Shown here: one piece after another, positions 1 to 64,000 of the stretch
Position numbering within the stretch: position 1 is the first letter of the stretch
Layout: each line of letters begins with the position of its first letter
Virus record (IMG/VR): IMGVR_UViG_3300035181_002344
DNA: 64,000 nucleotides
Source: a virus
Strand: one strand, 5' to 3'
Program-made: the position numbers and the translations under genes
The notes under the pieces: model-generated
Database searches by the model: none
What the model was told of the DNA's origin: nothing
Seen by the model: only the letters and a program-made list of their open reading frames with translations

Positions 1-362
1 TAGCAGTTTATGTTGGTACACCAAAAGTTGGTAATTTGGTAACTTTTGATGCCGATTCTAACTTTATAACTGTTCCAACTTTGTCTCCTGTTAATACTGC
101 TACTGCTGAAGATATTAACAATGTTATTAATTATTTCAGCAAATTACATGGTCGTGTTCTTGGCAAAATTCTTTTTGTTGACGATAAATGGCCAAAAGAT
201 TATTTGGAATATGTTAAGACATGGAATCCAAAGACAACTACTAGTTCAGGCATCAATGTACCTCCTGGAAATGCCACTCAAGGGCTACCAGATATGTTAA
301 CATTTGCCGGTGTAACTAACCCTGCTAATGCAAAATTAGTAAGAATCAACGTAATCATCTAA
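1..362 (+). CDS. Capsid-associated (head decoration-like) protein, 5' partial
   Basis: The frame of ORF 36..362 is open back to the window start (AVYVGTPKVGNLVTFDADSN...). It lies immediately upstream of the major capsid gene; the function is inferred from position. Confidence 0.5.
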   Translation, partial: AVYVGTPKVGNLVTFDADSNFITVPTLSPVNTATAEDINNVINYFSKLHGRVLGKILFVDDKWPKDYLEYVKTWNPKTTTSSGINVPPGNATQGLPDMLTFAGVTNPANAKLVRINVII

Positions 363-399
363 TTCACATGAAAATGAATATTTCAAGGAGTAAATAATA

Positions 400-1674
400 A
401 TGCCTCAAGTTAAATTCAACGATGCGAGCGAATTCGAGTTTCTATTTAGAAACAACGGACTCTTAGCAGTTGCTGGCGAGGACGGTGCTGATGACAAACA
501 TTCTGTTGAGCATGTACCGATGTATGATGCGTTAGCTTATCCTGATGCGCCATATTTTATGCAAATAACTATAGAGAATATCGTTCGCGAAGCTGTCGAA
601 CCAATCCTTGTTGGATCGAAGCTCTTAACAACTATTAATTATAAAAACGGTCAAATAATTAGTCTTCCATCTATGGGAGCTATGTATGCCGCAGACATCG
701 ATGAAGGTTCAGAATATCCAGAAAAAGGGCTCAATTTTGGAGCTGGTGCTAGAATCGCTACAATTGGTAAAAGCGGTCTCGCATTCAAATTCACAGAAGA
801 AATGAAAAGATATAGCCAATATGATGTTGTTGCTATGTACCTTCGTGAAGCTGGTCGTGCTTTAGCTCGTCACAAAGAGCAAAAAATCTTCTCAATGATG
901 TCAAGAGTCGGCGTTACAACACATGACAACGTAAACCCATCTAATTCTATTTTCGGTGTAACAACCGGTCGTAACATGAGTGGTGCCCCAAATGGTGGTA
1001 TCGTTGCTGAAAACATTTTTGAAGCTTACGGTCAAGTATTAATGAATGGTTTCACTCCAGATTTAGTTGTTTGCCACCCATTATCATTCGTATTATTCGC
1101 TATGGATCCTGTTATGAGAGCTATGGCTTTACATACAGGTCAGGTAAATAATTGGCTTGCTGGTAGTCAACCAGGTTTATTAAATAAAGATCCATTTGCA
1201 AAAGGCGCATTAGGCGGACTTGGACCAAATGGTATCCCTGCTGGTACACATCCACTTTCTATATTAAATAACCCAACTCCTGTTAATCAATATGCTAATT
1301 TAACGGGCGGTTTACAATTGCCAAGTTATTTAGGATTGCCATTAACAGTGTTGGTTAGCCCATTTGTTCCTTTTGATCCCGTCACAAAACTCACAGATAT
1401 TTTTGTTGTTGATAGCAAAAATATTGGTGCTATTATTGTTGACGAACTTCCAACTTGGGAATCTGTTCCAGATAAACTTCGTGATATTGAAAAAATCAAA
1501 ATTCGCGAACGTTATTCAATTGCCCCAATGAACGAAGGTCGTGCTGTTGGCGTGATTAAAAATGTTAAAGTTGCTCCAAATGAATTGGTTACTCCTGCTA
1601 TGGCATTCTCACCTACTGTAAATGCTATTAGTAGAGGATCACAGTTGTTAAATTCTAATGGAACATTGCACTAA
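400..1674 (+). CDS. Major capsid protein (HK97-fold-like)
   Basis: 424 aa with SD AAGGAG. Segments IDEGSEYPE, IGKSGLAFKFTEEMKRYSQYDVV..AGRALARHKEQKIF and IKIRERYSIAPMNEG resemble HK97-type capsids. Followed by a terminator. Confidence 0.88.
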   Translation: MPQVKFNDASEFEFLFRNNGLLAVAGEDGADDKHSVEHVPMYDALAYPDAPYFMQITIENIVREAVEPILVGSKLLTTINYKNGQIISLPSMGAMYAADIDEGSEYPEKGLNFGAGARIATIGKSGLAFKFTEEMKRYSQYDVVAMYLREAGRALARHKEQKIFSMMSRVGVTTHDNVNPSNSIFGVTTGRNMSGAPNGGIVAENIFEAYGQVLMNGFTPDLVVCHPLSFVLFAMDPVMRAMALHTGQVNNWLAGSQPGLLNKDPFAKGALGGLGPNGIPAGTHPLSILNNPTPVNQYANLTGGLQLPSYLGLPLTVLVSPFVPFDPVTKLTDIFVVDSKNIGAIIVDELPTWESVPDKLRDIEKIKIRERYSIAPMNEGRAVGVIKNVKVAPNELVTPAMAFSPTVNAISRGSQLLNSNGTLH

Positions 1675-1683
1675 TTAATATGT

Positions 1684-1714
1684 GCCCCGTTTGAAATATA
1701 ACGGGGCCTTTTAT
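1684..1714 (+). terminator. Intrinsic terminator after capsid gene
   Basis: Stem GCCCCGTT (1684-1691) / AACGGGGC (1700-1707), followed by CTTTTATA. Confidence 0.8.
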
Positions 1715-1731
1715 AACGATGGAGAAATTAA

Positions 1732-2385
1732 ATGGCAGAAATTACAATAAGTTTAGCTAGTATTAAATATCCAGGAATAGATGAACCTATAATGAACCCC
1801 TTCTGGTTTTCATCGGAGGACAATATACATCTATCCAGAGATACAAAACAATCGTTGGTTGTTGACACAGATAAATTAAAAGATCGAACTCTTTTTGAGA
1901 TTAGAAACGCAATGCGTTTAAGCTTGATTGATGTTGATAAAGCTGAAGAATTTGAAAAGCTTTTCATAACAGATACTGTTGACCAACAAGCTACACAAGA
2001 AAAACAAGAAACCCCACCATCTAATAATGTAGAAGTTAAAAAACCTAAATCTGCAATTTTAACTGATTCAGAAAAAGCAAAGAAATTGCTTTCTTTATCT
2101 GTTGCAAAAATAATTGAAAATATAGGTTCAGCAGAAATTATAGATGGTCATTTGCAATCTGGAATATCAGATTTCCAATATCTTAAAACACTCTTAACTG
2201 CAGAAACAAATGGCAAGAACCGCAAAAACATTGTCAATACTATTAAAGCACGTATGGATAGTGTAGCTCAAGTTAATGTTTTACAGAATAGTAATTCTCT
2301 CGAAGATTTTGAAGATGTTGATGAAGAAAAATTTGAAATTACAGAAGATGGTAAAATAAACCATTTGGCAGAGGAAAATAAATAA
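1732..2385 (+). CDS. Hypothetical head-region protein
   Basis: 217 aa with SD GGAGA. Motif LLTAETNGKNRKNIVNTIKARM resembles small helical modules seen after capsid genes; acidic C-terminus. Confidence 0.55.
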   Translation: MAEITISLASIKYPGIDEPIMNPFWFSSEDNIHLSRDTKQSLVVDTDKLKDRTLFEIRNAMRLSLIDVDKAEEFEKLFITDTVDQQATQEKQETPPSNNVEVKKPKSAILTDSEKAKKLLSLSVAKIIENIGSAEIIDGHLQSGISDFQYLKTLLTAETNGKNRKNIVNTIKARMDSVAQVNVLQNSNSLEDFEDVDEEKFEITEDGKINHLAEENK

Positions 2386-3764
2386 TGCGCATAGTATCAA
2401 CAGATCCCGCTCAAAATGCAACAAATGTTAGTCAGTTAACATCGATAACTGTTGTATTTGATCTCGATATCAAACCGGACTCAGTTGATAAATCAAGCTT
2501 AGTTGTTTCTTTCGCTGATACAAAAATTCTTGTACCAAATCAAATTCAACCAAGTTCAGATACATATAAAACTGACGCTATATTTAAACAATCCGGAATG
2601 AACTCTTTTGTTGACGGAGATGTTTATATAGACAATGCTGATCATAAAAAATTAATATTTAAGCCAAAATTTAAACTTGACCCGAATACTAATTATACAG
2701 TCTACATTTCTCAAGGTATTGCTGGAACAGACTCCTCTATTCTCGGCGGAATTAAAAAATTTACCTTCAAAACTACAGAAGAAGATATAGCTGAGCCAAT
2801 TCCAGATGTTCCGCAATCAAATATAATCATTGGCAATAATGTTATAATCAATTCAAATCAAATTTCTACAATGCGTATTGCCAATACATTACCAAGAGAA
2901 AATTCAGTGATGGTTGGTAATCAAACGCTGATATTTACTTTTACAGAAAATATTAATGCCAGCAAATTTGATAAAAATAATAATATTTCTATTTATGTAG
3001 AAGAGATTCTAAGCGATTATCCTGCTTATAAAGCAGATGTCGCAATATACACTGCGACTGTATCGGACAAAACTTTAACAATTACATTTAATTCTTCGTT
3101 GGCAGAAGAATGTCAATATACTGTGGTTTTAGCAGATATTGAAAGTGAGAGTGGTGCAAAATTAGACTCTTATGAGTTTAATTTCTTAACACAAATGATC
3201 CCATATTATACTTCGATAGCCTCTATCCGCTTATTAGCAGGTTCGATTTTAGGTAAGATTTCTGATTTTGAAATAGCAAAGTTAATTTATTGGATAAGTC
3301 AAGAAGCCGATATTAAATTAAAAAAGCTAAAAATTATACCAGAGCCCGATTTTTCTCATATCCGTGCTAAATGGGTAATGTATTCTGTGCTTGAAAGAAT
3401 TTTATCACGCGATTTTGATGATCCTGCATTTGCAAATATTAAAAAACAACTCGGTGATTTTGTAATTCAAGTTGATTCATCGAATACAGTAAAATTGTTC
3501 AACAATTTAATGCAAGAAGTTAGAGACTTCAAACGTGCATTTGCTGATATGCTTAATTTCAGACTATCTACTGGAATAGCTGAATTAAGAGGTGCTAATC
3601 CATCTGACGAATCTATTCGTTTGTGGAAACGCGGAATACAACCCGGTCTAAATACTGTCGATACTAGAGCCCGTAAATTGATATGGGACGAAATTGCCAC
3701 TCCTCTAGCCTTTATTACTAGAAGCAGATATGAACTAATGGAATATGAAATAAATCAAAGTTAA
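2385..3764 (+). CDS. Ig-like (Big_5-type) domains fused to putative head-tail adaptor
   Basis: Two Ig-like units (IVSTDPAQNATNV..ITVVFD..LDPNTNYTVYI; IANTLPREN..LIFTFTENI..YTVVL). Then a helical adaptor-like region (YYTSIASIR..KKQLGDFVIQV). Neck position in gene order. Confidence 0.65.
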   Translation: MRIVSTDPAQNATNVSQLTSITVVFDLDIKPDSVDKSSLVVSFADTKILVPNQIQPSSDTYKTDAIFKQSGMNSFVDGDVYIDNADHKKLIFKPKFKLDPNTNYTVYISQGIAGTDSSILGGIKKFTFKTTEEDIAEPIPDVPQSNIIIGNNVIINSNQISTMRIANTLPRENSVMVGNQTLIFTFTENINASKFDKNNNISIYVEEILSDYPAYKADVAIYTATVSDKTLTITFNSSLAEECQYTVVLADIESESGAKLDSYEFNFLTQMIPYYTSIASIRLLAGSILGKISDFEIAKLIYWISQEADIKLKKLKIIPEPDFSHIRAKWVMYSVLERILSRDFDDPAFANIKKQLGDFVIQVDSSNTVKLFNNLMQEVRDFKRAFADMLNFRLSTGIAELRGANPSDESIRLWKRGIQPGLNTVDTRARKLIWDEIATPLAFITRSRYELMEYEINQS

Positions 3765-3769
3765 CATAA

Positions 3770-4309
3770 ATGAATTATGGTTTTGAAGATATTGTAGATG
3801 GCATGCCTTTGGCTGCTGATATAAGTATTAGAGACCTTGTCCACAATACTTTATATGGTACAGAAAAAGAAATGCCCCGTGGAAGATGGCTTGTTTGGCA
3901 AAAACTTAAAAGAGACTCAGAAGGACAAGCAATTAAAAGCCCATTTGTTTATAAAATAACCGAAGAAGGCAAATATAGAGACCGCGGATATGCTACAACA
4001 AGAACTGGTTATTTATGTGATGAATATTTAATCCGTGGATTTATAACTCCTCCCTCAACACGTTTAGCATTAGATGAAACACAGGCTCCAGTGGGCGTTA
4101 TGCCAAACAACAGAGTAATAATATGGACGTCTTATAAAGATGCTATTCATGCAAATGATATCATTATACTTCCTAAAATTGATACCGATGGAAATTTAAT
4201 TAATCCAGTAGCCATAGATATGGAATATATGATAACCATGGTTTATAATAAAACATTAGATAATGGTCGTCTTGAGTTTTTTCAAGCCGTCGGAGAAATA
4301 CAAAAATAA
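3770..4309 (+). CDS. Putative head-closure (neck) protein
   Basis: 179 aa at the neck position; C-terminal DIIILP..EYMITMVY..DNGRLEFF pattern. Confidence 0.5.
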   Translation: MNYGFEDIVDGMPLAADISIRDLVHNTLYGTEKEMPRGRWLVWQKLKRDSEGQAIKSPFVYKITEEGKYRDRGYATTRTGYLCDEYLIRGFITPPSTRLALDETQAPVGVMPNNRVIIWTSYKDAIHANDIIILPKIDTDGNLINPVAIDMEYMITMVYNKTLDNGRLEFFQAVGEIQK

Positions 4310-5001
4310 TGGCACGTTTTATTCCATACAACCCAGATCAACGTATTGGCGAAATAATAGTTCGCATTTTAGATAATATCGGTGGTATCGAAACTACCAA
4401 AGAGGAATATCAGGGTGTTGTTGGCTACGACCTTGATACATTGCTAGATGATGTAAAAGACTTATTAACCAACTATAAAAAAGTAAAACCAGATGATTTA
4501 AAGGACTTTTCTTTTATGCCAAATTATGCATATGGTATAGTGCCTGAAGACGAAGGTAATTCGATTCGATATTCAGTCGTCAGACGTACAAATGGCGTTA
4601 TTTCAAGAACTAGCGAACCACATGAAGGTGTGCAAGTTCAAAAATATATGCTTAGAGATATAATGGCAGATAAAGAAAATCCAGGATATAAAGTTCTTAT
4701 CTATGAAAAACCGATGGATAATACCATTGACTTCGTAAGCTGGTCAAAAAACTACCGAGATGCGCATCGAGGTGCTGAGCTTTTCGAAGAATTAATGGAA
4801 ACCTATGCTTCGGTTCTAAAAGGTAAGGGATTGATACAAATGCGTTATTTAGGACGAATGAATGATTTATACAGAGAGTATGCAAACTATTCATTATATG
4901 GTGCACCTCTTCGTTTCTTTTTTCGTACAAATAAGCTAAAGATCGTTTATGAAAAAGTATTAGAAACGTTAATTATCGAAACAATAATCAATAAAACATA
5001 A
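4309..5001 (+). CDS. Putative tail terminator/completion protein
   Basis: 230 aa directly upstream of the sheath; DNTIDFVSWSKNYRDAHRGAELFEELM pattern. Confidence 0.55.
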   Translation: MARFIPYNPDQRIGEIIVRILDNIGGIETTKEEYQGVVGYDLDTLLDDVKDLLTNYKKVKPDDLKDFSFMPNYAYGIVPEDEGNSIRYSVVRRTNGVISRTSEPHEGVQVQKYMLRDIMADKENPGYKVLIYEKPMDNTIDFVSWSKNYRDAHRGAELFEELMETYASVLKGKGLIQMRYLGRMNDLYREYANYSLYGAPLRFFFRTNKLKIVYEKVLETLIIETIINKT

Positions 5002-5017
5002 TTGGAGGATTCAGCTA

Positions 5018-7099
5018 ATGCCTGTATATCGTAATTTACCTGGTATCAGAGTATTTAAAGAAGACCAAAATCTTTTGGTTGCCGAAATGATACCTGGCGA
5101 GCTAACAGTCGTAATTGGCACTTCCCCAGCAGGACCGCGAGAACAGCTATATCTTGTTAGAGATCCACAAACAGCGATGTTTACTTTTGATCCAGAGGGA
5201 TCTCAAGAAGGAACTTTAATTCAGGGAATGCTTGAAGCTGGCGAATCCGGTTCGAGATATCTTGCCTTATTTAGAATCGGTTCTACCCCTGCAATCTTAG
5301 ATTTTGTAAATGGATATAAAATACAAGTCGAAGATGGAAGCTCAGTCAAAATATTTTACGATTTTTCTTCTGGTGCGCATGATCTTAAATTAACACATGC
5401 AGTAACTGGAGAAGTCGTATATGATAATATCAACGGTATTGATACCGGATTTGCTATTGTAGATTTTAATAAAGAAATAACAAACTCTGCCGTCTCCATC
5501 GGCACAGAGAGTAGCCCCGTTGTCTTAAGTTCTGTCAACACTGCAATTGGTGCCGCAAACAGCATCACATATGCAGCAGGTGCAAAAACAATCAGCTATC
5601 CATCTGCTGTTTTACCATTAGCTGCTGGTATGATAATAACAATTACCGGCGGAGATACTGCAGATGATGGAGATTATGAAGTCCTATATGTTAAAGACGA
5701 AAAAGCTACATTGGTTAGTAAAAAAGTTGGTGACAAATGGGTTCCATTTGATGGATTTACTGCCAAAAATGCTGACGATACAAAAGGACAGATTAAAACT
5801 CGTTATTTTGCTCAAAATGATGGTACAAAATTAACTCAAATGGAAATGTTTGAAGCTCTTGCTAAGGCATATTTTGAGTTAGAAAATATCCAATGTGATA
5901 TGGTAATACCAGCTAGTGTTTATGTAGACGCGCCTAATTTAGTAAATAATATTGGACAAATAGCCGTACCTGCTGAAGAAGATTTTTTAGGCATGGTTTA
6001 TCAATTTGAACATGAAGGTGAGTTATTCCACATATGGAAGACCGGGGCTAATGTCTCTGATAGAATTGTACCAAAACCATATGCTTTAGGTATAGATGGA
6101 GTTCATGCAGAAAAGTTAGTAGATGGTAACTATCCTTATGAAGTTATCATGAATGATACTCCGCTTTCAGGTTTAACCGAAAGCGATAAAATAGTTAAGT
6201 TTAATGAAGCAAATTTTGCTCATCAATTAGGCGAATATCTTTATGGTTTGTCGCTTAATCAAACTGAAGCTCTTGGTTCAATTGCTATGAGACCACCAAC
6301 ATCATTGGTTAAAAGAGAAGTTGTTAAATGGGTTGGAAAAGCTCCAATAACTGATGCTAATGGAAACATAACGGTCTCTGGAACTGGATTACTTGGTTAT
6401 AAATATATGGCTGGTTCTACTGGTGTTAAAGCTGGTTTTTACCATACAGCTACTGGATTTGTTGATGGTGATGCAGTTTTGGATCATACTGGCAAACCTG
6501 TAGATTTAGGTAAATATTTAGTGATTACTGCTCTTCCATTGATTCATACTGGAGCTGCAGCTAATACTGCTGCTGGATATTTAGGTGGAGCTGCTGCTGA
6601 TTACGCTGGATTTATCATGAGTCTTGATGAAAAAGATGCCCCAACAAATAAAAAAATGAAATCTACTCTATCCTTGCCAATTGCATTGCAATTAAAGAAT
6701 AGCTTGATTGATCAACTTGTTGGAACTCGCTACACAGTATTCGCATCATCTTTTGATAATTCTGTAAAAGTTGTAGATGCACCTACAGCTGCTAGACCAA
6801 ATAGTGATTATACTAGAGTACTTACCGTTAGAATAGTTGCACTTGCTATTGATATGGCAAGAAAGATTGCCGAACCTTTTATCGGCGGCTTAAATAATGG
6901 TGAGATTCGTAACGCTCTTGAAGAACAAGAAAATTCGATGCTTCATAATTTGAAACAATTTGGGTATTTGAATGCTGGTTTAGCTCAAGTGCGTGCTACA
7001 CGTGATCAAGAAATCAAAGGTGAAGGTATAATGAGATTAATCTTAAATGTACCTGGTGAATTGAGACAATTATATATTTATGTAAATTTAACTAAATAA
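5018..7099 (+). CDS. Tail sheath protein
   Basis: 693 aa with SD GGAGG. N-terminal LPGIRVFKED..VVIGTSPAGP; C-terminal DYTRVLTVRIV..EPFIGGLN..GELRQLYIYVNL. Directly upstream of the tube gene. Confidence 0.88.
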   Translation: MPVYRNLPGIRVFKEDQNLLVAEMIPGELTVVIGTSPAGPREQLYLVRDPQTAMFTFDPEGSQEGTLIQGMLEAGESGSRYLALFRIGSTPAILDFVNGYKIQVEDGSSVKIFYDFSSGAHDLKLTHAVTGEVVYDNINGIDTGFAIVDFNKEITNSAVSIGTESSPVVLSSVNTAIGAANSITYAAGAKTISYPSAVLPLAAGMIITITGGDTADDGDYEVLYVKDEKATLVSKKVGDKWVPFDGFTAKNADDTKGQIKTRYFAQNDGTKLTQMEMFEALAKAYFELENIQCDMVIPASVYVDAPNLVNNIGQIAVPAEEDFLGMVYQFEHEGELFHIWKTGANVSDRIVPKPYALGIDGVHAEKLVDGNYPYEVIMNDTPLSGLTESDKIVKFNEANFAHQLGEYLYGLSLNQTEALGSIAMRPPTSLVKREVVKWVGKAPITDANGNITVSGTGLLGYKYMAGSTGVKAGFYHTATGFVDGDAVLDHTGKPVDLGKYLVITALPLIHTGAAANTAAGYLGGAAADYAGFIMSLDEKDAPTNKKMKSTLSLPIALQLKNSLIDQLVGTRYTVFASSFDNSVKVVDAPTAARPNSDYTRVLTVRIVALAIDMARKIAEPFIGGLNNGEIRNALEEQENSMLHNLKQFGYLNAGLAQVRATRDQEIKGEGIMRLILNVPGELRQLYIYVNLTK

Positions 7100-7110
7100 G
7101 GAGATTGTAA

Positions 7111-7719
7111 ATGGCAGATTTAAAAACATATAGTTCATTCTCTGGTGCAGATATTACTGCTGTTATGGCCGGAAAACTATTTGCTACTTTGCAAGCGATC
7201 TCCTATTCTGTTACACGCGAAAAAGGCCCAGTTTACACAATGGGCTCTCCTGATCCGCGTGCTTTTGCTCGTGGAAAAAGAGCTATCGCTGGTACACTAG
7301 TATTTGTGACTATAGATAAATCATCGTTAATTGGAGGATTCCTTGAAGCTGATATGCCAGCAGACAACAAAAAGTTCTATGGCAAAAAAGTAGATTCTCG
7401 CGCATCTTATACAAATGTCGACACACAATTTGATAACACTACTTCTTTTGAAACTATATCTGGTAGTGATATTGAAGCAAATGTTGGAGCTGCTGCCGAA
7501 TATATTGATATCTACTATGCTGATCAAATACTTCCTTTTAATGTAAATTTATCTGCTGTGAATGAAGCTGGAGAAATTGCAAAGAAATCTATCATCGGCG
7601 TTGAATTAATGAACGAAGGTGGTGGAGTAAGTGTTGATGATTTAGTACTTGAAGAACAATATACCTACATATGTCGCTATATTACTCCATGGATGAAGGT
7701 CACTAGATCTAAATCTTAA
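7111..7719 (+). CDS. Major tail tube protein
   Basis: SFSGADITAV..LQAISYSVTREKGPVYTMG..RGKRAIAGTLVF..GVELMNEGGGVSVDDLVLEEQYTYI. Follows the sheath; SD AAGGAG. Confidence 0.82.
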   Translation: MADLKTYSSFSGADITAVMAGKLFATLQAISYSVTREKGPVYTMGSPDPRAFARGKRAIAGTLVFVTIDKSSLIGGFLEADMPADNKKFYGKKVDSRASYTNVDTQFDNTTSFETISGSDIEANVGAAAEYIDIYYADQILPFNVNLSAVNEAGEIAKKSIIGVELMNEGGGVSVDDLVLEEQYTYICRYITPWMKVTRSKS

Positions 7720-7746
7720 TAATTCGAGTATTAAAATCGATTTTAT

Positions 7747-7790
7747 GAGCCCCGCAGGTGTTTTAGAAGCTGGCGGGGCTTTTTTTATTT
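7747..7790 (+). terminator. Intrinsic terminator after tube gene
   Basis: AGCCCCGC...GCGGGGCT stem followed by a T-run. Confidence 0.75.
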
Positions 7791-7845
7791 GATTTTTCTT
7801 TTGCACATCAAGTAATTAGGTTATCATTTTTTAAGGAATTATATT

Positions 7846-8184
7846 ATGGTAGTAGCACGTATTGGTGAAACAATTTTTGCAGATATTCAAAACTTAGAAT
7901 TAGAGCATTCGCTCAAAGGCAAAAGATATTTTACTAAGTTTTTAAATAAACGCAACTTACGTGGTGGTACTTTATCTGTTAAACGTAATTTAGCTCCATC
8001 AAATGCCGACATTGGTCCTTGCGAATTAGATATTATTGATGAAAAAGAATTTGAAATTAGAAGCTTTGTTGACATTAAATTTTTTGATATTGAAAAAGAA
8101 AAACAAGGCATACTGCTTGAGGTTCCACATACTGCATTGAGAACCGATACGGAATACCTATTTGCTGGAAAAGAAATTATATAA
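7846..8184 (+). CDS. Small, divergent tail-tube-like protein
   Basis: VVARIGETIFADIQNLE..RGGTL..PCELDI..FVDIKF..TEYLFAGKEI loosely parallels the tube protein motif order. Confidence 0.4.
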   Translation: MVVARIGETIFADIQNLELEHSLKGKRYFTKFLNKRNLRGGTLSVKRNLAPSNADIGPCELDIIDEKEFEIRSFVDIKFFDIEKEKQGILLEVPHTALRTDTEYLFAGKEII

Positions 8185-8200
8185 TTTTAATGGGAGATAA

Positions 8201-8977
8201 ATGTACGCAGATGAACCTATAGAAAAAGGAATTATTAAAACTACATACTCTGGTGCGGATATTATTGTCTATGCTGTTGTATCTCCAAATGAGCTTTTAA
8301 AAGCTATTTCTCAATGGAATAACTTTCATGAAGAAATAGACCCGCAACTTGATGTTTTACGAACACCAGGAGATGAAGAAACAGCCGCAAAAGCCAAAGA
8401 AATTGAGAACAGTCTTATCAAAAAAGATATTGAGATGAAAAATGAGATTGGCAAACATTATAAACGTCTTGCCGAACTACAAACATGTTCTTATTCAATA
8501 TACAGAGGTAAAGAGCAGGTAAAGGCTTTAGGTCAATCTCAGCCAAGAGGTTATACCAGAGGCTATGTTACAATAGCTGGAACAATGATATTTACTGTAT
8601 TCGATAGAGCTGTATTGGCAGAGCTAATAAAAATGGATTATAATGAATCTGATTATCGAGAGATAAGAATAGATCAACTACCTCCATTAGATATTTTTAT
8701 TATCTTTACCAATGAATTTGGTCAGACTTCAAAACTTGCTTTATTTGGTGTTGAATTTATGAATGAGGGGCAAGTTATGTCTGTCTCAGATTTAATCACT
8801 GAAAACTCTGTTAACTATGTTGCTAGACATTTTCAGCGGATGGAGAATATTAGTTCTATATATCCAGATTACAAAGATATCGCTTTTATCAATAGCTTCA
8901 ATTTTAGACAGTTACCTGTCGATGCATATAACCAGGCATATAACGAAATTAAATCACTAAAGAAGTATTTCCTATGA
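8201..8977 (+). CDS. Tail tube paralog (tube initiator-like)
   Basis: TYSGADIIV..LQTCSYSIYRGK..RGYVTIAGTMIF..DQLPPLDI..GVEFMNEGQVMSVSDLITE is clearly homologous to 7111..7719. Confidence 0.75.
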   Translation: MYADEPIEKGIIKTTYSGADIIVYAVVSPNELLKAISQWNNFHEEIDPQLDVLRTPGDEETAAKAKEIENSLIKKDIEMKNEIGKHYKRLAELQTCSYSIYRGKEQVKALGQSQPRGYTRGYVTIAGTMIFTVFDRAVLAELIKMDYNESDYREIRIDQLPPLDIFIIFTNEFGQTSKLALFGVEFMNEGQVMSVSDLITENSVNYVARHFQRMENISSIYPDYKDIAFINSFNFRQLPVDAYNQAYNEIKSLKKYFL

Positions 8978-9756
8978 GCACACTATATAATTTAGACGGA
9001 AAACCCAAGCCAACAAATAATCTAATGGGCAATTCTATTGTTTATGAAACTCAAGATGTTGTCGCTACTCAACCGAAACCAGAGACACAGGTTGACAAAG
9101 GTAACCAGTTTCAAACTATATATTTTACTGGTGCACAAACACGTATACAAATTGGCGAATACTATCTTGACGATATTGCCGAAGTTGAAGGTTTATATCA
9201 ATATGGTCGCACGCCAATTTATTCATATGCTTCAAAGCATTTTAATACTGCTGCACAAGGAAGAGTTTTTGTTACTGGAAGTTTAATTATAAATTTTAGG
9301 TTTGATGGCTATTTATATGCATTTATTAAAGCTGCATCATCCGATGGCAAAAATGGACGTAAAGTTATAGACGACTTATTAAAATCAGCCGCTCCACCCT
9401 CTCAAGTTATAAAGCAAATAGAAAGAAGAGAGGGTAATTCAAAAGATTATATCAATGCTACAGTTAATAAATACACCTCAATTCAAGAAGGAATTAACGA
9501 TAATGATATCAAAGCTTTTCAAGAAACTTATTGGAACTCAGAAAAGCCACAAAATTTTCTTAGTGCTGATGCTCGTCCAGAATTTAGAGTACCATTTGAT
9601 ATCATTGTAAAAGATTTTAGAGTTGGATATGATAATGAGAATTATCAAGAAAGAACAATTAAAAATTGCTTTTTAACTTCCAATGGATCAGTACGTAGAG
9701 TAGATGATTCTCCAGTTGTCGAAGTATATCAATTTATAGCGCAATCAATTATTTAA
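8974..9756 (+). CDS. Tail tube paralog (baseplate-proximal)
   Basis: YFTGAQTRIQI..RTPIYSYAS..QGRVFVTGSLIINF..PFDII..VVEVYQFIAQSI matches the tube motif order. Confidence 0.65.
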   Translation: MSTLYNLDGKPKPTNNLMGNSIVYETQDVVATQPKPETQVDKGNQFQTIYFTGAQTRIQIGEYYLDDIAEVEGLYQYGRTPIYSYASKHFNTAAQGRVFVTGSLIINFRFDGYLYAFIKAASSDGKNGRKVIDDLLKSAAPPSQVIKQIERREGNSKDYINATVNKYTSIQEGINDNDIKAFQETYWNSEKPQNFLSADARPEFRVPFDIIVKDFRVGYDNENYQERTIKNCFLTSNGSVRRVDDSPVVEVYQFIAQSII

Positions 9757-9779
9757 TAACAAAATAGGCAATAACATCA

Positions 9780-10280
9780 ATGGAAAAAAAAGAAACGACA
9801 TTTGCTGATGAAATGCTCAACTTAGAAAATAAACTTAATGCTAAAGAAGAAGCTTTAGAACAAGTTGAAGCAGAAGCAAAGGAAGAGTCCAAAAAGGCTG
9901 AGAAATCAGAAAGCGAATATTTATTAGAACTGATTTCTAAAGAAGGCGGACCAACAATGGATCAGATAGAGCAGTGGAAAGAAAAATTCCGTGACAAAGT
10001 CTATGCAGTTTATTTTGATAAAAAAGACTTTTATATTTTCCGCTATCTTACAAGAGTTGAATGGAAAGAAATTTCAGCACAAATTAGCCAAATGAAAACT
10101 CCGAATGAAACTATTATTGATGAGCTTATTGTGCAAAAAGCTCTCTTATATCCCACTTATGATACAGAATTACGCGCTTTAGCTGGCGCTGGTACATTTG
10201 AAACATTATCTAAACAAATACGCTATGCCAGCAATTTTGTTCCAGATGAACTTGCTCTTAGAATGATTGTAAAGATATAA
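9780..10280 (+). CDS. Tail assembly chaperone
   Basis: Lies between tube and tape measure; IEQWKEKF..YIFRYLTRVEWKEI..AGTFETLSKQIRYASNF. Confidence 0.65.
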   Translation: MEKKETTFADEMLNLENKLNAKEEALEQVEAEAKEESKKAEKSESEYLLELISKEGGPTMDQIEQWKEKFRDKVYAVYFDKKDFYIFRYLTRVEWKEISAQISQMKTPNETIIDELIVQKALLYPTYDTELRALAGAGTFETLSKQIRYASNFVPDELALRMIVKI

Positions 10281-10281
10281 T

Positions 10282-10854
10282 ATGAATGTTTTCGAGGCAA
10301 AAAGACGCTTCGGTACAATTTATATGATTGAGTTTGATGATGAGGCACGTGTTGTTTTTAGGCCGCTCTTGCATAAGGAATACAAATCTTATAGAGCGGT
10401 CCTAACCGCCATGCCGAACTATGAAGATTCAGCAATGGAGGATATATTTCTTAAATGCCTCATAGATATGACATATCCATATACTTTAGATGACGAAGAT
10501 AATCCTGTTGTTGATTTTGAATTATTGCCAGCTGGCGTAACTGATACCGTTGCTCGTTTTATATTTAATGTATCTGGTGCTGATTCACAAGATAAGTTTT
10601 TTAACGATCTTGCTGAAAGCAGAGTCTTTGCAAATTATGATCTTGAATATCGAGTATTTTCTATTATAGCCAATGCATTACGAGTTGATATTAGCAGTTT
10701 TGATGATTTAACATGGGAAGAAATACTTCGTCGTATTGCCCAAGCAGAATTAATATTATCGGGCAATATTCCTAAAATACCATTTTTACCTGCCGAACCA
10801 GAAGTAAAGAAATTAGATTTCGACGCAGATAACAAGGAAGAAGCTAAAAATTGA
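10282..10854 (+). CDS. Second tail assembly chaperone (paralog with C-terminal extension)
   Basis: VVFRPLLHKEYK..LPAGVTDTVARFIFNVSG aligns to the upstream gene; extra helical C-terminus. Confidence 0.6.
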   Translation: MNVFEAKRRFGTIYMIEFDDEARVVFRPLLHKEYKSYRAVLTAMPNYEDSAMEDIFLKCLIDMTYPYTLDDEDNPVVDFELLPAGVTDTVARFIFNVSGADSQDKFFNDLAESRVFANYDLEYRVFSIIANALRVDISSFDDLTWEEILRRIAQAELILSGNIPKIPFLPAEPEVKKLDFDADNKEEAKN

Positions 10855-13800
10855 GTCTTAGAGAAGACATAGAAAAACAAGAACATCAGAATTTTTCCAA
10901 AAGCCTTTCTGATTTAATGCTTACTGGTGCCGTTAATTTAGGTGCTTGGTATGCTTTTAATAAATATGCTGGTAGGGTTGAGGTTCCGAATGTTACTACT
11001 GGTAGTTTAAGGTTTATTGGGCTTCAATCTATAGGAGGACGTCCATGGTTTGAGGCCATGGGAAAAACAGCTGATAGCACTGCTAATTTACATGAAATTA
11101 TATTAAATGCTATTAAAGCTACAGAGGAAATGTTAAAAGTTCCTCGGGCTTTTTCTGCATATAATATAATGTCTGAGGGATATCTAAGAAATAACTTAGC
11201 AGAGTTAGAGCTTACGCAGCAAATGCTTCGCGGCCAAAGTCAATTCTTACGATCAATTTCTAATGGTAAGATTGACTATCGCATGCTTGAACAGGGGCTT
11301 AAGTGGAAAAATGGCAAGCTGTTTAATACTGCCGGCGAAGAGGTTCTGTCGAATGCCCGCCTTATGTTCAATTACTGGGGCATGACAGAAGATGCGTTGC
11401 GTGATAAAAAAATTGGTTACATATCAAGATATGCTCAAGCACTTTATCGTAATCGCGGATTAAAACCAGGCCCAACAGAACTTTTAGTTTATGGCGGACA
11501 GAAATGGTATCAGCCCTATATGCAAAAGGCAAATGCCATTGTCCGTGTTGGTGTTGAAAATTATCTTAAATTATTAGATGATCCATTTGAAGTTCTGCTA
11601 CGCCCGATAGAAAATGTCTTTGGTACAAGTAGTGCTATTCCAAAGTTTTTACGTAAAGGCTCCGAGTTTTATAATCGTATTGGTTTACGCAATATGTTTG
11701 GAGCTGGAGGCTGGCGTGTATTAGCTGAAGCTGATTCAACTTCTGCTTTATTGCGTAGGCATTTATTTAGAAACATGCTGCCTTCGGCATTTTTGTTCTT
11801 GGGTGCTATTCCGCTGGCAGATGAAATCCTTCGCAATACACCAATAATTAAAGATACACGTCTTGGTGGTGGTATTGGTGGTTTCTTTGCTAGTTTATAT
11901 CAAGATGTACGTAAAACTTATGCGAATATAAGTGATGCTCTTGGGCTGACATCGTATGCCAAAAAACAAAAAGAACAAGCTCCTGGTTCTACATCTGCAT
12001 TAGGATTACTTGCCTTCCCTGCTTCTTTAAGTATTGCTGCAACATCCGCTGCTGGCATACAGAATTTGATAGAAAAAGTGCCAGTTGGTACTAGTGGTGT
12101 TGCCCCGAAATATTTCAAAAATATCATTTCATCAATAGAAGCCAGTGATAATCTATTAAGCAAGGCATCTAAGGCTCTTAAATTAAATCAAGCTAGCAGA
12201 ACTGGTGCATATGGAATAACAGCTTTTGCTGCTGGTGCGTTATTAACACTTCCATTTTGGCCTGGAGTTTTTGGAAGTGAAAAAAGCTCAGAAGAATTAG
12301 AGCAAATATATTCTGGCGAACAATTAGTTCCTATCCGCCGAGGAAGATTCTGGGAATTTGGCATCACCCCTTATGAAGGCGATGAGATAAAGCATTATGC
12401 TCCGCATTGGACTGTAAGACTAATTACCGATGCTGCACGAAAGACTAAATTTGGACGCTTTTATGGCGATCCAATTGGTCGTATGTTACATAGGATCGTT
12501 GACCCTTACTTCCTTGAAAGGGAAATGGATCAAGAGAGACCTTATGTAGTTTGGGGACCTTCAGAACAAGGACTTGGATTTTTAGAAAAAGTTTTACAAC
12601 CAGTAAAAGAGATATTTAAGCCAACAATCGTTGCCCATCCAGAGGCTTTGGGTCAAGAGCCTCCAGGTTTATTAAAACGTGTTGGTCCAGAAGTTCCAGA
12701 ATCTTTGCAGGGCACTATCTATGAAACTAATACTCGTAATTGGGTTTCTACTCCACAATTACCTGATAACCTAAATTTATATGCATCGTCTACAGCTAAA
12801 TCTTTTACAGATACTTTAGGATTAGTAGGCTTTGCTTATAGTTCATTAGCGAATAATGTTATTAATGCTGGACAAGGATTAGGTGCGGAAGCTGTTTATG
12901 AAAGCTCTGGACGAATGTTTTCGCGTCAGAAAGCTTTCTGGGACCAAGAATTAGGTGGTATGTTTGGACTTAATGAATTTTATCGTAGATTAAATCCAGA
13001 TAGAGAATATGGCCCGGAATATATCTCGTCAGCAATAAGAAATACGCAGCCTTCTTGGATGCCTGAAGAGTTTCAATATGGCGATCCCTATGCTATGCCT
13101 CTGGGCGAAATGCGTGTGCCCGGCAGAGGCTATGAAGCATTACATCCAGAATTAGAAGGGATACCATATGAAGAGTATCCTTTAGTTCATAGATTAAATA
13201 TTTTACAAGATGTAGCACGCTTATCTCCTGCTTATTATAAAACTCTTAGTCAAGTCAAAAAAATAGCCGAAGCTGGCGATTTATCTTCTGACGAAGAGCA
13301 GATGTATAGAAATATATTAGCACGAGACGAAGAATATCGTAATGACGAATTAAATAGATTTGATCAAGCCGATGACAGCTTTTTCGGGCGATACTGGTTA
13401 GGCTTAAAAAAAATAGGCCGTTCATTACCAACTGAGCATCTTTATCCAATATCTCCTGCCCATAAATTTATGGGGCCTGGCACACCAGAAATGGATTATA
13501 AATCCTATGTGCTATTAGATTCTCCTTTTAAAAGTTGGTCTTCGCCAATTAGTGATTATATAGTACCTACATTTAATAGATTAATGGACGATATCACACT
13601 CGGCAACTATACTCCGCCTCGTACTACCCAACGAAGAGACATAGAAACTTATTTTCAACAGTTACAATTTGGTAAAAACCAACTCTTAAAAGAAAAAGCA
13701 GATGCTTTATATAATCAAGGAGATATTGAAGGAGCTAATTTCCTCCGTAGTGGTATTCGCAAAAGTATTTATGATCTTTCTCCATACGATGATATCGAAG

Positions 13801-14417
13801 ATTATAGAAATGTTTTATTACCATCAACAATGAAATATATATCTCCTATGGTTGATATTACTGATCAAGGGAGACGATCAAATATATTGCGAATGGTCGA
13901 TCCGACATCTCGTAGGATACTAAAATCTCAATGGCAAGTAACAGATTTACAAAGAGCTGGCAAATTAGAAGAAGCAGATGCTATAATGGGAAGTTTAAAG
14001 CCAAATACTGATGTGAGTTCGGATATTGTATTAAATACATTTGATCTTCCAGATAGAGATTTTACGGGATATGCCCCTGGTGTTGATTTAAATGCATTCA
14101 AGGTAAAAGTTGCTAATTCGCTTGGCCATAATATTAGAGATTTTAATTTATGGAAAGAAGATGAACGTCAAGCTCGTATTTTGGACATGATTAATAATGG
14201 CAGCCTTGCTGGTAATGATAAATATGAATATAAACCTCATAATAGAGAATTAGCGAAGAATCAGCTGCAAGAATATTTTAGAAAAATTGGTGCCACAGAT
14301 ATGCAAATTACCGCTCTTCCAACCAAAGGATACTCTACTGTTGAATTTCATGGTCGCGAAAATAATAACGACCGTATAAAAGAAGCAATGAGACAAGAAG
14401 GAATGATAGTTTATTAA
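10851..14417 (+). CDS. Tape-measure-like virion protein
   Basis: 1188 aa with a TTG start overlapping the previous TGA. Several Gly/Ala-rich hydrophobic segments (MLPSAFLFLGAIPL, ALGLLAFPASLSIAA, YGITAFAAGALLTLPFWPG). Follows the chaperone genes. Confidence 0.6.
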   Translation: MSLREDIEKQEHQNFSKSLSDLMLTGAVNLGAWYAFNKYAGRVEVPNVTTGSLRFIGLQSIGGRPWFEAMGKTADSTANLHEIILNAIKATEEMLKVPRAFSAYNIMSEGYLRNNLAELELTQQMLRGQSQFLRSISNGKIDYRMLEQGLKWKNGKLFNTAGEEVLSNARLMFNYWGMTEDALRDKKIGYISRYAQALYRNRGLKPGPTELLVYGGQKWYQPYMQKANAIVRVGVENYLKLLDDPFEVLLRPIENVFGTSSAIPKFLRKGSEFYNRIGLRNMFGAGGWRVLAEADSTSALLRRHLFRNMLPSAFLFLGAIPLADEILRNTPIIKDTRLGGGIGGFFASLYQDVRKTYANISDALGLTSYAKKQKEQAPGSTSALGLLAFPASLSIAATSAAGIQNLIEKVPVGTSGVAPKYFKNIISSIEASDNLLSKASKALKLNQASRTGAYGITAFAAGALLTLPFWPGVFGSEKSSEELEQIYSGEQLVPIRRGRFWEFGITPYEGDEIKHYAPHWTVRLITDAARKTKFGRFYGDPIGRMLHRIVDPYFLEREMDQERPYVVWGPSEQGLGFLEKVLQPVKEIFKPTIVAHPEALGQEPPGLLKRVGPEVPESLQGTIYETNTRNWVSTPQLPDNLNLYASSTAKSFTDTLGLVGFAYSSLANNVINAGQGLGAEAVYESSGRMFSRQKAFWDQELGGMFGLNEFYRRLNPDREYGPEYISSAIRNTQPSWMPEEFQYGDPYAMPLGEMRVPGRGYEALHPELEGIPYEEYPLVHRLNILQDVARLSPAYYKTLSQVKKIAEAGDLSSDEEQMYRNILARDEEYRNDELNRFDQADDSFFGRYWLGLKKIGRSLPTEHLYPISPAHKFMGPGTPEMDYKSYVLLDSPFKSWSSPISDYIVPTFNRLMDDITLGNYTPPRTTQRRDIETYFQQLQFGKNQLLKEKADALYNQGDIEGANFLRSGIRKSIYDLSPYDDIEDYRNVLLPSTMKYISPMVDITDQGRRSNILRMVDPTSRRILKSQWQVTDLQRAGKLEEADAIMGSLKPNTDVSSDIVLNTFDLPDRDFTGYAPGVDLNAFKVKVANSLGHNIRDFNLWKEDERQARILDMINNGSLAGNDKYEYKPHNRELAKNQLQEYFRKIGATDMQITALPTKGYSTVEFHGRENNNDRIKEAMRQEGMIVY

Positions 14418-14429
14418 AATGGGTAAACA

Positions 14430-17400
14430 ATGAGTGATAAACAACCTGGCGTTTTAGAATCATTAGGCATGGTTTCTGGCCTTGCTGCTGCTGGCTATTT
14501 GGTAAAAGAAATGGCTGGTGCTCGGACAAATATAAAAGAAGGCACAGAATTATTTAAGCAAGCAAGAGAGACATCAAAAATTAAAGCCGCTCAAAAAATA
14601 GCCCAAAAGAATATGACTAAATCCATACTTCCATGGTCTGAATTGGGTTTGGACAAATTGCCTAATATGCTTAAAGGAGCGCCAGTTGCAACAACCGTTT
14701 CTAATGCAAAAGATGTAGGAAGAGAGCTTGCCCGTGTTTTTGGTAATGGCGGACTATCTGAACATATGCAATTTTTAAATGAGCTTATAGAAATATCTAA
14801 AACTTTAACATCTCATAATCGCCAGCATACATTTAAGGTGTTGCAGCATATTGGAAATAATGCTTCTGTTCAGCTTATAATGAACCATGCTGGAGGCGAT
14901 CTAAGTATTAATTTTGGCATGATATCTAAGGGCGGCCGTTATGCGAGAACAAATTATGGATTAACATATGGGGTTGCTCCCAAATTTCTTGATCCAATGA
15001 CATACCAAAAATTAATGGCTAATCAAATTAAAACAGCCGACGAATTATATTCTGGTATTCTTGATATTAATACATTTATAGCCCGAGGTGTTCACGAAGA
15101 ATTAAAACAAAATGGCGTAGGCAATAGTTTACGGCGTGCTGTGGATATGGCAGCTTTAGCAGAACAAAACGTTGTTACAGTAAGAGTGCCAAATGTCTCT
15201 AACCCAGCTTTTCAAAGGGAAGCCGCCAGAGTTATTCCTTATCAGCCTACCGAAGAGGGATTAAAATTACTCACTCCCGCACTTGATTATACAACAGTTC
15301 AGCAAATGTGGCAAAATATTGAAAACTTAGAAGGTATTGATTTAGGCAAATTATTATTTGCTCGTTCAGAAAACGAAAAAGCATTTGGTGTATTTAATGA
15401 TCCGCATTCTTCATTTATCCATTCTATGAGCAATACTTCTTTAGAATCAAATAAAGCCATGCGTCAAGCTATTGGTAAAGAAACAATGATAGGTGGTGAT
15501 TTAGCAGCGGCTGGCAGATATGGTCAATTGGAAATAGCCGGTGGAATGGGTAATATAGCATCAATTCTTACATACACAGATACTGGTGATTATTGGAGAA
15601 GCTTAGGAATGGATGAGACATTAATTGATCAGGTTCTAGAATCAGGCTTTGGTTTAGAAAAAGGCGTTGGATTTGGATTAAAAGGCCGTGAAGGTGCTAT
15701 CATTACTGAAGGATTGGCCAAAAGCGATATGATAGATATCGTAACCCATAATGTTGATTTAACTGAAGCTCTTGATAGAGATCGAGTTGCTAAGTTTGTT
15801 GAAGATATCACTGCTCAATATATTGATAAAATCGCCATACAAAATACTGACAATCAAAATGTTATTGAATATACAAAGTCATTAATGTCTAAAAAACATT
15901 CTACGGTTATTAATGCAAATAAAGTTGCCAGACAACAAAAGAAATATAGTGCTATCAAAGATGTATTAACTGATACAGAAGTTAATCAACTCGCAGAGTT
16001 ATTTGGTGTTAAAGGCGATAGACGCTCTGTTCTATCTGCTATGAAATTTAAAAATATCCGTAGAGCCCTTAATACTTGGAAGAGAACAAAAGACGTCGAG
16101 AGTATCAATAAATTTAATTCCATTGCGAGCAATATATTTTCTAAAATTACCAAATTTGATACTGGTCATAAAACAATAATTAGCTCTGTTTTAGGCTCTA
16201 TTGGTGGTTTACATCGCAAGGGCGTTCTTACAAATACAGAAACTGGTTCTATTCGTTTTGGCGAATATGGCCAAGAAACAATTAGTGACATTATTTCTGG
16301 TGGTGATGTTCCTGGATTTAGAATTGTTGGTAGAGCAAAAAATAAGCTTGGCGATTATTTTAAAACATGGTTTGCTAAAAAACAAACTGCGGCACAAATT
16401 ATTTCTAATAGCGATGCTGAAAGGTTAATGAGAAATACATTTGGACTGCAAAGATTTATTCAAACTTCTAGTAATCCAGCTAGAGCTGCAAGATTGGTTA
16501 GTGAAAGATTGAAACGCGGACATTTTAGTAAACTTCAGAAAATAGTTGATTCATTTGGCGACGAATATAATTCTTTAAATTTAGATACCAGCAAAATGAT
16601 TTTTGCATCAGAAGGATATCGCTCTAATTCTCTTGGTGTTGTATCCTCTGTTTTAGAAGAAACTCTTATTAAAGATTTCGGTCAATCTCCAGAAGAATTA
16701 GCTAAATTGTCTCCCACTGAAATACTTGATTTTGCTAAGCAGCTCTATGAAAAAAATCGCGGCAATGCAAAATATGATGTAATGCTTGGCTCTATTATAG
16801 ACGAAAACAATCCTGTATATATGCCGGGTATAGGACATAACCCATATAGCATTGGAGAAGCTGGTTCTTTAGCTGGTCTAAAAATGAACAAAAATGTGAA
16901 CTTTTCACCAGAAATGGCCGAAAAATATGCTCAGCTAGGTATGCCTTCAATTTCTGATGCCATTATTAAGAATATTAATATGGAGGAATATCAACAAATA
17001 TATGATGCTTATGCGCCATTATCTAATCCTAGCTTAATTAAAGATGCCTTAGTTATCAATCAGGATGATATTTTAGCAGATAGAGAGCTATTTAATGTAA
17101 TGTTTAATAGTGACGATCCGAGAAAAGTGAGAAATGCTTTTGTTCAAGCAGCAAAGCAATTAGGTATAAAAGCCGCAGATAACGTTTCTGATAAAACAAG
17201 ATTGCTGATTAAGCTTAGCAATGATGCTACAATACCTATCTTAGATTTTACATCTAATTCATATGTTGGTATTGTTAATCCAATTTCTGGAGAGGAAACT
17301 GGGACTCAGTTGATCAGAAAACAATTATCTACATTAACAAAAAGGGTTATTACAGCTAACCCTGGAGATGAATTCAATGCTGCTTATGATGAATTGGTTA

Positions 17401-19124
17401 CCGGCGTAGGAAAGATATTATTCGATAAAAACATATTTACTAAGCAACCAATGAAGGGTGCCATATTAGAAGCTCGTCCTGGTCTTATTTTTAATACATC
17501 ATCCTTAGAAGCAATAGAAACCAATGCTAAACGCATGAATAAAATGGGTGCATTAGCAAATGTTATGAATAAATATGGTATTACCGCGACAGAACAAGGC
17601 ATAGATTTCGAAGCCTTTAGAGGTCGCTCTCTTGGAATTATGTCAGATGCCGATTTTTTTGATTTTATTGGTGGATCTGATTTTTATCAAAATAAGTTAC
17701 GTGCAGCTGGCTTGAATCCCAAAACCTCTGGGAATAAATTAAAAAGCTTTCAAAGAAGCCTTCTTTCTGAGCTGCATAATGCAAATAAGCAATATGCTTT
17801 TGGGGGACGCCATCCAGTTGGATATGGAGCTTGGCAAATTATAGCTGGCGAATCATTACTTAGGGATGTTTATACAGATGTCTATGGGCTTGGTTTAAAG
17901 GAAGCTGAGAATTTATCACAAAATATTATTCGTAAGGGTGGTCTTTATTTATCAGAATATTTGGAAACCTTATTAACAGCCGACTATGATCGAGATCAAA
18001 TTGTAATGGCTTTGGCTAATCAGCAGATGGGTAAGGAGATAGAATCTGCCCTAACAAATGAAGAATTTATTAAAAATGTTAGTGGCAAAGGTATTAAGGT
18101 TAAAAAAGCAAGCCATGGATCTATTGCTGAATTAATGGAAAAGCTAAGTCCATCTGAAGTCGCTAGAGCACACATTGATACATTAAATGAATCTATTGCA
18201 TTCTCTGCTGGCGTTGGTCCAATATCAAATAAATTGCGCAACCTAAGGCGATCTTATGGAGACGATATAGACAGAAAAATATCATATATGATTGATGTAT
18301 TACGTGAAAGCTCTATTGGTTCTAAGGGTTTCGTTGGTAAATCTGTAGAAAATTTAGAAACATTTAAATCAATATTCGATAGAGGCATGGACGTAGACAC
18401 GAGAGCGTCAACGTTAAAAAGTATTGTTTTGCATGGAGATGAAACTAACAATGCATTATATAACATTTTCAAAGATGTGAATGATGATTTCTATAAAGAT
18501 ATTATTAAGAATTATGATGAATTTATGGGTTCTCCAGAGGGTAAAATTGCCTCGCTTCAAAATACTATCCGCTATACAGACAAGTTTACTGATAAAGAGC
18601 TTAAATATTGGACAGAATTTGCTCAAAGTATGAGCGTTAAAAGAAATATTGATGCAGAAATTGGTTCGCTTGTTGATGTTGCTAATCAATCTGCGTCTAA
18701 ACTTAGCAAAGCAAGAAATATAGCCGCAGAGGTTGGTGAAACTGGATTTACCAAGGCTATTAAATCAAAGCCATTTTTGTTGCTTGCAGGAGGAGCTATC
18801 ACTTTAGCAATGTTAAAACCTGCGGATAATTCAATTAAACATCAAGATATACGCTCTGAATCTAAAATAAAAAAAGCACCAACTGCTGCCGAACCAATTG
18901 ATCCTCAAACTGGTATGGTCTATAAGCCTCAGCCACAAGCATATAATTTTCAAGTGAGAGGCAAAACTCCTCGTAATACAAGTATAGAGCAAATACGTAA
19001 CGATATTAATGGTTTTGGTATTCCTTTTGGTGGCACAGTGGTTAATAGAAGTCCTGGCGCTGACGCCTCTTATGTGCGTCAATTGCAAGAAACAAACGAT
19101 TCTTTAATGTGGAATAATGTATAA
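14430..19124 (+). CDS. Large virion protein, candidate single-chain two-barrel RNA polymerase
   Basis: 1564 aa. GGRHPV (R1127) followed by GLYLSEYLETLLTADYDRDQIVMAL (D1185/D1187/D1189) resembles beta' NRxP...NADFDGDQM. Weaker beta-like motifs lie upstream. Hydrophobic segments near both termini. Confidence 0.62.
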   Translation: MSDKQPGVLESLGMVSGLAAAGYLVKEMAGARTNIKEGTELFKQARETSKIKAAQKIAQKNMTKSILPWSELGLDKLPNMLKGAPVATTVSNAKDVGRELARVFGNGGLSEHMQFLNELIEISKTLTSHNRQHTFKVLQHIGNNASVQLIMNHAGGDLSINFGMISKGGRYARTNYGLTYGVAPKFLDPMTYQKLMANQIKTADELYSGILDINTFIARGVHEELKQNGVGNSLRRAVDMAALAEQNVVTVRVPNVSNPAFQREAARVIPYQPTEEGLKLLTPALDYTTVQQMWQNIENLEGIDLGKLLFARSENEKAFGVFNDPHSSFIHSMSNTSLESNKAMRQAIGKETMIGGDLAAAGRYGQLEIAGGMGNIASILTYTDTGDYWRSLGMDETLIDQVLESGFGLEKGVGFGLKGREGAIITEGLAKSDMIDIVTHNVDLTEALDRDRVAKFVEDITAQYIDKIAIQNTDNQNVIEYTKSLMSKKHSTVINANKVARQQKKYSAIKDVLTDTEVNQLAELFGVKGDRRSVLSAMKFKNIRRALNTWKRTKDVESINKFNSIASNIFSKITKFDTGHKTIISSVLGSIGGLHRKGVLTNTETGSIRFGEYGQETISDIISGGDVPGFRIVGRAKNKLGDYFKTWFAKKQTAAQIISNSDAERLMRNTFGLQRFIQTSSNPARAARLVSERLKRGHFSKLQKIVDSFGDEYNSLNLDTSKMIFASEGYRSNSLGVVSSVLEETLIKDFGQSPEELAKLSPTEILDFAKQLYEKNRGNAKYDVMLGSIIDENNPVYMPGIGHNPYSIGEAGSLAGLKMNKNVNFSPEMAEKYAQLGMPSISDAIIKNINMEEYQQIYDAYAPLSNPSLIKDALVINQDDILADRELFNVMFNSDDPRKVRNAFVQAAKQLGIKAADNVSDKTRLLIKLSNDATIPILDFTSNSYVGIVNPISGEETGTQLIRKQLSTLTKRVITANPGDEFNAAYDELVTGVGKILFDKNIFTKQPMKGAILEARPGLIFNTSSLEAIETNAKRMNKMGALANVMNKYGITATEQGIDFEAFRGRSLGIMSDADFFDFIGGSDFYQNKLRAAGLNPKTSGNKLKSFQRSLLSELHNANKQYAFGGRHPVGYGAWQIIAGESLLRDVYTDVYGLGLKEAENLSQNIIRKGGLYLSEYLETLLTADYDRDQIVMALANQQMGKEIESALTNEEFIKNVSGKGIKVKKASHGSIAELMEKLSPSEVARAHIDTLNESIAFSAGVGPISNKLRNLRRSYGDDIDRKISYMIDVLRESSIGSKGFVGKSVENLETFKSIFDRGMDVDTRASTLKSIVLHGDETNNALYNIFKDVNDDFYKDIIKNYDEFMGSPEGKIASLQNTIRYTDKFTDKELKYWTEFAQSMSVKRNIDAEIGSLVDVANQSASKLSKARNIAAEVGETGFTKAIKSKPFLLLAGGAITLAMLKPADNSIKHQDIRSESKIKKAPTAAEPIDPQTGMVYKPQPQAYNFQVRGKTPRNTSIEQIRNDINGFGIPFGGTVVNRSPGADASYVRQLQETNDSLMWNNV

Positions 19125-19133
19125 AGGTATAAA

Positions 19134-22100
19134 ATGGCAGATAATCAAGAACATATCTATAAAACATTAGAACAACAGGAAAAAGATTATTTTAACGAAA
19201 TCCACGCATATCTCTTTGGGATTAATCGTTCTGTTGATTTAAATAAATGGCCTAATTTTCTAAATACAGAAAGCTATATATATAAATATCGTGATTATAA
19301 TCAGCGTCTAATGCAAAAAATTAAAGATCAGCCTGGCGAGTTTATGATTAATGATATTTATCTTACAATTCCACCAGAAGCTATTAGTGTCGAGATTAGA
19401 AATAATACCATTGATATACCAATTTTACGTACATCGTCAAGCGTTAAATTAAATACAGGACATGGTGCTATTCAAGTTAGTATTTCTGCTGTTTTTACAG
19501 ATAATGAATTGCTTGGGGTTACGCTAGAAGAAGAATTAAAATATAAGCTTGTTCCACTTCTTACGCAAATGAATGTGATACCATTCGTGCATGTGAGAAA
19601 TAAATTTCTCAGAGAAAAAATCATTACCAATTATGCATCTATAATTAATAATGGTACTAAAGAAGTTATCAAAGAAGATAATACTTCTGGAGAAATATTA
19701 TTAACTTATGTCAGTCATTCAATAGCCACAGATCCAGAATTGCCACGTACTATAAGAGTGGAATTTAGCTTTCTTGTATTTAATTATCGTCCTTATATAT
19801 TGGATGTTGCTTATCCATATTATTATCAATTCACCGACAAAAAATCACTTGATACATTATATAGATTAAATGATAAACTATTAACTTTAGCAACTGTAAA
19901 AACTCCAGATTTATCTCTCCCCTTTTATGAATTTTATGCTCGAGAGTTTAAAAAACTTCAAGAAAATGGCGTGCTATTTTATGAGCATGATGAATTTTTA
20001 ACTACTAAAGCCGAATTGGGCGGCTATGATGATGATATAATGCAGATAGGTTTTTATCAGTATATCGAAGTTCCAAACCATTTATTAGACCCATCAATGC
20101 TCGATAAAGTTAAATCAATGGAAAAAAGCACTACATATGCTACTGTAGAAGATGAATATGGAGCGTTTATATCACGAGCTGGATTAAAACCATGGCAACG
20201 AGTTATGGCTGCCGATTCTGAGATTACTAGCCATTTTAAGGCTGCACATAATCGTACTTCTCCGCATAAAGGTGTTGATTTAAAACCGAAAGGTTCCACT
20301 TCTTCTACACCAAAGATATTGGCTGCTCATGGTGGAAAAGTTACAATGGGCTATCAACCACCAATTAATGACAAAAATGGGCCGCAACATGGTGGTGGTC
20401 ACTATATTTTTATTACAGATTCTGGGGCGGGTATCACAACTAAGTATCTGCATTTATCTCAGCAATTAGTGAAAAATGGTGATATTGTTAAGCCAGGACA
20501 AGTTATTGGTATAATGGGAAATTCTGGTTCTAATCCTGCACGCGGTACAATGGGAGCACATCTTGATTTTAGAATTATTGTTCCTGAAGGCGTTGCTAAG
20601 AACTTTGGGGATTATATTAAAAGCGGTAACGATTATTATGTAAATCCAGAAACATTTGATATTGAAAGGTATATTAATAATCATGATAATAAAGCGACGC
20701 CAGTTAATATTCCTAATAGACAAGAACTTAAAGACGTCGCTAATCAAAAGAAAGTTAATATTATTAAAGATCCTAATAAAGTATTATCGAACAAAGTAGC
20801 GCCACAAAGCAAAACAGAACTAAAGGCATATGAACAAGCAATTCTTGATTATATAAATACTCTGATTAAAAAAAATATCCATATCGAATATGTGCCAAGA
20901 GTTGGAGTCGATAATATTTCATATATACGTATACCAAGAATGGTCAGTATTAGACGCACCACGGGATTCACATTAACAGATATACAATATCTTGGCTATC
21001 ATCAACCAGCTATCGTTCCAATTGCAGGACATCGTCTTGCTACCCATCAATATATGGGCGGGCGTGTAAAACGTATGGCTTTAACGTTTATTGTTAGCGA
21101 AAATTATGGAGATTTTGAGTTACAAAAGCTACTTTCTGTTATTAATATATCAAATTATAATGCTATTCGCTTTAAGGAAATTGCTGCTTATGATGGGATT
21201 GAAATAAATCAGCCATTTATTAATACGATTTGTGGTGGTAAAAATTTTGTCATCGACAATATTAATATCACAACACATCCCGACATACCAGAAGGATCTA
21301 TTGTCACTATATCATTAACGGATTTTACTGGTGCTAAAGAAGTTGCACAGCGTGTGTTCGATATGGAACAATTGGCTCCGAACATGGATGTTACCGATTA
21401 TTATAAAACGCTTGCCAAAGAAATATTTTCTAAGGTTAAGCCAACCATAGAAGTGAATCCTAAAAAAGCAAAAAGTGAGTTTGTTGAAGGAGTGCTAGCT
21501 GGAATTGTGTATTCGCAAACAAATGATGTAGGTGCGATATCAAATTTATCTAAGCCATATAATAATTTCGAAAGTATTTATCTAGTTCCACAGAATCTAC
21601 AGCAATTTAACGATAATCCACAGCTAAAACAGCAAATTACAGAGCTGTTCGAGACCATTAATGAAGATTTGTCTAAATCGTGGCTTCAAAAGGTATTTAA
21701 TCTTTTTGCAAATAATGATGCAGAAAATCGTAATCCATTATCTGATGATTATGAAATATTTGAATATTTGACTATTGGTAAAAGTGTTAAAAATGCCGCT
21801 GATAGAACTTTAATCAAAAGCTTATTTTTTCCTAATAATAAAACTGGCGACAATAGTTTAACAAATAGTATAAACAAATGGCTCGACAAGCATTCTCATT
21901 ATGCATCTAATTCTAAAGATAGAAAACGCCAAAATTACTTTCCGAAAACAGCCGAAAAATATTCAGATGATGTTAAAAATTATTCTGCAAAAATATTATG
22001 GCCAGCATATATAGATTTTAATCTTCCGCCGACAATTAATCCAGATTATTATTTTTATCAGCCAACTAAGAATGCTCTTATTGACCCTAAAGAAAAGCGT

Positions 22101-24755
22101 ATTACAGAAAATGCTTTAGCCGCAACGATGAAAAAACATGATGCTTATATTAATTATTTTCGATCGCCATCTGAAAATGAAGCTATCCCTGTTGTTAAAG
22201 ATATGGAAACTTTATTATCAACGACAGATGATATATCTTTGGCCATTAATAAAAAGTCTCCTGTTACTTTTCAAGATATAGGCCTATCTGGTATGGGCTT
22301 ACAAGCTAGTAACTTACATTCTAGTAAGATCATTCTTGATTACAATGTCAATGAAACAGATAAAGACAACCCAATTAAACTTGAAGTTAATGTTAGCGAA
22401 CGCAACGAAGATAAAAGAGACCCTGATTATGAAAGGGTTGGAGAATTATATTTCTTCGATCATATAGAGTATACCAAGCATTTTTTATTCGATATAGATA
22501 ATACAGTTATTTCCGAAACGTCAGATTTTATATATGCTTTCCCCGTCTATAAAATATATTTTATTGAGGAGGACGATCAGGAATTTATGTATCCTTTTAG
22601 AATGCAAGATTTTAATGACCTTTTTGGTATAAATGCAGTACAAGAAATAAGATATGCTGAGATTAAAGATCAGCCAGCAGATTTACTTACTGTACGTTTC
22701 GTAGATATGACTGGTAAATTTACCTCTATTCGCTATAAACACTATGGGCATATAGAGGGTTCTAAGAAAAGCAGTACCATTGATTTTAATGTAGAAAATA
22801 ATATCAAAGGTCTCGTACTTAAAGAAGGAACTCGTGTGCAGTTTAGAGTTGGATATTCTAATAATATTAATAAATTGCCAATTCGTTTTAATGGATATAT
22901 AGTTTCTATTGGTGGCGAAGAAAATGAATTTGAAATGATGTGCCAGTCCTATGGTGCAGAATTAGTTCATGCTATTAAAGCTCCAAGCGAAGTAACACAA
23001 ATAGCTACATTTAATGCGGATACACATGATATTCTGCAATGGTGTATATCTCAGCCTGAGGTTAAGCATTTTGGTAGATGGAAAATGAATAATACGAGTA
23101 ATTTGACATTTTCGGATTCCACAAAAGGTACCAATTGGTTTAGATATAAAAGAATGGATCCAATGGGTCATGAATCAACATCATGGACATGGACAAAAGA
23201 TGAAGGAGAATTAAATTTTCTCTGTCCAGTCGAGAGTGATTTGCAAGGATTTAAAAACCTGCTTATTAATTTAAAGGCTGGCGGCCCACTTGCTGTATGG
23301 AAGGCTGTTTTTACATCTGTAAGTATGATTCCTGGAGCTGGTTCCTTGGCGAAAAAGTTTCTTGATTTCATAGGCGTTGGATACAGCTTTGGAAGTTTAA
23401 CAGATCTCTTATGGAGTAGATATTGGATAAAAAATACAACCGTATGGCAAATAGTTGATGAATTAACTTATCGTTATCCTGAATATATAGCCAAAGTTTT
23501 TCCTTATGATGACCGTGTAACATTATATTATGGCCCACGCCATGGTCTTTATTTTGCTACTCAATGGAATATTGGACAACTTGAAGATATTCAAGAAGCA
23601 AAGAATAAGCTAAATCAACTGCAAAATGATATCGACTGGAATAAAAAACAACTTGAGTCATACAAAGATACAGATATACAAAAAGCTTATACGTATGAAA
23701 ATTGGCTGGAAAAAGAATATCAGACAACTTACAAAACAAATGCCGTTATAGATGATTTAAGAAATAAGCTTAAAAAACCCACAACACACTATCATTTATT
23801 TGATTCTAATTCTAATTTGATTAGTAACCAAATAAAAGCAGATATTAAAGATGTATATACTGAAATTATGCTTGGTTATGGCACTGCAGATAATGATAAT
23901 GCTAAAAAAATGGCCAATGGCGAGATAGTAGAACCCTCCACAATAAATATGAGATTAAATAGCTATCTGCAACTAGAAGATATTAAAACAAAATATGTAC
24001 AATTTCCGAATGCTTCAAATATAGAAAATGCTTATATATATGGAACTAAAGTTCTTTTTCAGGAAGCCGAGAAACTCTATAAGGGTACAATTTCTGTTCT
24101 TGGCAATCCAGATGTTACTACTTTTGATAATGCATATGTAATTGATGATGCAACACAAACATATGGTCCTATTCGCGTAAGATCTCATGTCCTAAGCATT
24201 GCACCTGGTGAGGGTATGATATCAACCATTGAACCGGATATGCGTGTAAATTATAATCAGCTTAGTTTAATGTCAGTTCAAGATTATTCAGATTATGTTT
24301 GTAGCGCTAAAAGTGGCTTGCAAAGAATGAAATCTGGAGATTTTAATTGGATGAACTTGGGAATGGACGAATATGATCATGTAGCTATGAATGACTTTTT
24401 AAATGGCCGAACGTTACTTCCATCAGTTGGAGCTATTACTACAGGGATTGGTGCTGCCGTAGCTCTTGCAACTGGGGCGATTAGTGCAACCACTGGTTTT
24501 GTTGTACTTCCTGCTTTCTATTTGTTACTCGCCCAGATTTCTTATAAAGCTGTTTTAGCCGATAGCCACAGAGACCCGATTTATGTATCTCCATTAGTTC
24601 GCAGGGGAGCGCCATATTTATATGGACTTTCTACTTATAAAGTTGGCGGTTATGTGCAATGGACAAAAGATACGTGGGCTCAGGATATGAAGGATATTGG
24701 TGCGGCTGTCGAAATTCTAAGGGATTCAATTAGTACATTATTTGGCGAAAATTAA
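19134..24755 (+). CDS. Baseplate hub-like protein with M23 peptidase domain
   Basis: 1873 aa. M23 motifs HKGVDL..ILAAHGGKV..GGHYIFI..YLHLS..VKNGDIVKPGQVIGIMGNSG..HLDF at about 20220-20660. Hub-like motifs RVGYSNNINKLPIRFNGYI, CQSYGAEL and YKGTISVLGNP. Confidence 0.75.
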   Translation: MADNQEHIYKTLEQQEKDYFNEIHAYLFGINRSVDLNKWPNFLNTESYIYKYRDYNQRLMQKIKDQPGEFMINDIYLTIPPEAISVEIRNNTIDIPILRTSSSVKLNTGHGAIQVSISAVFTDNELLGVTLEEELKYKLVPLLTQMNVIPFVHVRNKFLREKIITNYASIINNGTKEVIKEDNTSGEILLTYVSHSIATDPELPRTIRVEFSFLVFNYRPYILDVAYPYYYQFTDKKSLDTLYRLNDKLLTLATVKTPDLSLPFYEFYAREFKKLQENGVLFYEHDEFLTTKAELGGYDDDIMQIGFYQYIEVPNHLLDPSMLDKVKSMEKSTTYATVEDEYGAFISRAGLKPWQRVMAADSEITSHFKAAHNRTSPHKGVDLKPKGSTSSTPKILAAHGGKVTMGYQPPINDKNGPQHGGGHYIFITDSGAGITTKYLHLSQQLVKNGDIVKPGQVIGIMGNSGSNPARGTMGAHLDFRIIVPEGVAKNFGDYIKSGNDYYVNPETFDIERYINNHDNKATPVNIPNRQELKDVANQKKVNIIKDPNKVLSNKVAPQSKTELKAYEQAILDYINTLIKKNIHIEYVPRVGVDNISYIRIPRMVSIRRTTGFTLTDIQYLGYHQPAIVPIAGHRLATHQYMGGRVKRMALTFIVSENYGDFELQKLLSVINISNYNAIRFKEIAAYDGIEINQPFINTICGGKNFVIDNINITTHPDIPEGSIVTISLTDFTGAKEVAQRVFDMEQLAPNMDVTDYYKTLAKEIFSKVKPTIEVNPKKAKSEFVEGVLAGIVYSQTNDVGAISNLSKPYNNFESIYLVPQNLQQFNDNPQLKQQITELFETINEDLSKSWLQKVFNLFANNDAENRNPLSDDYEIFEYLTIGKSVKNAADRTLIKSLFFPNNKTGDNSLTNSINKWLDKHSHYASNSKDRKRQNYFPKTAEKYSDDVKNYSAKILWPAYIDFNLPPTINPDYYFYQPTKNALIDPKEKRITENALAATMKKHDAYINYFRSPSENEAIPVVKDMETLLSTTDDISLAINKKSPVTFQDIGLSGMGLQASNLHSSKIILDYNVNETDKDNPIKLEVNVSERNEDKRDPDYERVGELYFFDHIEYTKHFLFDIDNTVISETSDFIYAFPVYKIYFIEEDDQEFMYPFRMQDFNDLFGINAVQEIRYAEIKDQPADLLTVRFVDMTGKFTSIRYKHYGHIEGSKKSSTIDFNVENNIKGLVLKEGTRVQFRVGYSNNINKLPIRFNGYIVSIGGEENEFEMMCQSYGAELVHAIKAPSEVTQIATFNADTHDILQWCISQPEVKHFGRWKMNNTSNLTFSDSTKGTNWFRYKRMDPMGHESTSWTWTKDEGELNFLCPVESDLQGFKNLLINLKAGGPLAVWKAVFTSVSMIPGAGSLAKKFLDFIGVGYSFGSLTDLLWSRYWIKNTTVWQIVDELTYRYPEYIAKVFPYDDRVTLYYGPRHGLYFATQWNIGQLEDIQEAKNKLNQLQNDIDWNKKQLESYKDTDIQKAYTYENWLEKEYQTTYKTNAVIDDLRNKLKKPTTHYHLFDSNSNLISNQIKADIKDVYTEIMLGYGTADNDNAKKMANGEIVEPSTINMRLNSYLQLEDIKTKYVQFPNASNIENAYIYGTKVLFQEAEKLYKGTISVLGNPDVTTFDNAYVIDDATQTYGPIRVRSHVLSIAPGEGMISTIEPDMRVNYNQLSLMSVQDYSDYVCSAKSGLQRMKSGDFNWMNLGMDEYDHVAMNDFLNGRTLLPSVGAITTGIGAAVALATGAISATTGFVVLPAFYLLLAQISYKAVLADSHRDPIYVSPLVRRGAPYLYGLSTYKVGGYVQWTKDTWAQDMKDIGAAVEILRDSISTLFGEN

Positions 24756-24760
24756 TATCT

Positions 24761-24813
24761 AATCGATTTTATTAATTATGACCTTGATTTGCAAAACATG
24801 TTTCTTTTAATTG
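24761..24813 (+). promoter_or_regulatory. Conserved intergenic motif AATCGAT-N16-TTGATT-N18-TAATT (candidate promoter/operator)
   Basis: AATCGAT-N16-TTGATT recurs with the same spacing at 30566 and 42142. Confidence 0.55.
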
Positions 24814-24835
24814 ATATGAGAAAAATTGGATAATT

Positions 24836-25054
24836 ATGATCAAAGAAAAAGGTATATGGATTCCTGTGGCAATAGAAGCCGAAAGAATGGCTGCCGATGG
24901 CATACCAAAAATTGACCAAATATTTAAGGTTTCATATTCTGTTAATCCATTACAAGACCCTGTTGCAGTTCCTGTCGATACTGCGATTGGAGGAAAAAAG
25001 GTATTTAAAGCCGAAAAACGTCATGGAATTCGTAATTTTATGAGCGCTGTATGA
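24836..25054 (+). CDS. Hypothetical baseplate-region protein
   Basis: 72-aa ORF downstream of the conserved motif, ATGA-coupled to the next gene. Confidence 0.5.
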   Translation: MIKEKGIWIPVAIEAERMAADGIPKIDQIFKVSYSVNPLQDPVAVPVDTAIGGKKVFKAEKRHGIRNFMSAV

Positions 25055-25554
25055 AGAAAAGTTTGCCATTAGAAAATAAAGAAATCTATATACGCATTAC
25101 AGATGTAAAGGTCGATGGCACAGATGGACGTGTTTATGTAAAAGGAAAATTACCAAATGACGCTTATTATGGAGGCGTCTTTGATAATATTGAGGATAAG
25201 AAACAAAATACAATTCCACCGCAAAAACTAGCATATAAAGTTATTAAATATTCTGCTGAGTCAGAAGCTGGTGTGCAAGTAAAATTTAACGAAGTTATTA
25301 TGATGGGAGGGCCAGAATATGCTTTTGTCACTAATAAAAACTTTGGAAATTTTGTTGTTGGTCCTGTAACATTTTCTGCGCTTCCAAATAAAATAAGAAT
25401 CGGCGGAATATTTACTCTTAATCCTCTTTTAATGTCTATGGTGCCTTCTACCATTGTAACACCAATGCCAACATTACTTCTAGATATACCAGGTGTTGGT
25501 TATCTAAAAGGGCTTAAAAACATACTTACAGATTTAAGTGGAGCTTTAATATAA
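25051..25554 (+). CDS. Hypothetical baseplate-region protein (possible spike component)
   Basis: 167 aa, beta-rich, between the hub and the gp25-like gene; assignment is positional only. Confidence 0.4.
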   Translation: MKKSLPLENKEIYIRITDVKVDGTDGRVYVKGKLPNDAYYGGVFDNIEDKKQNTIPPQKLAYKVIKYSAESEAGVQVKFNEVIMMGGPEYAFVTNKNFGNFVVGPVTFSALPNKIRIGGIFTLNPLLMSMVPSTIVTPMPTLLLDIPGVGYLKGLKNILTDLSGALI

Positions 25555-26030
25555 TGCGTAAACAAATTGATCTCGCAGAATCATATGAAGGAGATTTAAT
25601 TATAGAAGCTGGCGATTTAAAAGATACTTCTGCTGATCCAGCAAGAACATATTATCAGATAATTCGCACGCTACTTATGAGTCTCCCTGGAGAAAATAAG
25701 ATATATCCAAGCCTTGGTATTGATTTAAGCCCATATGTTGGTTCTGCAAATAATCGACATGTTGGAATGGATATAGCAAAGGTTATAAAAGATAAAATAT
25801 CAGAAGTAACAAATTTATTTTCTGGCGAAATAGATATTACCCCTTATCCAATAGGAATAAATTCAATAGCTTTTCGTATTCGCTTACTTACTGTTGATTC
25901 CAACGAAAAAGGTATTACTGTTGTTTATGACAGCAAAGATAATTTAGTTAATTCATTATATTGGGCAAGCAGGGACGTTAAACCAACGACTATTATAACA
26001 ACTGCCTCCCCAGTTACAATAGGAGCTTAA
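25554..26030 (+). CDS. Baseplate wedge protein, gpW/gp25-like
   Basis: IDLAESYEGDLII..GDL..QIIRTLLMSLPGE..YPSLGIDL; directly upstream of the baseplate J-like gene. Confidence 0.7.
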   Translation: MRKQIDLAESYEGDLIIEAGDLKDTSADPARTYYQIIRTLLMSLPGENKIYPSLGIDLSPYVGSANNRHVGMDIAKVIKDKISEVTNLFSGEIDITPYPIGINSIAFRIRLLTVDSNEKGITVVYDSKDNLVNSLYWASRDVKPTTIITTASPVTIGA

Positions 26031-26031
26031 A

Positions 26032-27246
26032 ATGGCATTTTTTTCTAAAGATCCAAATACAATATTGCAGCAGTCTCTCGATTTTATGCGCGCAAATACT
26101 GCTCTTACATCAGTTGGCCCTGGTTCTAAATATCGTGCTTTATTAGAGATTATGAAGCAAGAGCTTGGTGAAGCTTATAGTACATTCGATATCAATCAGG
26201 CAATTGGATTTATTTATGGAGCTTCCGATAAATATCTTGATTATATTGGTGATATGTTTGGTATGCAAAGGTTTTCGGCTACAAGAGTTGAAATATCTGC
26301 TGCTTCTAAAATAATCAAATTTTATGTTCCGAGCGGTTATACATTTGGTGGAATAAATTCCGGAAATGATATCACCATACCCGCTGGAACCACAATATAT
26401 GGCTATAAAAATGATACGACAATTGAATATTATGTATCTGAAGATACAGTTCTACCAAAAGATAAAAATGAAATATACGTTGCTGCTAAAAGTGCTGGTA
26501 GTGGTGCTTCTTTTAATATTCCTTCTGGGATATTAATATATCATAAATTCACCGATTATACAGAAACAGCAAAAGGGTTGCTTCTTGTTACAAACATATC
26601 ATCAATAGAAAGCGGTCTCGATGCTGAATCTGATGATAATTTTAGATATAGAATTATTAATCATTATTTATCATCTCAAAATGCAAATGAAGTTGCCTTA
26701 CGTATGGCGGCTTTAGAAGTTCCTGGCGTTGCTGATGTTCGTTATTTTAATAATAGCCAAGGCTTGGGTACCGCAACTATCGTTATTAAATCAATAGTTT
26801 TACCAATGCCTAGTGATTTGCCAGATAAAGTATTAGCTAATGTCGAAAAAAAAGCATCTGCAGGTATAAAGGTAATAATTGAAAAACCTGTGGAAATATA
26901 TTTTTCCTTTGATATTAAAATTACATATACACGACCACTTTCTATTGACGAAAGAGTTTCTTTACAATCTGGATTAAATGCTTATATTGGAGATTATATT
27001 AACAATTTAGACGTTGGTGAATCTTTTAGCATTAATACATTGGCAAACGATATTATTTCATATTCTCCGTTAATAAAAACAATTGGTTCACCGGGAAGAT
27101 TTTTTGATCGCATTTATTTATACAAAGAATTACTACCGGATAAACCAAAAATAAAACGCGATATTACAAATGGATATGTAACTGGGTTAAATGAAAAGCC
27201 TGTTTTAGCAAATGTCGGCGATATAATAGCCGTTAATTATTTATAA
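26032..27246 (+). CDS. Baseplate J-like wedge protein
   Basis: YLDYIGDMFGMQR, ITIPAGT, GLDAESDDNFRYRI and ALEVPGVADV motifs. Confidence 0.88.
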   Translation: MAFFSKDPNTILQQSLDFMRANTALTSVGPGSKYRALLEIMKQELGEAYSTFDINQAIGFIYGASDKYLDYIGDMFGMQRFSATRVEISAASKIIKFYVPSGYTFGGINSGNDITIPAGTTIYGYKNDTTIEYYVSEDTVLPKDKNEIYVAAKSAGSGASFNIPSGILIYHKFTDYTETAKGLLLVTNISSIESGLDAESDDNFRYRIINHYLSSQNANEVALRMAALEVPGVADVRYFNNSQGLGTATIVIKSIVLPMPSDLPDKVLANVEKKASAGIKVIIEKPVEIYFSFDIKITYTRPLSIDERVSLQSGLNAYIGDYINNLDVGESFSINTLANDIISYSPLIKTIGSPGRFFDRIYLYKELLPDKPKIKRDITNGYVTGLNEKPVLANVGDIIAVNYL

Positions 27247-27257
27247 GGATTACAATT

Positions 27258-29711
27258 ATGCCTATTGGACATGCTCCATATGGAACTTTCCCGCTTGGTG
27301 GTGCCGTTCCTGTTGAAACAAGGAATCTTATTTTAATAAATCCAGCCGCTCAATATTTACATTATTATACACCATTAACACAAAAAGCGGCAAATTATCT
27401 CCCCCAATATCAATACGGACGTCAATACAAATATTCTGTATATCAGCAGATCTTAAATGCGATTATGATACATTTTGACCAATTAAGATTAGCTCTTAAT
27501 CGTCAAGAATATAATAGATTTCCACAGACATTTTTACGCGATACCATCGATGTAATATATACTCAACCAAAATTAGCTGAATCCACTTTTGTTACTGGTT
27601 TAAAAAATGATAACTGGAGTGTATTAAAAAAAATCGATTTAGACAATCCAGAACAGTGGTGGTATGAAGATGTGCCAACAGAATTATTAGAATATGAACG
27701 TAAATTTGATTCCGTTGCTTTATTAAATAATGTTCCTTTATCTACAGAGATATTAATTAATCAGCGATTAATTAATCCAAGTGGCTTATATATTATATTA
27801 AGATCTGAGAATGGCAATTTTATTAATAATATCAAAGGCGAAGATATATTAGGAACCGATATCATTATTTATGGCGAAGATGAGTATGGCATAAATCGCA
27901 ATGAAAAATTTACCTTTTACTATCCATCTTATCAGCGTAGTAAAACAAATTGGAAGAAAATATTTAGAGTTGAATGCAGCTATTTTGATTCGTCGAATGC
28001 TTTTAGTTTATTTATTGGCAATTATATTCCGTCAGATTATACAATAAGAGAAGACTTTTTATATACACTACATACACCAGATAGAGAGATTAAGAGTGTT
28101 TTTTGGGATATCAGTGAAGACAGAAAAAAGCTTCAGCTTAAAACTCTTGTTGCCGACAATATTTTAACCTATCATGCAGGAATCAAAGATTTTAATATAG
28201 TCAAGGAATTTGTCATTGTAGATATTGATGGTGCTCCAGTAGAAGATCTGCAGTCAATTTTGCCAAGCGATTTTGATGATAAATTATATGTTATCAATAA
28301 AGACAAAATATTTATTTTGTCTAAGCTCGATGAATATCCTAATGTTGTTGCTAAAGCAACTGAAATAAGAACGCCGGATCCAGCATTAAATTTAGATGTA
28401 CGTGTTGAAACTGGTTATGTTATTATTCGCGGAATAAAAAGCGTTGCGAATACTGGAAAAGATATTACTGGTGCTATTTTATATGTTGAAAATTCCCAAG
28501 GTCGATTTTATTATGATAATGGCTCATGGTCAACAAATAACCCTGGGTTTACAGACATACCTCTTGAACAAGAGATTTCATTTGGTAATGGCACTCCATT
28601 TGGCGAACACTTTTATATAGCGCTACTTACAAATACAAATGCTGGTATTGATACTGATACTTTTATTGTTGAAGGCCAAGTTAAAAAACCTTTATTCATT
28701 ACAAACACTTCGTCTTTTATTCCTGGCTCTCATATGATATATAAATATGATGACAGTTTTGCTTTTGCTAATGACGAAGGGCATGTTGATTTATCGTTTG
28801 TTTTTGATAGTTATATTGTGGATAGCAAACGCAATTTAATGATATTTAGAGAAAAATATTTTCATATACAATATATTAACACTGATGGAACTGTTGCTGC
28901 TTCTGGTGGAGAGCCAGTTCCGCAAAATGTTTTTAATGAGCTTGACCAATATGGTGCTTTGCTTGGATTAGAAAGACGTCCAGGTGAAAAAAGTTATCAA
29001 TTTCTCAAACGCATTAAAGATGTATTTTATTATCCGTCCTCTTCGACATACAAAGGGCTGGTATATTCTTTGTCAAGAGATTTGATATTACCTGTATCTG
29101 AAGTTATTGATTTAACTTTATCTGACGATATAATTATTAATATAAAATATCCATATATTACAGTTAAATCTGGAGCATTACAATCTCAGTTTAATTTATT
29201 TAATAATTCGGGAAATAATGGAACCATATCTGATGTTATTGAATGGTTAAATACAATAACTGGCGTACATGCAGAGTCGGTTAATGATACATATGTTAAT
29301 TCCCTACCTGCCAGAGCTCTAATTGAATCGACTAATTTTGAGAGAATTTATAATTATATAGCTGGACAATCGACATCCATTTCTCCCAATATTGGAGATG
29401 CTAAGATTGTTGAATCATCGATATCTATTGATGGTTTCGAGAAAGTACAATATGCTGATTTAGCATCATTAAAAACTCCTGCGTATAGTTTTATACCACC
29501 AAATAATATTTTATTAAATAGACCATTAATTAATGATGGTATTCATTTTGACATTATCAAAAATAAGTTTTCTTTATATGCTTCTCCGGTAATAATATAT
29601 ATGCCGCATAATCTTGATAATGATTTTATTGACAATAATAAATTATCGGCATTAGCTAAAGATTTACTTACAGAAACTGAAAATATTTATCCTTATAGAT
29701 GGAGATATTGA
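27258..29711 (+). CDS. Baseplate wedge/structural protein
   Basis: 817 aa; FNELDQYGALLGLERRPGEKSYQFLKRIKDVF is typical of wedge proteins; follows the J-like gene. Confidence 0.6.
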   Translation: MPIGHAPYGTFPLGGAVPVETRNLILINPAAQYLHYYTPLTQKAANYLPQYQYGRQYKYSVYQQILNAIMIHFDQLRLALNRQEYNRFPQTFLRDTIDVIYTQPKLAESTFVTGLKNDNWSVLKKIDLDNPEQWWYEDVPTELLEYERKFDSVALLNNVPLSTEILINQRLINPSGLYIILRSENGNFINNIKGEDILGTDIIIYGEDEYGINRNEKFTFYYPSYQRSKTNWKKIFRVECSYFDSSNAFSLFIGNYIPSDYTIREDFLYTLHTPDREIKSVFWDISEDRKKLQLKTLVADNILTYHAGIKDFNIVKEFVIVDIDGAPVEDLQSILPSDFDDKLYVINKDKIFILSKLDEYPNVVAKATEIRTPDPALNLDVRVETGYVIIRGIKSVANTGKDITGAILYVENSQGRFYYDNGSWSTNNPGFTDIPLEQEISFGNGTPFGEHFYIALLTNTNAGIDTDTFIVEGQVKKPLFITNTSSFIPGSHMIYKYDDSFAFANDEGHVDLSFVFDSYIVDSKRNLMIFREKYFHIQYINTDGTVAASGGEPVPQNVFNELDQYGALLGLERRPGEKSYQFLKRIKDVFYYPSSSTYKGLVYSLSRDLILPVSEVIDLTLSDDIIINIKYPYITVKSGALQSQFNLFNNSGNNGTISDVIEWLNTITGVHAESVNDTYVNSLPARALIESTNFERIYNYIAGQSTSISPNIGDAKIVESSISIDGFEKVQYADLASLKTPAYSFIPPNNILLNRPLINDGIHFDIIKNKFSLYASPVIIYMPHNLDNDFIDNNKLSALAKDLLTETENIYPYRWRY

Positions 29712-30565
29712 TGAATGCTTATCAAGATGAACGTTCTTCTGCATTAAATACAATACCTTTAAATGCTCATTTTACATTTGGGCAACAATATTTTATTGAG
29801 CCATCTGATTATAGCAAGGTAGTATTGCCATCTGTATATTCAGAAGAAGATACACCAACTATATTTATTAGAAATGGCATTGTTGATTATGAAGCCCTAA
29901 AAATTCATAAAACTGGCATTATTGTCAATAATGATACTTTCGTTCCATCAATTATAATGTCTGGTGGTAGATATATTGTTCAGGGCGATACTCATTTATT
30001 GTTGCCGGATGAAGGTATAAGCTTAATAGTATCTTCAGATTCTTTCGAACTGCCATATAAGCCATCATTCAAGATTAAACCAATATTAACAGCATATAAA
30101 AGGACCAATATAAATAAAATTGTTAAGCATTGGGATTATCGTCCGCAATCTGATTTGTCAGATCCGACAAAAAACGAATGGAAATTTAATATTTCAAATG
30201 GAATATATATCGTTAATATTTCTAATAACCCTGTTGATTTAGAAACATATTATTCTGTTTTGCCTACAAGAACAGCGACAATTAATAACATTTCATATAA
30301 AATGTATTTTCTGCCCAATTTTCCATGTATTGATATTAAATTAGATCAAAATTACGATGAAATAATCGATGAATTAAGGGGTATTATATATATTCCAGAA
30401 TCCCATAATACCAATGATTTGTTCATTGTTGGGCGTCCGACAGCTATGTTTGGCTATATTCCGTATTATGCTAAAGATCCTTATGTTACAATTCCATACA
30501 GAAATGATAAATATAGCGATAATTATTTTGTTGTTTTGACAGAAAACGCTAATAATCTTGATTAA
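29711..30565 (+). CDS. Hypothetical virion structural protein
   Basis: ORF 29699..30565; the start is more likely ATG 29711 (SD GGAGA at 29701, overlapping the upstream TGA). Confidence 0.5.
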   Translation: MNAYQDERSSALNTIPLNAHFTFGQQYFIEPSDYSKVVLPSVYSEEDTPTIFIRNGIVDYEALKIHKTGIIVNNDTFVPSIIMSGGRYIVQGDTHLLLPDEGISLIVSSDSFELPYKPSFKIKPILTAYKRTNINKIVKHWDYRPQSDLSDPTKNEWKFNISNGIYIVNISNNPVDLETYYSVLPTRTATINNISYKMYFLPNFPCIDIKLDQNYDEIIDELRGIIYIPESHNTNDLFIVGRPTAMFGYIPYYAKDPYVTIPYRNDKYSDNYFVVLTENANNLD

Positions 30566-30618
30566 AATCGATTTTCATCTTTTTAGCATTGATTAAACAC
30601 ATCCATTATACGTAATTA
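30566..30618 (+). promoter_or_regulatory. Conserved intergenic motif (candidate promoter/operator)
   Basis: AATCGAT at 30566, TTGATT at 30589, TAATT at 30613; same offsets as the 24761 copy. Confidence 0.55.
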
Positions 30619-30623
30619 ACGAC

Positions 30624-31205
30624 ATGTATTCAGAGAATTTTATATCGACAACATTAAAAGAATTTGCAGATAATTCTAGCATTATTCGTGATGCTATACC
30701 TGCATCTTATGATCCGTTTTTGCAAACAGAAAAAATGCAAAAAGCTAAAACGCATTGCTCTAATGTTCTAAACATGTTATTTTCTTTGCCTTCTGGTGTT
30801 TTGCCAAAAAGTAAACCTAGAAATAATGTAGAGCTCATTTCTCAGTCCAATGTTAATATATTTGACAATATGCGTACAGCTGCAATAGCCTGTCGAAAAA
30901 AAGTGGAAGCCGAAGATGTTGTTCTCGGCATTGTCTTAAATGAAAAATTTATAGATTTGCGACAAAATGCAGGCGTGTTTCAGTCGTATATTGAATCTAG
31001 ACGCATAGCAAATCCAGAACAAGCGACATATGCGCCAATTTCTTATTGGCGTGGTACTCCTACCGCCTTGGGAACAACAATCGTAATCGAATTGCCAGAA
31101 CGTGTTTTAAGCATGTTAGAAAAAGTGGACATACAAAATATGATATCTAAATATGTTGCCGCTGGTATATATCCTGCACTAAGAATTTATAAAGAAAAAA
31201 ATTAG
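30624..31205 (+). CDS. Hypothetical baseplate-associated protein
   Basis: 193 aa; C-terminal TIVIELPE..IQNMISKYVAAGIYP resembles wedge-protein C-termini. Confidence 0.45.
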   Translation: MYSENFISTTLKEFADNSSIIRDAIPASYDPFLQTEKMQKAKTHCSNVLNMLFSLPSGVLPKSKPRNNVELISQSNVNIFDNMRTAAIACRKKVEAEDVVLGIVLNEKFIDLRQNAGVFQSYIESRRIANPEQATYAPISYWRGTPTALGTTIVIELPERVLSMLEKVDIQNMISKYVAAGIYPALRIYKEKN

Positions 31206-31212
31206 GTAATTA

Positions 31213-33210
31213 ATGGACCAATTAAAGAATTTTGTTAAAGTAGCTGTTTCTGGATTCTACGGTGCATCCGATACTATTATTGATCTTAAAACTGGCGAAG
31301 GTGCTAAACTTCCAGATCCAGCAAATGGCGGATACAATCTTGTATGGTATAATGCTTCTGACTTTGGAGATCCTTCAGATGATCCATTTGTAGAAGTTGT
31401 TCGCATTGTTAGTAAAACTAATGATCGAATTACAATTATTCGCAGTCAAGAAGGTACTACTGCAAGTCCTAAAAATAAAGTTGGCAAACAATTTAAGATG
31501 ATTCTTGCTGCTACCGTTAAAGTATTGCACGATATACAAAACGATACTAATGCTACACTTGCCGCAATGGAAGAAAATCTTAATAATACACTTTCTACAA
31601 TGGAGAAAAATATTAATGATCGCCTTGATAGTATGAATGGGAAAACATTAATATTATCTACTCCAACCGATAATACTTTCCAAGATGGATTATTACCATT
31701 TACCAGCAATACTAATATTACCGATGCCGTTGATGAAGTTAATGAAATTCTTTCGGAATTAGCTCCATCAAGACCAGATATTATCGGCGAATTAAATACT
31801 GGTAATCTTTCCTCTGTAGAAGGAAGATTATCTGGCAACCTTACCTCCGATTGGTATCAAAATAATAAAAATGCCGGAGACATCGTTCCATTAATAACCG
31901 GATTTCCATTTTTTATCTATGCAAGTCAACCTGATCGTGGTTTTGGCCCTGGTGATCAAGGCGTTGTCTCTGTTTTAATCAAGAATGGCAATAACGATTT
32001 TACATCTGTTGCATCTATAGATTTGGGTGCTAATTTTGATGAATCATTAAGAAATTCTCAGCAGAATATTTCTGCATGGCCTAATTCTGGCGTATACACT
32101 TTTACTGAAGGTTCTTTGCAAATAGTTTCTGTCAGCAAATATAATAATTTTAAAAAATGGCAACAATGCATTACAAAAACAACGATTACTAGCCTTCTGG
32201 ATGGCTATAATGCTATCAAACTTAATCATAACGGCCAAGACTCTAATGTTTTTTCTATTTGGCAAGAAAATGCTAGCAATAGCCTTTCTATTAGCCAGTT
32301 GACCATTAAAGAAGTAACTGTTGGCACGCATAAATATACATCCGGTATACCACATTATACATCTAATGATATTTTTTCTATTGGCACTAGCATCTCTGGT
32401 TTGTATACTAATGTATTTGCCAAGGATAATATCGCTTCTTTATCATTAAGTGGATGCTCTCCCGTTAATATTCCTGCTACTGTACAAAATAAAGATACTG
32501 TTGTGAATATATTGCAAAATATGACCATTAATCAATCTAATGCTTTTTATTCTCAATTATCTGCAACCGTAACTGCTAAACATCCATTAAGAGCCACTTC
32601 AAATTCTGCTAATTTTAATAGTGCAGGAGCCTTCGTTTCAACATATGGCAATATGTCAACTGATAAAGCAGAGTATTTTTACGATGAAAATAGAAGACTT
32701 CCGATCGGAAATTATTTATCTGCACCTGCTAACATTATTGGTCAATGGAATTCTACCAATTTATTAACAAGCGGTAATGCTTTGGTTTTGGGTGGAAGCT
32801 TAAAATTTGCAAAAGATAATTATTCGTCATATAAGCCAGATGGATGTCCAAATTATACTTCTCTTGCCACAGATGCTCAACAACTATATTTGCGCGCCTT
32901 TAAAGATACAGTTCCGCATTCTAATGTTTCTTTAACCGTTGGTAATTTGGCATTTTCTAGCATGCCATCAAAAATTAAAATAGAAGTTAAACTTCCTGGG
33001 GTTACTGGATGGTTGGATGCATCTAAGCCATTTTCTGCATATTCATTTTCTGGCATTGATGGTGATGGCTGTTTGGTTACCAACTCTGGAAATATATTAA
33101 ATTTAACATTTGGAACGTTTTCTACATATTCTTCTGGTAGTATGATTATTGTGCGGGTAACGTTGATTGATAAAAATATTTCTATTAATTCTCTATTAGT
33201 TAATTGGTGA
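31213..33210 (+). CDS. Putative tail fibre/fibre-attachment protein
   Basis: 665 aa. N-terminal DTIIDLKTGEGAKLP..VEVVRIVSK..ITIIRSQEGT module, a short coiled coil, then a beta-rich Ser/Asn/Thr region. Confidence 0.55.
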   Translation: MDQLKNFVKVAVSGFYGASDTIIDLKTGEGAKLPDPANGGYNLVWYNASDFGDPSDDPFVEVVRIVSKTNDRITIIRSQEGTTASPKNKVGKQFKMILAATVKVLHDIQNDTNATLAAMEENLNNTLSTMEKNINDRLDSMNGKTLILSTPTDNTFQDGLLPFTSNTNITDAVDEVNEILSELAPSRPDIIGELNTGNLSSVEGRLSGNLTSDWYQNNKNAGDIVPLITGFPFFIYASQPDRGFGPGDQGVVSVLIKNGNNDFTSVASIDLGANFDESLRNSQQNISAWPNSGVYTFTEGSLQIVSVSKYNNFKKWQQCITKTTITSLLDGYNAIKLNHNGQDSNVFSIWQENASNSLSISQLTIKEVTVGTHKYTSGIPHYTSNDIFSIGTSISGLYTNVFAKDNIASLSLSGCSPVNIPATVQNKDTVVNILQNMTINQSNAFYSQLSATVTAKHPLRATSNSANFNSAGAFVSTYGNMSTDKAEYFYDENRRLPIGNYLSAPANIIGQWNSTNLLTSGNALVLGGSLKFAKDNYSSYKPDGCPNYTSLATDAQQLYLRAFKDTVPHSNVSLTVGNLAFSSMPSKIKIEVKLPGVTGWLDASKPFSAYSFSGIDGDGCLVTNSGNILNLTFGTFSTYSSGSMIIVRVTLIDKNISINSLLVNW

Positions 33211-33214
33211 TTAA

Positions 33215-34666
33215 ATGGCAGATAAATTAGATTTTGTCTTTAAAAAAACGCTCAATCGTACATATTCTTCTAATGCTAAGAACTGGTTTGAAGAATTACC
33301 TGCCGGTACATTACGTTTACGTGCAGATGCTATTTATACAGAAGAAATACCATCAACTCCTCCTGCAGATACAACTGCGATTATACAAAAGTTTAGCAAA
33401 CAAGCTTTAATTAAAGATAATACAGTTGCATATAACCGAGGGTGGTATTTTGATTATCCTGCTGGATATAGAATCACAGATCTTATAACACCAAATTATG
33501 GAACTGGATACACTGTTCGTGTTTATGATGGAGATTATAAGGAAATACCCACGACAGATCCATCTGGTTGGATTTTTGATTATGAAAATGCATATTTAGC
33601 CTTTGATAACAACCCTGCTTCTTATGGTTGGAATGCCAATGCCTTCTATGTTGATGTTTATAGATATATTGGTAAGACGCTTTATGATTTCTTGCTTTCA
33701 TATACTTCTGATTTAGCTACTAAAATCGATAATAGCAAAGTAGGAATTGCTGGTGGTGTGGCACCTTTGAATGCTGATGGAATCATTCCTCCACAATATA
33801 TGCCACCATTAGCTATTACAGATGTTTTTGTTGTTAATAATTTAGCTGAGATGTTAGATATTCCTGCGCAAAAAGGTGATATAGCGATTCGAACAGATAT
33901 ACGTACAAATTTTATTCTTAAACAAGAACCAGCTTCTGTAGAAGCTAACTGGCAACAGTTATTGATTCCCGATTTCTCCGATTCCAATAATATTCATTAT
34001 ACCACTCCAGAAAATACCGCTCTACACACTGTTCGCGATGCTCTTGATTCTTTAGTTTATAAATCTCCAGTCGTTACATCATTTACAGCTAATCCATCTG
34101 TTATACAAACGGGTTTTGCTGCGACAAATGTTCAATTTTCGTGGACATTAAACAAAACAAATATTACAAATCAAATATTAACATATACAAATCCATCTTC
34201 TGGCAGTGCAATCTCTGTATCGTTAACATCAAATGCAAGATCATACAATTGGACGGAAAAAGCCGTAGATAATGATGCTATATTTTCATTAACAATACAA
34301 GATGGATCGAATTCTGTCGTTAAAACATTAACCATCCCTAAATTATCAAAAATATATGCTGGAACAAGCTCTTCTCTTGTCATAGATGGATCAGTTGTAC
34401 CAAATTTTGCAAATAAATCATATTTATCAACCTTGGTTGATTATGAGGCAATTTTTGATTGTTCTGGCGGCCAATATATTTATATATGTTTTCCTATAAC
34501 AGCCGGACAGCCAGCAAAAGTCTTTGTTAATGGTCATTTAAATTCTGCGTGGAATTATTTGCAATTAAATGTTACTAACGAAGTTGGTTATTCTGAAGAT
34601 TATTATGTAATGCGTTCGCAATATAAACAATATGGAAATAATATTAAAGTAAGGTTTGAAGCATGA
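33215..34666 (+). CDS. Tail fibre adaptor protein
   Basis: 483 aa. GVAPLNADGIIPPQYMP..AQKGDIAIRTD fibre motif; C-terminal domain shared with the next gene. Confidence 0.6.
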   Translation: MADKLDFVFKKTLNRTYSSNAKNWFEELPAGTLRLRADAIYTEEIPSTPPADTTAIIQKFSKQALIKDNTVAYNRGWYFDYPAGYRITDLITPNYGTGYTVRVYDGDYKEIPTTDPSGWIFDYENAYLAFDNNPASYGWNANAFYVDVYRYIGKTLYDFLLSYTSDLATKIDNSKVGIAGGVAPLNADGIIPPQYMPPLAITDVFVVNNLAEMLDIPAQKGDIAIRTDIRTNFILKQEPASVEANWQQLLIPDFSDSNNIHYTTPENTALHTVRDALDSLVYKSPVVTSFTANPSVIQTGFAATNVQFSWTLNKTNITNQILTYTNPSSGSAISVSLTSNARSYNWTEKAVDNDAIFSLTIQDGSNSVVKTLTIPKLSKIYAGTSSSLVIDGSVVPNFANKSYLSTLVDYEAIFDCSGGQYIYICFPITAGQPAKVFVNGHLNSAWNYLQLNVTNEVGYSEDYYVMRSQYKQYGNNIKVRFEA

Positions 34667-37600
34667 AAAACTACGGAACATTAATCAACGCCCCTATTCG
34701 CCCTAATGATAATGCAGATTCTTATCCTGTTGCATTGTCTAATGAAATCCAAGGCGGAGTTCATCTTGTAAATACCGTTACTGATCGAGATAATATTCCG
34801 TCGGAACGTCGTCAAGAAGGAATGCTTGTTTTTGTTTCCACTGATCAAAAAACATTTCAGCTATTTGGCGGGGTTACGAACGATCATTGGATTGAAGTTG
34901 ATTTTGGAAATAGTGCAAAATTAGCGTTTCAATTAAATTCTGTTCCATATCCAGAAACAACAACATTAAATATACAAGGAGCTGGTGCTAGTGCCTTATA
35001 TGATGTTGGTACTAAAAAATTTACATTACTTATTCCTGGGATGAATACTTGGAGAGGCGCCTGGGCTGAAAATACACCTTATGCGCTAAATGATTTAGTT
35101 CATTATAATGGTAATGTTTATATTGCAACACAAGCACATACATCAACTTCAACAACTCCAGATCAAGATATAAACAAATGGGATACATTTGCTTCTCGTG
35201 GAAGCGTTGGCATAACATGGAAAGGAACTTGGGACGGCGGCACTTATAAATTATATGATGCAGTAACTTATAATGGCAGCACATATATTTGTATATTAGA
35301 GCACACAAATATTGTTCCTACAAACGAAGCATATTGGAATTTATTAGTAAGCAAAGGAGACACCGGACCACAAGGACCAGTTGGGCCACAAGGACCTCCA
35401 GGAATTTATACACTTACATATGCAGGTCATTGGAGCGCGGCAGTAACTTATAGTGTAAATAACTTTGTTTCTTATGATGGCGCTCTATGGTTTTGTAATA
35501 CTAACAATCAGGGTAATAATGTCCCTGGTGTTTCCCCATTTTGGGATTTGATGGTCGGTAAAGGTGATCCGCCTGCACACGAATGGAATCCGCCTAGTAT
35601 TCGTTTTCAAAATCCAGATGGCACTTGGGGTCCATATGTGAACATTCAGGGTACAAAAGGGATGGTATGGAGAGGCGACTGGAGTGATAGTACGGATTAT
35701 CCAGTTGATAGCGTTGTTTATTATAATGGGTCATCTTATATTTTAACAGATACAATTATAGCTGGCGAGTATCCTAAAGAGCCAAGTAAAAATAGTAAAT
35801 GGCAACAAGTTGTCGAAAAAGGTGATGTAGGAATCACTTATCGCGGAGTTTGGAATTCGCAAACTACTTATTATCGTGGAGATATGGTTTTTTATGAAGG
35901 CAGTGTATATATGTATATATATGCAACGCCTGGCATAACTTCAGAGCCTACAGATATTAGTCAAACACCTCAATGGCAATTGGTTATTAATGGAATACAA
36001 TATAGAGGTACTTTTGATTCAAATAATACTTATTATCCGTATCAAATGGTATCTTATGATGGACGTACATATATACTAAATCAAACAACTCCTTTTTATC
36101 CAACTTCAAACCAGTATGCTTATCCAGGATATTATGCAAACTGGGTTAGAGTCACTCCAGATTCATTTGTATATAGAGGAAATTGGGTCAGTGGTCAAAA
36201 ATATTATTACTTTGATATTGTTAAATTTAAAAATTGTTATTATTTATATCAAAATTTAAATCCTAAATATTCTTCGATTGATCCTCCAAAAGATTCTGAT
36301 TGGGCTCTTTGGCAAATAACATTATCTTTTAAGGGAGATTGGTCGGCAGTTACTACGTATTATTTAGGTGATGTTGTAAAATATGAAGGCGCTGCTTATA
36401 TATGTAATGTCGGCCAAGGAATAGTTCCTCCAACAGATCCTGCAAAAAATCCTGTAATACCTGGTACAGATGATTCTTATACTAAAATTGTCGACAAAGG
36501 TGATACTGGTCCTCAAGGACCTCCAGGAGTGGGTTTAACCGCTTCTTATGATTCTTACGATCCACGGATAACCTATCCGCCTCTTACATTAGTACGCCAC
36601 AATGGTAAGCAATGGTATACTAAAATAGAAACCACAGGTATTGAACCTGCCGAAGGTCCTAATTGGGGATTATTTACAGATAGCGGTCCTCAGGGTATTC
36701 AGGGACCTCCTGGACCAAAAGGTATGACATGGAAGGGCGCTTGGAATGCAGCGATACAATATAGCATTGCTGATGCTGTTGGTTATGAAGGTAATATATA
36801 TTATGCGTTAACAACAAATACTAATAAAATTCCGACCACATCACCTAATGATTGGGATTTATTTGTTCAGCGTGGAGAAAAAGGTCTTCCACTTGTTTAC
36901 CGTGGTCAATGGTCTAAGACTACTTTATATTTAAAAGATGATACTGTTCATTATAATGGCAATATTTATATTGCTTTAAGAGATAATACAAATGTAACTC
37001 CTGGTAGTTCTGCTGCCGATTGGGAAGTATTTGTTTCAAAAGGCGATCAAGGTCCGATAGGACCTCCAGGACCTCAAGGTTCTCAGGGTGAACAGGGACC
37101 TCCAGGAATTAATCTATTTCCATTTGGCCAATGGGACATAAATACAACGTATGAACCTGGGGCGCTTGTTTCTTGGGATGGTTCTACTTGGGAATGTATA
37201 GCAACAAATATGGGTATCACTCCTGGATTACAACCGCAATATTGGAGATTATTTGTATCAAAAGGCGACCCTGGCTTACAATGGAAAGGAACTTATTCAG
37301 GAAGTACCCAATATTATAAAAGAGATGTTGTCTATAGAAGTGGGGCCTCATATATATGCTTAATGGATGGTGTTATTAGCAAAGATCCATCGTATCCTCC
37401 TTATCAGGGTCTCTATTGGGATATTTTTACAGTGGCTGTTAAGGGTGACAAAGGAGATCAAGGAGAGCGGGGACCTGCAGGGGTTGGTTTGACATATTTG
37501 GGCGACTATGATCCAACAGAATCTTATCCAACAAATGTATTAGTATCTTATCAGGGAAATACATATTATTCTATATTGGCAAGTTATGGCAAAACACCAT

Positions 37601-39732
37601 CCACCAATCCGACATATTGGAAGTTATTTGTTATTAAAGGTGAAGTTGGTCCAGCTGGACCTCCAGGACCCGCTGGTCCACAAGGCCCTCAAGGCTTGCC
37701 TGGAAGCGGCTTAATATATGCTGGTCAATATAGTAGTTCGGAACTTTATGCATTAAATACCTTGGTTGGTTATAATAATAAAGTTTGGCGATCAAAAACT
37801 TCGACTCAAGGTAATGCGCCAACAGAAGGTTCTCCTTTTTGGGAATTATTCTTAACCGGAGAACCGGGTCCGCAAGGAAATCCAGGACCACAAGGTGCAC
37901 CTGGAACTGGTGTAACGTTTTTTGGCAATTGGGCAGATTCAACAAATTATCCGCAATATGCTATTGTTGTTAAAAATGATATAGTTTATATTGCCACCCA
38001 ATCGCATACATCTTCTAGCACAAATGCACCTGATGTAAATGTTGATTATTGGGCTATTATATCTAAACCAGGCCCGCAAGGGCTTAAAGGCGATACTGGA
38101 GAAGCTGGTCCTATGGGACCACAAGGACCAAGAGGTTTTTCTGGTGCTTCACTAAATTTTGCTGGGACATGGTCTGCCGAAGAAGCTTATTCAGTGAATG
38201 ACTTAGTTGCCTATGAAGGTTCAACATGGGTTTGTTTACAACCTAATTCTAATATTATACCAAGAGAAGGCACATATTGGACTGTATTTGTTAAACGTGG
38301 TCCAATGGGACCGCAAGGATATACTGGACCTCAAGGGCCAAAAGGCGATCCTGGTGGCTCATTTTTGTTTGCGGGTACATGGGACGGCACTATAAGTTAT
38401 CCTAAAGATACACTTGTTACTTATAATGGAAGTGCTTATGTGTCTTTGCAGGCTTCTGCAAATAAAAGCCCAGAATCTAATCCAACATATTGGATAAAAA
38501 TAGTTGCCAAAGGTGATAAAGGCGACAAAGGAGATCGAGGTGAAACTGGTCCGCAAGGTCCCCAAGGATTCACTGGTCCGCAAGGACCTAAGGGAGATAG
38601 GGGTCTTCCGGGTGCAGGATTAATTCCACTTGGAACGTGGGATTCTTTAACAACTTATGGCAAATGGTCTTTAGTCACTTATAATGGCAGTTCTTATTAT
38701 GCTAATGTAGATAATCAAAATGTTATCCCTTCATCTAATTCTTTTGTATGGACCTTATTTGCTTCAAAAGGTGATCAAGGAGTACAAGGCATTCAAGGTC
38801 CACAAGGGCCTGTCGGGCCTGAAGGGCCTGTTGGTCCACAAGGACTTCAGGGTGTACCTGGTATGGTATATAAAGGCACTTGGTCTAGTACGACCCCATA
38901 TGCAAATGGTGATGTTGTTTTTTATAATGGCAATTCTTTTATATGCGTGCAAGCTAATAATAATCAAATTCCTCAAGAAGGATCAACTTATTGGTCGTTT
39001 TTATCAAAACGCAGTGTATATAATTTCCATGCTGGTGCTGGAATTACTATTCAGCAGAACGATCCCGATGTAACAATAACCAATACTATTGATTCGGCAC
39101 AAGAAATAGTTTATCAAAATACAGATTATCCCACGTTTGGTAGTGTAAAAGATGCATTGGATAAATTATTATATGCACCCGTTAAAATCACATCTTTTAC
39201 TGGCGGAGCTACCTATGAAAAAGGCATAACTGTCGTATCAATCGTGCTCGATTGGACAATAAATAGACCAATAACAAGTCAAAACATCAATGGTACATCT
39301 TATGCTGTTGATGTTAGACATGCTCCTATAAGTGGATTATCTTTAACAACAGATACAACATTTACATTGACCGCAACAGATAATGTAAGTACAGACACCG
39401 CTCAGATACAAATACTCCTTAGAAATAAAAGATATTGGGGCGTTTCTTCTTCAGCCTCATTAACCGATGCTCAGATTATAGCTTTAAATTCAGAATTTGC
39501 AACAGATAGAATACAGACAAGAGTTTTTGATTGTACGGGCGGGCAATATTTTTATATTATTTATCCTTCTGCATGGGGTGCGGCAACTTTTAAGGTCGGC
39601 GGAATGATTCAAACTGATTTCTTACTTACTACCCGCTCTTTTACCAATGCTAGTGGCTGGACAGAAAGTTATAATATATACCGTATTTATAATTTGCAAC
39701 ACGGTAGTAAAATTCAAGTGGAGGTTTCATAA
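34663..39732 (+). CDS. Long fibre with collagen-like G-X-Y stretches and about 20 CBM5/12-like aromatic repeats
   Basis: 1689 aa; repeats of type WKGTW...Y..D.V.YNGS.Y....W alternate with GPQGPQGP tracts. Confidence 0.85.
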   Translation: MKNYGTLINAPIRPNDNADSYPVALSNEIQGGVHLVNTVTDRDNIPSERRQEGMLVFVSTDQKTFQLFGGVTNDHWIEVDFGNSAKLAFQLNSVPYPETTTLNIQGAGASALYDVGTKKFTLLIPGMNTWRGAWAENTPYALNDLVHYNGNVYIATQAHTSTSTTPDQDINKWDTFASRGSVGITWKGTWDGGTYKLYDAVTYNGSTYICILEHTNIVPTNEAYWNLLVSKGDTGPQGPVGPQGPPGIYTLTYAGHWSAAVTYSVNNFVSYDGALWFCNTNNQGNNVPGVSPFWDLMVGKGDPPAHEWNPPSIRFQNPDGTWGPYVNIQGTKGMVWRGDWSDSTDYPVDSVVYYNGSSYILTDTIIAGEYPKEPSKNSKWQQVVEKGDVGITYRGVWNSQTTYYRGDMVFYEGSVYMYIYATPGITSEPTDISQTPQWQLVINGIQYRGTFDSNNTYYPYQMVSYDGRTYILNQTTPFYPTSNQYAYPGYYANWVRVTPDSFVYRGNWVSGQKYYYFDIVKFKNCYYLYQNLNPKYSSIDPPKDSDWALWQITLSFKGDWSAVTTYYLGDVVKYEGAAYICNVGQGIVPPTDPAKNPVIPGTDDSYTKIVDKGDTGPQGPPGVGLTASYDSYDPRITYPPLTLVRHNGKQWYTKIETTGIEPAEGPNWGLFTDSGPQGIQGPPGPKGMTWKGAWNAAIQYSIADAVGYEGNIYYALTTNTNKIPTTSPNDWDLFVQRGEKGLPLVYRGQWSKTTLYLKDDTVHYNGNIYIALRDNTNVTPGSSAADWEVFVSKGDQGPIGPPGPQGSQGEQGPPGINLFPFGQWDINTTYEPGALVSWDGSTWECIATNMGITPGLQPQYWRLFVSKGDPGLQWKGTYSGSTQYYKRDVVYRSGASYICLMDGVISKDPSYPPYQGLYWDIFTVAVKGDKGDQGERGPAGVGLTYLGDYDPTESYPTNVLVSYQGNTYYSILASYGKTPSTNPTYWKLFVIKGEVGPAGPPGPAGPQGPQGLPGSGLIYAGQYSSSELYALNTLVGYNNKVWRSKTSTQGNAPTEGSPFWELFLTGEPGPQGNPGPQGAPGTGVTFFGNWADSTNYPQYAIVVKNDIVYIATQSHTSSSTNAPDVNVDYWAIISKPGPQGLKGDTGEAGPMGPQGPRGFSGASLNFAGTWSAEEAYSVNDLVAYEGSTWVCLQPNSNIIPREGTYWTVFVKRGPMGPQGYTGPQGPKGDPGGSFLFAGTWDGTISYPKDTLVTYNGSAYVSLQASANKSPESNPTYWIKIVAKGDKGDKGDRGETGPQGPQGFTGPQGPKGDRGLPGAGLIPLGTWDSLTTYGKWSLVTYNGSSYYANVDNQNVIPSSNSFVWTLFASKGDQGVQGIQGPQGPVGPEGPVGPQGLQGVPGMVYKGTWSSTTPYANGDVVFYNGNSFICVQANNNQIPQEGSTYWSFLSKRSVYNFHAGAGITIQQNDPDVTITNTIDSAQEIVYQNTDYPTFGSVKDALDKLLYAPVKITSFTGGATYEKGITVVSIVLDWTINRPITSQNINGTSYAVDVRHAPISGLSLTTDTTFTLTATDNVSTDTAQIQILLRNKRYWGVSSSASLTDAQIIALNSEFATDRIQTRVFDCTGGQYFYIIYPSAWGAATFKVGGMIQTDFLLTTRSFTNASGWTESYNIYRIYNLQHGSKIQVEVS

Positions 39733-41576
39733 TGGATTATGCAGGTACAAATATACCATCTTCTATTCTTCCCTATTCATCAGATGATACTTATCCAACA
39801 CATATAGATACATTTGGCAAAGGTGGATATCGCACTGTTGCTACTTCTACAGATAGAGATGCTATACCCGCTGATCGTAGATCAGAGGGTATGTTAGTTT
39901 ATGTAATTGGTGACGGTTTAGTTTATCAACTTAAAGGCGGTACCACAAATGACAAATGGCAAATATTAACTCTTAACAGCGGCAACAATAATATTAAATT
40001 TATTAATTTAACTGATGTACCAGCCGCTTATACTAATGCAGCTAGTAATTTTGTAAAAGTAAAAGCCGATGCTACGGGATTAGAATTTGTTGATGGATTA
40101 AAAACTGCTGAAATGATTGCTAATGCGAATCATCCAGATTATAAGAGTGATCGTGGTATATTATATTATAAAGCTCAATTATCACCAACAAATACTTATA
40201 CAGAGGGAATTGATAATCAAGTATTGTTATGGATGAATGCCGAAGAATTAGGAAGTTCAGGCCCTATAGATAGGACATCTGTTATTTATGGGACGGCCAG
40301 ACATACCATAACTCCAGGTTCGTCACTTCAATCTGCTACGGATAACTTTGGTGGAAAGGCTTATAATACTACTACTGGGGCTTATCAATTAGTTGTAAAT
40401 GGAAATATTGATGATTGGAATTACGCAAATAAAGCAGAATGGACTATAGATTTTTGGGGTAATAGTGGTTCTGATGGTGTGACTTTTTTAAATGTCGATA
40501 GTTTGTTTTATATAGGTACAGGTTACCAAAATAATAAATTATCCTTTTACGAAACGGTTTCTTCTAATTTGACTCTTCGTGATTCTTGTTCTTTTTCATC
40601 TAGTACATGGATTCATGTTGCTATTGAAAAATATAATGGTTCAATTAGGCTTTATATTAATGGTGTTGCAAGAAATTCAGTTACTTCTTTGTTGCCAGCC
40701 AATGCTACAAGCGGTCCATTATCAATGCTTGCTGGTCATGGATCTATAGATGATCTTCGTATATCAAATGTTGCACGTTACAAAGGTTCAAATTTTACTC
40801 CTAGAACTGCTCCTTATGCTTATAGAGCGGTTTCTTCTGATATTGATACTAGTTTGTATTTCAAAACCAAAGATAATGTAAGATATAATTTACTTGATAA
40901 ATTATATGCCAATAAAACTATAAATTTTTTACCAACTGATGGAATTAATACTATCAATACATTATTAGGTAGTGTCCCCAGAGATCTTAATGCCTATACA
41001 TTAACCTTACAATTTGGAGATGGTAATTATAATTTTTATGCAGGTTCATTACAGATAGGCGGGTTTAAAAATGGTACAATTTTAATACTGGGCGATACTT
41101 CGGAAACTACCGACCTACATACAAACCAAGGAGTAGTCTTTAACTGGAGTAATCTTGTAGCTAATCAAGGTGGATTATATATTTGTCAAAATTTTGGATG
41201 TATAATATCGGTTAATAGAATCAAATTTCAATCAACCACACCAGCGAGTGAGGCTAGGGTGTTATTTCTAGATAGAAATCCTGGATCTCAATTTGATATA
41301 TATGCAAATTATTTTGTCGACAGTACTGCAAATAGTAGACTCCTTGCTTGTTCGCATGTTGACCATGTAAACGCATTTAATAATTATTTTACCGCTGGGG
41401 TTGCTGCTATCACATCTTATAATATGTCGACGGTTTTTTCAACTTCAAATTATACGACTGGAACTAGTCCATCTATTGGGCTGAATGCTTTATCTGGTGG
41501 GACGATTATTAAAAATGGAGCCCAGCCAAGTGGTTCTACAGCAGAGTCAACGGTTTCTGGTGGAGTAATTAGATAA
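39732..41576 (+). CDS. Distal fibre/receptor-binding protein with LamG (ConA-like) domain
   Basis: WTIDFW..WIHVAIEKYNGSIRLYING..GSIDDLRISNVARY; beta-helix-like C-terminus; N-terminus shared with 34663. Confidence 0.72.
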   Translation: MDYAGTNIPSSILPYSSDDTYPTHIDTFGKGGYRTVATSTDRDAIPADRRSEGMLVYVIGDGLVYQLKGGTTNDKWQILTLNSGNNNIKFINLTDVPAAYTNAASNFVKVKADATGLEFVDGLKTAEMIANANHPDYKSDRGILYYKAQLSPTNTYTEGIDNQVLLWMNAEELGSSGPIDRTSVIYGTARHTITPGSSLQSATDNFGGKAYNTTTGAYQLVVNGNIDDWNYANKAEWTIDFWGNSGSDGVTFLNVDSLFYIGTGYQNNKLSFYETVSSNLTLRDSCSFSSSTWIHVAIEKYNGSIRLYINGVARNSVTSLLPANATSGPLSMLAGHGSIDDLRISNVARYKGSNFTPRTAPYAYRAVSSDIDTSLYFKTKDNVRYNLLDKLYANKTINFLPTDGINTINTLLGSVPRDLNAYTLTLQFGDGNYNFYAGSLQIGGFKNGTILILGDTSETTDLHTNQGVVFNWSNLVANQGGLYICQNFGCIISVNRIKFQSTTPASEARVLFLDRNPGSQFDIYANYFVDSTANSRLLACSHVDHVNAFNNYFTAGVAAITSYNMSTVFSTSNYTTGTSPSIGLNALSGGTIIKNGAQPSGSTAESTVSGGVIR

Positions 41577-41592
41577 AATTAGGAGTGGATTT

Positions 41593-42030
41593 ATGTTAGT
41601 GTATTTTTATTTAAATAATGATGGCCAAATTCAAAAAATATCAGATACAAAAGATACTTTTATTGATGCATTTGAAATAGCGATGGATTTATCTGGCAAA
41701 CTAGATATTTTTAGCGAGCCAATTGACCCTGATGCTGGTATCGCTAAAGAACCAGATGCACAAAATAATCTAATTAATGTTCAAACTGTTATTGCTTCGC
41801 AAGAATTTCTTTTGAAGTTTTTACGTGCTAAACGTGATAAACTATTGAAAGATACCATTTGGATTGCTGAGCGTCATAATTCTCAACCAGATTCTGCAAA
41901 AACATTAACTGCAGAACAATATGCTACTTGGCAAATATATTGGCAGGCATTAAGAGATCTTCCTAATACAGCCAATTTAGAAGGCGTCGATAGAACAACT
42001 ATCGATAATTTATTTCCAAAACAACCATAA
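41593..42030 (+). CDS. Tail fibre assembly chaperone
   Basis: LRAKRDKLLKDTIW..WQIYWQALRDLP motif; directly after the fibre gene. Confidence 0.75.
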   Translation: MLVYFYLNNDGQIQKISDTKDTFIDAFEIAMDLSGKLDIFSEPIDPDAGIAKEPDAQNNLINVQTVIASQEFLLKFLRAKRDKLLKDTIWIAERHNSQPDSAKTLTAEQYATWQIYWQALRDLPNTANLEGVDRTTIDNLFPKQP

Positions 42031-42046
42031 AATAAAGAGGTATATC

Positions 42047-42088
42047 ATGGCAAAGAAAAGCACGAAAAGTGGCGGAAAAAAATGCTAA
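42047..42088 (+). CDS. Putative 13-aa basic peptide MAKKSTKSGGKKC
   Basis: SD GAGGT (42037-42041) 5 nt before ATG; TAA stop; followed by a terminator hairpin. Confidence 0.45.
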   Translation: MAKKSTKSGGKKC

Positions 42089-42104
42089 TCCGCAGTTAGT
42101 ATGT

Positions 42105-42138
42105 GCCCGATATTAAAAAATCGGGCCTTCTATTCTCT
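42105..42138 (+). terminator. Intrinsic terminator
   Basis: GCCCGAT (42105-42111) / ATCGGGC (42120-42126), then a pyrimidine-rich tail. Confidence 0.6.
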
Positions 42139-42141
42139 AAA

Positions 42142-42193
42142 AATCGATCTTAACATAATTACCCTTGATTAGCCAAAATCATACTAATATGTT
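42142..42193 (+). promoter_or_regulatory. Conserved intergenic motif (candidate promoter/operator)
   Basis: AATCGAT at 42142 and TTGATT at 42165 (same 16-nt gap), upstream of the holin-like gene. Confidence 0.5.
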
Positions 42194-42231
42194 TCAATCA
42201 TAAAATAACAAATTAAATAAAAGGAGTTACT

Positions 42232-42435
42232 ATGAAAACTTTCTTAGAATGGGTCATCGCAAAAAAGAATTCTATTACTAATGCATTAGGTTTTATTTTT
42301 GCTTTGGTTACTGTATTACAACCATTATTCGCTAATGGTTCTGCACCAGATTTTAAAACAATCGCCACAGCAGTTTTTGGATTTTTGATTGCTTGGTTTA
42401 CTGGTAAATATCCACAAAATACTATAACAAAATAA
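42232..42435 (+). CDS. Small two-TM membrane protein, holin-like
   Basis: 67 aa, two hydrophobic helices, strong SD AAAGGAG. Confidence 0.55.
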   Translation: MKTFLEWVIAKKNSITNALGFIFALVTVLQPLFANGSAPDFKTIATAVFGFLIAWFTGKYPQNTITK

Positions 42436-42451
42436 ATTAATGGAGTAACTT

Positions 42452-42880
42452 ATGGTTTTTACAAACGAAGGCCTCAAGATGATGATTTTTTATTCACTTG
42501 TCTCTACTAATGCGCCGACGAGTGTTTCCTTGCATTTGTTTCAGAACGATGTAATGCCTGCTATTACGAATTCTTCTAGCAATAGTCCATTTACTGAATT
42601 TATGGGAAACAACTACTCTCCAATTACGATTCCTTCATCTGCATGGTCTTTTGCTATTGATGCCAATAATGTTTTATCTGCGACTATGGCAGATCAAACA
42701 TTTAATTTTACTGCCGATGGTACCGGCCCTGTAACAGCATATGGATATTATATTACGATTAATTATGGTTCTTATCAGTATATTTTTTGCGCAGATAGAT
42801 TTTCTCAACCAATTACTATCTCACATACTGGCGATAAAATTACTGTTGGAGTTGTTTTATATCCTGCTAATGGAGCTTAA
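42452..42880 (+). CDS. Small virion structural (fibre-type) protein
   Basis: MVFTNEG..LHLFQNDVMP..FTEF..YSPITI..TFNFT..VTAYGYYI..ADRF..GDKITV resembles a widespread phage minor structural protein. Confidence 0.6.
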   Translation: MVFTNEGLKMMIFYSLVSTNAPTSVSLHLFQNDVMPAITNSSSNSPFTEFMGNNYSPITIPSSAWSFAIDANNVLSATMADQTFNFTADGTGPVTAYGYYITINYGSYQYIFCADRFSQPITISHTGDKITVGVVLYPANGA

Positions 42881-42890
42881 CATGTTTTTG

Positions 42891-42922
42891 AGGGAGAGCC
42901 ATATCTCTCCCTATTTTATTTA
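42891..42922 (+). terminator. Intrinsic terminator
   Basis: AGGGAGAG (42891-42898) / CTCTCCCT (42905-42912), then ATTTTATTT. Confidence 0.7.
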
Positions 42923-42940
42923 TTAAAATATCGAGAGACA

Positions 42941-44767
42941 ATGGGTGCTTTATCTACAAATAAATATGGCTTTGATTATAATAGACTTCCTAAAAAAGAG
43001 ATACTCGAAGAAAATATTCGATTTCTAATTTATGATATCAATAATCTTTTTAGGTCTGCTAAGCAAAATGAATTATTATTTGATAACTATGTCAATATTT
43101 TAGATGTAGATAAAGTTGATAAGTTGTTCAAAAAGATTCTTAGGCTTAGAAAAAAGTATGCAGCTTTTTTAGCTTTATATTCCAGAGATGCCAATGATGT
43201 CAAGTATTTAAATCTTGATGACCAAACGGATTGGCTTAATCCTAATCATCCATTATTTTCAAAGTTATTAGCTGATCCAAAAAATTTATCTGCTGATTAT
43301 ACAGATAAAAAAATGGTTATTTCTAAGGGTAAGCTGTCTTTAAATTATAAAGATGCTGCTATTGGTGATATACAAAATTTTGAAATAAGCTCTCCTGATA
43401 TTGAAGCTGGAATTGCAGGTACATATAAGAATAGCTATATTATCAAAACATCCCCAGAAGATATTTTTATTGATGTTCGCATTTCGCTAACAAAACGATA
43501 TTTGCTAAATTATATATCTTTTACCCCAGCATCGTTTAATACATTCTATTTATATTCTGGTTTTTATAAAAAGGTCGACGGCACTAAAGAATCCATTCCT
43601 GATATTTATAATAATAAAGCCACTAATAAATCATTGTTTTATTTTTCTCCTGTCTATACAAATGAAATAACTATTAGATTTAAGCTTATTAATTATAAAA
43701 GAACAAACAGGATGAAAAATTATACAAATAAAGATCTTGCCGAATATTTTTTACAACACCCCTATGATTATCAAACGACAGCCGATACTGAAGGCTATTA
43801 TTATATATATAATTTTGGTATTTTGGATGCCGCTGTCGGTTACAAGGCAGCAGATACGCATGGTATTTTTGTATCTAAATTTATTGATGTTGGAAATATT
43901 TCCAGAATATCGTTAGAAAGCGACGTTGTAAAAGATAAAGTGGATGTTGAATATTATTTATATTTAATTGATAAAGGCGATTCTATTAGAGAGACTCTTA
44001 TTCCGATACTTCCGTATGGCACAACAACTATAGAACATGAGGTTGTTTTTCCTAGAAAAGTGGCAAATAGTTATTTTGCTTATTTATCATTTGTGCCAGA
44101 TCCAGATTCTCTTACCGTTTATGCAAATGGCATCTCAATGTCTAAAGGCAGATATATAGTTAATGATAAAGAAATTAAGTTTTTGAACCCGCCACATTCA
44201 TCTGCAGTTATAACGGCTACCTATAATCCGTTACATGCTACTAAATCATATCTGGTAGATATTAATGGGGAAACGCAAAAATATACAAAAACCCAGTCAT
44301 TTAAATTCTACGAGTGTAAAATCTCTGATGTTGACAAAACTTTATTTTATGAATTAGATTACTTATTTGATCCGCATGATGTTTCTCTTAAAACATATAT
44401 TAATGGCGAAGAAATAAACAAAGGACGTATATTGTCACTGAATGGACGAATAATTAATATTGATTTGCCATATATAGAAAATGGATATTTGACTGGATGT
44501 GATTTTGTGGTTAGTGGAAATTTATATTCGGACGTTCCACCAGAAGATTCTTCATTTTACTATTCGCAAAATGGAGAAGTTTTTTACAATACAGAGAAAC
44601 TTCCTTCAAATTATAGTGGTACTCAGGTATCTGTTATTGTTGTTGCTCATAAATATTCTGGAAATAATTATGATGGCGATTTAGCAATTGATCAATTAAA
44701 ATTATTCACTGGTAATGCAGACGTTCTAAATGGCACACTGATCAATTTTACTGGAATACATAAATAA
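42941..44767 (+). CDS. Virion structural protein (paralog group)
   Basis: 608 aa; N-terminal helix followed by beta-sandwich-like regions. Confidence 0.5.
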   Translation: MGALSTNKYGFDYNRLPKKEILEENIRFLIYDINNLFRSAKQNELLFDNYVNILDVDKVDKLFKKILRLRKKYAAFLALYSRDANDVKYLNLDDQTDWLNPNHPLFSKLLADPKNLSADYTDKKMVISKGKLSLNYKDAAIGDIQNFEISSPDIEAGIAGTYKNSYIIKTSPEDIFIDVRISLTKRYLLNYISFTPASFNTFYLYSGFYKKVDGTKESIPDIYNNKATNKSLFYFSPVYTNEITIRFKLINYKRTNRMKNYTNKDLAEYFLQHPYDYQTTADTEGYYYIYNFGILDAAVGYKAADTHGIFVSKFIDVGNISRISLESDVVKDKVDVEYYLYLIDKGDSIRETLIPILPYGTTTIEHEVVFPRKVANSYFAYLSFVPDPDSLTVYANGISMSKGRYIVNDKEIKFLNPPHSSAVITATYNPLHATKSYLVDINGETQKYTKTQSFKFYECKISDVDKTLFYELDYLFDPHDVSLKTYINGEEINKGRILSLNGRIINIDLPYIENGYLTGCDFVVSGNLYSDVPPEDSSFYYSQNGEVFYNTEKLPSNYSGTQVSVIVVAHKYSGNNYDGDLAIDQLKLFTGNADVLNGTLINFTGIHK

Positions 44768-44796
44768 TATGTTCAATAATTAAAGAATGATATTAA

Positions 44797-47700
44797 ATGG
44801 CTTATATTGGTCATATTAAACTCACAAGTAAATCGACTGTTAGGTCTTATGATAATGCTCCGCATAAGAGCTATGGGCATATTAAACTCACAAGTAAATC
44901 GACTGTTAGGTCTTATGATAATGCTCCGCATAAGAGCTATGGGCATATTAAGCTCACAAGTAAGTCGACTGTTAAGTTTTTAGATAATTCTCCGCGTAGG
45001 GGCTATGGGCATATTAAGCTTACAGGTGCGTCGAAAGTTGAGGTTTATGATACTTCCCCACGTAGAAGTTATGGGCATATTAAACTCATAAGCATATCGA
45101 CAGTTGAGTCTTATGATAATTCTCCGCATAAAGGATATATCAAGTTTACAGGTGCATCGAAATATAGTGGCCTTGATAATAATACCACTCCCGATACATT
45201 TCATGATATTGGTCTTATTAGTCTTACTGGTACATCGACAACTAAGTTTTATGATAATTCTCCACATATTGGTCGTATTAAATTTAAGGGCATTTCTACT
45301 GTCAAAACTTCCAATAGCCCTCGATATACTGGTAATATTATACTCAGAGGTATTTCTACTGTCAAAACTTCTGGCAATCCTATATATGCTGGCAATATTA
45401 TACTAAGAGGTGCTTCTGTTGTCAAAACCTTTGGTAATCCTATACATGCCGGTCACATTATACTTAGAGGTATTTCTACTGTTAATACCCATGATAATCC
45501 TAAGCATATTGGTCATTTCATAGTCAAGGGTGTTTCTACATATATAATTCCTGCTAGTGCATTTAAAATTTCTGATACATCCGATATTCTTTTAAGTGGT
45601 ATTTCACAAGTCAAAGAATCTATCTTAGATGATTCTGTTCGATATTTTACTTTTGATACTAATGATCCTCCAGTTGCTTCTCAAGTTGAATTGGCAAATG
45701 AATATGTTCCTTTAGCGCAATTATTTCCAAAAATGATAAATACTGATACCTTTGTGCATAAAGAGCACATTTACGTTGGGGATATTATTGAGCCATTACA
45801 TTTTAATAGATTTTTTGACAATATAGCTGTTGATTTGGATTTTATAGAAACATCTTTGAATAAAATATCGGCCGATATAGAACAATCGCGTTTAGATTTT
45901 GAGAACAAAATCAATGATGTTGATTATGGTATTCGCAAAGCCGATGCAATTCTTAATGAATTTGCTTTATATGCATATGCGGTTAGCGAAGAAATATCTG
46001 GTGTAACAGAAACATTTAATAAACTTACAGATATTGCCGATTCGCAAAATATATTTATTAATACCGAAGAAGGTATTGCCACACTTCCAATTGAATCTAA
46101 GGAATTGATTGAAATAGGTAACGATTTTTATGTTCTTACGGGAAATGGTGCTTTTACAGATAATCATGATTTAATTAATGCATTTGACGATGATAAAATG
46201 TCCTATGCAGAATATGTAGCCTCTGATGTTGATGATATAACATTAGAAATAGAAATAAAACTTAAACGCGAAGAAATAATTAACAATATTGTATGTGAAT
46301 TTCTCGATGAGAATGATGCGGAAACTACATTTATTGAGAGCTTTTCTATTAGTCGAGATAATATTTCTTATACAAATGTTCCTATCAATGATAATAACTC
46401 TATTACCTTTATACCGCATATTGTAAATTATATGCGTTTACGTTTTAAGAAACATACTAGTAGCTCTGAAATAATATCCATAAGAATAGCAAATATCGCT
46501 GTATATAGAATATCGTATAAAGACACTGGCAGTGCAATTATCAATAAAACGATACCACCTACAAAAATTGATGAAGTAGCTCTTCATACTAAAAATGCGA
46601 TTGTAACAGATTCAGCCATATCGGCAAATTTTTCTGTGTCTTTTGATAATAATCAGTTCGTTGATATTCAACCGGTTCAGGCGAATACCACGGATGAAAT
46701 TTTATATATTAATTTCCCAGAGAAGAAAAACAATTTATCTGTTGTAGATAATGAATTTACGAAAATTGCAATTAAAATGGTACTTTCTCGCAATGATGAT
46801 ATTAATGATTTAGCTAAACTTTATACTGATGAGTTATTTGTACAAACGGAAATTGTTACGTTTCCATCAAAACCGCCATATGCATTTACATTAAAAAATC
46901 GCCCGAAACAAAATACACTTTCTATCCGCGGTATTTCTAATATGATCCTTGGAACAAAACAAAATAGCATACCGCTAGGTAATGTCGAAGCCTCTAAATA
47001 TACTTATGTTTTTGCCCTCCCATTCGACACCAAAGATATGGAAGAGATTTATATTAAAGATTATAAGCTTACAAAGTTTAGTAATTTTAGCGATTTAATG
47101 GACTATGATTTAACTGGTTACTATATTAATCCATCTGCTAATGTTTTAACGATTAATATCCAAAAGCACGTTATTCGAACTGGAGATGTAGGCTATGGAG
47201 ACCCATGGATCCAGAATTATTCAGAAAAAACTGCTTATGCCGACTATAAATACGAAGATAATGCATTAGCTGGATCACCGATTAGTCTTTATCTTAAAAG
47301 CGATATAATTCATGCGCCCCAAAAGAATATATTGCCACTTACATTTTATACGGATTTAATAAAAGATGATATTACCATCCAAAGACTTCAACTTGATTCG
47401 GATAATAATATACTTACAGAAATTGTTAGTGATATTGTTCCGGCTGGTCAGAAAAATATCAAACTATCTGCTATTCCCGTTAATCTCGAAGAAATAACGC
47501 TTCTAAATAGTGATCGTGTTGAATATGTTGATGGCGTTACAGAATTTCAATATGCTACTGAGTTTTCTTATTCTGTTGATATTTCTAATGGTATGTTGTA
47601 TTTGCGTGATCCATTCCCTGAAGATGTTTCCATATCATATCGCAAAGAACTTCGTTCTATTATTTCACCAAATCTCTATCATATTGGTCCTGATGGCAAA

Positions 47701-47997
47701 AGCATTATTCTTGATCCAAGTATTTTTTCAAGTTCATTTGCTTATATGGTTAATTATCGGATGGCTTTTGATATTTCCGCAGATAAATATAATCTTGATA
47801 TAGACGGCAGAACTGTAACACTTAAAGATAAGGTTATTATCGCTGATTATATTGGTTTAGAAGATATTACAGATAAAATGTTAATTGTTTCTTATGAAAG
47901 CGAATACGATATGCAAAATTATATTCGCTCAATAATGCCCTATATTTCTCCTATTATTCCTGAGGTTTCATTACTTTATTCTAAGGAGATTTCATGA
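44797..47997 (+). CDS. Virion structural protein with N-terminal 20-22 aa tandem repeats
   Basis: 1066 aa; repeats, a coiled coil, then a discoidin-like region (LINAFDDDKMSYAEY..LEIEIKL..INNI). Confidence 0.6.
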   Translation: MAYIGHIKLTSKSTVRSYDNAPHKSYGHIKLTSKSTVRSYDNAPHKSYGHIKLTSKSTVKFLDNSPRRGYGHIKLTGASKVEVYDTSPRRSYGHIKLISISTVESYDNSPHKGYIKFTGASKYSGLDNNTTPDTFHDIGLISLTGTSTTKFYDNSPHIGRIKFKGISTVKTSNSPRYTGNIILRGISTVKTSGNPIYAGNIILRGASVVKTFGNPIHAGHIILRGISTVNTHDNPKHIGHFIVKGVSTYIIPASAFKISDTSDILLSGISQVKESILDDSVRYFTFDTNDPPVASQVELANEYVPLAQLFPKMINTDTFVHKEHIYVGDIIEPLHFNRFFDNIAVDLDFIETSLNKISADIEQSRLDFENKINDVDYGIRKADAILNEFALYAYAVSEEISGVTETFNKLTDIADSQNIFINTEEGIATLPIESKELIEIGNDFYVLTGNGAFTDNHDLINAFDDDKMSYAEYVASDVDDITLEIEIKLKREEIINNIVCEFLDENDAETTFIESFSISRDNISYTNVPINDNNSITFIPHIVNYMRLRFKKHTSSSEIISIRIANIAVYRISYKDTGSAIINKTIPPTKIDEVALHTKNAIVTDSAISANFSVSFDNNQFVDIQPVQANTTDEILYINFPEKKNNLSVVDNEFTKIAIKMVLSRNDDINDLAKLYTDELFVQTEIVTFPSKPPYAFTLKNRPKQNTLSIRGISNMILGTKQNSIPLGNVEASKYTYVFALPFDTKDMEEIYIKDYKLTKFSNFSDLMDYDLTGYYINPSANVLTINIQKHVIRTGDVGYGDPWIQNYSEKTAYADYKYEDNALAGSPISLYLKSDIIHAPQKNILPLTFYTDLIKDDITIQRLQLDSDNNILTEIVSDIVPAGQKNIKLSAIPVNLEEITLLNSDRVEYVDGVTEFQYATEFSYSVDISNGMLYLRDPFPEDVSISYRKELRSIISPNLYHIGPDGKSIILDPSIFSSSFAYMVNYRMAFDISADKYNLDIDGRTVTLKDKVIIADYIGLEDITDKMLIVSYESEYDMQNYIRSIMPYISPIIPEVSLLYSKEIS
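44809..45543 (+). repeat. Coding tandem repeat, about 12 units of 66 then 60 bp
   Basis: Units start at 44809, 44875, 44941, 45007 and 45073. The first two are nearly identical (GHIKLTSKSTVRSYDNAPHKSY); later units are GNIILRGISTVKT-type. Confidence 0.9.
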
Positions 47998-49703
47998 TTC
48001 CAGTTCTTAAACAAGAGGCTATAAAGGAAGTTTTGGCCGCCGACCAATTATATAAAGGTGAATTGCCTGATATTGTTGATATTTGCGATGTAGCTATTAG
48101 CATCTATGGAGCCAAGGATGCATATACATCCTTATTATCTATGAATGATGTGTCTCCAGATAAGAAGATTTCTTTGAAAGAATTTGATAATATCCGTTCA
48201 TTATCTCTTATGGATATTAAAACGTTAACTAAATTTGTTACGAAGCTAAATAATGATTTTGAAAGTTTAAAAACAAATTTGCGCCAGAAATTAAATATCT
48301 TATCTGAAACTGTTGATGAAATAAAAGGGTTAGCTTCTGCTATGCTTGTGCAGCCAGAAACAGGGGGATTAAATAAATATATCAATTTTACCAATCTTGA
48401 CGATATAGATATGAGTCTTACAAGTGCTTATATTGATACTGTGGCTAAAAATGCCACATTATCAAAAAGCGCACATACACCAGTGTCAGATGCTGTATTT
48501 AAAATATTGCCGCGATGTACAACATCTGGTTTTATTTCAATTGTAAATAATGACATTGCTAATTTATATGATACAAATCCCCTGAGTTTATGGAATTACA
48601 CTGTTAAAATGAACAGTGGATATATTGGATATGTAGAAATAGTCTTAGATATTACGTTGACTAATAATTTTGATATTAATCATCTCTCGCTTAATTTATC
48701 TGACGGGAACCTACAGCATTCATATAACTACAGCTTATATACCCTTGTTGATGGACAGATGGTGCCTTTAATAGAAGATCAAACGGCAACGGATACACTT
48801 GAAGTTTCTTTTAATCCTATTCGCACAGATCGCTTCTTTTTATATCTTAGAAATTCTACGCCGATAATTAATAAAGATTCTTTGGATTATCTGTTTTTTG
48901 GCAATAATCTTAGTTTTGGTTTGGTTTCATATCATGATATATCATGGATAACATTAAAATCTGTTGAAAAAATGGGGATTAATGGTATAGCTATTGATGT
49001 TCAAGGAGTTATTCCAGCAGATACATCTTTTATGATTGATATCGAAACCGATCAAGGCATCCTACCTGCTAAAAATAATGAACCGGTTATATTAAATGAA
49101 ATGGTTAAAAACGATATTGATGAGATGGGAGTTGATTTAACAGTCGTTCATCCATATAATAACGGTATAAATGTTTTCTTTACTTGGAAAAGTGAAACGT
49201 ATCCAGAAATGATACTTGACAAAACAAAAATATTAAGGAATCTTAATAATTTTGATGGTTTATCCTGTTGGATTTATATTCCATCGGATACAACGATTGA
49301 TTTTTCATCGTTTCCTGGTACTTTTGATAAATCTGAAGCTTCTTTTCCAATGAATATATCTGAGGGTATTTATAAATATACAGCGAAAACCGAAGAATTG
49401 TCTATGATTGCCAAACAATATTTCCTTAGTAATAGTATAAAATTTGGATCTTCGATATCAAGAATTATTTCTGGTGAACGACAATTTATTGAAGCTGATG
49501 CTCATTCTGATTTTGCTGCTATTGTATCAACAGACGATGGCTATCGTTTGGTTGCTAAAAAAATATCACTTGATGAAAAAGCGTTATTTATTAAGCGTCG
49601 TCTTGAAAGCTCTGAATATAGATATATTAAACCGCGAATTAAATTAATAGGCACAGCCTATTCTACTCCAATAATTAAAACAATTAGAATTAAGGTGTCT
49701 TAA
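47994..49703 (+). CDS. Virion structural protein (paralog of 44797)
   Basis: Coiled coil, then YINFTNLDDID..AYIDT..ATL and IANLYDTNPLSLW..LDITL..INHLSL. Confidence 0.55.
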   Translation: MIPVLKQEAIKEVLAADQLYKGELPDIVDICDVAISIYGAKDAYTSLLSMNDVSPDKKISLKEFDNIRSLSLMDIKTLTKFVTKLNNDFESLKTNLRQKLNILSETVDEIKGLASAMLVQPETGGLNKYINFTNLDDIDMSLTSAYIDTVAKNATLSKSAHTPVSDAVFKILPRCTTSGFISIVNNDIANLYDTNPLSLWNYTVKMNSGYIGYVEIVLDITLTNNFDINHLSLNLSDGNLQHSYNYSLYTLVDGQMVPLIEDQTATDTLEVSFNPIRTDRFFLYLRNSTPIINKDSLDYLFFGNNLSFGLVSYHDISWITLKSVEKMGINGIAIDVQGVIPADTSFMIDIETDQGILPAKNNEPVILNEMVKNDIDEMGVDLTVVHPYNNGINVFFTWKSETYPEMILDKTKILRNLNNFDGLSCWIYIPSDTTIDFSSFPGTFDKSEASFPMNISEGIYKYTAKTEELSMIAKQYFLSNSIKFGSSISRIISGERQFIEADAHSDFAAIVSTDDGYRLVAKKISLDEKALFIKRRLESSEYRYIKPRIKLIGTAYSTPIIKTIRIKVS

Positions 49704-50308
49704 TGATTATCACAGAATTTAATCAATCGACTTTTCCATTAGAACAGATGAATTCTGGTCGTATTAATGCCGAAGAATTAAAGGCATTTACCACAGCTGT
49801 AGTCAATGATTTAGAAGCTTTGGCTGCTATATTAAATAATGATATTTCTCCTATTTTACGAACCTTACCAGAGGCAACTGATGTAAATCCTCGCGTTGGT
49901 AATTTTGATGGAACCAATATTTATCTTGATAGCAACGCTTCTAAAGATAAGGATAAAGGTGTTTTTTTTGACACTATTAGTCAACGGCCAATGACGATAT
50001 ATGAAGTGTTGATATTTTTCTTGAGAATTATAGCTGATTTAAATAATGGACTCAAAGAAGGTGTTACTATTGGAAATATCGCTTCGCCAATTGTTATTAA
50101 CGCTGGAAGCACTTATTCTGTTTCATGGCCTTATCTTGATGGCTTATTTGATTATCAATTGCAAGTATTGAATAATAATATGATATATAAAGCCGCTAAT
50201 ATTACAGTTGGTATTGACACTGTAACTAAAGAGATCAAAATTACAAATAATAACAATACAAATATATCTATATTTGGTGTTATTTGGCATCCGGTTTATA
50301 CTTTTTAA
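49703..50308 (+). CDS. Hypothetical virion protein
   Basis: 201 aa, translationally coupled to the upstream gene. Confidence 0.45.
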   Translation: MIITEFNQSTFPLEQMNSGRINAEELKAFTTAVVNDLEALAAILNNDISPILRTLPEATDVNPRVGNFDGTNIYLDSNASKDKDKGVFFDTISQRPMTIYEVLIFFLRIIADLNNGLKEGVTIGNIASPIVINAGSTYSVSWPYLDGLFDYQLQVLNNNMIYKAANITVGIDTVTKEIKITNNNNTNISIFGVIWHPVYTF

Positions 50309-50320
50309 TGGAGTTTAAAA

Positions 50321-53317
50321 ATGGGTCTTAAATTCAAAAATACAGCGGATATCAAAGCCGCACAATATGAAGGCATTAAGGTTTTACCACGCACACCTAA
50401 AAATCCAGAAGATTATCATGCCTTGCAGGATATTTTACGTCATAGACAGGTATATTTAGCAAAAGAATTGTATGGCAATGCAAGATTAACTTCAAATCCA
50501 TATTCTGTTCTTGCCGACGGAACTGTTCGCGTCAATGGTGTTTGGTATCTCGATGGATATCGTATGGAACTTAATTTACAGGCAGATGGGTATTTACCGC
50601 AGCCTCCATTTAATGAAACATATTATCTTGCTCTTTTAATAAAGTTTGTTACCATAGATTTCACTGAAGATCAAACTATTGCTTTAAAAGATCCATTAAC
50701 AAAAAAGATTGTTCCTACATCGGAACGTTATAAATTTGTATATAGCGCAACTATAATAAACGACCCAAATGTGTTAAGTGGTCTATCTGAATATGATGCC
50801 ACATATGTGCTTGCCAACATTCAATTTCAAAATGGTCAAATAACTTTTTCTGATCCAGACGATATATTCTATATATCTCTCAAATATGCAGAGGCCGCTG
50901 AATTAGCAGCATCAGCCATTCATAAGGATAGAGAAGGTTGGGCAAATATAGATAAATTACGTTCAAGCGATAAGTTACCTGCATATAAAATTTATGAGGA
51001 CGATCATGAAATTTCCTTTGTTCTTGAAGGTAAAAATGGACGTCGTTTTGTTTTAAAAGGAACAAAATCTGGGGATGATCTTTTTACTTCACTCAGTTTA
51101 TATGGTTTTGATCCTAATGAAAATATTACGATTGATTCTAAATCGTTATCTCTTAAAAGTGGTCTATATTCTTTTGATGCTAATGATCAAAAATTCCAGC
51201 ATATTATCGAAGGTGGACATTCATTTGAAACTTCAGCATCTAAAATGGAATATAAGTCCATACCCTCGAATACATCTGTTAAAGCTGAATTGGTCTATAA
51301 AAATTTAGAAAACTGGAGTTCTTCAGTAAATTTAGCGAGTGGTTCTTCTACCGTTGGAAGCAGCGGATATGGAAAAGCGAGTGCTATATCTTCAAGTAAT
51401 TTTTCTACATATACTTTTTCTGTCCTTAAAGAAAATCTTCCCCAGGATTATCTTTTTAAGGTTAATTCGCGTCTATCAAGTGAAGATTTATCAAGTGGTG
51501 GCATTTTAGTAACGTTTACATATATAGCTACCAGTGGAGAAGTACCTATCCAGAAGAAATTTTATTCATTTGATACTCTTGATAAAGCCGAAGGAGACTA
51601 TTTTTCCATATATGGAGTAAGTCTCGATAGTCAAGCTACAGAACATTCATTTCAATTAAAATATGAGCTTCAATCCACTTCGGGCACTGCTCGTGTTGAA
51701 TTTAGTAATATGGGCAATGTCGTTTGGAAAAAATATGACAATCCATTATTATTGTTTAATATACCGAATATGGTTATTGGTGATTTTTTCTTTTTTACCG
51801 ACAGCAATGGGGCTTTGCGTGTTAAAAGAGTTACCACTGATGTAGATGCTTTATCTGATGCTCATAACCAACCAGCTGGAAGTAGCGTTGATGATCCTGG
51901 TGGTAAATTAGTTGGTTCTGGATCTAGTGCTCCTAGTGGTTCTGGCGGATTTACAGATTTTGTATATACGACTGACAATGATAAACAATATGGCGTAAGT
52001 GTTGATGGTTCTGTTGTTAAATTAAATTTATATGATATTAGCAAAGCTGGTATTGATGCTAATCTACCTGCTCTTATTAAAAAATCTTATTTTGATGGTG
52101 TAGCTGATCAAGTTACTCAATATGGCGTTACTATCCAAAATCATACTGACGAATTAGGCGATATAGAAATTAAGCTTAATCAATTAATTAATACTGATCG
52201 TAAAGATAATATTCCTGCAAAAGTTGCATATGTTTCACCTTCGTGGACTGGACAAACGACCCCAGCTTTTCCTTATTTTACAACGATTACTGGTGCTGTT
52301 GAGGCATTAAAAAATACTAAAGGTACTGTATTTGTTATGCCGGGCGAATATACTGAAGATATCGTATTAAGAGATGGTGTTGATATTATAGCATTGGATC
52401 CTAATAATACTATTTTACATGGTACAATATCCGATGCAACTATTAAAAGTGCTACAATTAGAAGTTCTTTCCCTTATATTTTTGATTCCGATAATGGTTC
52501 TGGTGTCAAATGTTATGTAAAATTAAATGTTGATAATGCTAATGTTCAAAATTTACCATGTTATTATATAATTCGTCCTGGAAGCGAGATTAAATCTGAA
52601 GGATTATTATTAACTAATACGATGTCAACCAGTGGAACCTCATATGGTATTGGCATTGGTATGGGCACTGTTATTGTTACTTCTGGAACTTTTATGCATA
52701 AAGGAGATATGGGTAATAAAACAAATTTATGCGGAGGCATTCATATCGAAGCTGAAGGTGCTGTTAAGGTTTTTGTCGATGGTAATATTTGGACTAATAC
52801 GCGTGGAATTTATATTAATAGAGGCAATGGATATGTTCCTGGTGCATCTTTTGTTCAAGTAAATGGCAATATCTTCCATAATTCTTCTGTAAGGGGATTT
52901 AGTAATTTTAATAATGCAATTAATGCTGGGTTAAATTCAACTATTGTGGTAAATGGAGATGTTGTAGTAAACGGCACGGGACATGCATGTATAACTGATA
53001 GTTCTGGTCAAATGTTTAGTAATGTTTATTTAAATAGTAATATAGTATTTTGTAGAAACGATCGAGCTTTTACATCATTCTTAAATAATAGTGGTTCCGA
53101 TCCTAGTGAATCCAGTCGTAGTGGAAATATTACTGTAAACAATGGCAAAGTCATTCAAGCTACTAGCAGCGATGATTATTTTGCTAGTTGTCTTAATTCT
53201 CTAACTGGTCCATTAGTATCAAATAAATCAGAACAACATAATGGTATACTTTGGTCGGTTACGACAGTAAATACTTATCCTTATTTCTATAATCCATACG
53301 ATACAATTTTCCAATAG
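50321..53317 (+). CDS. Tail spike/fibre with C-terminal pectin-lyase-like beta-helix
   Basis: 998 aa. VAYVSP..YFTTITGAVEA..GTVFVMPGEYTEDIVLRDGVDIIA is the typical start of a right-handed beta-helix, followed by Gly/Asn/Ile-rich rungs. Confidence 0.65.
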   Translation: MGLKFKNTADIKAAQYEGIKVLPRTPKNPEDYHALQDILRHRQVYLAKELYGNARLTSNPYSVLADGTVRVNGVWYLDGYRMELNLQADGYLPQPPFNETYYLALLIKFVTIDFTEDQTIALKDPLTKKIVPTSERYKFVYSATIINDPNVLSGLSEYDATYVLANIQFQNGQITFSDPDDIFYISLKYAEAAELAASAIHKDREGWANIDKLRSSDKLPAYKIYEDDHEISFVLEGKNGRRFVLKGTKSGDDLFTSLSLYGFDPNENITIDSKSLSLKSGLYSFDANDQKFQHIIEGGHSFETSASKMEYKSIPSNTSVKAELVYKNLENWSSSVNLASGSSTVGSSGYGKASAISSSNFSTYTFSVLKENLPQDYLFKVNSRLSSEDLSSGGILVTFTYIATSGEVPIQKKFYSFDTLDKAEGDYFSIYGVSLDSQATEHSFQLKYELQSTSGTARVEFSNMGNVVWKKYDNPLLLFNIPNMVIGDFFFFTDSNGALRVKRVTTDVDALSDAHNQPAGSSVDDPGGKLVGSGSSAPSGSGGFTDFVYTTDNDKQYGVSVDGSVVKLNLYDISKAGIDANLPALIKKSYFDGVADQVTQYGVTIQNHTDELGDIEIKLNQLINTDRKDNIPAKVAYVSPSWTGQTTPAFPYFTTITGAVEALKNTKGTVFVMPGEYTEDIVLRDGVDIIALDPNNTILHGTISDATIKSATIRSSFPYIFDSDNGSGVKCYVKLNVDNANVQNLPCYYIIRPGSEIKSEGLLLTNTMSTSGTSYGIGIGMGTVIVTSGTFMHKGDMGNKTNLCGGIHIEAEGAVKVFVDGNIWTNTRGIYINRGNGYVPGASFVQVNGNIFHNSSVRGFSNFNNAINAGLNSTIVVNGDVVVNGTGHACITDSSGQMFSNVYLNSNIVFCRNDRAFTSFLNNSGSDPSESSRSGNITVNNGKVIQATSSDDYFASCLNSLTGPLVSNKSEQHNGILWSVTTVNTYPYFYNPYDTIFQ

Positions 53318-53325
53318 GGTAATTT

Positions 53326-53856
53326 ATGGGCGAAGATATAATATCTTTACTGAAAGAAAAAATAGACAAACTTGAAACGCAGTTACGTAGTGTTGAAGAA
53401 AAACTTCAAACGCATAATCTTGTGCATATTGAAATAGCAAAGGAACAAGCTGAAATTATGGAATGGAGACGCAGAATAGAGATTACACTTCAAGAGCTTG
53501 ATGCAAATGATAAGCATATACGTGCCTCTTTGCATAAATTGTTAGGTCGCACGCCAGATTTTGCTGTGCAGGTCTCTAAAGATAACGCTGGTCCTAAAAG
53601 AATGATGAGCGATGTGGTTTCTGAAATGTATGATTTTTTATCTATATTTAAAAAATATCCTAAAGAACAAATTTCCGACTATCTTGACACGGCTACATCA
53701 ATGATGAATCAATGGAATGTATTAAAAAAATGGAAAGTATTACATATACTTATTGTTTTATTAATTCTAAATTTATTATCAAATTTGAGAATAAATACAG
53801 ATATGTTCAAAATAATATTTGACCATGTATTGAATATTTTTGGTGCAAAATTATGA
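53326..53856 (+). CDS. Coiled-coil membrane protein (holin/antiholin-like)
   Basis: N-terminal coiled coil and C-terminal hydrophobic helix VLHILIVLLILNLL. Confidence 0.45.
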   Translation: MGEDIISLLKEKIDKLETQLRSVEEKLQTHNLVHIEIAKEQAEIMEWRRRIEITLQELDANDKHIRASLHKLLGRTPDFAVQVSKDNAGPKRMMSDVVSEMYDFLSIFKKYPKEQISDYLDTATSMMNQWNVLKKWKVLHILIVLLILNLLSNLRINTDMFKIIFDHVLNIFGAKL

Positions 53857-54242
53857 TAACTGGTGATATTGTTTTTCTTAAAAGCAATGATGAGATTCTT
53901 AAATCTTACATTGCATATGATAAAAATCTTGTTGTTGGTACTAATTTATTTGGTATCACGCTCGAGACTATTGATTATTTAAGAAAAAAAGGGGATGTAT
54001 CAATTATGCGTCCTAAAAAAGATCCAAAATATTTTAGACGCAATGAATTAGCAAGCTATTTAAGGGAGCTCATCATGAAAACTAAACGGCTTTCTTATAA
54101 AGAGCGGATAAACTTTATTAGGTATATTGTTATGCTTTACAATCAGATATTTAAGATAGATTTAATAGAGCACCCCGCTATTGAGATTAATAATAAAAAT
54201 GTTTATAATTCTCCAGAATTAGTTGAGGAATTTTATATATGA
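53853..54242 (+). CDS. Hypothetical protein, possibly a degenerate permuted NlpC/P60
   Basis: MITGDIVFLKS..VSIMRPK..YIVMLYNQIFKIDL..NVYNSPEL; contains no Cys. Confidence 0.35.
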   Translation: MITGDIVFLKSNDEILKSYIAYDKNLVVGTNLFGITLETIDYLRKKGDVSIMRPKKDPKYFRRNELASYLRELIMKTKRLSYKERINFIRYIVMLYNQIFKIDLIEHPAIEINNKNVYNSPELVEEFYI

Positions 54243-54982
54243 ATAATACAAATAAAATATTGTTGTGGGTATCTGCTGGTATTCTTGTAATACTATTATG
54301 TGTCGGAGGCTATTTTTTTATCAAATACCGAGATTATGTCTCTGAGAATCAATCTCTCAGTTGTCAATTTGCTGAACAACAAAAGATAGTTAAACGCGAT
54401 TCTACAACTTGGGAGCTATTAGCTTTAGAAGTTAAGTCGCTTAAATATGAAAATGAAACATTAAAGAAGACAATTAGTAAAGCTGAGCGTTCAGCTTATT
54501 TGCTTGCAAATATGAAATTTGATTTTAACGGTAAGAAAGACACTATCATTACTGTTGTTAAAGATACTGTTTCAAAGGTAAGGATGTTTGCAGGTACATA
54601 TTTGGATGGTATATATTTGGCGGGAAGCTTTGAACCGTATAATCCGTATAGATTATTTATTGATTCATTAAAAGCCTCGTTTGGAATTGATGTTGCTTTA
54701 TCTGAAGACAATGATAATAAATGGTTTTATGATATAGTTACTTCTTCAAAATATCTTGTGCCTAAGTATGTCAATGTGCAGGTTAGACCTAAAGAAAAGG
54801 TTAAGCGAATAGGATATTATTATGGAGCTGGATTGCATGGTAATTTTTCTGGTTCGTTATTTAAGGGTATTACTGTTGATGGCGGTTTTACATATGATAC
54901 CTATGGTGGTGGAATATATGTTGGTAATTTCGAAAAAAGTGGTTATTTCGGCATTAAAATATACAAATTTGGAGTGTTCTAA
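54239..54982 (+). CDS. Membrane-anchored, spanin-like protein
   Basis: N-terminal TM helix, coiled coil, then Gly/aromatic beta-strands ending in Phe. Confidence 0.5.
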   Translation: MNNTNKILLWVSAGILVILLCVGGYFFIKYRDYVSENQSLSCQFAEQQKIVKRDSTTWELLALEVKSLKYENETLKKTISKAERSAYLLANMKFDFNGKKDTIITVVKDTVSKVRMFAGTYLDGIYLAGSFEPYNPYRLFIDSLKASFGIDVALSEDNDNKWFYDIVTSSKYLVPKYVNVQVRPKEKVKRIGYYYGAGLHGNFSGSLFKGITVDGGFTYDTYGGGIYVGNFEKSGYFGIKIYKFGVF

Positions 54983-55248
54983 TGGATTTAACTCAACTAA
55001 CAGCTGCTGTTACTCAGCTGCAGAAAGATGTGGTTACTATTAATAAAATGATTAGTACCATTTTAGAAACCATCACCTCTCTTCCAAACACATATGCTAG
55101 CAAGCTGGAATTTAAACAATTGGATATGTTTAGAGGCGAACAGATACAAAGTATCTTAGATGAATTAAATGGTACCCCGGATATTACCGGACTATCTGAA
55201 AGAGTTGCAAATCTTGAACGGATTCTCTCTCAGCCTCCCAAATCCTAA
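54982..55248 (+). CDS. Hypothetical coiled-coil protein
   Basis: 88 aa with heptad pattern; last gene of the + strand block. Confidence 0.5.
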   Translation: MDLTQLTAAVTQLQKDVVTINKMISTILETITSLPNTYASKLEFKQLDMFRGEQIQSILDELNGTPDITGLSERVANLERILSQPPKS

Positions 55249-55282
55249 CATCACCTCTTAGCAATAACCATTATCTCTCTCG

Positions 55283-55332
55283 ATAAATATAGCCACCCAA
55301 AGATTAAGACACAAGTTTAATCTTCAGGTGGC
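55283..55332 (-). terminator. Terminator hairpin between convergent modules
   Basis: Minus strand GCCACCTGAAGATTAA-AC-TTGT-GT-C-TTAATCTTTGGGTGGC pairs with G:U wobbles, followed by TATATTTAT. Confidence 0.7.
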
Positions 55333-55346
55333 AAATAAACGTCGCA

Positions 55347-55781
55347 CTATATGACGATTACGCGATTTATATCTTTCTCAATTACAAAATTGGCAGCTGT
55401 TTGTATGTATTCTGGCGAATACTCTATTTTATCTTGAACTAATATCACAATATCATATAAACGGCCTCTGAATACCTCTCCAAGAGTCGCATTTTTAATA
55501 TCTACAGGAACAAACGTCCACTGCCCTGCTCGATTGTAGATTCCATTCTCAGCGAATGAATTTGACATCGGATATCCATTATCTGCGAATACTTTCTTTA
55601 ATTTGAAATGCATATATTCTAGCATAACATCATTTCCAATAACCATTCCATGAAATTTTGGCGTTGTCTTGCGTAATTCTGCATCGTCCATCGTTAGCCA
55701 ATTATCTGGGAGACGGTTTACCTCCCAGTATGGCTGAAAATATTCGAGTATTCGCTCTTCAAATGTTTGAATTTTGTCCAT
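55347..55781 (-). CDS. Hypothetical protein
   Basis: 144-aa ORF coupled to the kinase gene. Confidence 0.55.
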   Translation of the reverse strand: MDKIQTFEERILEYFQPYWEVNRLPDNWLTMDDAELRKTTPKFHGMVIGNDVMLEYMHFKLKKVFADNGYPMSNSFAENGIYNRAGQWTFVPVDIKNATLGEVFRGRLYDIVILVQDKIEYSPEYIQTAANFVIEKDINRVIVI

Positions 55782-56527
55782 TAGACCGCCTTTTTATTGT
55801 CGGACCAAATATTAATAATATTATCAAAAGTTTCAAGCGATGATGCACGAAGTTTATCTATATCCTTGTCCATGCAATCAATTGTAAAATCAGCTTTTAT
55901 TTTATCCAGCTCAATTTCTGATGGATGCTTGGGGTCTCTGTCTGTAGCTAAATATTGAGTTCCATCCTGCTTCCATCTATTAACTCTGACGAAAAAGCCA
56001 TTTATTGATTTTATGAATTTGTATTCATTTAGGAATCGCGTATCTGGAATTAAAATAATAGCATTTGGATCCATATCTTCTATTTGCTTTTTAATAATAT
56101 TGACCCAATAATTGCCGCCAAAGTATGTTCTGCGATAATCAGTTCCCCAAAACTGTAAAATCTCAGCGTCTTTCTCTTCCATCCGATGATATACGTCTAT
56201 GTTTCTATCTTCGAATATTTTATGAAGTCGGGGAACTTCTTCAATAGAATAATGTCCATAAATAGCTGTTGATTTATCTGCTTTAAAATATTTCTCAAAG
56301 ATCATGTATTCGTTTACTTGTTTGCGCGTGTTAAATATGCGTATAGCAAGAGGATTATTTTCATCTTCTCTTGACACCTCTGCATATAAAGCATCTGCCC
56401 AATGCATAATAATAACATCGCCGTAAACATCTTTTATGTATCTAGCCGCATAATCTTTACCCTGTCTAGCTTTGTTTCCAAAGCCTATTACTAGTGGATA
56501 TTGTTTATTTTTCATCTGCGTCCTCAA
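55781..56527 (-). CDS. Deoxynucleoside monophosphate kinase
   Basis: GFGNKARQGKDYAA P-loop-like motif, WADAL, ILQFWGTDYRR, IPDTRFLNE and HPSE. Confidence 0.85.
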   Translation of the reverse strand: MRTQMKNKQYPLVIGFGNKARQGKDYAARYIKDVYGDVIIMHWADALYAEVSREDENNPLAIRIFNTRKQVNEYMIFEKYFKADKSTAIYGHYSIEEVPRLHKIFEDRNIDVYHRMEEKDAEILQFWGTDYRRTYFGGNYWVNIIKKQIEDMDPNAIILIPDTRFLNEYKFIKSINGFFVRVNRWKQDGTQYLATDRDPKHPSEIELDKIKADFTIDCMDKDIDKLRASSLETFDNIINIWSDNKKAV

Positions 56528-56855
56528 ATAATTCTAATTGCTGGGGATCTTTAAAATTAATATCTTGTATTCCCCCGAGTTTCATACGTAGTTTAATTAA
56601 ATAACTGATTGCTAGTTCTATTTTGTCAAAAGCCCCTGCCTCATCTCCCTTCTCTGCTAATTCTTCTGCCTCAAGTAATTGCGTATTAACATAAAATCTC
56701 CGTATATGCCTAATCTCTTGATGCAATAAATGTTTTGAGCTAGGAAGTTCTTCATCTGCGGTATTTAGCAAGCTTTCATATTTGAATATATGTTTAAGCT
56801 TCGGCAAAATGATTTCTTTGATATAGTCTAATTTCATTGCGTGATAATCTATCAT
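56505..56855 (-). CDS. Hypothetical protein
   Basis: 116 aa, helical, SD AAGGAG. Confidence 0.6.
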   Translation of the reverse strand: MIDYHAMKLDYIKEIILPKLKHIFKYESLLNTADEELPSSKHLLHQEIRHIRRFYVNTQLLEAEELAEKGDEAGAFDKIELAISYLIKLRMKLGGIQDINFKDPQQLELFEDADEK

Positions 56856-56885
56856 AGTTACTCCTTATGCGACGAAGACAACCAT

Positions 56886-57893
56886 TTAGGTTGTCTTCTC
56901 TACTCGCTTATGTTTCTTTTGTGGTTTTTGTCCTTTGACGCCAAGATGGTCTGCAATAGCTTCTTGTGTCCAGCATATATCTTTGAATCCGCAATAGCTA
57001 CAATTCCAATCGCCAGGACGTTCATTAGGCTTTTTCTTAAAATCATCGTATTTTGATTTTGATAGGCGACCAGCAGCATATTCTGCTTCTATTTTGTCAT
57101 CTGTATAGACTAATTCGTAATCTCTTGGTGGCAATTCTAATTCTTCTTTTGCCTTGCCAGAGCTTAATTCTTTAACAGCGTTTTTTACATAGTTTCCTAA
57201 TAGCTCGAAACGTTCTATAACATTTTCATAATAGAAGCGCATATCAGGAACTCCATCTACAACTACACGATGTCTTCCTGTTGCATCTGGTTCTAATGTT
57301 ATATCAAATTCAATGCGACTCATATTATCCCTTAAAAGATATACAAGTTTGCCGCCGACCAAATCTTCATCATCTTTGAAATTCCATAGGTAAGTGCTCA
57401 ATTGAAGCACATGTTCAATCATTGGTCTACCTTTGGTTTCATTTCGTCCTCCGAATAGCTCCCTTTCTTTTATGTATCCATATGTAGATTTACATTCTAT
57501 GAATATTTTTCCTCCTCCATCAGGATGCCGTGCTATAATATCTATTTCGCCAGACACCATTGTTTTGGGGTCCCAAAATTTGACAGAGCGGTTATCATAT
57601 ATGCCGGCTATTTTAACTAATTCTGCAATAAAATCTTCTATTTGCCGTCCAAATTCAAAAATAAACTCTGCTTTTATTCCATTTGGGGCCTCTGGGAAGC
57701 CAAATATTCTGTAGAACGATTTTCTATGGCATCCACCAGCTATTGAGGCTGTATTCGTTTCTGGATCTATTAAAACAACGCTTGCTTCAGATGGATAGAG
57801 AGAAATACGTCTATTGCCTTCGAATCGATCTCTTACTAAAGCGTTATCTAGCGTTTCCCAAAACTTGAAACTATTCAATAGTTTCTGATTCAT
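56886..57893 (-). CDS. Cas4/AddB-like PD-(D/E)XK exonuclease with 4-Cys (Fe-S) motif
   Basis: GGCHRKSFY, SGEIDII, IECKS, QLSTY and WNCSYCGFKDIC; likely ATG start at 57893 (SD GGAGA). Confidence 0.8.
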   Translation of the reverse strand: MNQKLLNSFKFWETLDNALVRDRFEGNRRISLYPSEASVVLIDPETNTASIAGGCHRKSFYRIFGFPEAPNGIKAEFIFEFGRQIEDFIAELVKIAGIYDNRSVKFWDPKTMVSGEIDIIARHPDGGGKIFIECKSTYGYIKERELFGGRNETKGRPMIEHVLQLSTYLWNFKDDEDLVGGKLVYLLRDNMSRIEFDITLEPDATGRHRVVVDGVPDMRFYYENVIERFELLGNYVKNAVKELSSGKAKEELELPPRDYELVYTDDKIEAEYAAGRLSKSKYDDFKKKPNERPGDWNCSYCGFKDICWTQEAIADHLGVKGQKPQKKHKRVEKTT

Positions 57894-58070
57894 AATTGTC
57901 TCCGTGTTGAAATCCAATTGGATATTTATTGTTAATAATAACTTCTGTTAATTTAGATTGGGCTTCAGCCATATTGAATAATCCGCGCAATTGTTCAATA
58001 GGCTGATTTGCCCGATTATTTCCAACGCCAGATCGATCAGCCATCTGCAGATAAGAGATAATCCTCAAGT

Positions 58071-58763
58071 TTATTCGGAACGTTGGTTTTTAATTTTACT
58101 TAGCTTTCCGATTAGTTGTTTTTTAATACGTGTAATATTATGCGGCAATCTTAATTGTTCATGTGTAAACTCAAATGTTGTCAATAACGTTTCCCATATG
58201 CTATCTCCGTTACACAATGCATTATAGCAGATGCGTCTTTCAACGGGATTGAGTTGCATTGGCGCAATTAAGAAAAGCCAGCCGTCATCTAAAAGCCATC
58301 TTTCATCAATAACAAATGTTTCTTCAAAAGACACTTGTGGTTCTTCTTCAATGGCTTCGTATTTGAATTCGTTAATACTAAGCTTCTTGATTTCGTTGGC
58401 CACTGCAAAGATCGTTTGTCTTTGTAATATTTCTCTAAGAGGATTCTTCGGATGTCTTAATTTTATATACCATTCGGCATATTCTTTATATGCAATAAAC
58501 AGTATTGACTCAAAATGGTCAATCGAGTAGATATTAATTATGCTTTGACATAGATCGATGGTTTTTGTTACATCTAATTTATAATCAAATCTGCCTCGCA
58601 TTACATTAATGAAGAATTTTGCCGTTTGTACTGATGTATCCATTGATAGAAAGGTTTCTAAATAGCTTCTAAAAATATGACGGCGTTTTATATAAAACTT
58701 GTTGATTCCCTCGTTTTCGATAACTGGCGTAAGATGGTATTCTAAACTACTAAGGCTTAGCAT
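58071..58763 (-). CDS. Putative sigma-factor-like / HTH protein
   Basis: Helical protein; C-terminal QLNPVERRICY..NGDSIWE..NITRIKKQLIGKL resembles sigma region 4. Confidence 0.4.
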   Translation of the reverse strand: MLSLSSLEYHLTPVIENEGINKFYIKRRHIFRSYLETFLSMDTSVQTAKFFINVMRGRFDYKLDVTKTIDLCQSIINIYSIDHFESILFIAYKEYAEWYIKLRHPKNPLREILQRQTIFAVANEIKKLSINEFKYEAIEEEPQVSFEETFVIDERWLLDDGWLFLIAPMQLNPVERRICYNALCNGDSIWETLLTTFEFTHEQLRLPHNITRIKKQLIGKLSKIKNQRSE

Positions 58764-59334
58764 TGTAAAAGAATATCTCCGTGCGCGGAAATTCTGTATC
58801 GTATCTTACTCTAGAATCTGAATGGTGCGATGCAATAATACCGCAGTGATCGTCTTTTATGATACCAGCTCTGACTAAAATATCTTGTGGTGCTTCGTAA
58901 AGGTTAGAGATATCAACTCTTCGCTTAGAATCACGATAGAAATTAAATTTCAAAGTATATGGCGGATCATTTGGTATAAATGCGGGGAAATATTTTTGGA
59001 AATATGCTAGATAGTATTCTTCAAAAGGAGCATATCTTTTATTTGGTAATCTCATTCCATGGAAGTTTGTCTGCGAATTTTTCTTTATCACAGGATTACC
59101 CATTAATATAAAGAAGCAGATAGCTCCTGTTTCTATTGAGTTTTTTAATGCGGCCGAATGTATTTCTTCGGGTACTATTGTATAAACATCATTTTTAATC
59201 ATATGCTTAACAATTGTGCTTTCAGAAACATCAGCTAATTTAGCTATTGCTCCATACCAAAGGCCTTTATCGGCATATTTTTTTAACCATTCTGCGTCTC
59301 TATAAGATCGATCTAACGTCTTGGTTTTTGCCAT
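58750..59334 (-). CDS. rusA: RusA-like Holliday junction resolvase with N-terminal HTH
   Basis: GNPVIKKNS, LKFNFYRDSKRRVDISNL..DILVRAGIIKDD and PRTEI; N-terminal YGAIAKLADVSESTIVKHM HTH. Confidence 0.75.
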   Translation of the reverse strand: MAKTKTLDRSYRDAEWLKKYADKGLWYGAIAKLADVSESTIVKHMIKNDVYTIVPEEIHSAALKNSIETGAICFFILMGNPVIKKNSQTNFHGMRLPNKRYAPFEEYYLAYFQKYFPAFIPNDPPYTLKFNFYRDSKRRVDISNLYEAPQDILVRAGIIKDDHCGIIASHHSDSRVRYDTEFPRTEIFFYNAKP

Positions 59335-59662
59335 ATACCTTGCGTCCTCCTATTAGATATGCTTTGATAAAACCCATGGCTACCTGATTTGAATAAGACA
59401 TAATTTCTTGGGTTTCTAGTTTAAGTTTCATTTCTGGAAAGGGAGCAACATAATTAAATGCTGATGGGTCAAAGTCTTCTGGGTTTGCTACCATATCTTC
59501 AAAAATAACTTTTGGTTCAGCATATATCTTTTTTTCTCCATCATCTGCTGCTCCCCATCCGATTTCTTTAAATAAATCTGTGGCCATTAATAGAGCGCTT
59601 ACAGTTTGGACTATTCTTTCTTCATCCGATGTTAAGGTTGGTTTTTGTGCGTTGGCTTCCAT
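59300..59662 (-). CDS. Hypothetical protein
   Basis: 120-aa acidic ORF within the operon. Confidence 0.5.
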   Translation of the reverse strand: MEANAQKPTLTSDEERIVQTVSALLMATDLFKEIGWGAADDGEKKIYAEPKVIFEDMVANPEDFDPSAFNYVAPFPEMKLKLETQEIMSYSNQVAMGFIKAYLIGGRKVYGKNQDVRSIL

Positions 59663-60552
59663 AAATCATATCCTTTTTTAATTGCTTTAATGTTTTTTCT
59701 ATTATACAATTTATTAATAATTCCTGAGTTAAAATCTCTCAAAGCCTGAATTGTTCTTTCGTCGAATTTAGAATCAATATTAGCTTTGAAATCCGAATAA
59801 TATTTTAGTTTCTTTTTTACCATGATTGCCGTTTCTCTGCGGATATTATCCATAGAAATTAATGGACCAGGAGATTCCTTTGGAATATGTTTATGTCCTT
59901 TTGAGTCAAATAAACAGAATTGTCCCAATGCCTCTGCTTGGCCTAATATTGCGTTATATGGATTTAGCTTAAATTGCAAACTTAATATTGTAAGCGTTCT
60001 AATTAATGCTTGTATAAGCTTACTTTGAGGTGGCGCTGAGTTTTTAGAAACCGAATATTGTAATAATATGCCGATTGACCTTATGTTATTACATGCTGTA
60101 TTATATGTAATTTTATCAAAGTCCACTATCTTCTCAATTAGCCCATTTGAATTTATGAAAATATGATAGCTGAAACCTGGCAATGGCTTGCCTGGGGTAA
60201 CATCGTTCTTTTCTGATGTATCAAGTTTCATTAAGTCGAATGAAGACCATTGAGAATGATCGCTTGCGGCGATTATTATTGTATCGATTATCTCAGTATC
60301 TCTTGTTGGCCATTCGTTTGGATAGTCTTCTGCTATATCTTCGATTATCCATTGCTCGATTCGTGTTTTGCGCAATAAGCTTATTTCTAATTCGTCAATT
60401 TGTTGTTGTGTCGGATTGAGAAGTAGATGTCCCTTCCTTTTTATTATCGCTGGAGCTGGTGGGTTGAATAAGTTCGTAACTTTTCGTTTTGAAAAGCCCA
60501 GTTTTTGCGCGATACGTATCAAGATTTCGTATAATTTCAGACCAATGTTCAT
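59632..60552 (-). CDS. Amidase_2/PGRP-like protein lacking Zn ligands, with degenerate PG-binding domain
   Basis: TIIIAASD, GFSYHIFINSNG, NIRSIGI, ILGQAE and KESPG; C-terminal IDSKFDERTIQALRDF. Confidence 0.7.
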   Translation of the reverse strand: MNIGLKLYEILIRIAQKLGFSKRKVTNLFNPPAPAIIKRKGHLLLNPTQQQIDELEISLLRKTRIEQWIIEDIAEDYPNEWPTRDTEIIDTIIIAASDHSQWSSFDLMKLDTSEKNDVTPGKPLPGFSYHIFINSNGLIEKIVDFDKITYNTACNNIRSIGILLQYSVSKNSAPPQSKLIQALIRTLTILSLQFKLNPYNAILGQAEALGQFCLFDSKGHKHIPKESPGPLISMDNIRRETAIMVKKKLKYYSDFKANIDSKFDERTIQALRDFNSGIINKLYNRKNIKAIKKGYDLWKPTHKNQP

Positions 60553-61009
60553 TTATTATTCTCCGTATGTTTTCGGTGCTTATTTTTTCATCATAATTGA
60601 TGTGGATTAAATGAATGTTATTTTCTTTAGCAAGGCAAATTTTATTTTCATCACGCTCTATTTGTTCTGCGAAATTAACGTGCCGTGAGAAATCAGTCTT
60701 GCCATGGAAAAAGGGAGTGATCTTTGTATGTTGTATTCCTTGAACCTCTACGCCTAATCGAATATCTTTGATATAATAATCAAGTCTATAGGGGCCGATA
60801 GGATGTTGAGGGATTATTTTTAATTTCGGAAATATTTGTTTTAGGCAATCTCCTACGCTTTTCTCTAAATCTGACTTATTATGACGCTTTACTCCTTTTA
60901 ATGCAAATTCAACAGCCTCTGGAGTTAAATCTAGCTCTTTCATAATATCAGCTTCAGATTTCTTATTTACTAAGTATTCGTACTTAATTAAATTTACCAG
61001 CGTCTTCAT
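60395..61009 (-). CDS. DUF559/Vsr-like endonuclease
   Basis: SDLEK, PQHPIGPYRLDYYI..GVEVQGIQH..QIERDENK..NIHLIHINYDE. Confidence 0.7.
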   Translation of the reverse strand: MKTLVNLIKYEYLVNKKSEADIMKELDLTPEAVEFALKGVKRHNKSDLEKSVGDCLKQIFPKLKIIPQHPIGPYRLDYYIKDIRLGVEVQGIQHTKITPFFHGKTDFSRHVNFAEQIERDENKICLAKENNIHLIHINYDEKISTENIRRIINEHWSEIIRNLDTYRAKTGLFKTKSYELIQPTSSSDNKKEGTSTSQSDTTTN

Positions 61010-61283
61010 CTTTGATGAGCCCTTCTTTTTTAGCGATATTCATTAATGTGATCCATAGAATATCATCGTCAACAAAACGAACGCTCGATGGATTAATGAT
61101 GTCGCTCTTTTGATCGATTAATTCTTCAATATAATTCTCTTTGGTTGCGTATACATGATAAACAATGAACTTTCTATTTTTGTATTCGATAGTTCCTAAA
61201 TGTCTATATTTAACGCCATTGCTTTCATAGTCTCTAAGTTCTGAAGTGTAATTAAACACTTTTGCACTGATAATTTTACTCAT
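60984..61283 (-). CDS. Hypothetical protein
   Basis: 99-aa ORF within the operon. Confidence 0.55.
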   Translation of the reverse strand: MSKIISAKVFNYTSELRDYESNGVKYRHLGTIEYKNRKFIVYHVYATKENYIEELIDQKSDIINPSSVRFVDDDILWITLMNIAKKEGLIKDEDAGKFN

Positions 61284-61999
61284 AATTTACAGCTCCTGAT
61301 ATATTTGCAGTTCGAACAATGATATGTGTTTGATATTTTTGCGCCAGAATCCATTCTTATCATAATATTTCGTAGCTCATTAAGGGCCCGTTCCATCTCT
61401 CCTTTGGAGAATTTATAATTCAAAAGAGATAGTACGCCATTAGAAGTCTCCGAAAAATAGAGTATCATATATTGCTTGATTTCAATATTTAATTTGTGCT
61501 GCAATACCGCAGAGGTGAATCTTATTTGATTTTCTCTTGCGATGTCATCAACTTCCCATGAAAAAAACATAGGCATTATTGTTTTCTGTGGTGTTGTAAA
61601 AACAATAGGAATTGTATCATTATAATAAAGTCCGCCAACTTGATATGTCACGGGAAAATTGAAGCCGATAGGTCTATATCCTTTTTCTGCATATTCGCCT
61701 ACATATTGGTCTAAATAATATTTCTTGATTAGCATAAAGAAATTATTTAGCCTTATGCGATTCCAATTAAGCTCCTTTACTAACTCTTTTCTCGCTTTAC
61801 CAATAATGACGCTTAACGATCCAAATGCTGGCGGATAACCTAATTCCATTTCTCTAAAGAACATATACATGATTATCCGCCTTATTATTTTTGTCCTTAG
61901 TCTTATTGGTTGGCTTTCTGAAACATCGGAGTTGAAATTATAATAAAGCAGCGGACAAATTAAATATGCTTTGATATTTTCATATTTAATCTGTGTCAT
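61280..61999 (-). CDS. Cas4/AddB-like fold protein, probably nuclease-inactive
   Basis: IKAYLICPLLYY and HCSNCKYIRSC keep four Cys; no recognisable D..E/DxK motif. Confidence 0.6.
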   Translation of the reverse strand: MTQIKYENIKAYLICPLLYYNFNSDVSESQPIRLRTKIIRRIIMYMFFREMELGYPPAFGSLSVIIGKARKELVKELNWNRIRLNNFFMLIKKYYLDQYVGEYAEKGYRPIGFNFPVTYQVGGLYYNDTIPIVFTTPQKTIMPMFFSWEVDDIARENQIRFTSAVLQHKLNIEIKQYMILYFSETSNGVLSLLNYKFSKGEMERALNELRNIMIRMDSGAKISNTYHCSNCKYIRSCKL

Positions 62000-62000
62000 A

Positions 62001-64000
62001 TTATCCTATCTTTTTATTTAGATACGCTATATTTGTTGGTTTTGAATTATAAATATTTGCCATCATATCTCTTATGCCTTCGTGACACATATTTACATTA
62101 GCCGCATTTACCTCTGAATACATAGCTCTTGATGGATGAAAGAAATAATGGTTTTTACCTTTAAGATCGGTAAGCTTGTTTTTCCCTGTGACTAAAGAAA
62201 TGATTGGCATTTTTTTATTACTGCCTTCTTCTACGAAATACATATCGGTATCTTCATTGGTGTGCATTGGATTAAGCAAGTGACCTATCCAATCTGCATC
62301 ATATTCTACACCTTTGCTTTCTCTCATCATTTCATTGAGATTTTGATATCCGCCTTCCATCTTTCCCTTTCTATATTCAACGGTATAGAAAGAGGTTATT
62401 CCGTGTCGTTTTGATAAATCTTTAGCGGCATTTGACAATTCAGCTATTCTTTTATTATCATCGGCGGCATTTGCAAAATCTTTTAGCTTATACATATTGT
62501 CACAGAAATACCATATTTTTCTATCTGGAAAGTTTTGACGAGCAATATCAATCATCATATCGGCAGATGATAGATTTTTACCTTGCTCGCTGCCTTTTAA
62601 TATTAGGCGACCTTCTTTTGTCCACATCATTAATTTATTATAAGCTTCTTCTCTTGCTATGAGGAAGTCTTCTCTATCTGGCGCATCATATTTCCATGGG
62701 AATGCAACATGATTGATTGTCGCTTTTTTGAAAGATTCATATGCTAATGATGCAACAAAACGTGGGATAATTTTATTGCGCGGATCATCTAGTGTATGAA
62801 AAATGATAGTTATATCATTAAAGCGTTCGTCGTCATATGGAGTGCCTAGCGTAACATCTCCTTCATGAGCATCGAGTATATTTCTTATGAGATTAATGAT
62901 GAAGCTTGTTTTTCCAGAATTTGGCTGTCCACCTAACAATAGTACAGCTTCTGATATCATACCATCTATCATTCGTTCAAAATATGGCCAGCTCTTTAGA
63001 TATACAGATCTAAATGCATCTGGTTGCTCTGATAGCATTTTGAACTTTCTGATATAATCATATGATTCGCTGTGGTCAAATGAAAAGCGTTCATATTGTT
63101 GAGTGATATTGCGAATATTTGATAGGCCTTCGTGCAAAATAACTGAGGCATCGTTGGGATTTTTCTTTAGCTTAACAATGATATTGTCAACCAATGCATC
63201 GGTTTCCATTTTGAGCTTAATTTGTCTTTCATTGCTAAGCATTGCAATATCTTTGCGAATAGATTCTAATGGAATATCTGTGATTTCAGAAAGGATTTTG
63301 GCCATTCGATCACGTTCGATATTCGATTTCTCATTGATTATGAGAGGAATGGTTTGCTCTGCAATTTCATAACCAGTGAGATCTGTCTGTTCTTTTAATT
63401 GCTTGATTCTCCATTCAAAAGTTGTAAAATGCGGCAAATTCATAATTCCCTTTTTGCCCTCTTTACGAACTAATTCATCTGGATCCATTCCTTCTGGCAT
63501 CAAGGCAATACGCACTCTAAAATTACGAATACCTTCCATTAGCTTTGTTACCATATCGCCGGCTTTCTTTTTACCAACTTCGTCGCCATCAAGCAGAATT
63601 ACTATATCATTTATTCCAACTGATTGCAATTTTGCAATATGTCCATTGGTTAATTCTGTGCCATTTAATGCGACGGCCTTGATTCCTGCTAAATCTAAAG
63701 CTATGGCATCTGTTTGACCTTCAACAATATAAACCGATCCGAAATGACTTTTTGTTTTAATAACTCTATGTAGGTTATAGAGTAATTCGCTTTTAATGAA
63801 AAAGTCTGTGGTTTTTGTATTGTAGTATTTTGAGCTGCCATCTTCTTTGTTATAAACGCAGTTTCTCGCAGAAAATCCTCTGGGCACTCCATATTCATCT
63901 GCTATCGTAAATATTAAGTTATCTTTAGCAAATAGTTTGGGTACAATGCCAGCTTTTTCTATGAGTTTTTCGCTATAACCTGCTTTTATAAGTTTGCGAA
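62001..64000 (-). CDS. DNA primase (DnaG-like TOPRIM) - DnaB-like helicase fusion, 5' partial
   Basis: Frame is open to the window end (LIEKAGI..NLIFTIADEYGVPRGFSAR). Primase motifs SKYYNT, IVEGQTD, LLDGDEVG and DPDE. Helicase motifs Walker A GGQPNSGKTS and ESKGVEYDAD. Confidence 0.9.
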   Translation of the reverse strand, partial: RKLIKAGYSEKLIEKAGIVPKLFAKDNLIFTIADEYGVPRGFSARNCVYNKEDGSSKYYNTKTTDFFIKSELLYNLHRVIKTKSHFGSVYIVEGQTDAIALDLAGIKAVALNGTELTNGHIAKLQSVGINDIVILLDGDEVGKKKAGDMVTKLMEGIRNFRVRIALMPEGMDPDELVRKEGKKGIMNLPHFTTFEWRIKQLKEQTDLTGYEIAEQTIPLIINEKSNIERDRMAKILSEITDIPLESIRKDIAMLSNERQIKLKMETDALVDNIIVKLKKNPNDASVILHEGLSNIRNITQQYERFSFDHSESYDYIRKFKMLSEQPDAFRSVYLKSWPYFERMIDGMISEAVLLLGGQPNSGKTSFIINLIRNILDAHEGDVTLGTPYDDERFNDITIIFHTLDDPRNKIIPRFVASLAYESFKKATINHVAFPWKYDAPDREDFLIAREEAYNKLMMWTKEGRLILKGSEQGKNLSSADMMIDIARQNFPDRKIWYFCDNMYKLKDFANAADDNKRIAELSNAAKDLSKRHGITSFYTVEYRKGKMEGGYQNLNEMMRESKGVEYDADWIGHLLNPMHTNEDTDMYFVEEGSNKKMPIISLVTGKNKLTDLKGKNHYFFHPSRAMYSEVNAANVNMCHEGIRDMMANIYNSKPTNIAYLNKKIG

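Follow-up and report, generated by a model that had tools for sequence, protein, structure and literature searches.

A polymerase-like gene in the tail module

Can a tail gene of a contractile-tailed phage encode an RNA polymerase (RNAP) that travels in the virion? This question is raised by a 1564-aa gene that lies among the tail genes of a 154-kb phage genome, of which a stretch of 64,000 nt (hereafter, the window) was analyzed. Its product, P0001, is encoded by an intact, stand-alone ORF with stop codons on both sides, which continues for ~160 aa after the polymerase-like core. The initial annotation had read P0001 as a fused beta+beta' RNAP based on five short peptides, all of which were found at the residues and nucleotides given for them (E421; K645/K651, within aa 637–658; aa 1000–1018; R1127, nt 17808; D1185/1187/1189, nt 17982–17996). 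The gene, its terminal regions, and its neighbors are as follows.

9780–10280 and 10282–10854: two chaperone-like ORFs before the 1188-aa gene
10851..14417, + strand: upstream neighbor (1188 aa) in the tape-measure position, orthologous to ME3 gp035 (E 6e-52) and 0305phi8-36 gp145 (E 4e-28)
14430..19124, + strand: whole P0001 gene (1564 aa), candidate virion-delivered single-chain two-barrel RNA polymerase
14451..14510, + strand: N-terminal Gly/Ala-rich hydrophobic helix (aa 8–27), in an N-terminal block conserved in the alignment A1 consensus
18750..19121, + strand: most conserved block of the family (aa 1441–1564), with a hydrophobic helix (aa 1449–1465) followed by a conserved tail of ~100 aa
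19134..24755, + strand: downstream neighbor (1873 aa), hub-like, with matches to PF01551 and endolysin PHROGs, an M23 peptidase (aa 377–482), and lysozyme-like regions

The flanks are thus broadly as first described, with a tape-measure-position gene upstream and a hub-type M23/lysozyme-like gene, orthologous to ME3 gp037 and 0305phi8-36 gp147, downstream. The P0001 gene is separated from these neighbors by 12 nt and 9 nt, respectively, and no promoter or terminator signal was seen at its borders. At least seven genomes (this phage, L001, L002, L003, L015, L017, and ME3) keep this slot, with a tape-measure-position gene before it and the hub peptidase after it. In 0305phi8-36, the occupant of the slot is gp146; according to the record annotation, mass spectrometry identified both gp146 and the upstream orthologue gp145 as virion proteins. 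Because gp146 has no DxDxD motif and no detectable similarity to P0001, this virion evidence transfers by position only. Gene position and synteny suggest that P0001 is packaged in the virion.

Both ends of the protein show conserved hydrophobic features. A hydrophobic segment is present at aa 6–35 in eight of the nine full-length family members, and column conservation in aa 1441–1564 reaches 0.47–0.67, compared to ~0.3 elsewhere, with the hydrophobic helix of this block kept across members. The C-terminal block is a candidate docking or membrane-anchor module.

Homologues and motif conservation

Sequence searches of P0001 against Pfam, PHROGs, and the PDB returned no match, and the family could not be linked to any RNAP by Pfam, PHROGs, PDB phmmer/hmmsearch, or hhalign against rpoB, rpoC, and gp66. 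Even at E <= 10, neither PF00623 (RNA_pol_Rpb1_2) nor PF00562 (RNA_pol_Rpb2_6) matched P0001, its sub-regions, ten family members, or the whole genome. We found 11 distinct homologues (16–33% identical, 1390–1582 aa), in all of which R1127, P1129, D1185, D1187, and D1189 are invariant; conservation of the three aspartates, which the initial annotation had named as a check on its reading, therefore holds throughout. These five residues are among 20 invariant columns in an alignment of ten sequences (18–32% identity).

The pattern [RK]xPx{20,100}DxDxD is a published screening filter for two-barrel RNAP catalytic chains (PMC10770324, Suppl. Data 4). Every family member satisfies it, with RxP positioned 49–72 residues upstream of DxDxD (RHP-55-DYDRD in P0001). 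The fourth residue of DxDxD varies across the family (R, Q, D, F, L, or N) and is never I or V. The same pattern occurs in 5.9% of shuffled P0001 sequences, so that a single match is not rare; at the sequence level, it is the conservation of RxP and DxDxD, and not the presence of the motif alone, that exceeds chance. The KNIFTKQPMKG motif is partly conserved among homologues (mostly F-T, sometimes K).

A predicted beta'-type catalytic barrel

Using a structure model and fold search, we identified aa 1004–1222 as a predicted double-psi beta-barrel (DPBB) of the beta' type, with the following features.

17022..17438, + strand: aa 865–1003, loosely aligned with the beta' region N-terminal to the barrel
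17439..18095, + strand: beta'-type double-psi beta-barrel, aa 1004–1222 (predicted fold)
17808..17816, + strand: R1127-x-P1129, counterpart of beta' N-R-A-P (E. coli R425/P427)
17982..17996, + strand: D1185-Y-D1187-R-D1189, candidate Mg-binding catalytic triad (from structural alignment offsets)

RNAP beta' chains were the leading structural matches (134–141 residues aligned) and ranked above generic DPBB proteins, with ~50 more residues aligned. The best of these were of the multisubunit type (bacterial, phiKZ, and AR9 nvRNAP), relative to which the P0001 barrel contains ~65 extra residues. The alignment is in register with the motifs at both ends: N1001..K1005 falls on E. coli N341..K345 and, by alignment offsets at the C-terminal end, D1185/1187/1189 fall on E. 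coli D460/462/464, T. thermophilus D739/741/743, and M. tuberculosis D535/537/539. On the predicted fold, D1185/1187/1189 lie in the Mg-binding loop and R1127-x-P1129 occupies the NRAP position, both invariant at ~20% identity. The beta'-like half of the original claim is thus borne out in the model, with the barrel exactly where it had been placed. The DYDRD loop, described there as unusual, lies within the range of proven phage RNAPs, in which a non-glycine fourth position is known (DDDKD in AR9 nvRNAP, DFDID in crAss gp66). Downstream of the barrel, the model contains a 32-residue helix (aa 1243–1274), and E1293, G1297, K1299, and R1325 are conserved; we found no convincing structural match to the bridge helix or trigger loop over aa 1243–1325, with only one match listed (row 41).

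The beta-like region

Two motifs resemble those of the RNAP beta barrel.

15684..15722, + strand: beta-like motif 1, G-x-E-G-x-x-I-S, aa 419–431 (E421), like RNAP beta N-F-E-D-S-I-L-V-S (E. coli E813) by eye only
16350..16382, + strand: beta-like motif 2, G-D-x-x-K-x-W-x-x-x-K, aa 641–651 (K645, W647, K651), candidate basic pair of a second barrel

In the ten-sequence alignment, E421 (with one D substitution), K645, W647, and K651 are conserved at >= 90%; the latter three are invariant in alignment A3 and nearly invariant in alignment A1. Motif 2 has its second Lys nine positions beyond the Asp, matching the spacing in E. coli beta GDKMAGRHGNK. A five-strand sheet (aa 594–639) precedes motif 2 in model 2, and the E421 and K645/K651 regions themselves have pLDDT < 50 in both models. 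Neither fold searches nor hhalign profile comparison recovered RNAP beta from this region, and a model of aa 370–720 retrieved helical-hairpin matches only. Of the proposed beta+beta' fusion, the beta' barrel is therefore predicted but the beta barrel was not recovered; likewise, the residues of the beta-like motifs proved to be conserved, but their likeness to beta is by eye and hhalign gave no match.

Proposed virion delivery and alternative explanations

The predicted catalytic barrel carries an invariant three-Asp site, and therefore P0001 is probably a new kind of virion-carried polymerase that starts phage transcription. We estimate a probability of about 0.55 that it represents a new family of single-chain two-barrel RNA polymerases delivered by the virion. 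The best explanation for the family is that it comprises previously uncatalogued single-chain two-barrel nucleotidyl transferases, with P0001 as the founding member in the window; these are most likely DNA-dependent RNA polymerases.

In the mechanism that we propose, the module at aa ~400–660 would supply the second barrel, with E421 and K645/K651 as its contacts to the incoming NTP and, between them, a variable helical insertion of ~150 aa in place of the beta flap. The gene would be co-expressed with the tail genes, given the short gaps, and its product assembled into the virion, probably inside or at the lumen of the tail with the tape-measure-position protein. Sheath contraction would expel P0001, which may then be held at the membrane by the conserved hydrophobic helices at its two termini and may transcribe the first-entering DNA without host RNA polymerase. 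A cytoplasmic polymerase does not usually have conserved terminal hydrophobic helices, which are in keeping with an ejected protein. A globular core of ~1000 aa would need to pass through the tail tube, which counts against this reading.

Later transcription may be taken over by two further candidate phage polymerases (1030 aa and 874 aa) encoded outside the window. The 1030-aa protein, a relative of which is present in ME3, carries RNP-55-DTDGD with the same spacing as P0001, and its barrel region aligns to that of P0001 by hhalign (E 0.01, one comparison). By analogy, P0001 and the 1030-aa protein would fit a scheme of virion plus non-virion polymerases, as in P23-45, phiKZ, and AR9. More tentatively, with somewhat less than an even chance, contractile-tailed phages of the 0305phi8-36, ME3, and Ma-LMM01-like assemblage may share a separate tail-module fused beta-beta'-type RNAP that would be propelled through the tail tube alongside the tape measure, anchor at the membrane by both terminal hydrophobic helices, and transcribe, and perhaps pull in, the entering genome.

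P0001 might instead be a tail-lumen or ejection protein, tape-measure-like or channel-forming, in which a polymerase-derived barrel now grips or threads DNA and no RNA is made. The 0305phi8-36 protein in the same slot, gp146, carries the annotation "hypothetical tape measure protein" and is found in virions, ejected tail proteins typically have a hydrophobic helix at each end and a strongly conserved C-terminal tail, and the second barrel was not recovered in models or fold searches. We nevertheless regard this explanation as unlikely, because a non-catalytic remnant is not expected to keep three Asp, RxP, and two Lys at ~20% identity, and the 1188-aa gene already fills the tape-measure position behind the chaperone-like ORFs.

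Evidence from the catalytic site applies equally to a genuine two-barrel RNA polymerase that is not packaged and acts late inside the cell (e.g., on late genes or special transcripts), and the association of the family with virions comes from position. Nonetheless, this explanation appears rather improbable given that the gene lies inside a tail operon in at least seven genomes, that an enzyme produced only alongside the tail proteins would come too late to drive most transcription, and that two further candidate intracellular polymerases are encoded in the genome; it also leaves the terminal hydrophobic helices unexplained.

Sequence and model cannot tell template or product, and the two-barrel superfamily includes RNA-dependent RNA polymerases (RdRPs) and archaeal PolD (PMC7824862), which leaves room for a QDE-1-like RdRP, a PolD-like DNA polymerase, or a primase-like enzyme that provides primers for the incoming genome. 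Any of these is improbable, since the top structural matches are all DNA-dependent RNAP beta', PolD and QDE-1 chains are absent from the best 50 matches of either search, and the two-barrel enzymes known from virions are DNA-dependent RNAPs. DPBB lytic transglycosylases often occur in tail proteins, the 3D domain takes its name from three conserved aspartates, and the P0001 gene adjoins a peptidase and lysozyme hub, but a wall-degrading barrel (MltA 3D-domain, RlpA, or expansin type) of a lytic transglycosylase that helps the tail to cross peptidoglycan, with catalytic or structural Asp, is very improbable because no Pfam 3D or DPBB_1 match was found even at E <= 10, RNAP beta' leads the structural matches with no MltA, RlpA, or expansin chain among the top 50, and RxP followed by a contiguous DxDxD is the layout seen in RNAPs.

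Comparison with known systems

If P0001 is a virion-delivered polymerase, it would represent a third independent delivery route for a two-barrel RNAP, after crAss capsid cargo and the P23-45 tape-measure fusion, and would derive from a multisubunit-like branch rather than the QDE-1/crAss branch. The comparators considered initially (crAss gp66, QDE-1, and P23-45 gp96) were not among the best structural matches, which are to multisubunit-type beta'. These enzymes (bacterial RNAPs, phiKZ and AR9 nvRNAPs) match P0001 best over aa 1004–1222 and loosely over aa 865–1003, with the catalytic Asp and an NLLGK-like barrel start in register, and AR9 nvRNAP also has a non-canonical motif. In contrast, their beta and beta' lie on separate chains that are recognized by PF00562 and PF00623, whereas P0001 is one chain with hydrophobic termini that matches neither.

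P23-45 gp96 likewise places a two-barrel RNAP-type catalytic chain with RxP...DxDxD in the tail module. According to the proposal for gp96, it exits by way of the tail to transcribe the first genes, and the genome encodes another two-barrel RNAP that is not in the virion (PMC10770324), a pairing that the candidates in the P0001 genome would share. However, gp96 is one 5002-aa polypeptide, with the RNAP N-terminal on a tape measure that includes metallopeptidase and transmembrane parts, in a phage with a non-contractile tail (PMC10770324), whereas P0001 is a separate 1564-aa gene in a contractile-tailed phage and does not combine RNAP and tape measure in one polypeptide; the tape-measure position and M23 peptidase are in neighboring genes. 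The catalytic motif is DFDGD in gp96 and DYDRD in P0001, and no sequence link was found between the two.

Like P0001, crAss phi14:2 gp66 is a large single chain with two proposed barrels and a non-glycine fourth residue that is invisible to ordinary sequence searches. It is a 2180-aa, virion-borne podovirus protein with DFD[IV]D, is structurally closest to QDE-1, and has a connector of ~140 aa between barrels (bioRxiv 10.1101/2020.03.07.982082). A virion location, suggested for P0001 by gene position, would be common to both. P0001 differs in the ~350 aa that separate its two motif regions and in its variable fourth residue, which does not follow DFD[IV]D; between the family and gp66, hhalign gave a probability of 0.1% and hmmsearch found nothing. 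YonO of Bacillus prophage SPbeta and the YonO-like 0305phi8-36 enzyme are also single-chain two-barrel RNAPs of contractile or long-tailed phages but, as described, they are non-virion proteins of ~800–900 aa with DxDGD, encoded outside the structural module (PMC7824862).

A counterpart in position is gp036 of Acinetobacter phage vB_AbaM_ME3, an unannotated hypothetical protein (1603 aa) in the same slot between the orthologous gp035 and gp037. HMM and hhalign comparisons revealed no sequence similarity to P0001, whereas Foldseek matched the two proteins (E 3.5e-6, probability 1.0), with REP-40-DHDQD at the equivalent place. If the proposed reading is true, a cultured Acinetobacter phage has such a polymerase, which is therefore directly testable there.

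Organization of the tail module

The candidate polymerase P0001 is encoded by an intact ORF on the plus strand (14430–19124; 1564 aa), and all peptides quoted from it in the initial annotation are present at the residue and nucleotide numbers given there. Its source genome is a single virus contig of 154,304 bp (G+C 34.6%). The two ends of the contig (1–185 and 154120–154304) share a 185-nt overlap that is identical but for one mismatch, thus the genome is probably complete and either circularly assembled or terminally redundant; the sequence collection itself classes it as linear and ~75% complete. The genes around P0001 form the structural module of a contractile tail.

Genes of the contractile-tail module (window coordinates)
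400–1674: major head protein
5018–7099: sheath, followed by the tube
Between the tube and the 1188-aa gene: two chaperone-like ORFs
10851–14417 (+): 1188-aa gene in the tape-measure position, directly before P0001
19134–24755 (+): 1873-aa hub-like gene with an M23 peptidase (aa 377–482) and endolysin-like regions, directly after P0001
After the 1873-aa gene: baseplate wedge protein and fibres

P0001 is separated from its neighbors by gaps of 12 nt and 9 nt, no promoter-like or terminator-like sites above background were found at its borders, and BLASTP showed no paralogy with the two adjacent giant proteins.

A divergent family with an invariant putative metal triad

No family was found for P0001 in Pfam, PHROGs, or PDB (phmmer), nor by a search of PDB with the profile of its family alignment, nor in Pfam with two P0001 sub-regions and all family members. 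Pfam PF00562 and PF00623 had no match across the whole genome, cultured phages yielded no match to P0001 by either megablast or tblastn, and language-model Atlas look-ups gave no usable match. None of the hhalign comparisons of the family to phi14:2 gp66 (the virion RNA polymerase of a crAss-like phage), ME3 gp036 (see below), E. coli rpoB, rpoC, or a flap-deleted beta core was significant, a test of low power here given that the clearer beta-like motif of a 1030-aa protein from the same genome reached just E 0.41 against rpoB.

Word-indexed searches with P0001 likewise found no relatives, and only exhaustive phmmer succeeded (query aa 300–1499; 1.8 billion representatives), returning ten relatives, nine of which are 1390–1582 aa long. 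One further distinct relative came from IMG/VR, and a metagenome scan recovered two known homologue loci (L002 and L003) again and nothing else. Identity to P0001 is 18–32%, and only 20 alignment columns are invariant, among them R1127, P1129, D1185, D1187, and D1189; the predicted catalytic aspartates of the initial annotation are therefore conserved in all homologues. Conservation is 90% or higher at E421, K645, W647, and K651, whereas the motif KNIFTKQPMKG, also highlighted in that annotation, is present in P0001 but only partially conserved in the family. The most conserved stretch is the final 120 residues. A Gly/Ala-rich hydrophobic helix (aa ~8–27) is kept across the family, as is a second hydrophobic helix ~100 residues from the C-terminus.

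Every family member contains the pattern [RK]xPx{20,100}DxDxD (spacing 49–72 residues), the acceptance filter for two-barrel RNA polymerase catalytic chains of Chaban et al. (PMC10770324, Suppl. Data 4), although a single match is not rare (5.9% of P0001 shuffles). A 248-aa ORF (55781–56527, minus strand) also fits the pattern (RDP-20-DKDID), probably by chance considering its size and this background rate. A Ca-binding DxDxDG loop was rejected as a reading of the P0001 motif, as no family member has G at the sixth position. The DYDRD loop of P0001 is unusual but not disqualifying, since non-glycine fourth residues occur in the DFDID motif of crAss gp66 and in active or accepted enzymes such as AR9 nvRNAP (DDDKD) and phiKZ-like polymerases (DNDKD) (PMC10770324, Suppl. 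Data 4).

Fold evidence for a beta'-like barrel

A fold model of P0001 aa 380–1400, built from an alignment of 13 rows, had a mean pLDDT of 64.5 and a pTM of 0.40, with most of aa ~830–1210 at 70–88. Foldseek returned no PDB match below E 1e-3; about 46 of the best 50 PDB matches were RNA polymerase beta'/largest-subunit chains, those of AR9 nvRNAP and yeast Pol III among them. In the ESM Atlas the model matched a viral cluster assigned to PF00623 as well as an RNA_pol_Rpb1_2/Rpb1_3 cluster, the latter over 138 aa with an rmsd of 3.2 and a TM of 0.63 by target.

At the C-terminal end of the structural alignment, model positions 835/841 paired with E. coli 489/495, which places D1185/1187/1189 on D460/462/464, a numbering confirmed on the rpoC sequence. 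The triad was also in register with the catalytic aspartates of T. thermophilus (D739/741/743) and M. tuberculosis (D535/537/539). At the N-terminal end, aa 1004/1006 paired with E. coli 344/346, hence N1001..K1005 falls on N341-L-L-G-K345, reproducing by structure the register on the beta' NLLGK motif that had been proposed from sequence. Based on the model, P0001 very probably carries a conserved beta'-like catalytic barrel, in which the RxP and the putative metal-binding aspartates are invariant.

The beta-like region

The beta-like motifs of the initial annotation proved to be conserved, but neither fold searches nor hhalign recovered beta, the latter having low power here. The E421 motif (G-x-E-G-x-x-I-S) resembles beta N-F-E-D-S-I-L-V-S, and G-D-x-x-K-x-W-x-x-x-K resembles beta G-D-K-x7-K, with the second lysine nine residues past the Asp in both. 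A poorly conserved helical stretch of ~150 aa lies between the two motifs, where beta has its flap. The E421 and K645/K651 loops had pLDDT below 50 in both models, PDB searches with an aa 370–720 model gave only long-helix (helical-hairpin) matches and coronavirus-spike-type noise, and a complex prediction for aa 990–1240 with aa 385–700 gave no answer (score 0.00, partner fold uncertain), which is neutral with respect to a second barrel.

Synteny and probable virion association

Judged by sequence matches, both neighbors of P0001 have clear orthologues throughout a group of large myoviruses. For the 1188-aa protein these include gp035 of Acinetobacter phage vB_AbaM_ME3 (hereafter, ME3; E 6e-52) and gp145 of 0305phi8-36 (E 4e-28), and for the 1873-aa protein they include gp037 of ME3 and gp147 of 0305phi8-36. 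The order of a ~1170–1200 aa protein, a ~1430–1580 aa protein, and a hub lysin of ~1750–1860 aa is common to four loci with P0001 homologues (L001, L002, L003, and L015). In another (L017), the first two genes are separated from each other by a PhoH-family gene (250 aa; 4905–5657), and the contig stops soon past the homologue. The counterpart of the hub-like protein in L015, the closest relative, has Phage_lysozyme2 instead.

The 10851–14417 gene is unusually well conserved, with 63 invariant columns in an alignment of six sequences and 37–40% identity to the nearest relatives, and its product contains a Gly/Ala-rich hydrophobic stretch and motifs such as P-S-W-M-P and R-L-P-G-R-G-Y-E-A-L-H-P-E-L-E-G. 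It had no family match, and these sequence features differ from the low-complexity, helical character typical of tape measures.

The middle gene of ME3 is gp036 (1603 aa, annotated as "hypothetical"), which has REP-40-DHDQD at residue 1217. Its BFVD model was the best viral Foldseek match to the P0001 model (E 3.5e-6, probability 1.0), and no HMM or hhalign similarity to the P0001 family was found. Further viral matches, both at probability 0.98, came from Microcystis phage MaMV-DC (E 3.6e-3) and from a siphovirus, where the protein is called a "minor tail protein" (E 1.3e-2). In 0305phi8-36 the position is occupied by gp146 (2537 aa, "hypothetical tape measure protein"), which is found in virions by mass spectrometry. 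Because gp146 has no DxDxD and no detected similarity to the P0001 family, this virion evidence carries to P0001 by position only. Overall, P0001 is likely to be associated with the virion.

Two more candidate polymerases encoded by the contig

Two further candidates lie on the same contig (G000:C1), outside the window.

Additional polymerase candidates (contig coordinates)
107831–110923 (-): 1030-aa protein; beta'-like RNP-55-DTDGD, beta-like G-L-K-G-V...P-V-Q-M-V-I-G-P
148658–151282 (-): 874-aa protein; R-L-K-A-G-N-S-I-G-K-G and K-Y-P-32-D-G-D-G-D (within N-V-D-G-D-G-D)

Neither protein had a match in Pfam or PDB. From its motifs, the 1030-aa protein is likely a single-chain non-virion RNA polymerase, with relatives in the L001 genome (E 6e-141) and in ME3. 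In ME3 (NC_041884, 218959–226678) this relative appears to be divided between gp152 and gp154, with the endonuclease gene gp153 lying in the middle, which suggests an intron or homing-endonuclease insertion. In a single hhalign comparison, an 87-column alignment reaching from RxP to DxDxD linked the barrel regions of the 1030-aa protein and P0001 (E 0.01). The 874-aa protein may be a second YonO-like polymerase; no relative was found in cultured phages, L001–L003, ME3, or 0305phi8-36. Intracellular polymerases of this kind would themselves need prior transcription, which fits a virion enzyme.

Proposed mechanism and comparison with known systems

We moderately favor P0001 being an active polymerase, and we assign a probability of roughly 0.55 to the combined statement that it is a virion-delivered single-chain two-barrel RNA polymerase. 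A second barrel would complete a two-metal active site; P0001 would be built into the tail together with the protein in the tape-measure position and ejected upon contraction, its terminal helices might tether it to the membrane, and it would transcribe incoming DNA without host RNA polymerase, as proposed for P23-45 gp96. A virion RNA polymerase allows the phage program to start without the host enzyme and renders the phage insensitive to host transcription shut-off. If this reading is correct, polymerases have been coupled to the ejection apparatus repeatedly, a very divergent family is added for tracing two-barrel polymerase evolution, and a large "hypothetical" gene of ME3-like jumbo phages and their uncultured relatives gains a function, with ME3 a cultured phage carrying the candidate gp036. 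It would also raise the physical question of how a ~1000-residue core traverses or unfolds in the tail tube.

To our knowledge, few two-barrel virion RNA polymerases are known (the phiKZ/AR9 multisubunit enzymes, crAss gp66, and P23-45 gp96). Our literature searches turned up no two-barrel polymerase described as a separate tail-module gene in a phage with a contractile tail; ME3 is not in the two-RNAP survey of PMC10770324, and a jumbo-phage survey lists only a YonO-like enzyme for 0305phi8-36 (PMC7824862). P0001 would act in the manner of the virion two-barrel polymerases of crAss-like phages and P23-45 but belongs to neither family. Compared to crAss gp66, it has no sequence link and no DFD[IV]D, and in contrast to P23-45 gp96 it is free of a tape-measure fusion. 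QDE-1/crAss-type enzymes are not among its best structural matches, the closest of which are multisubunit-type beta' chains.
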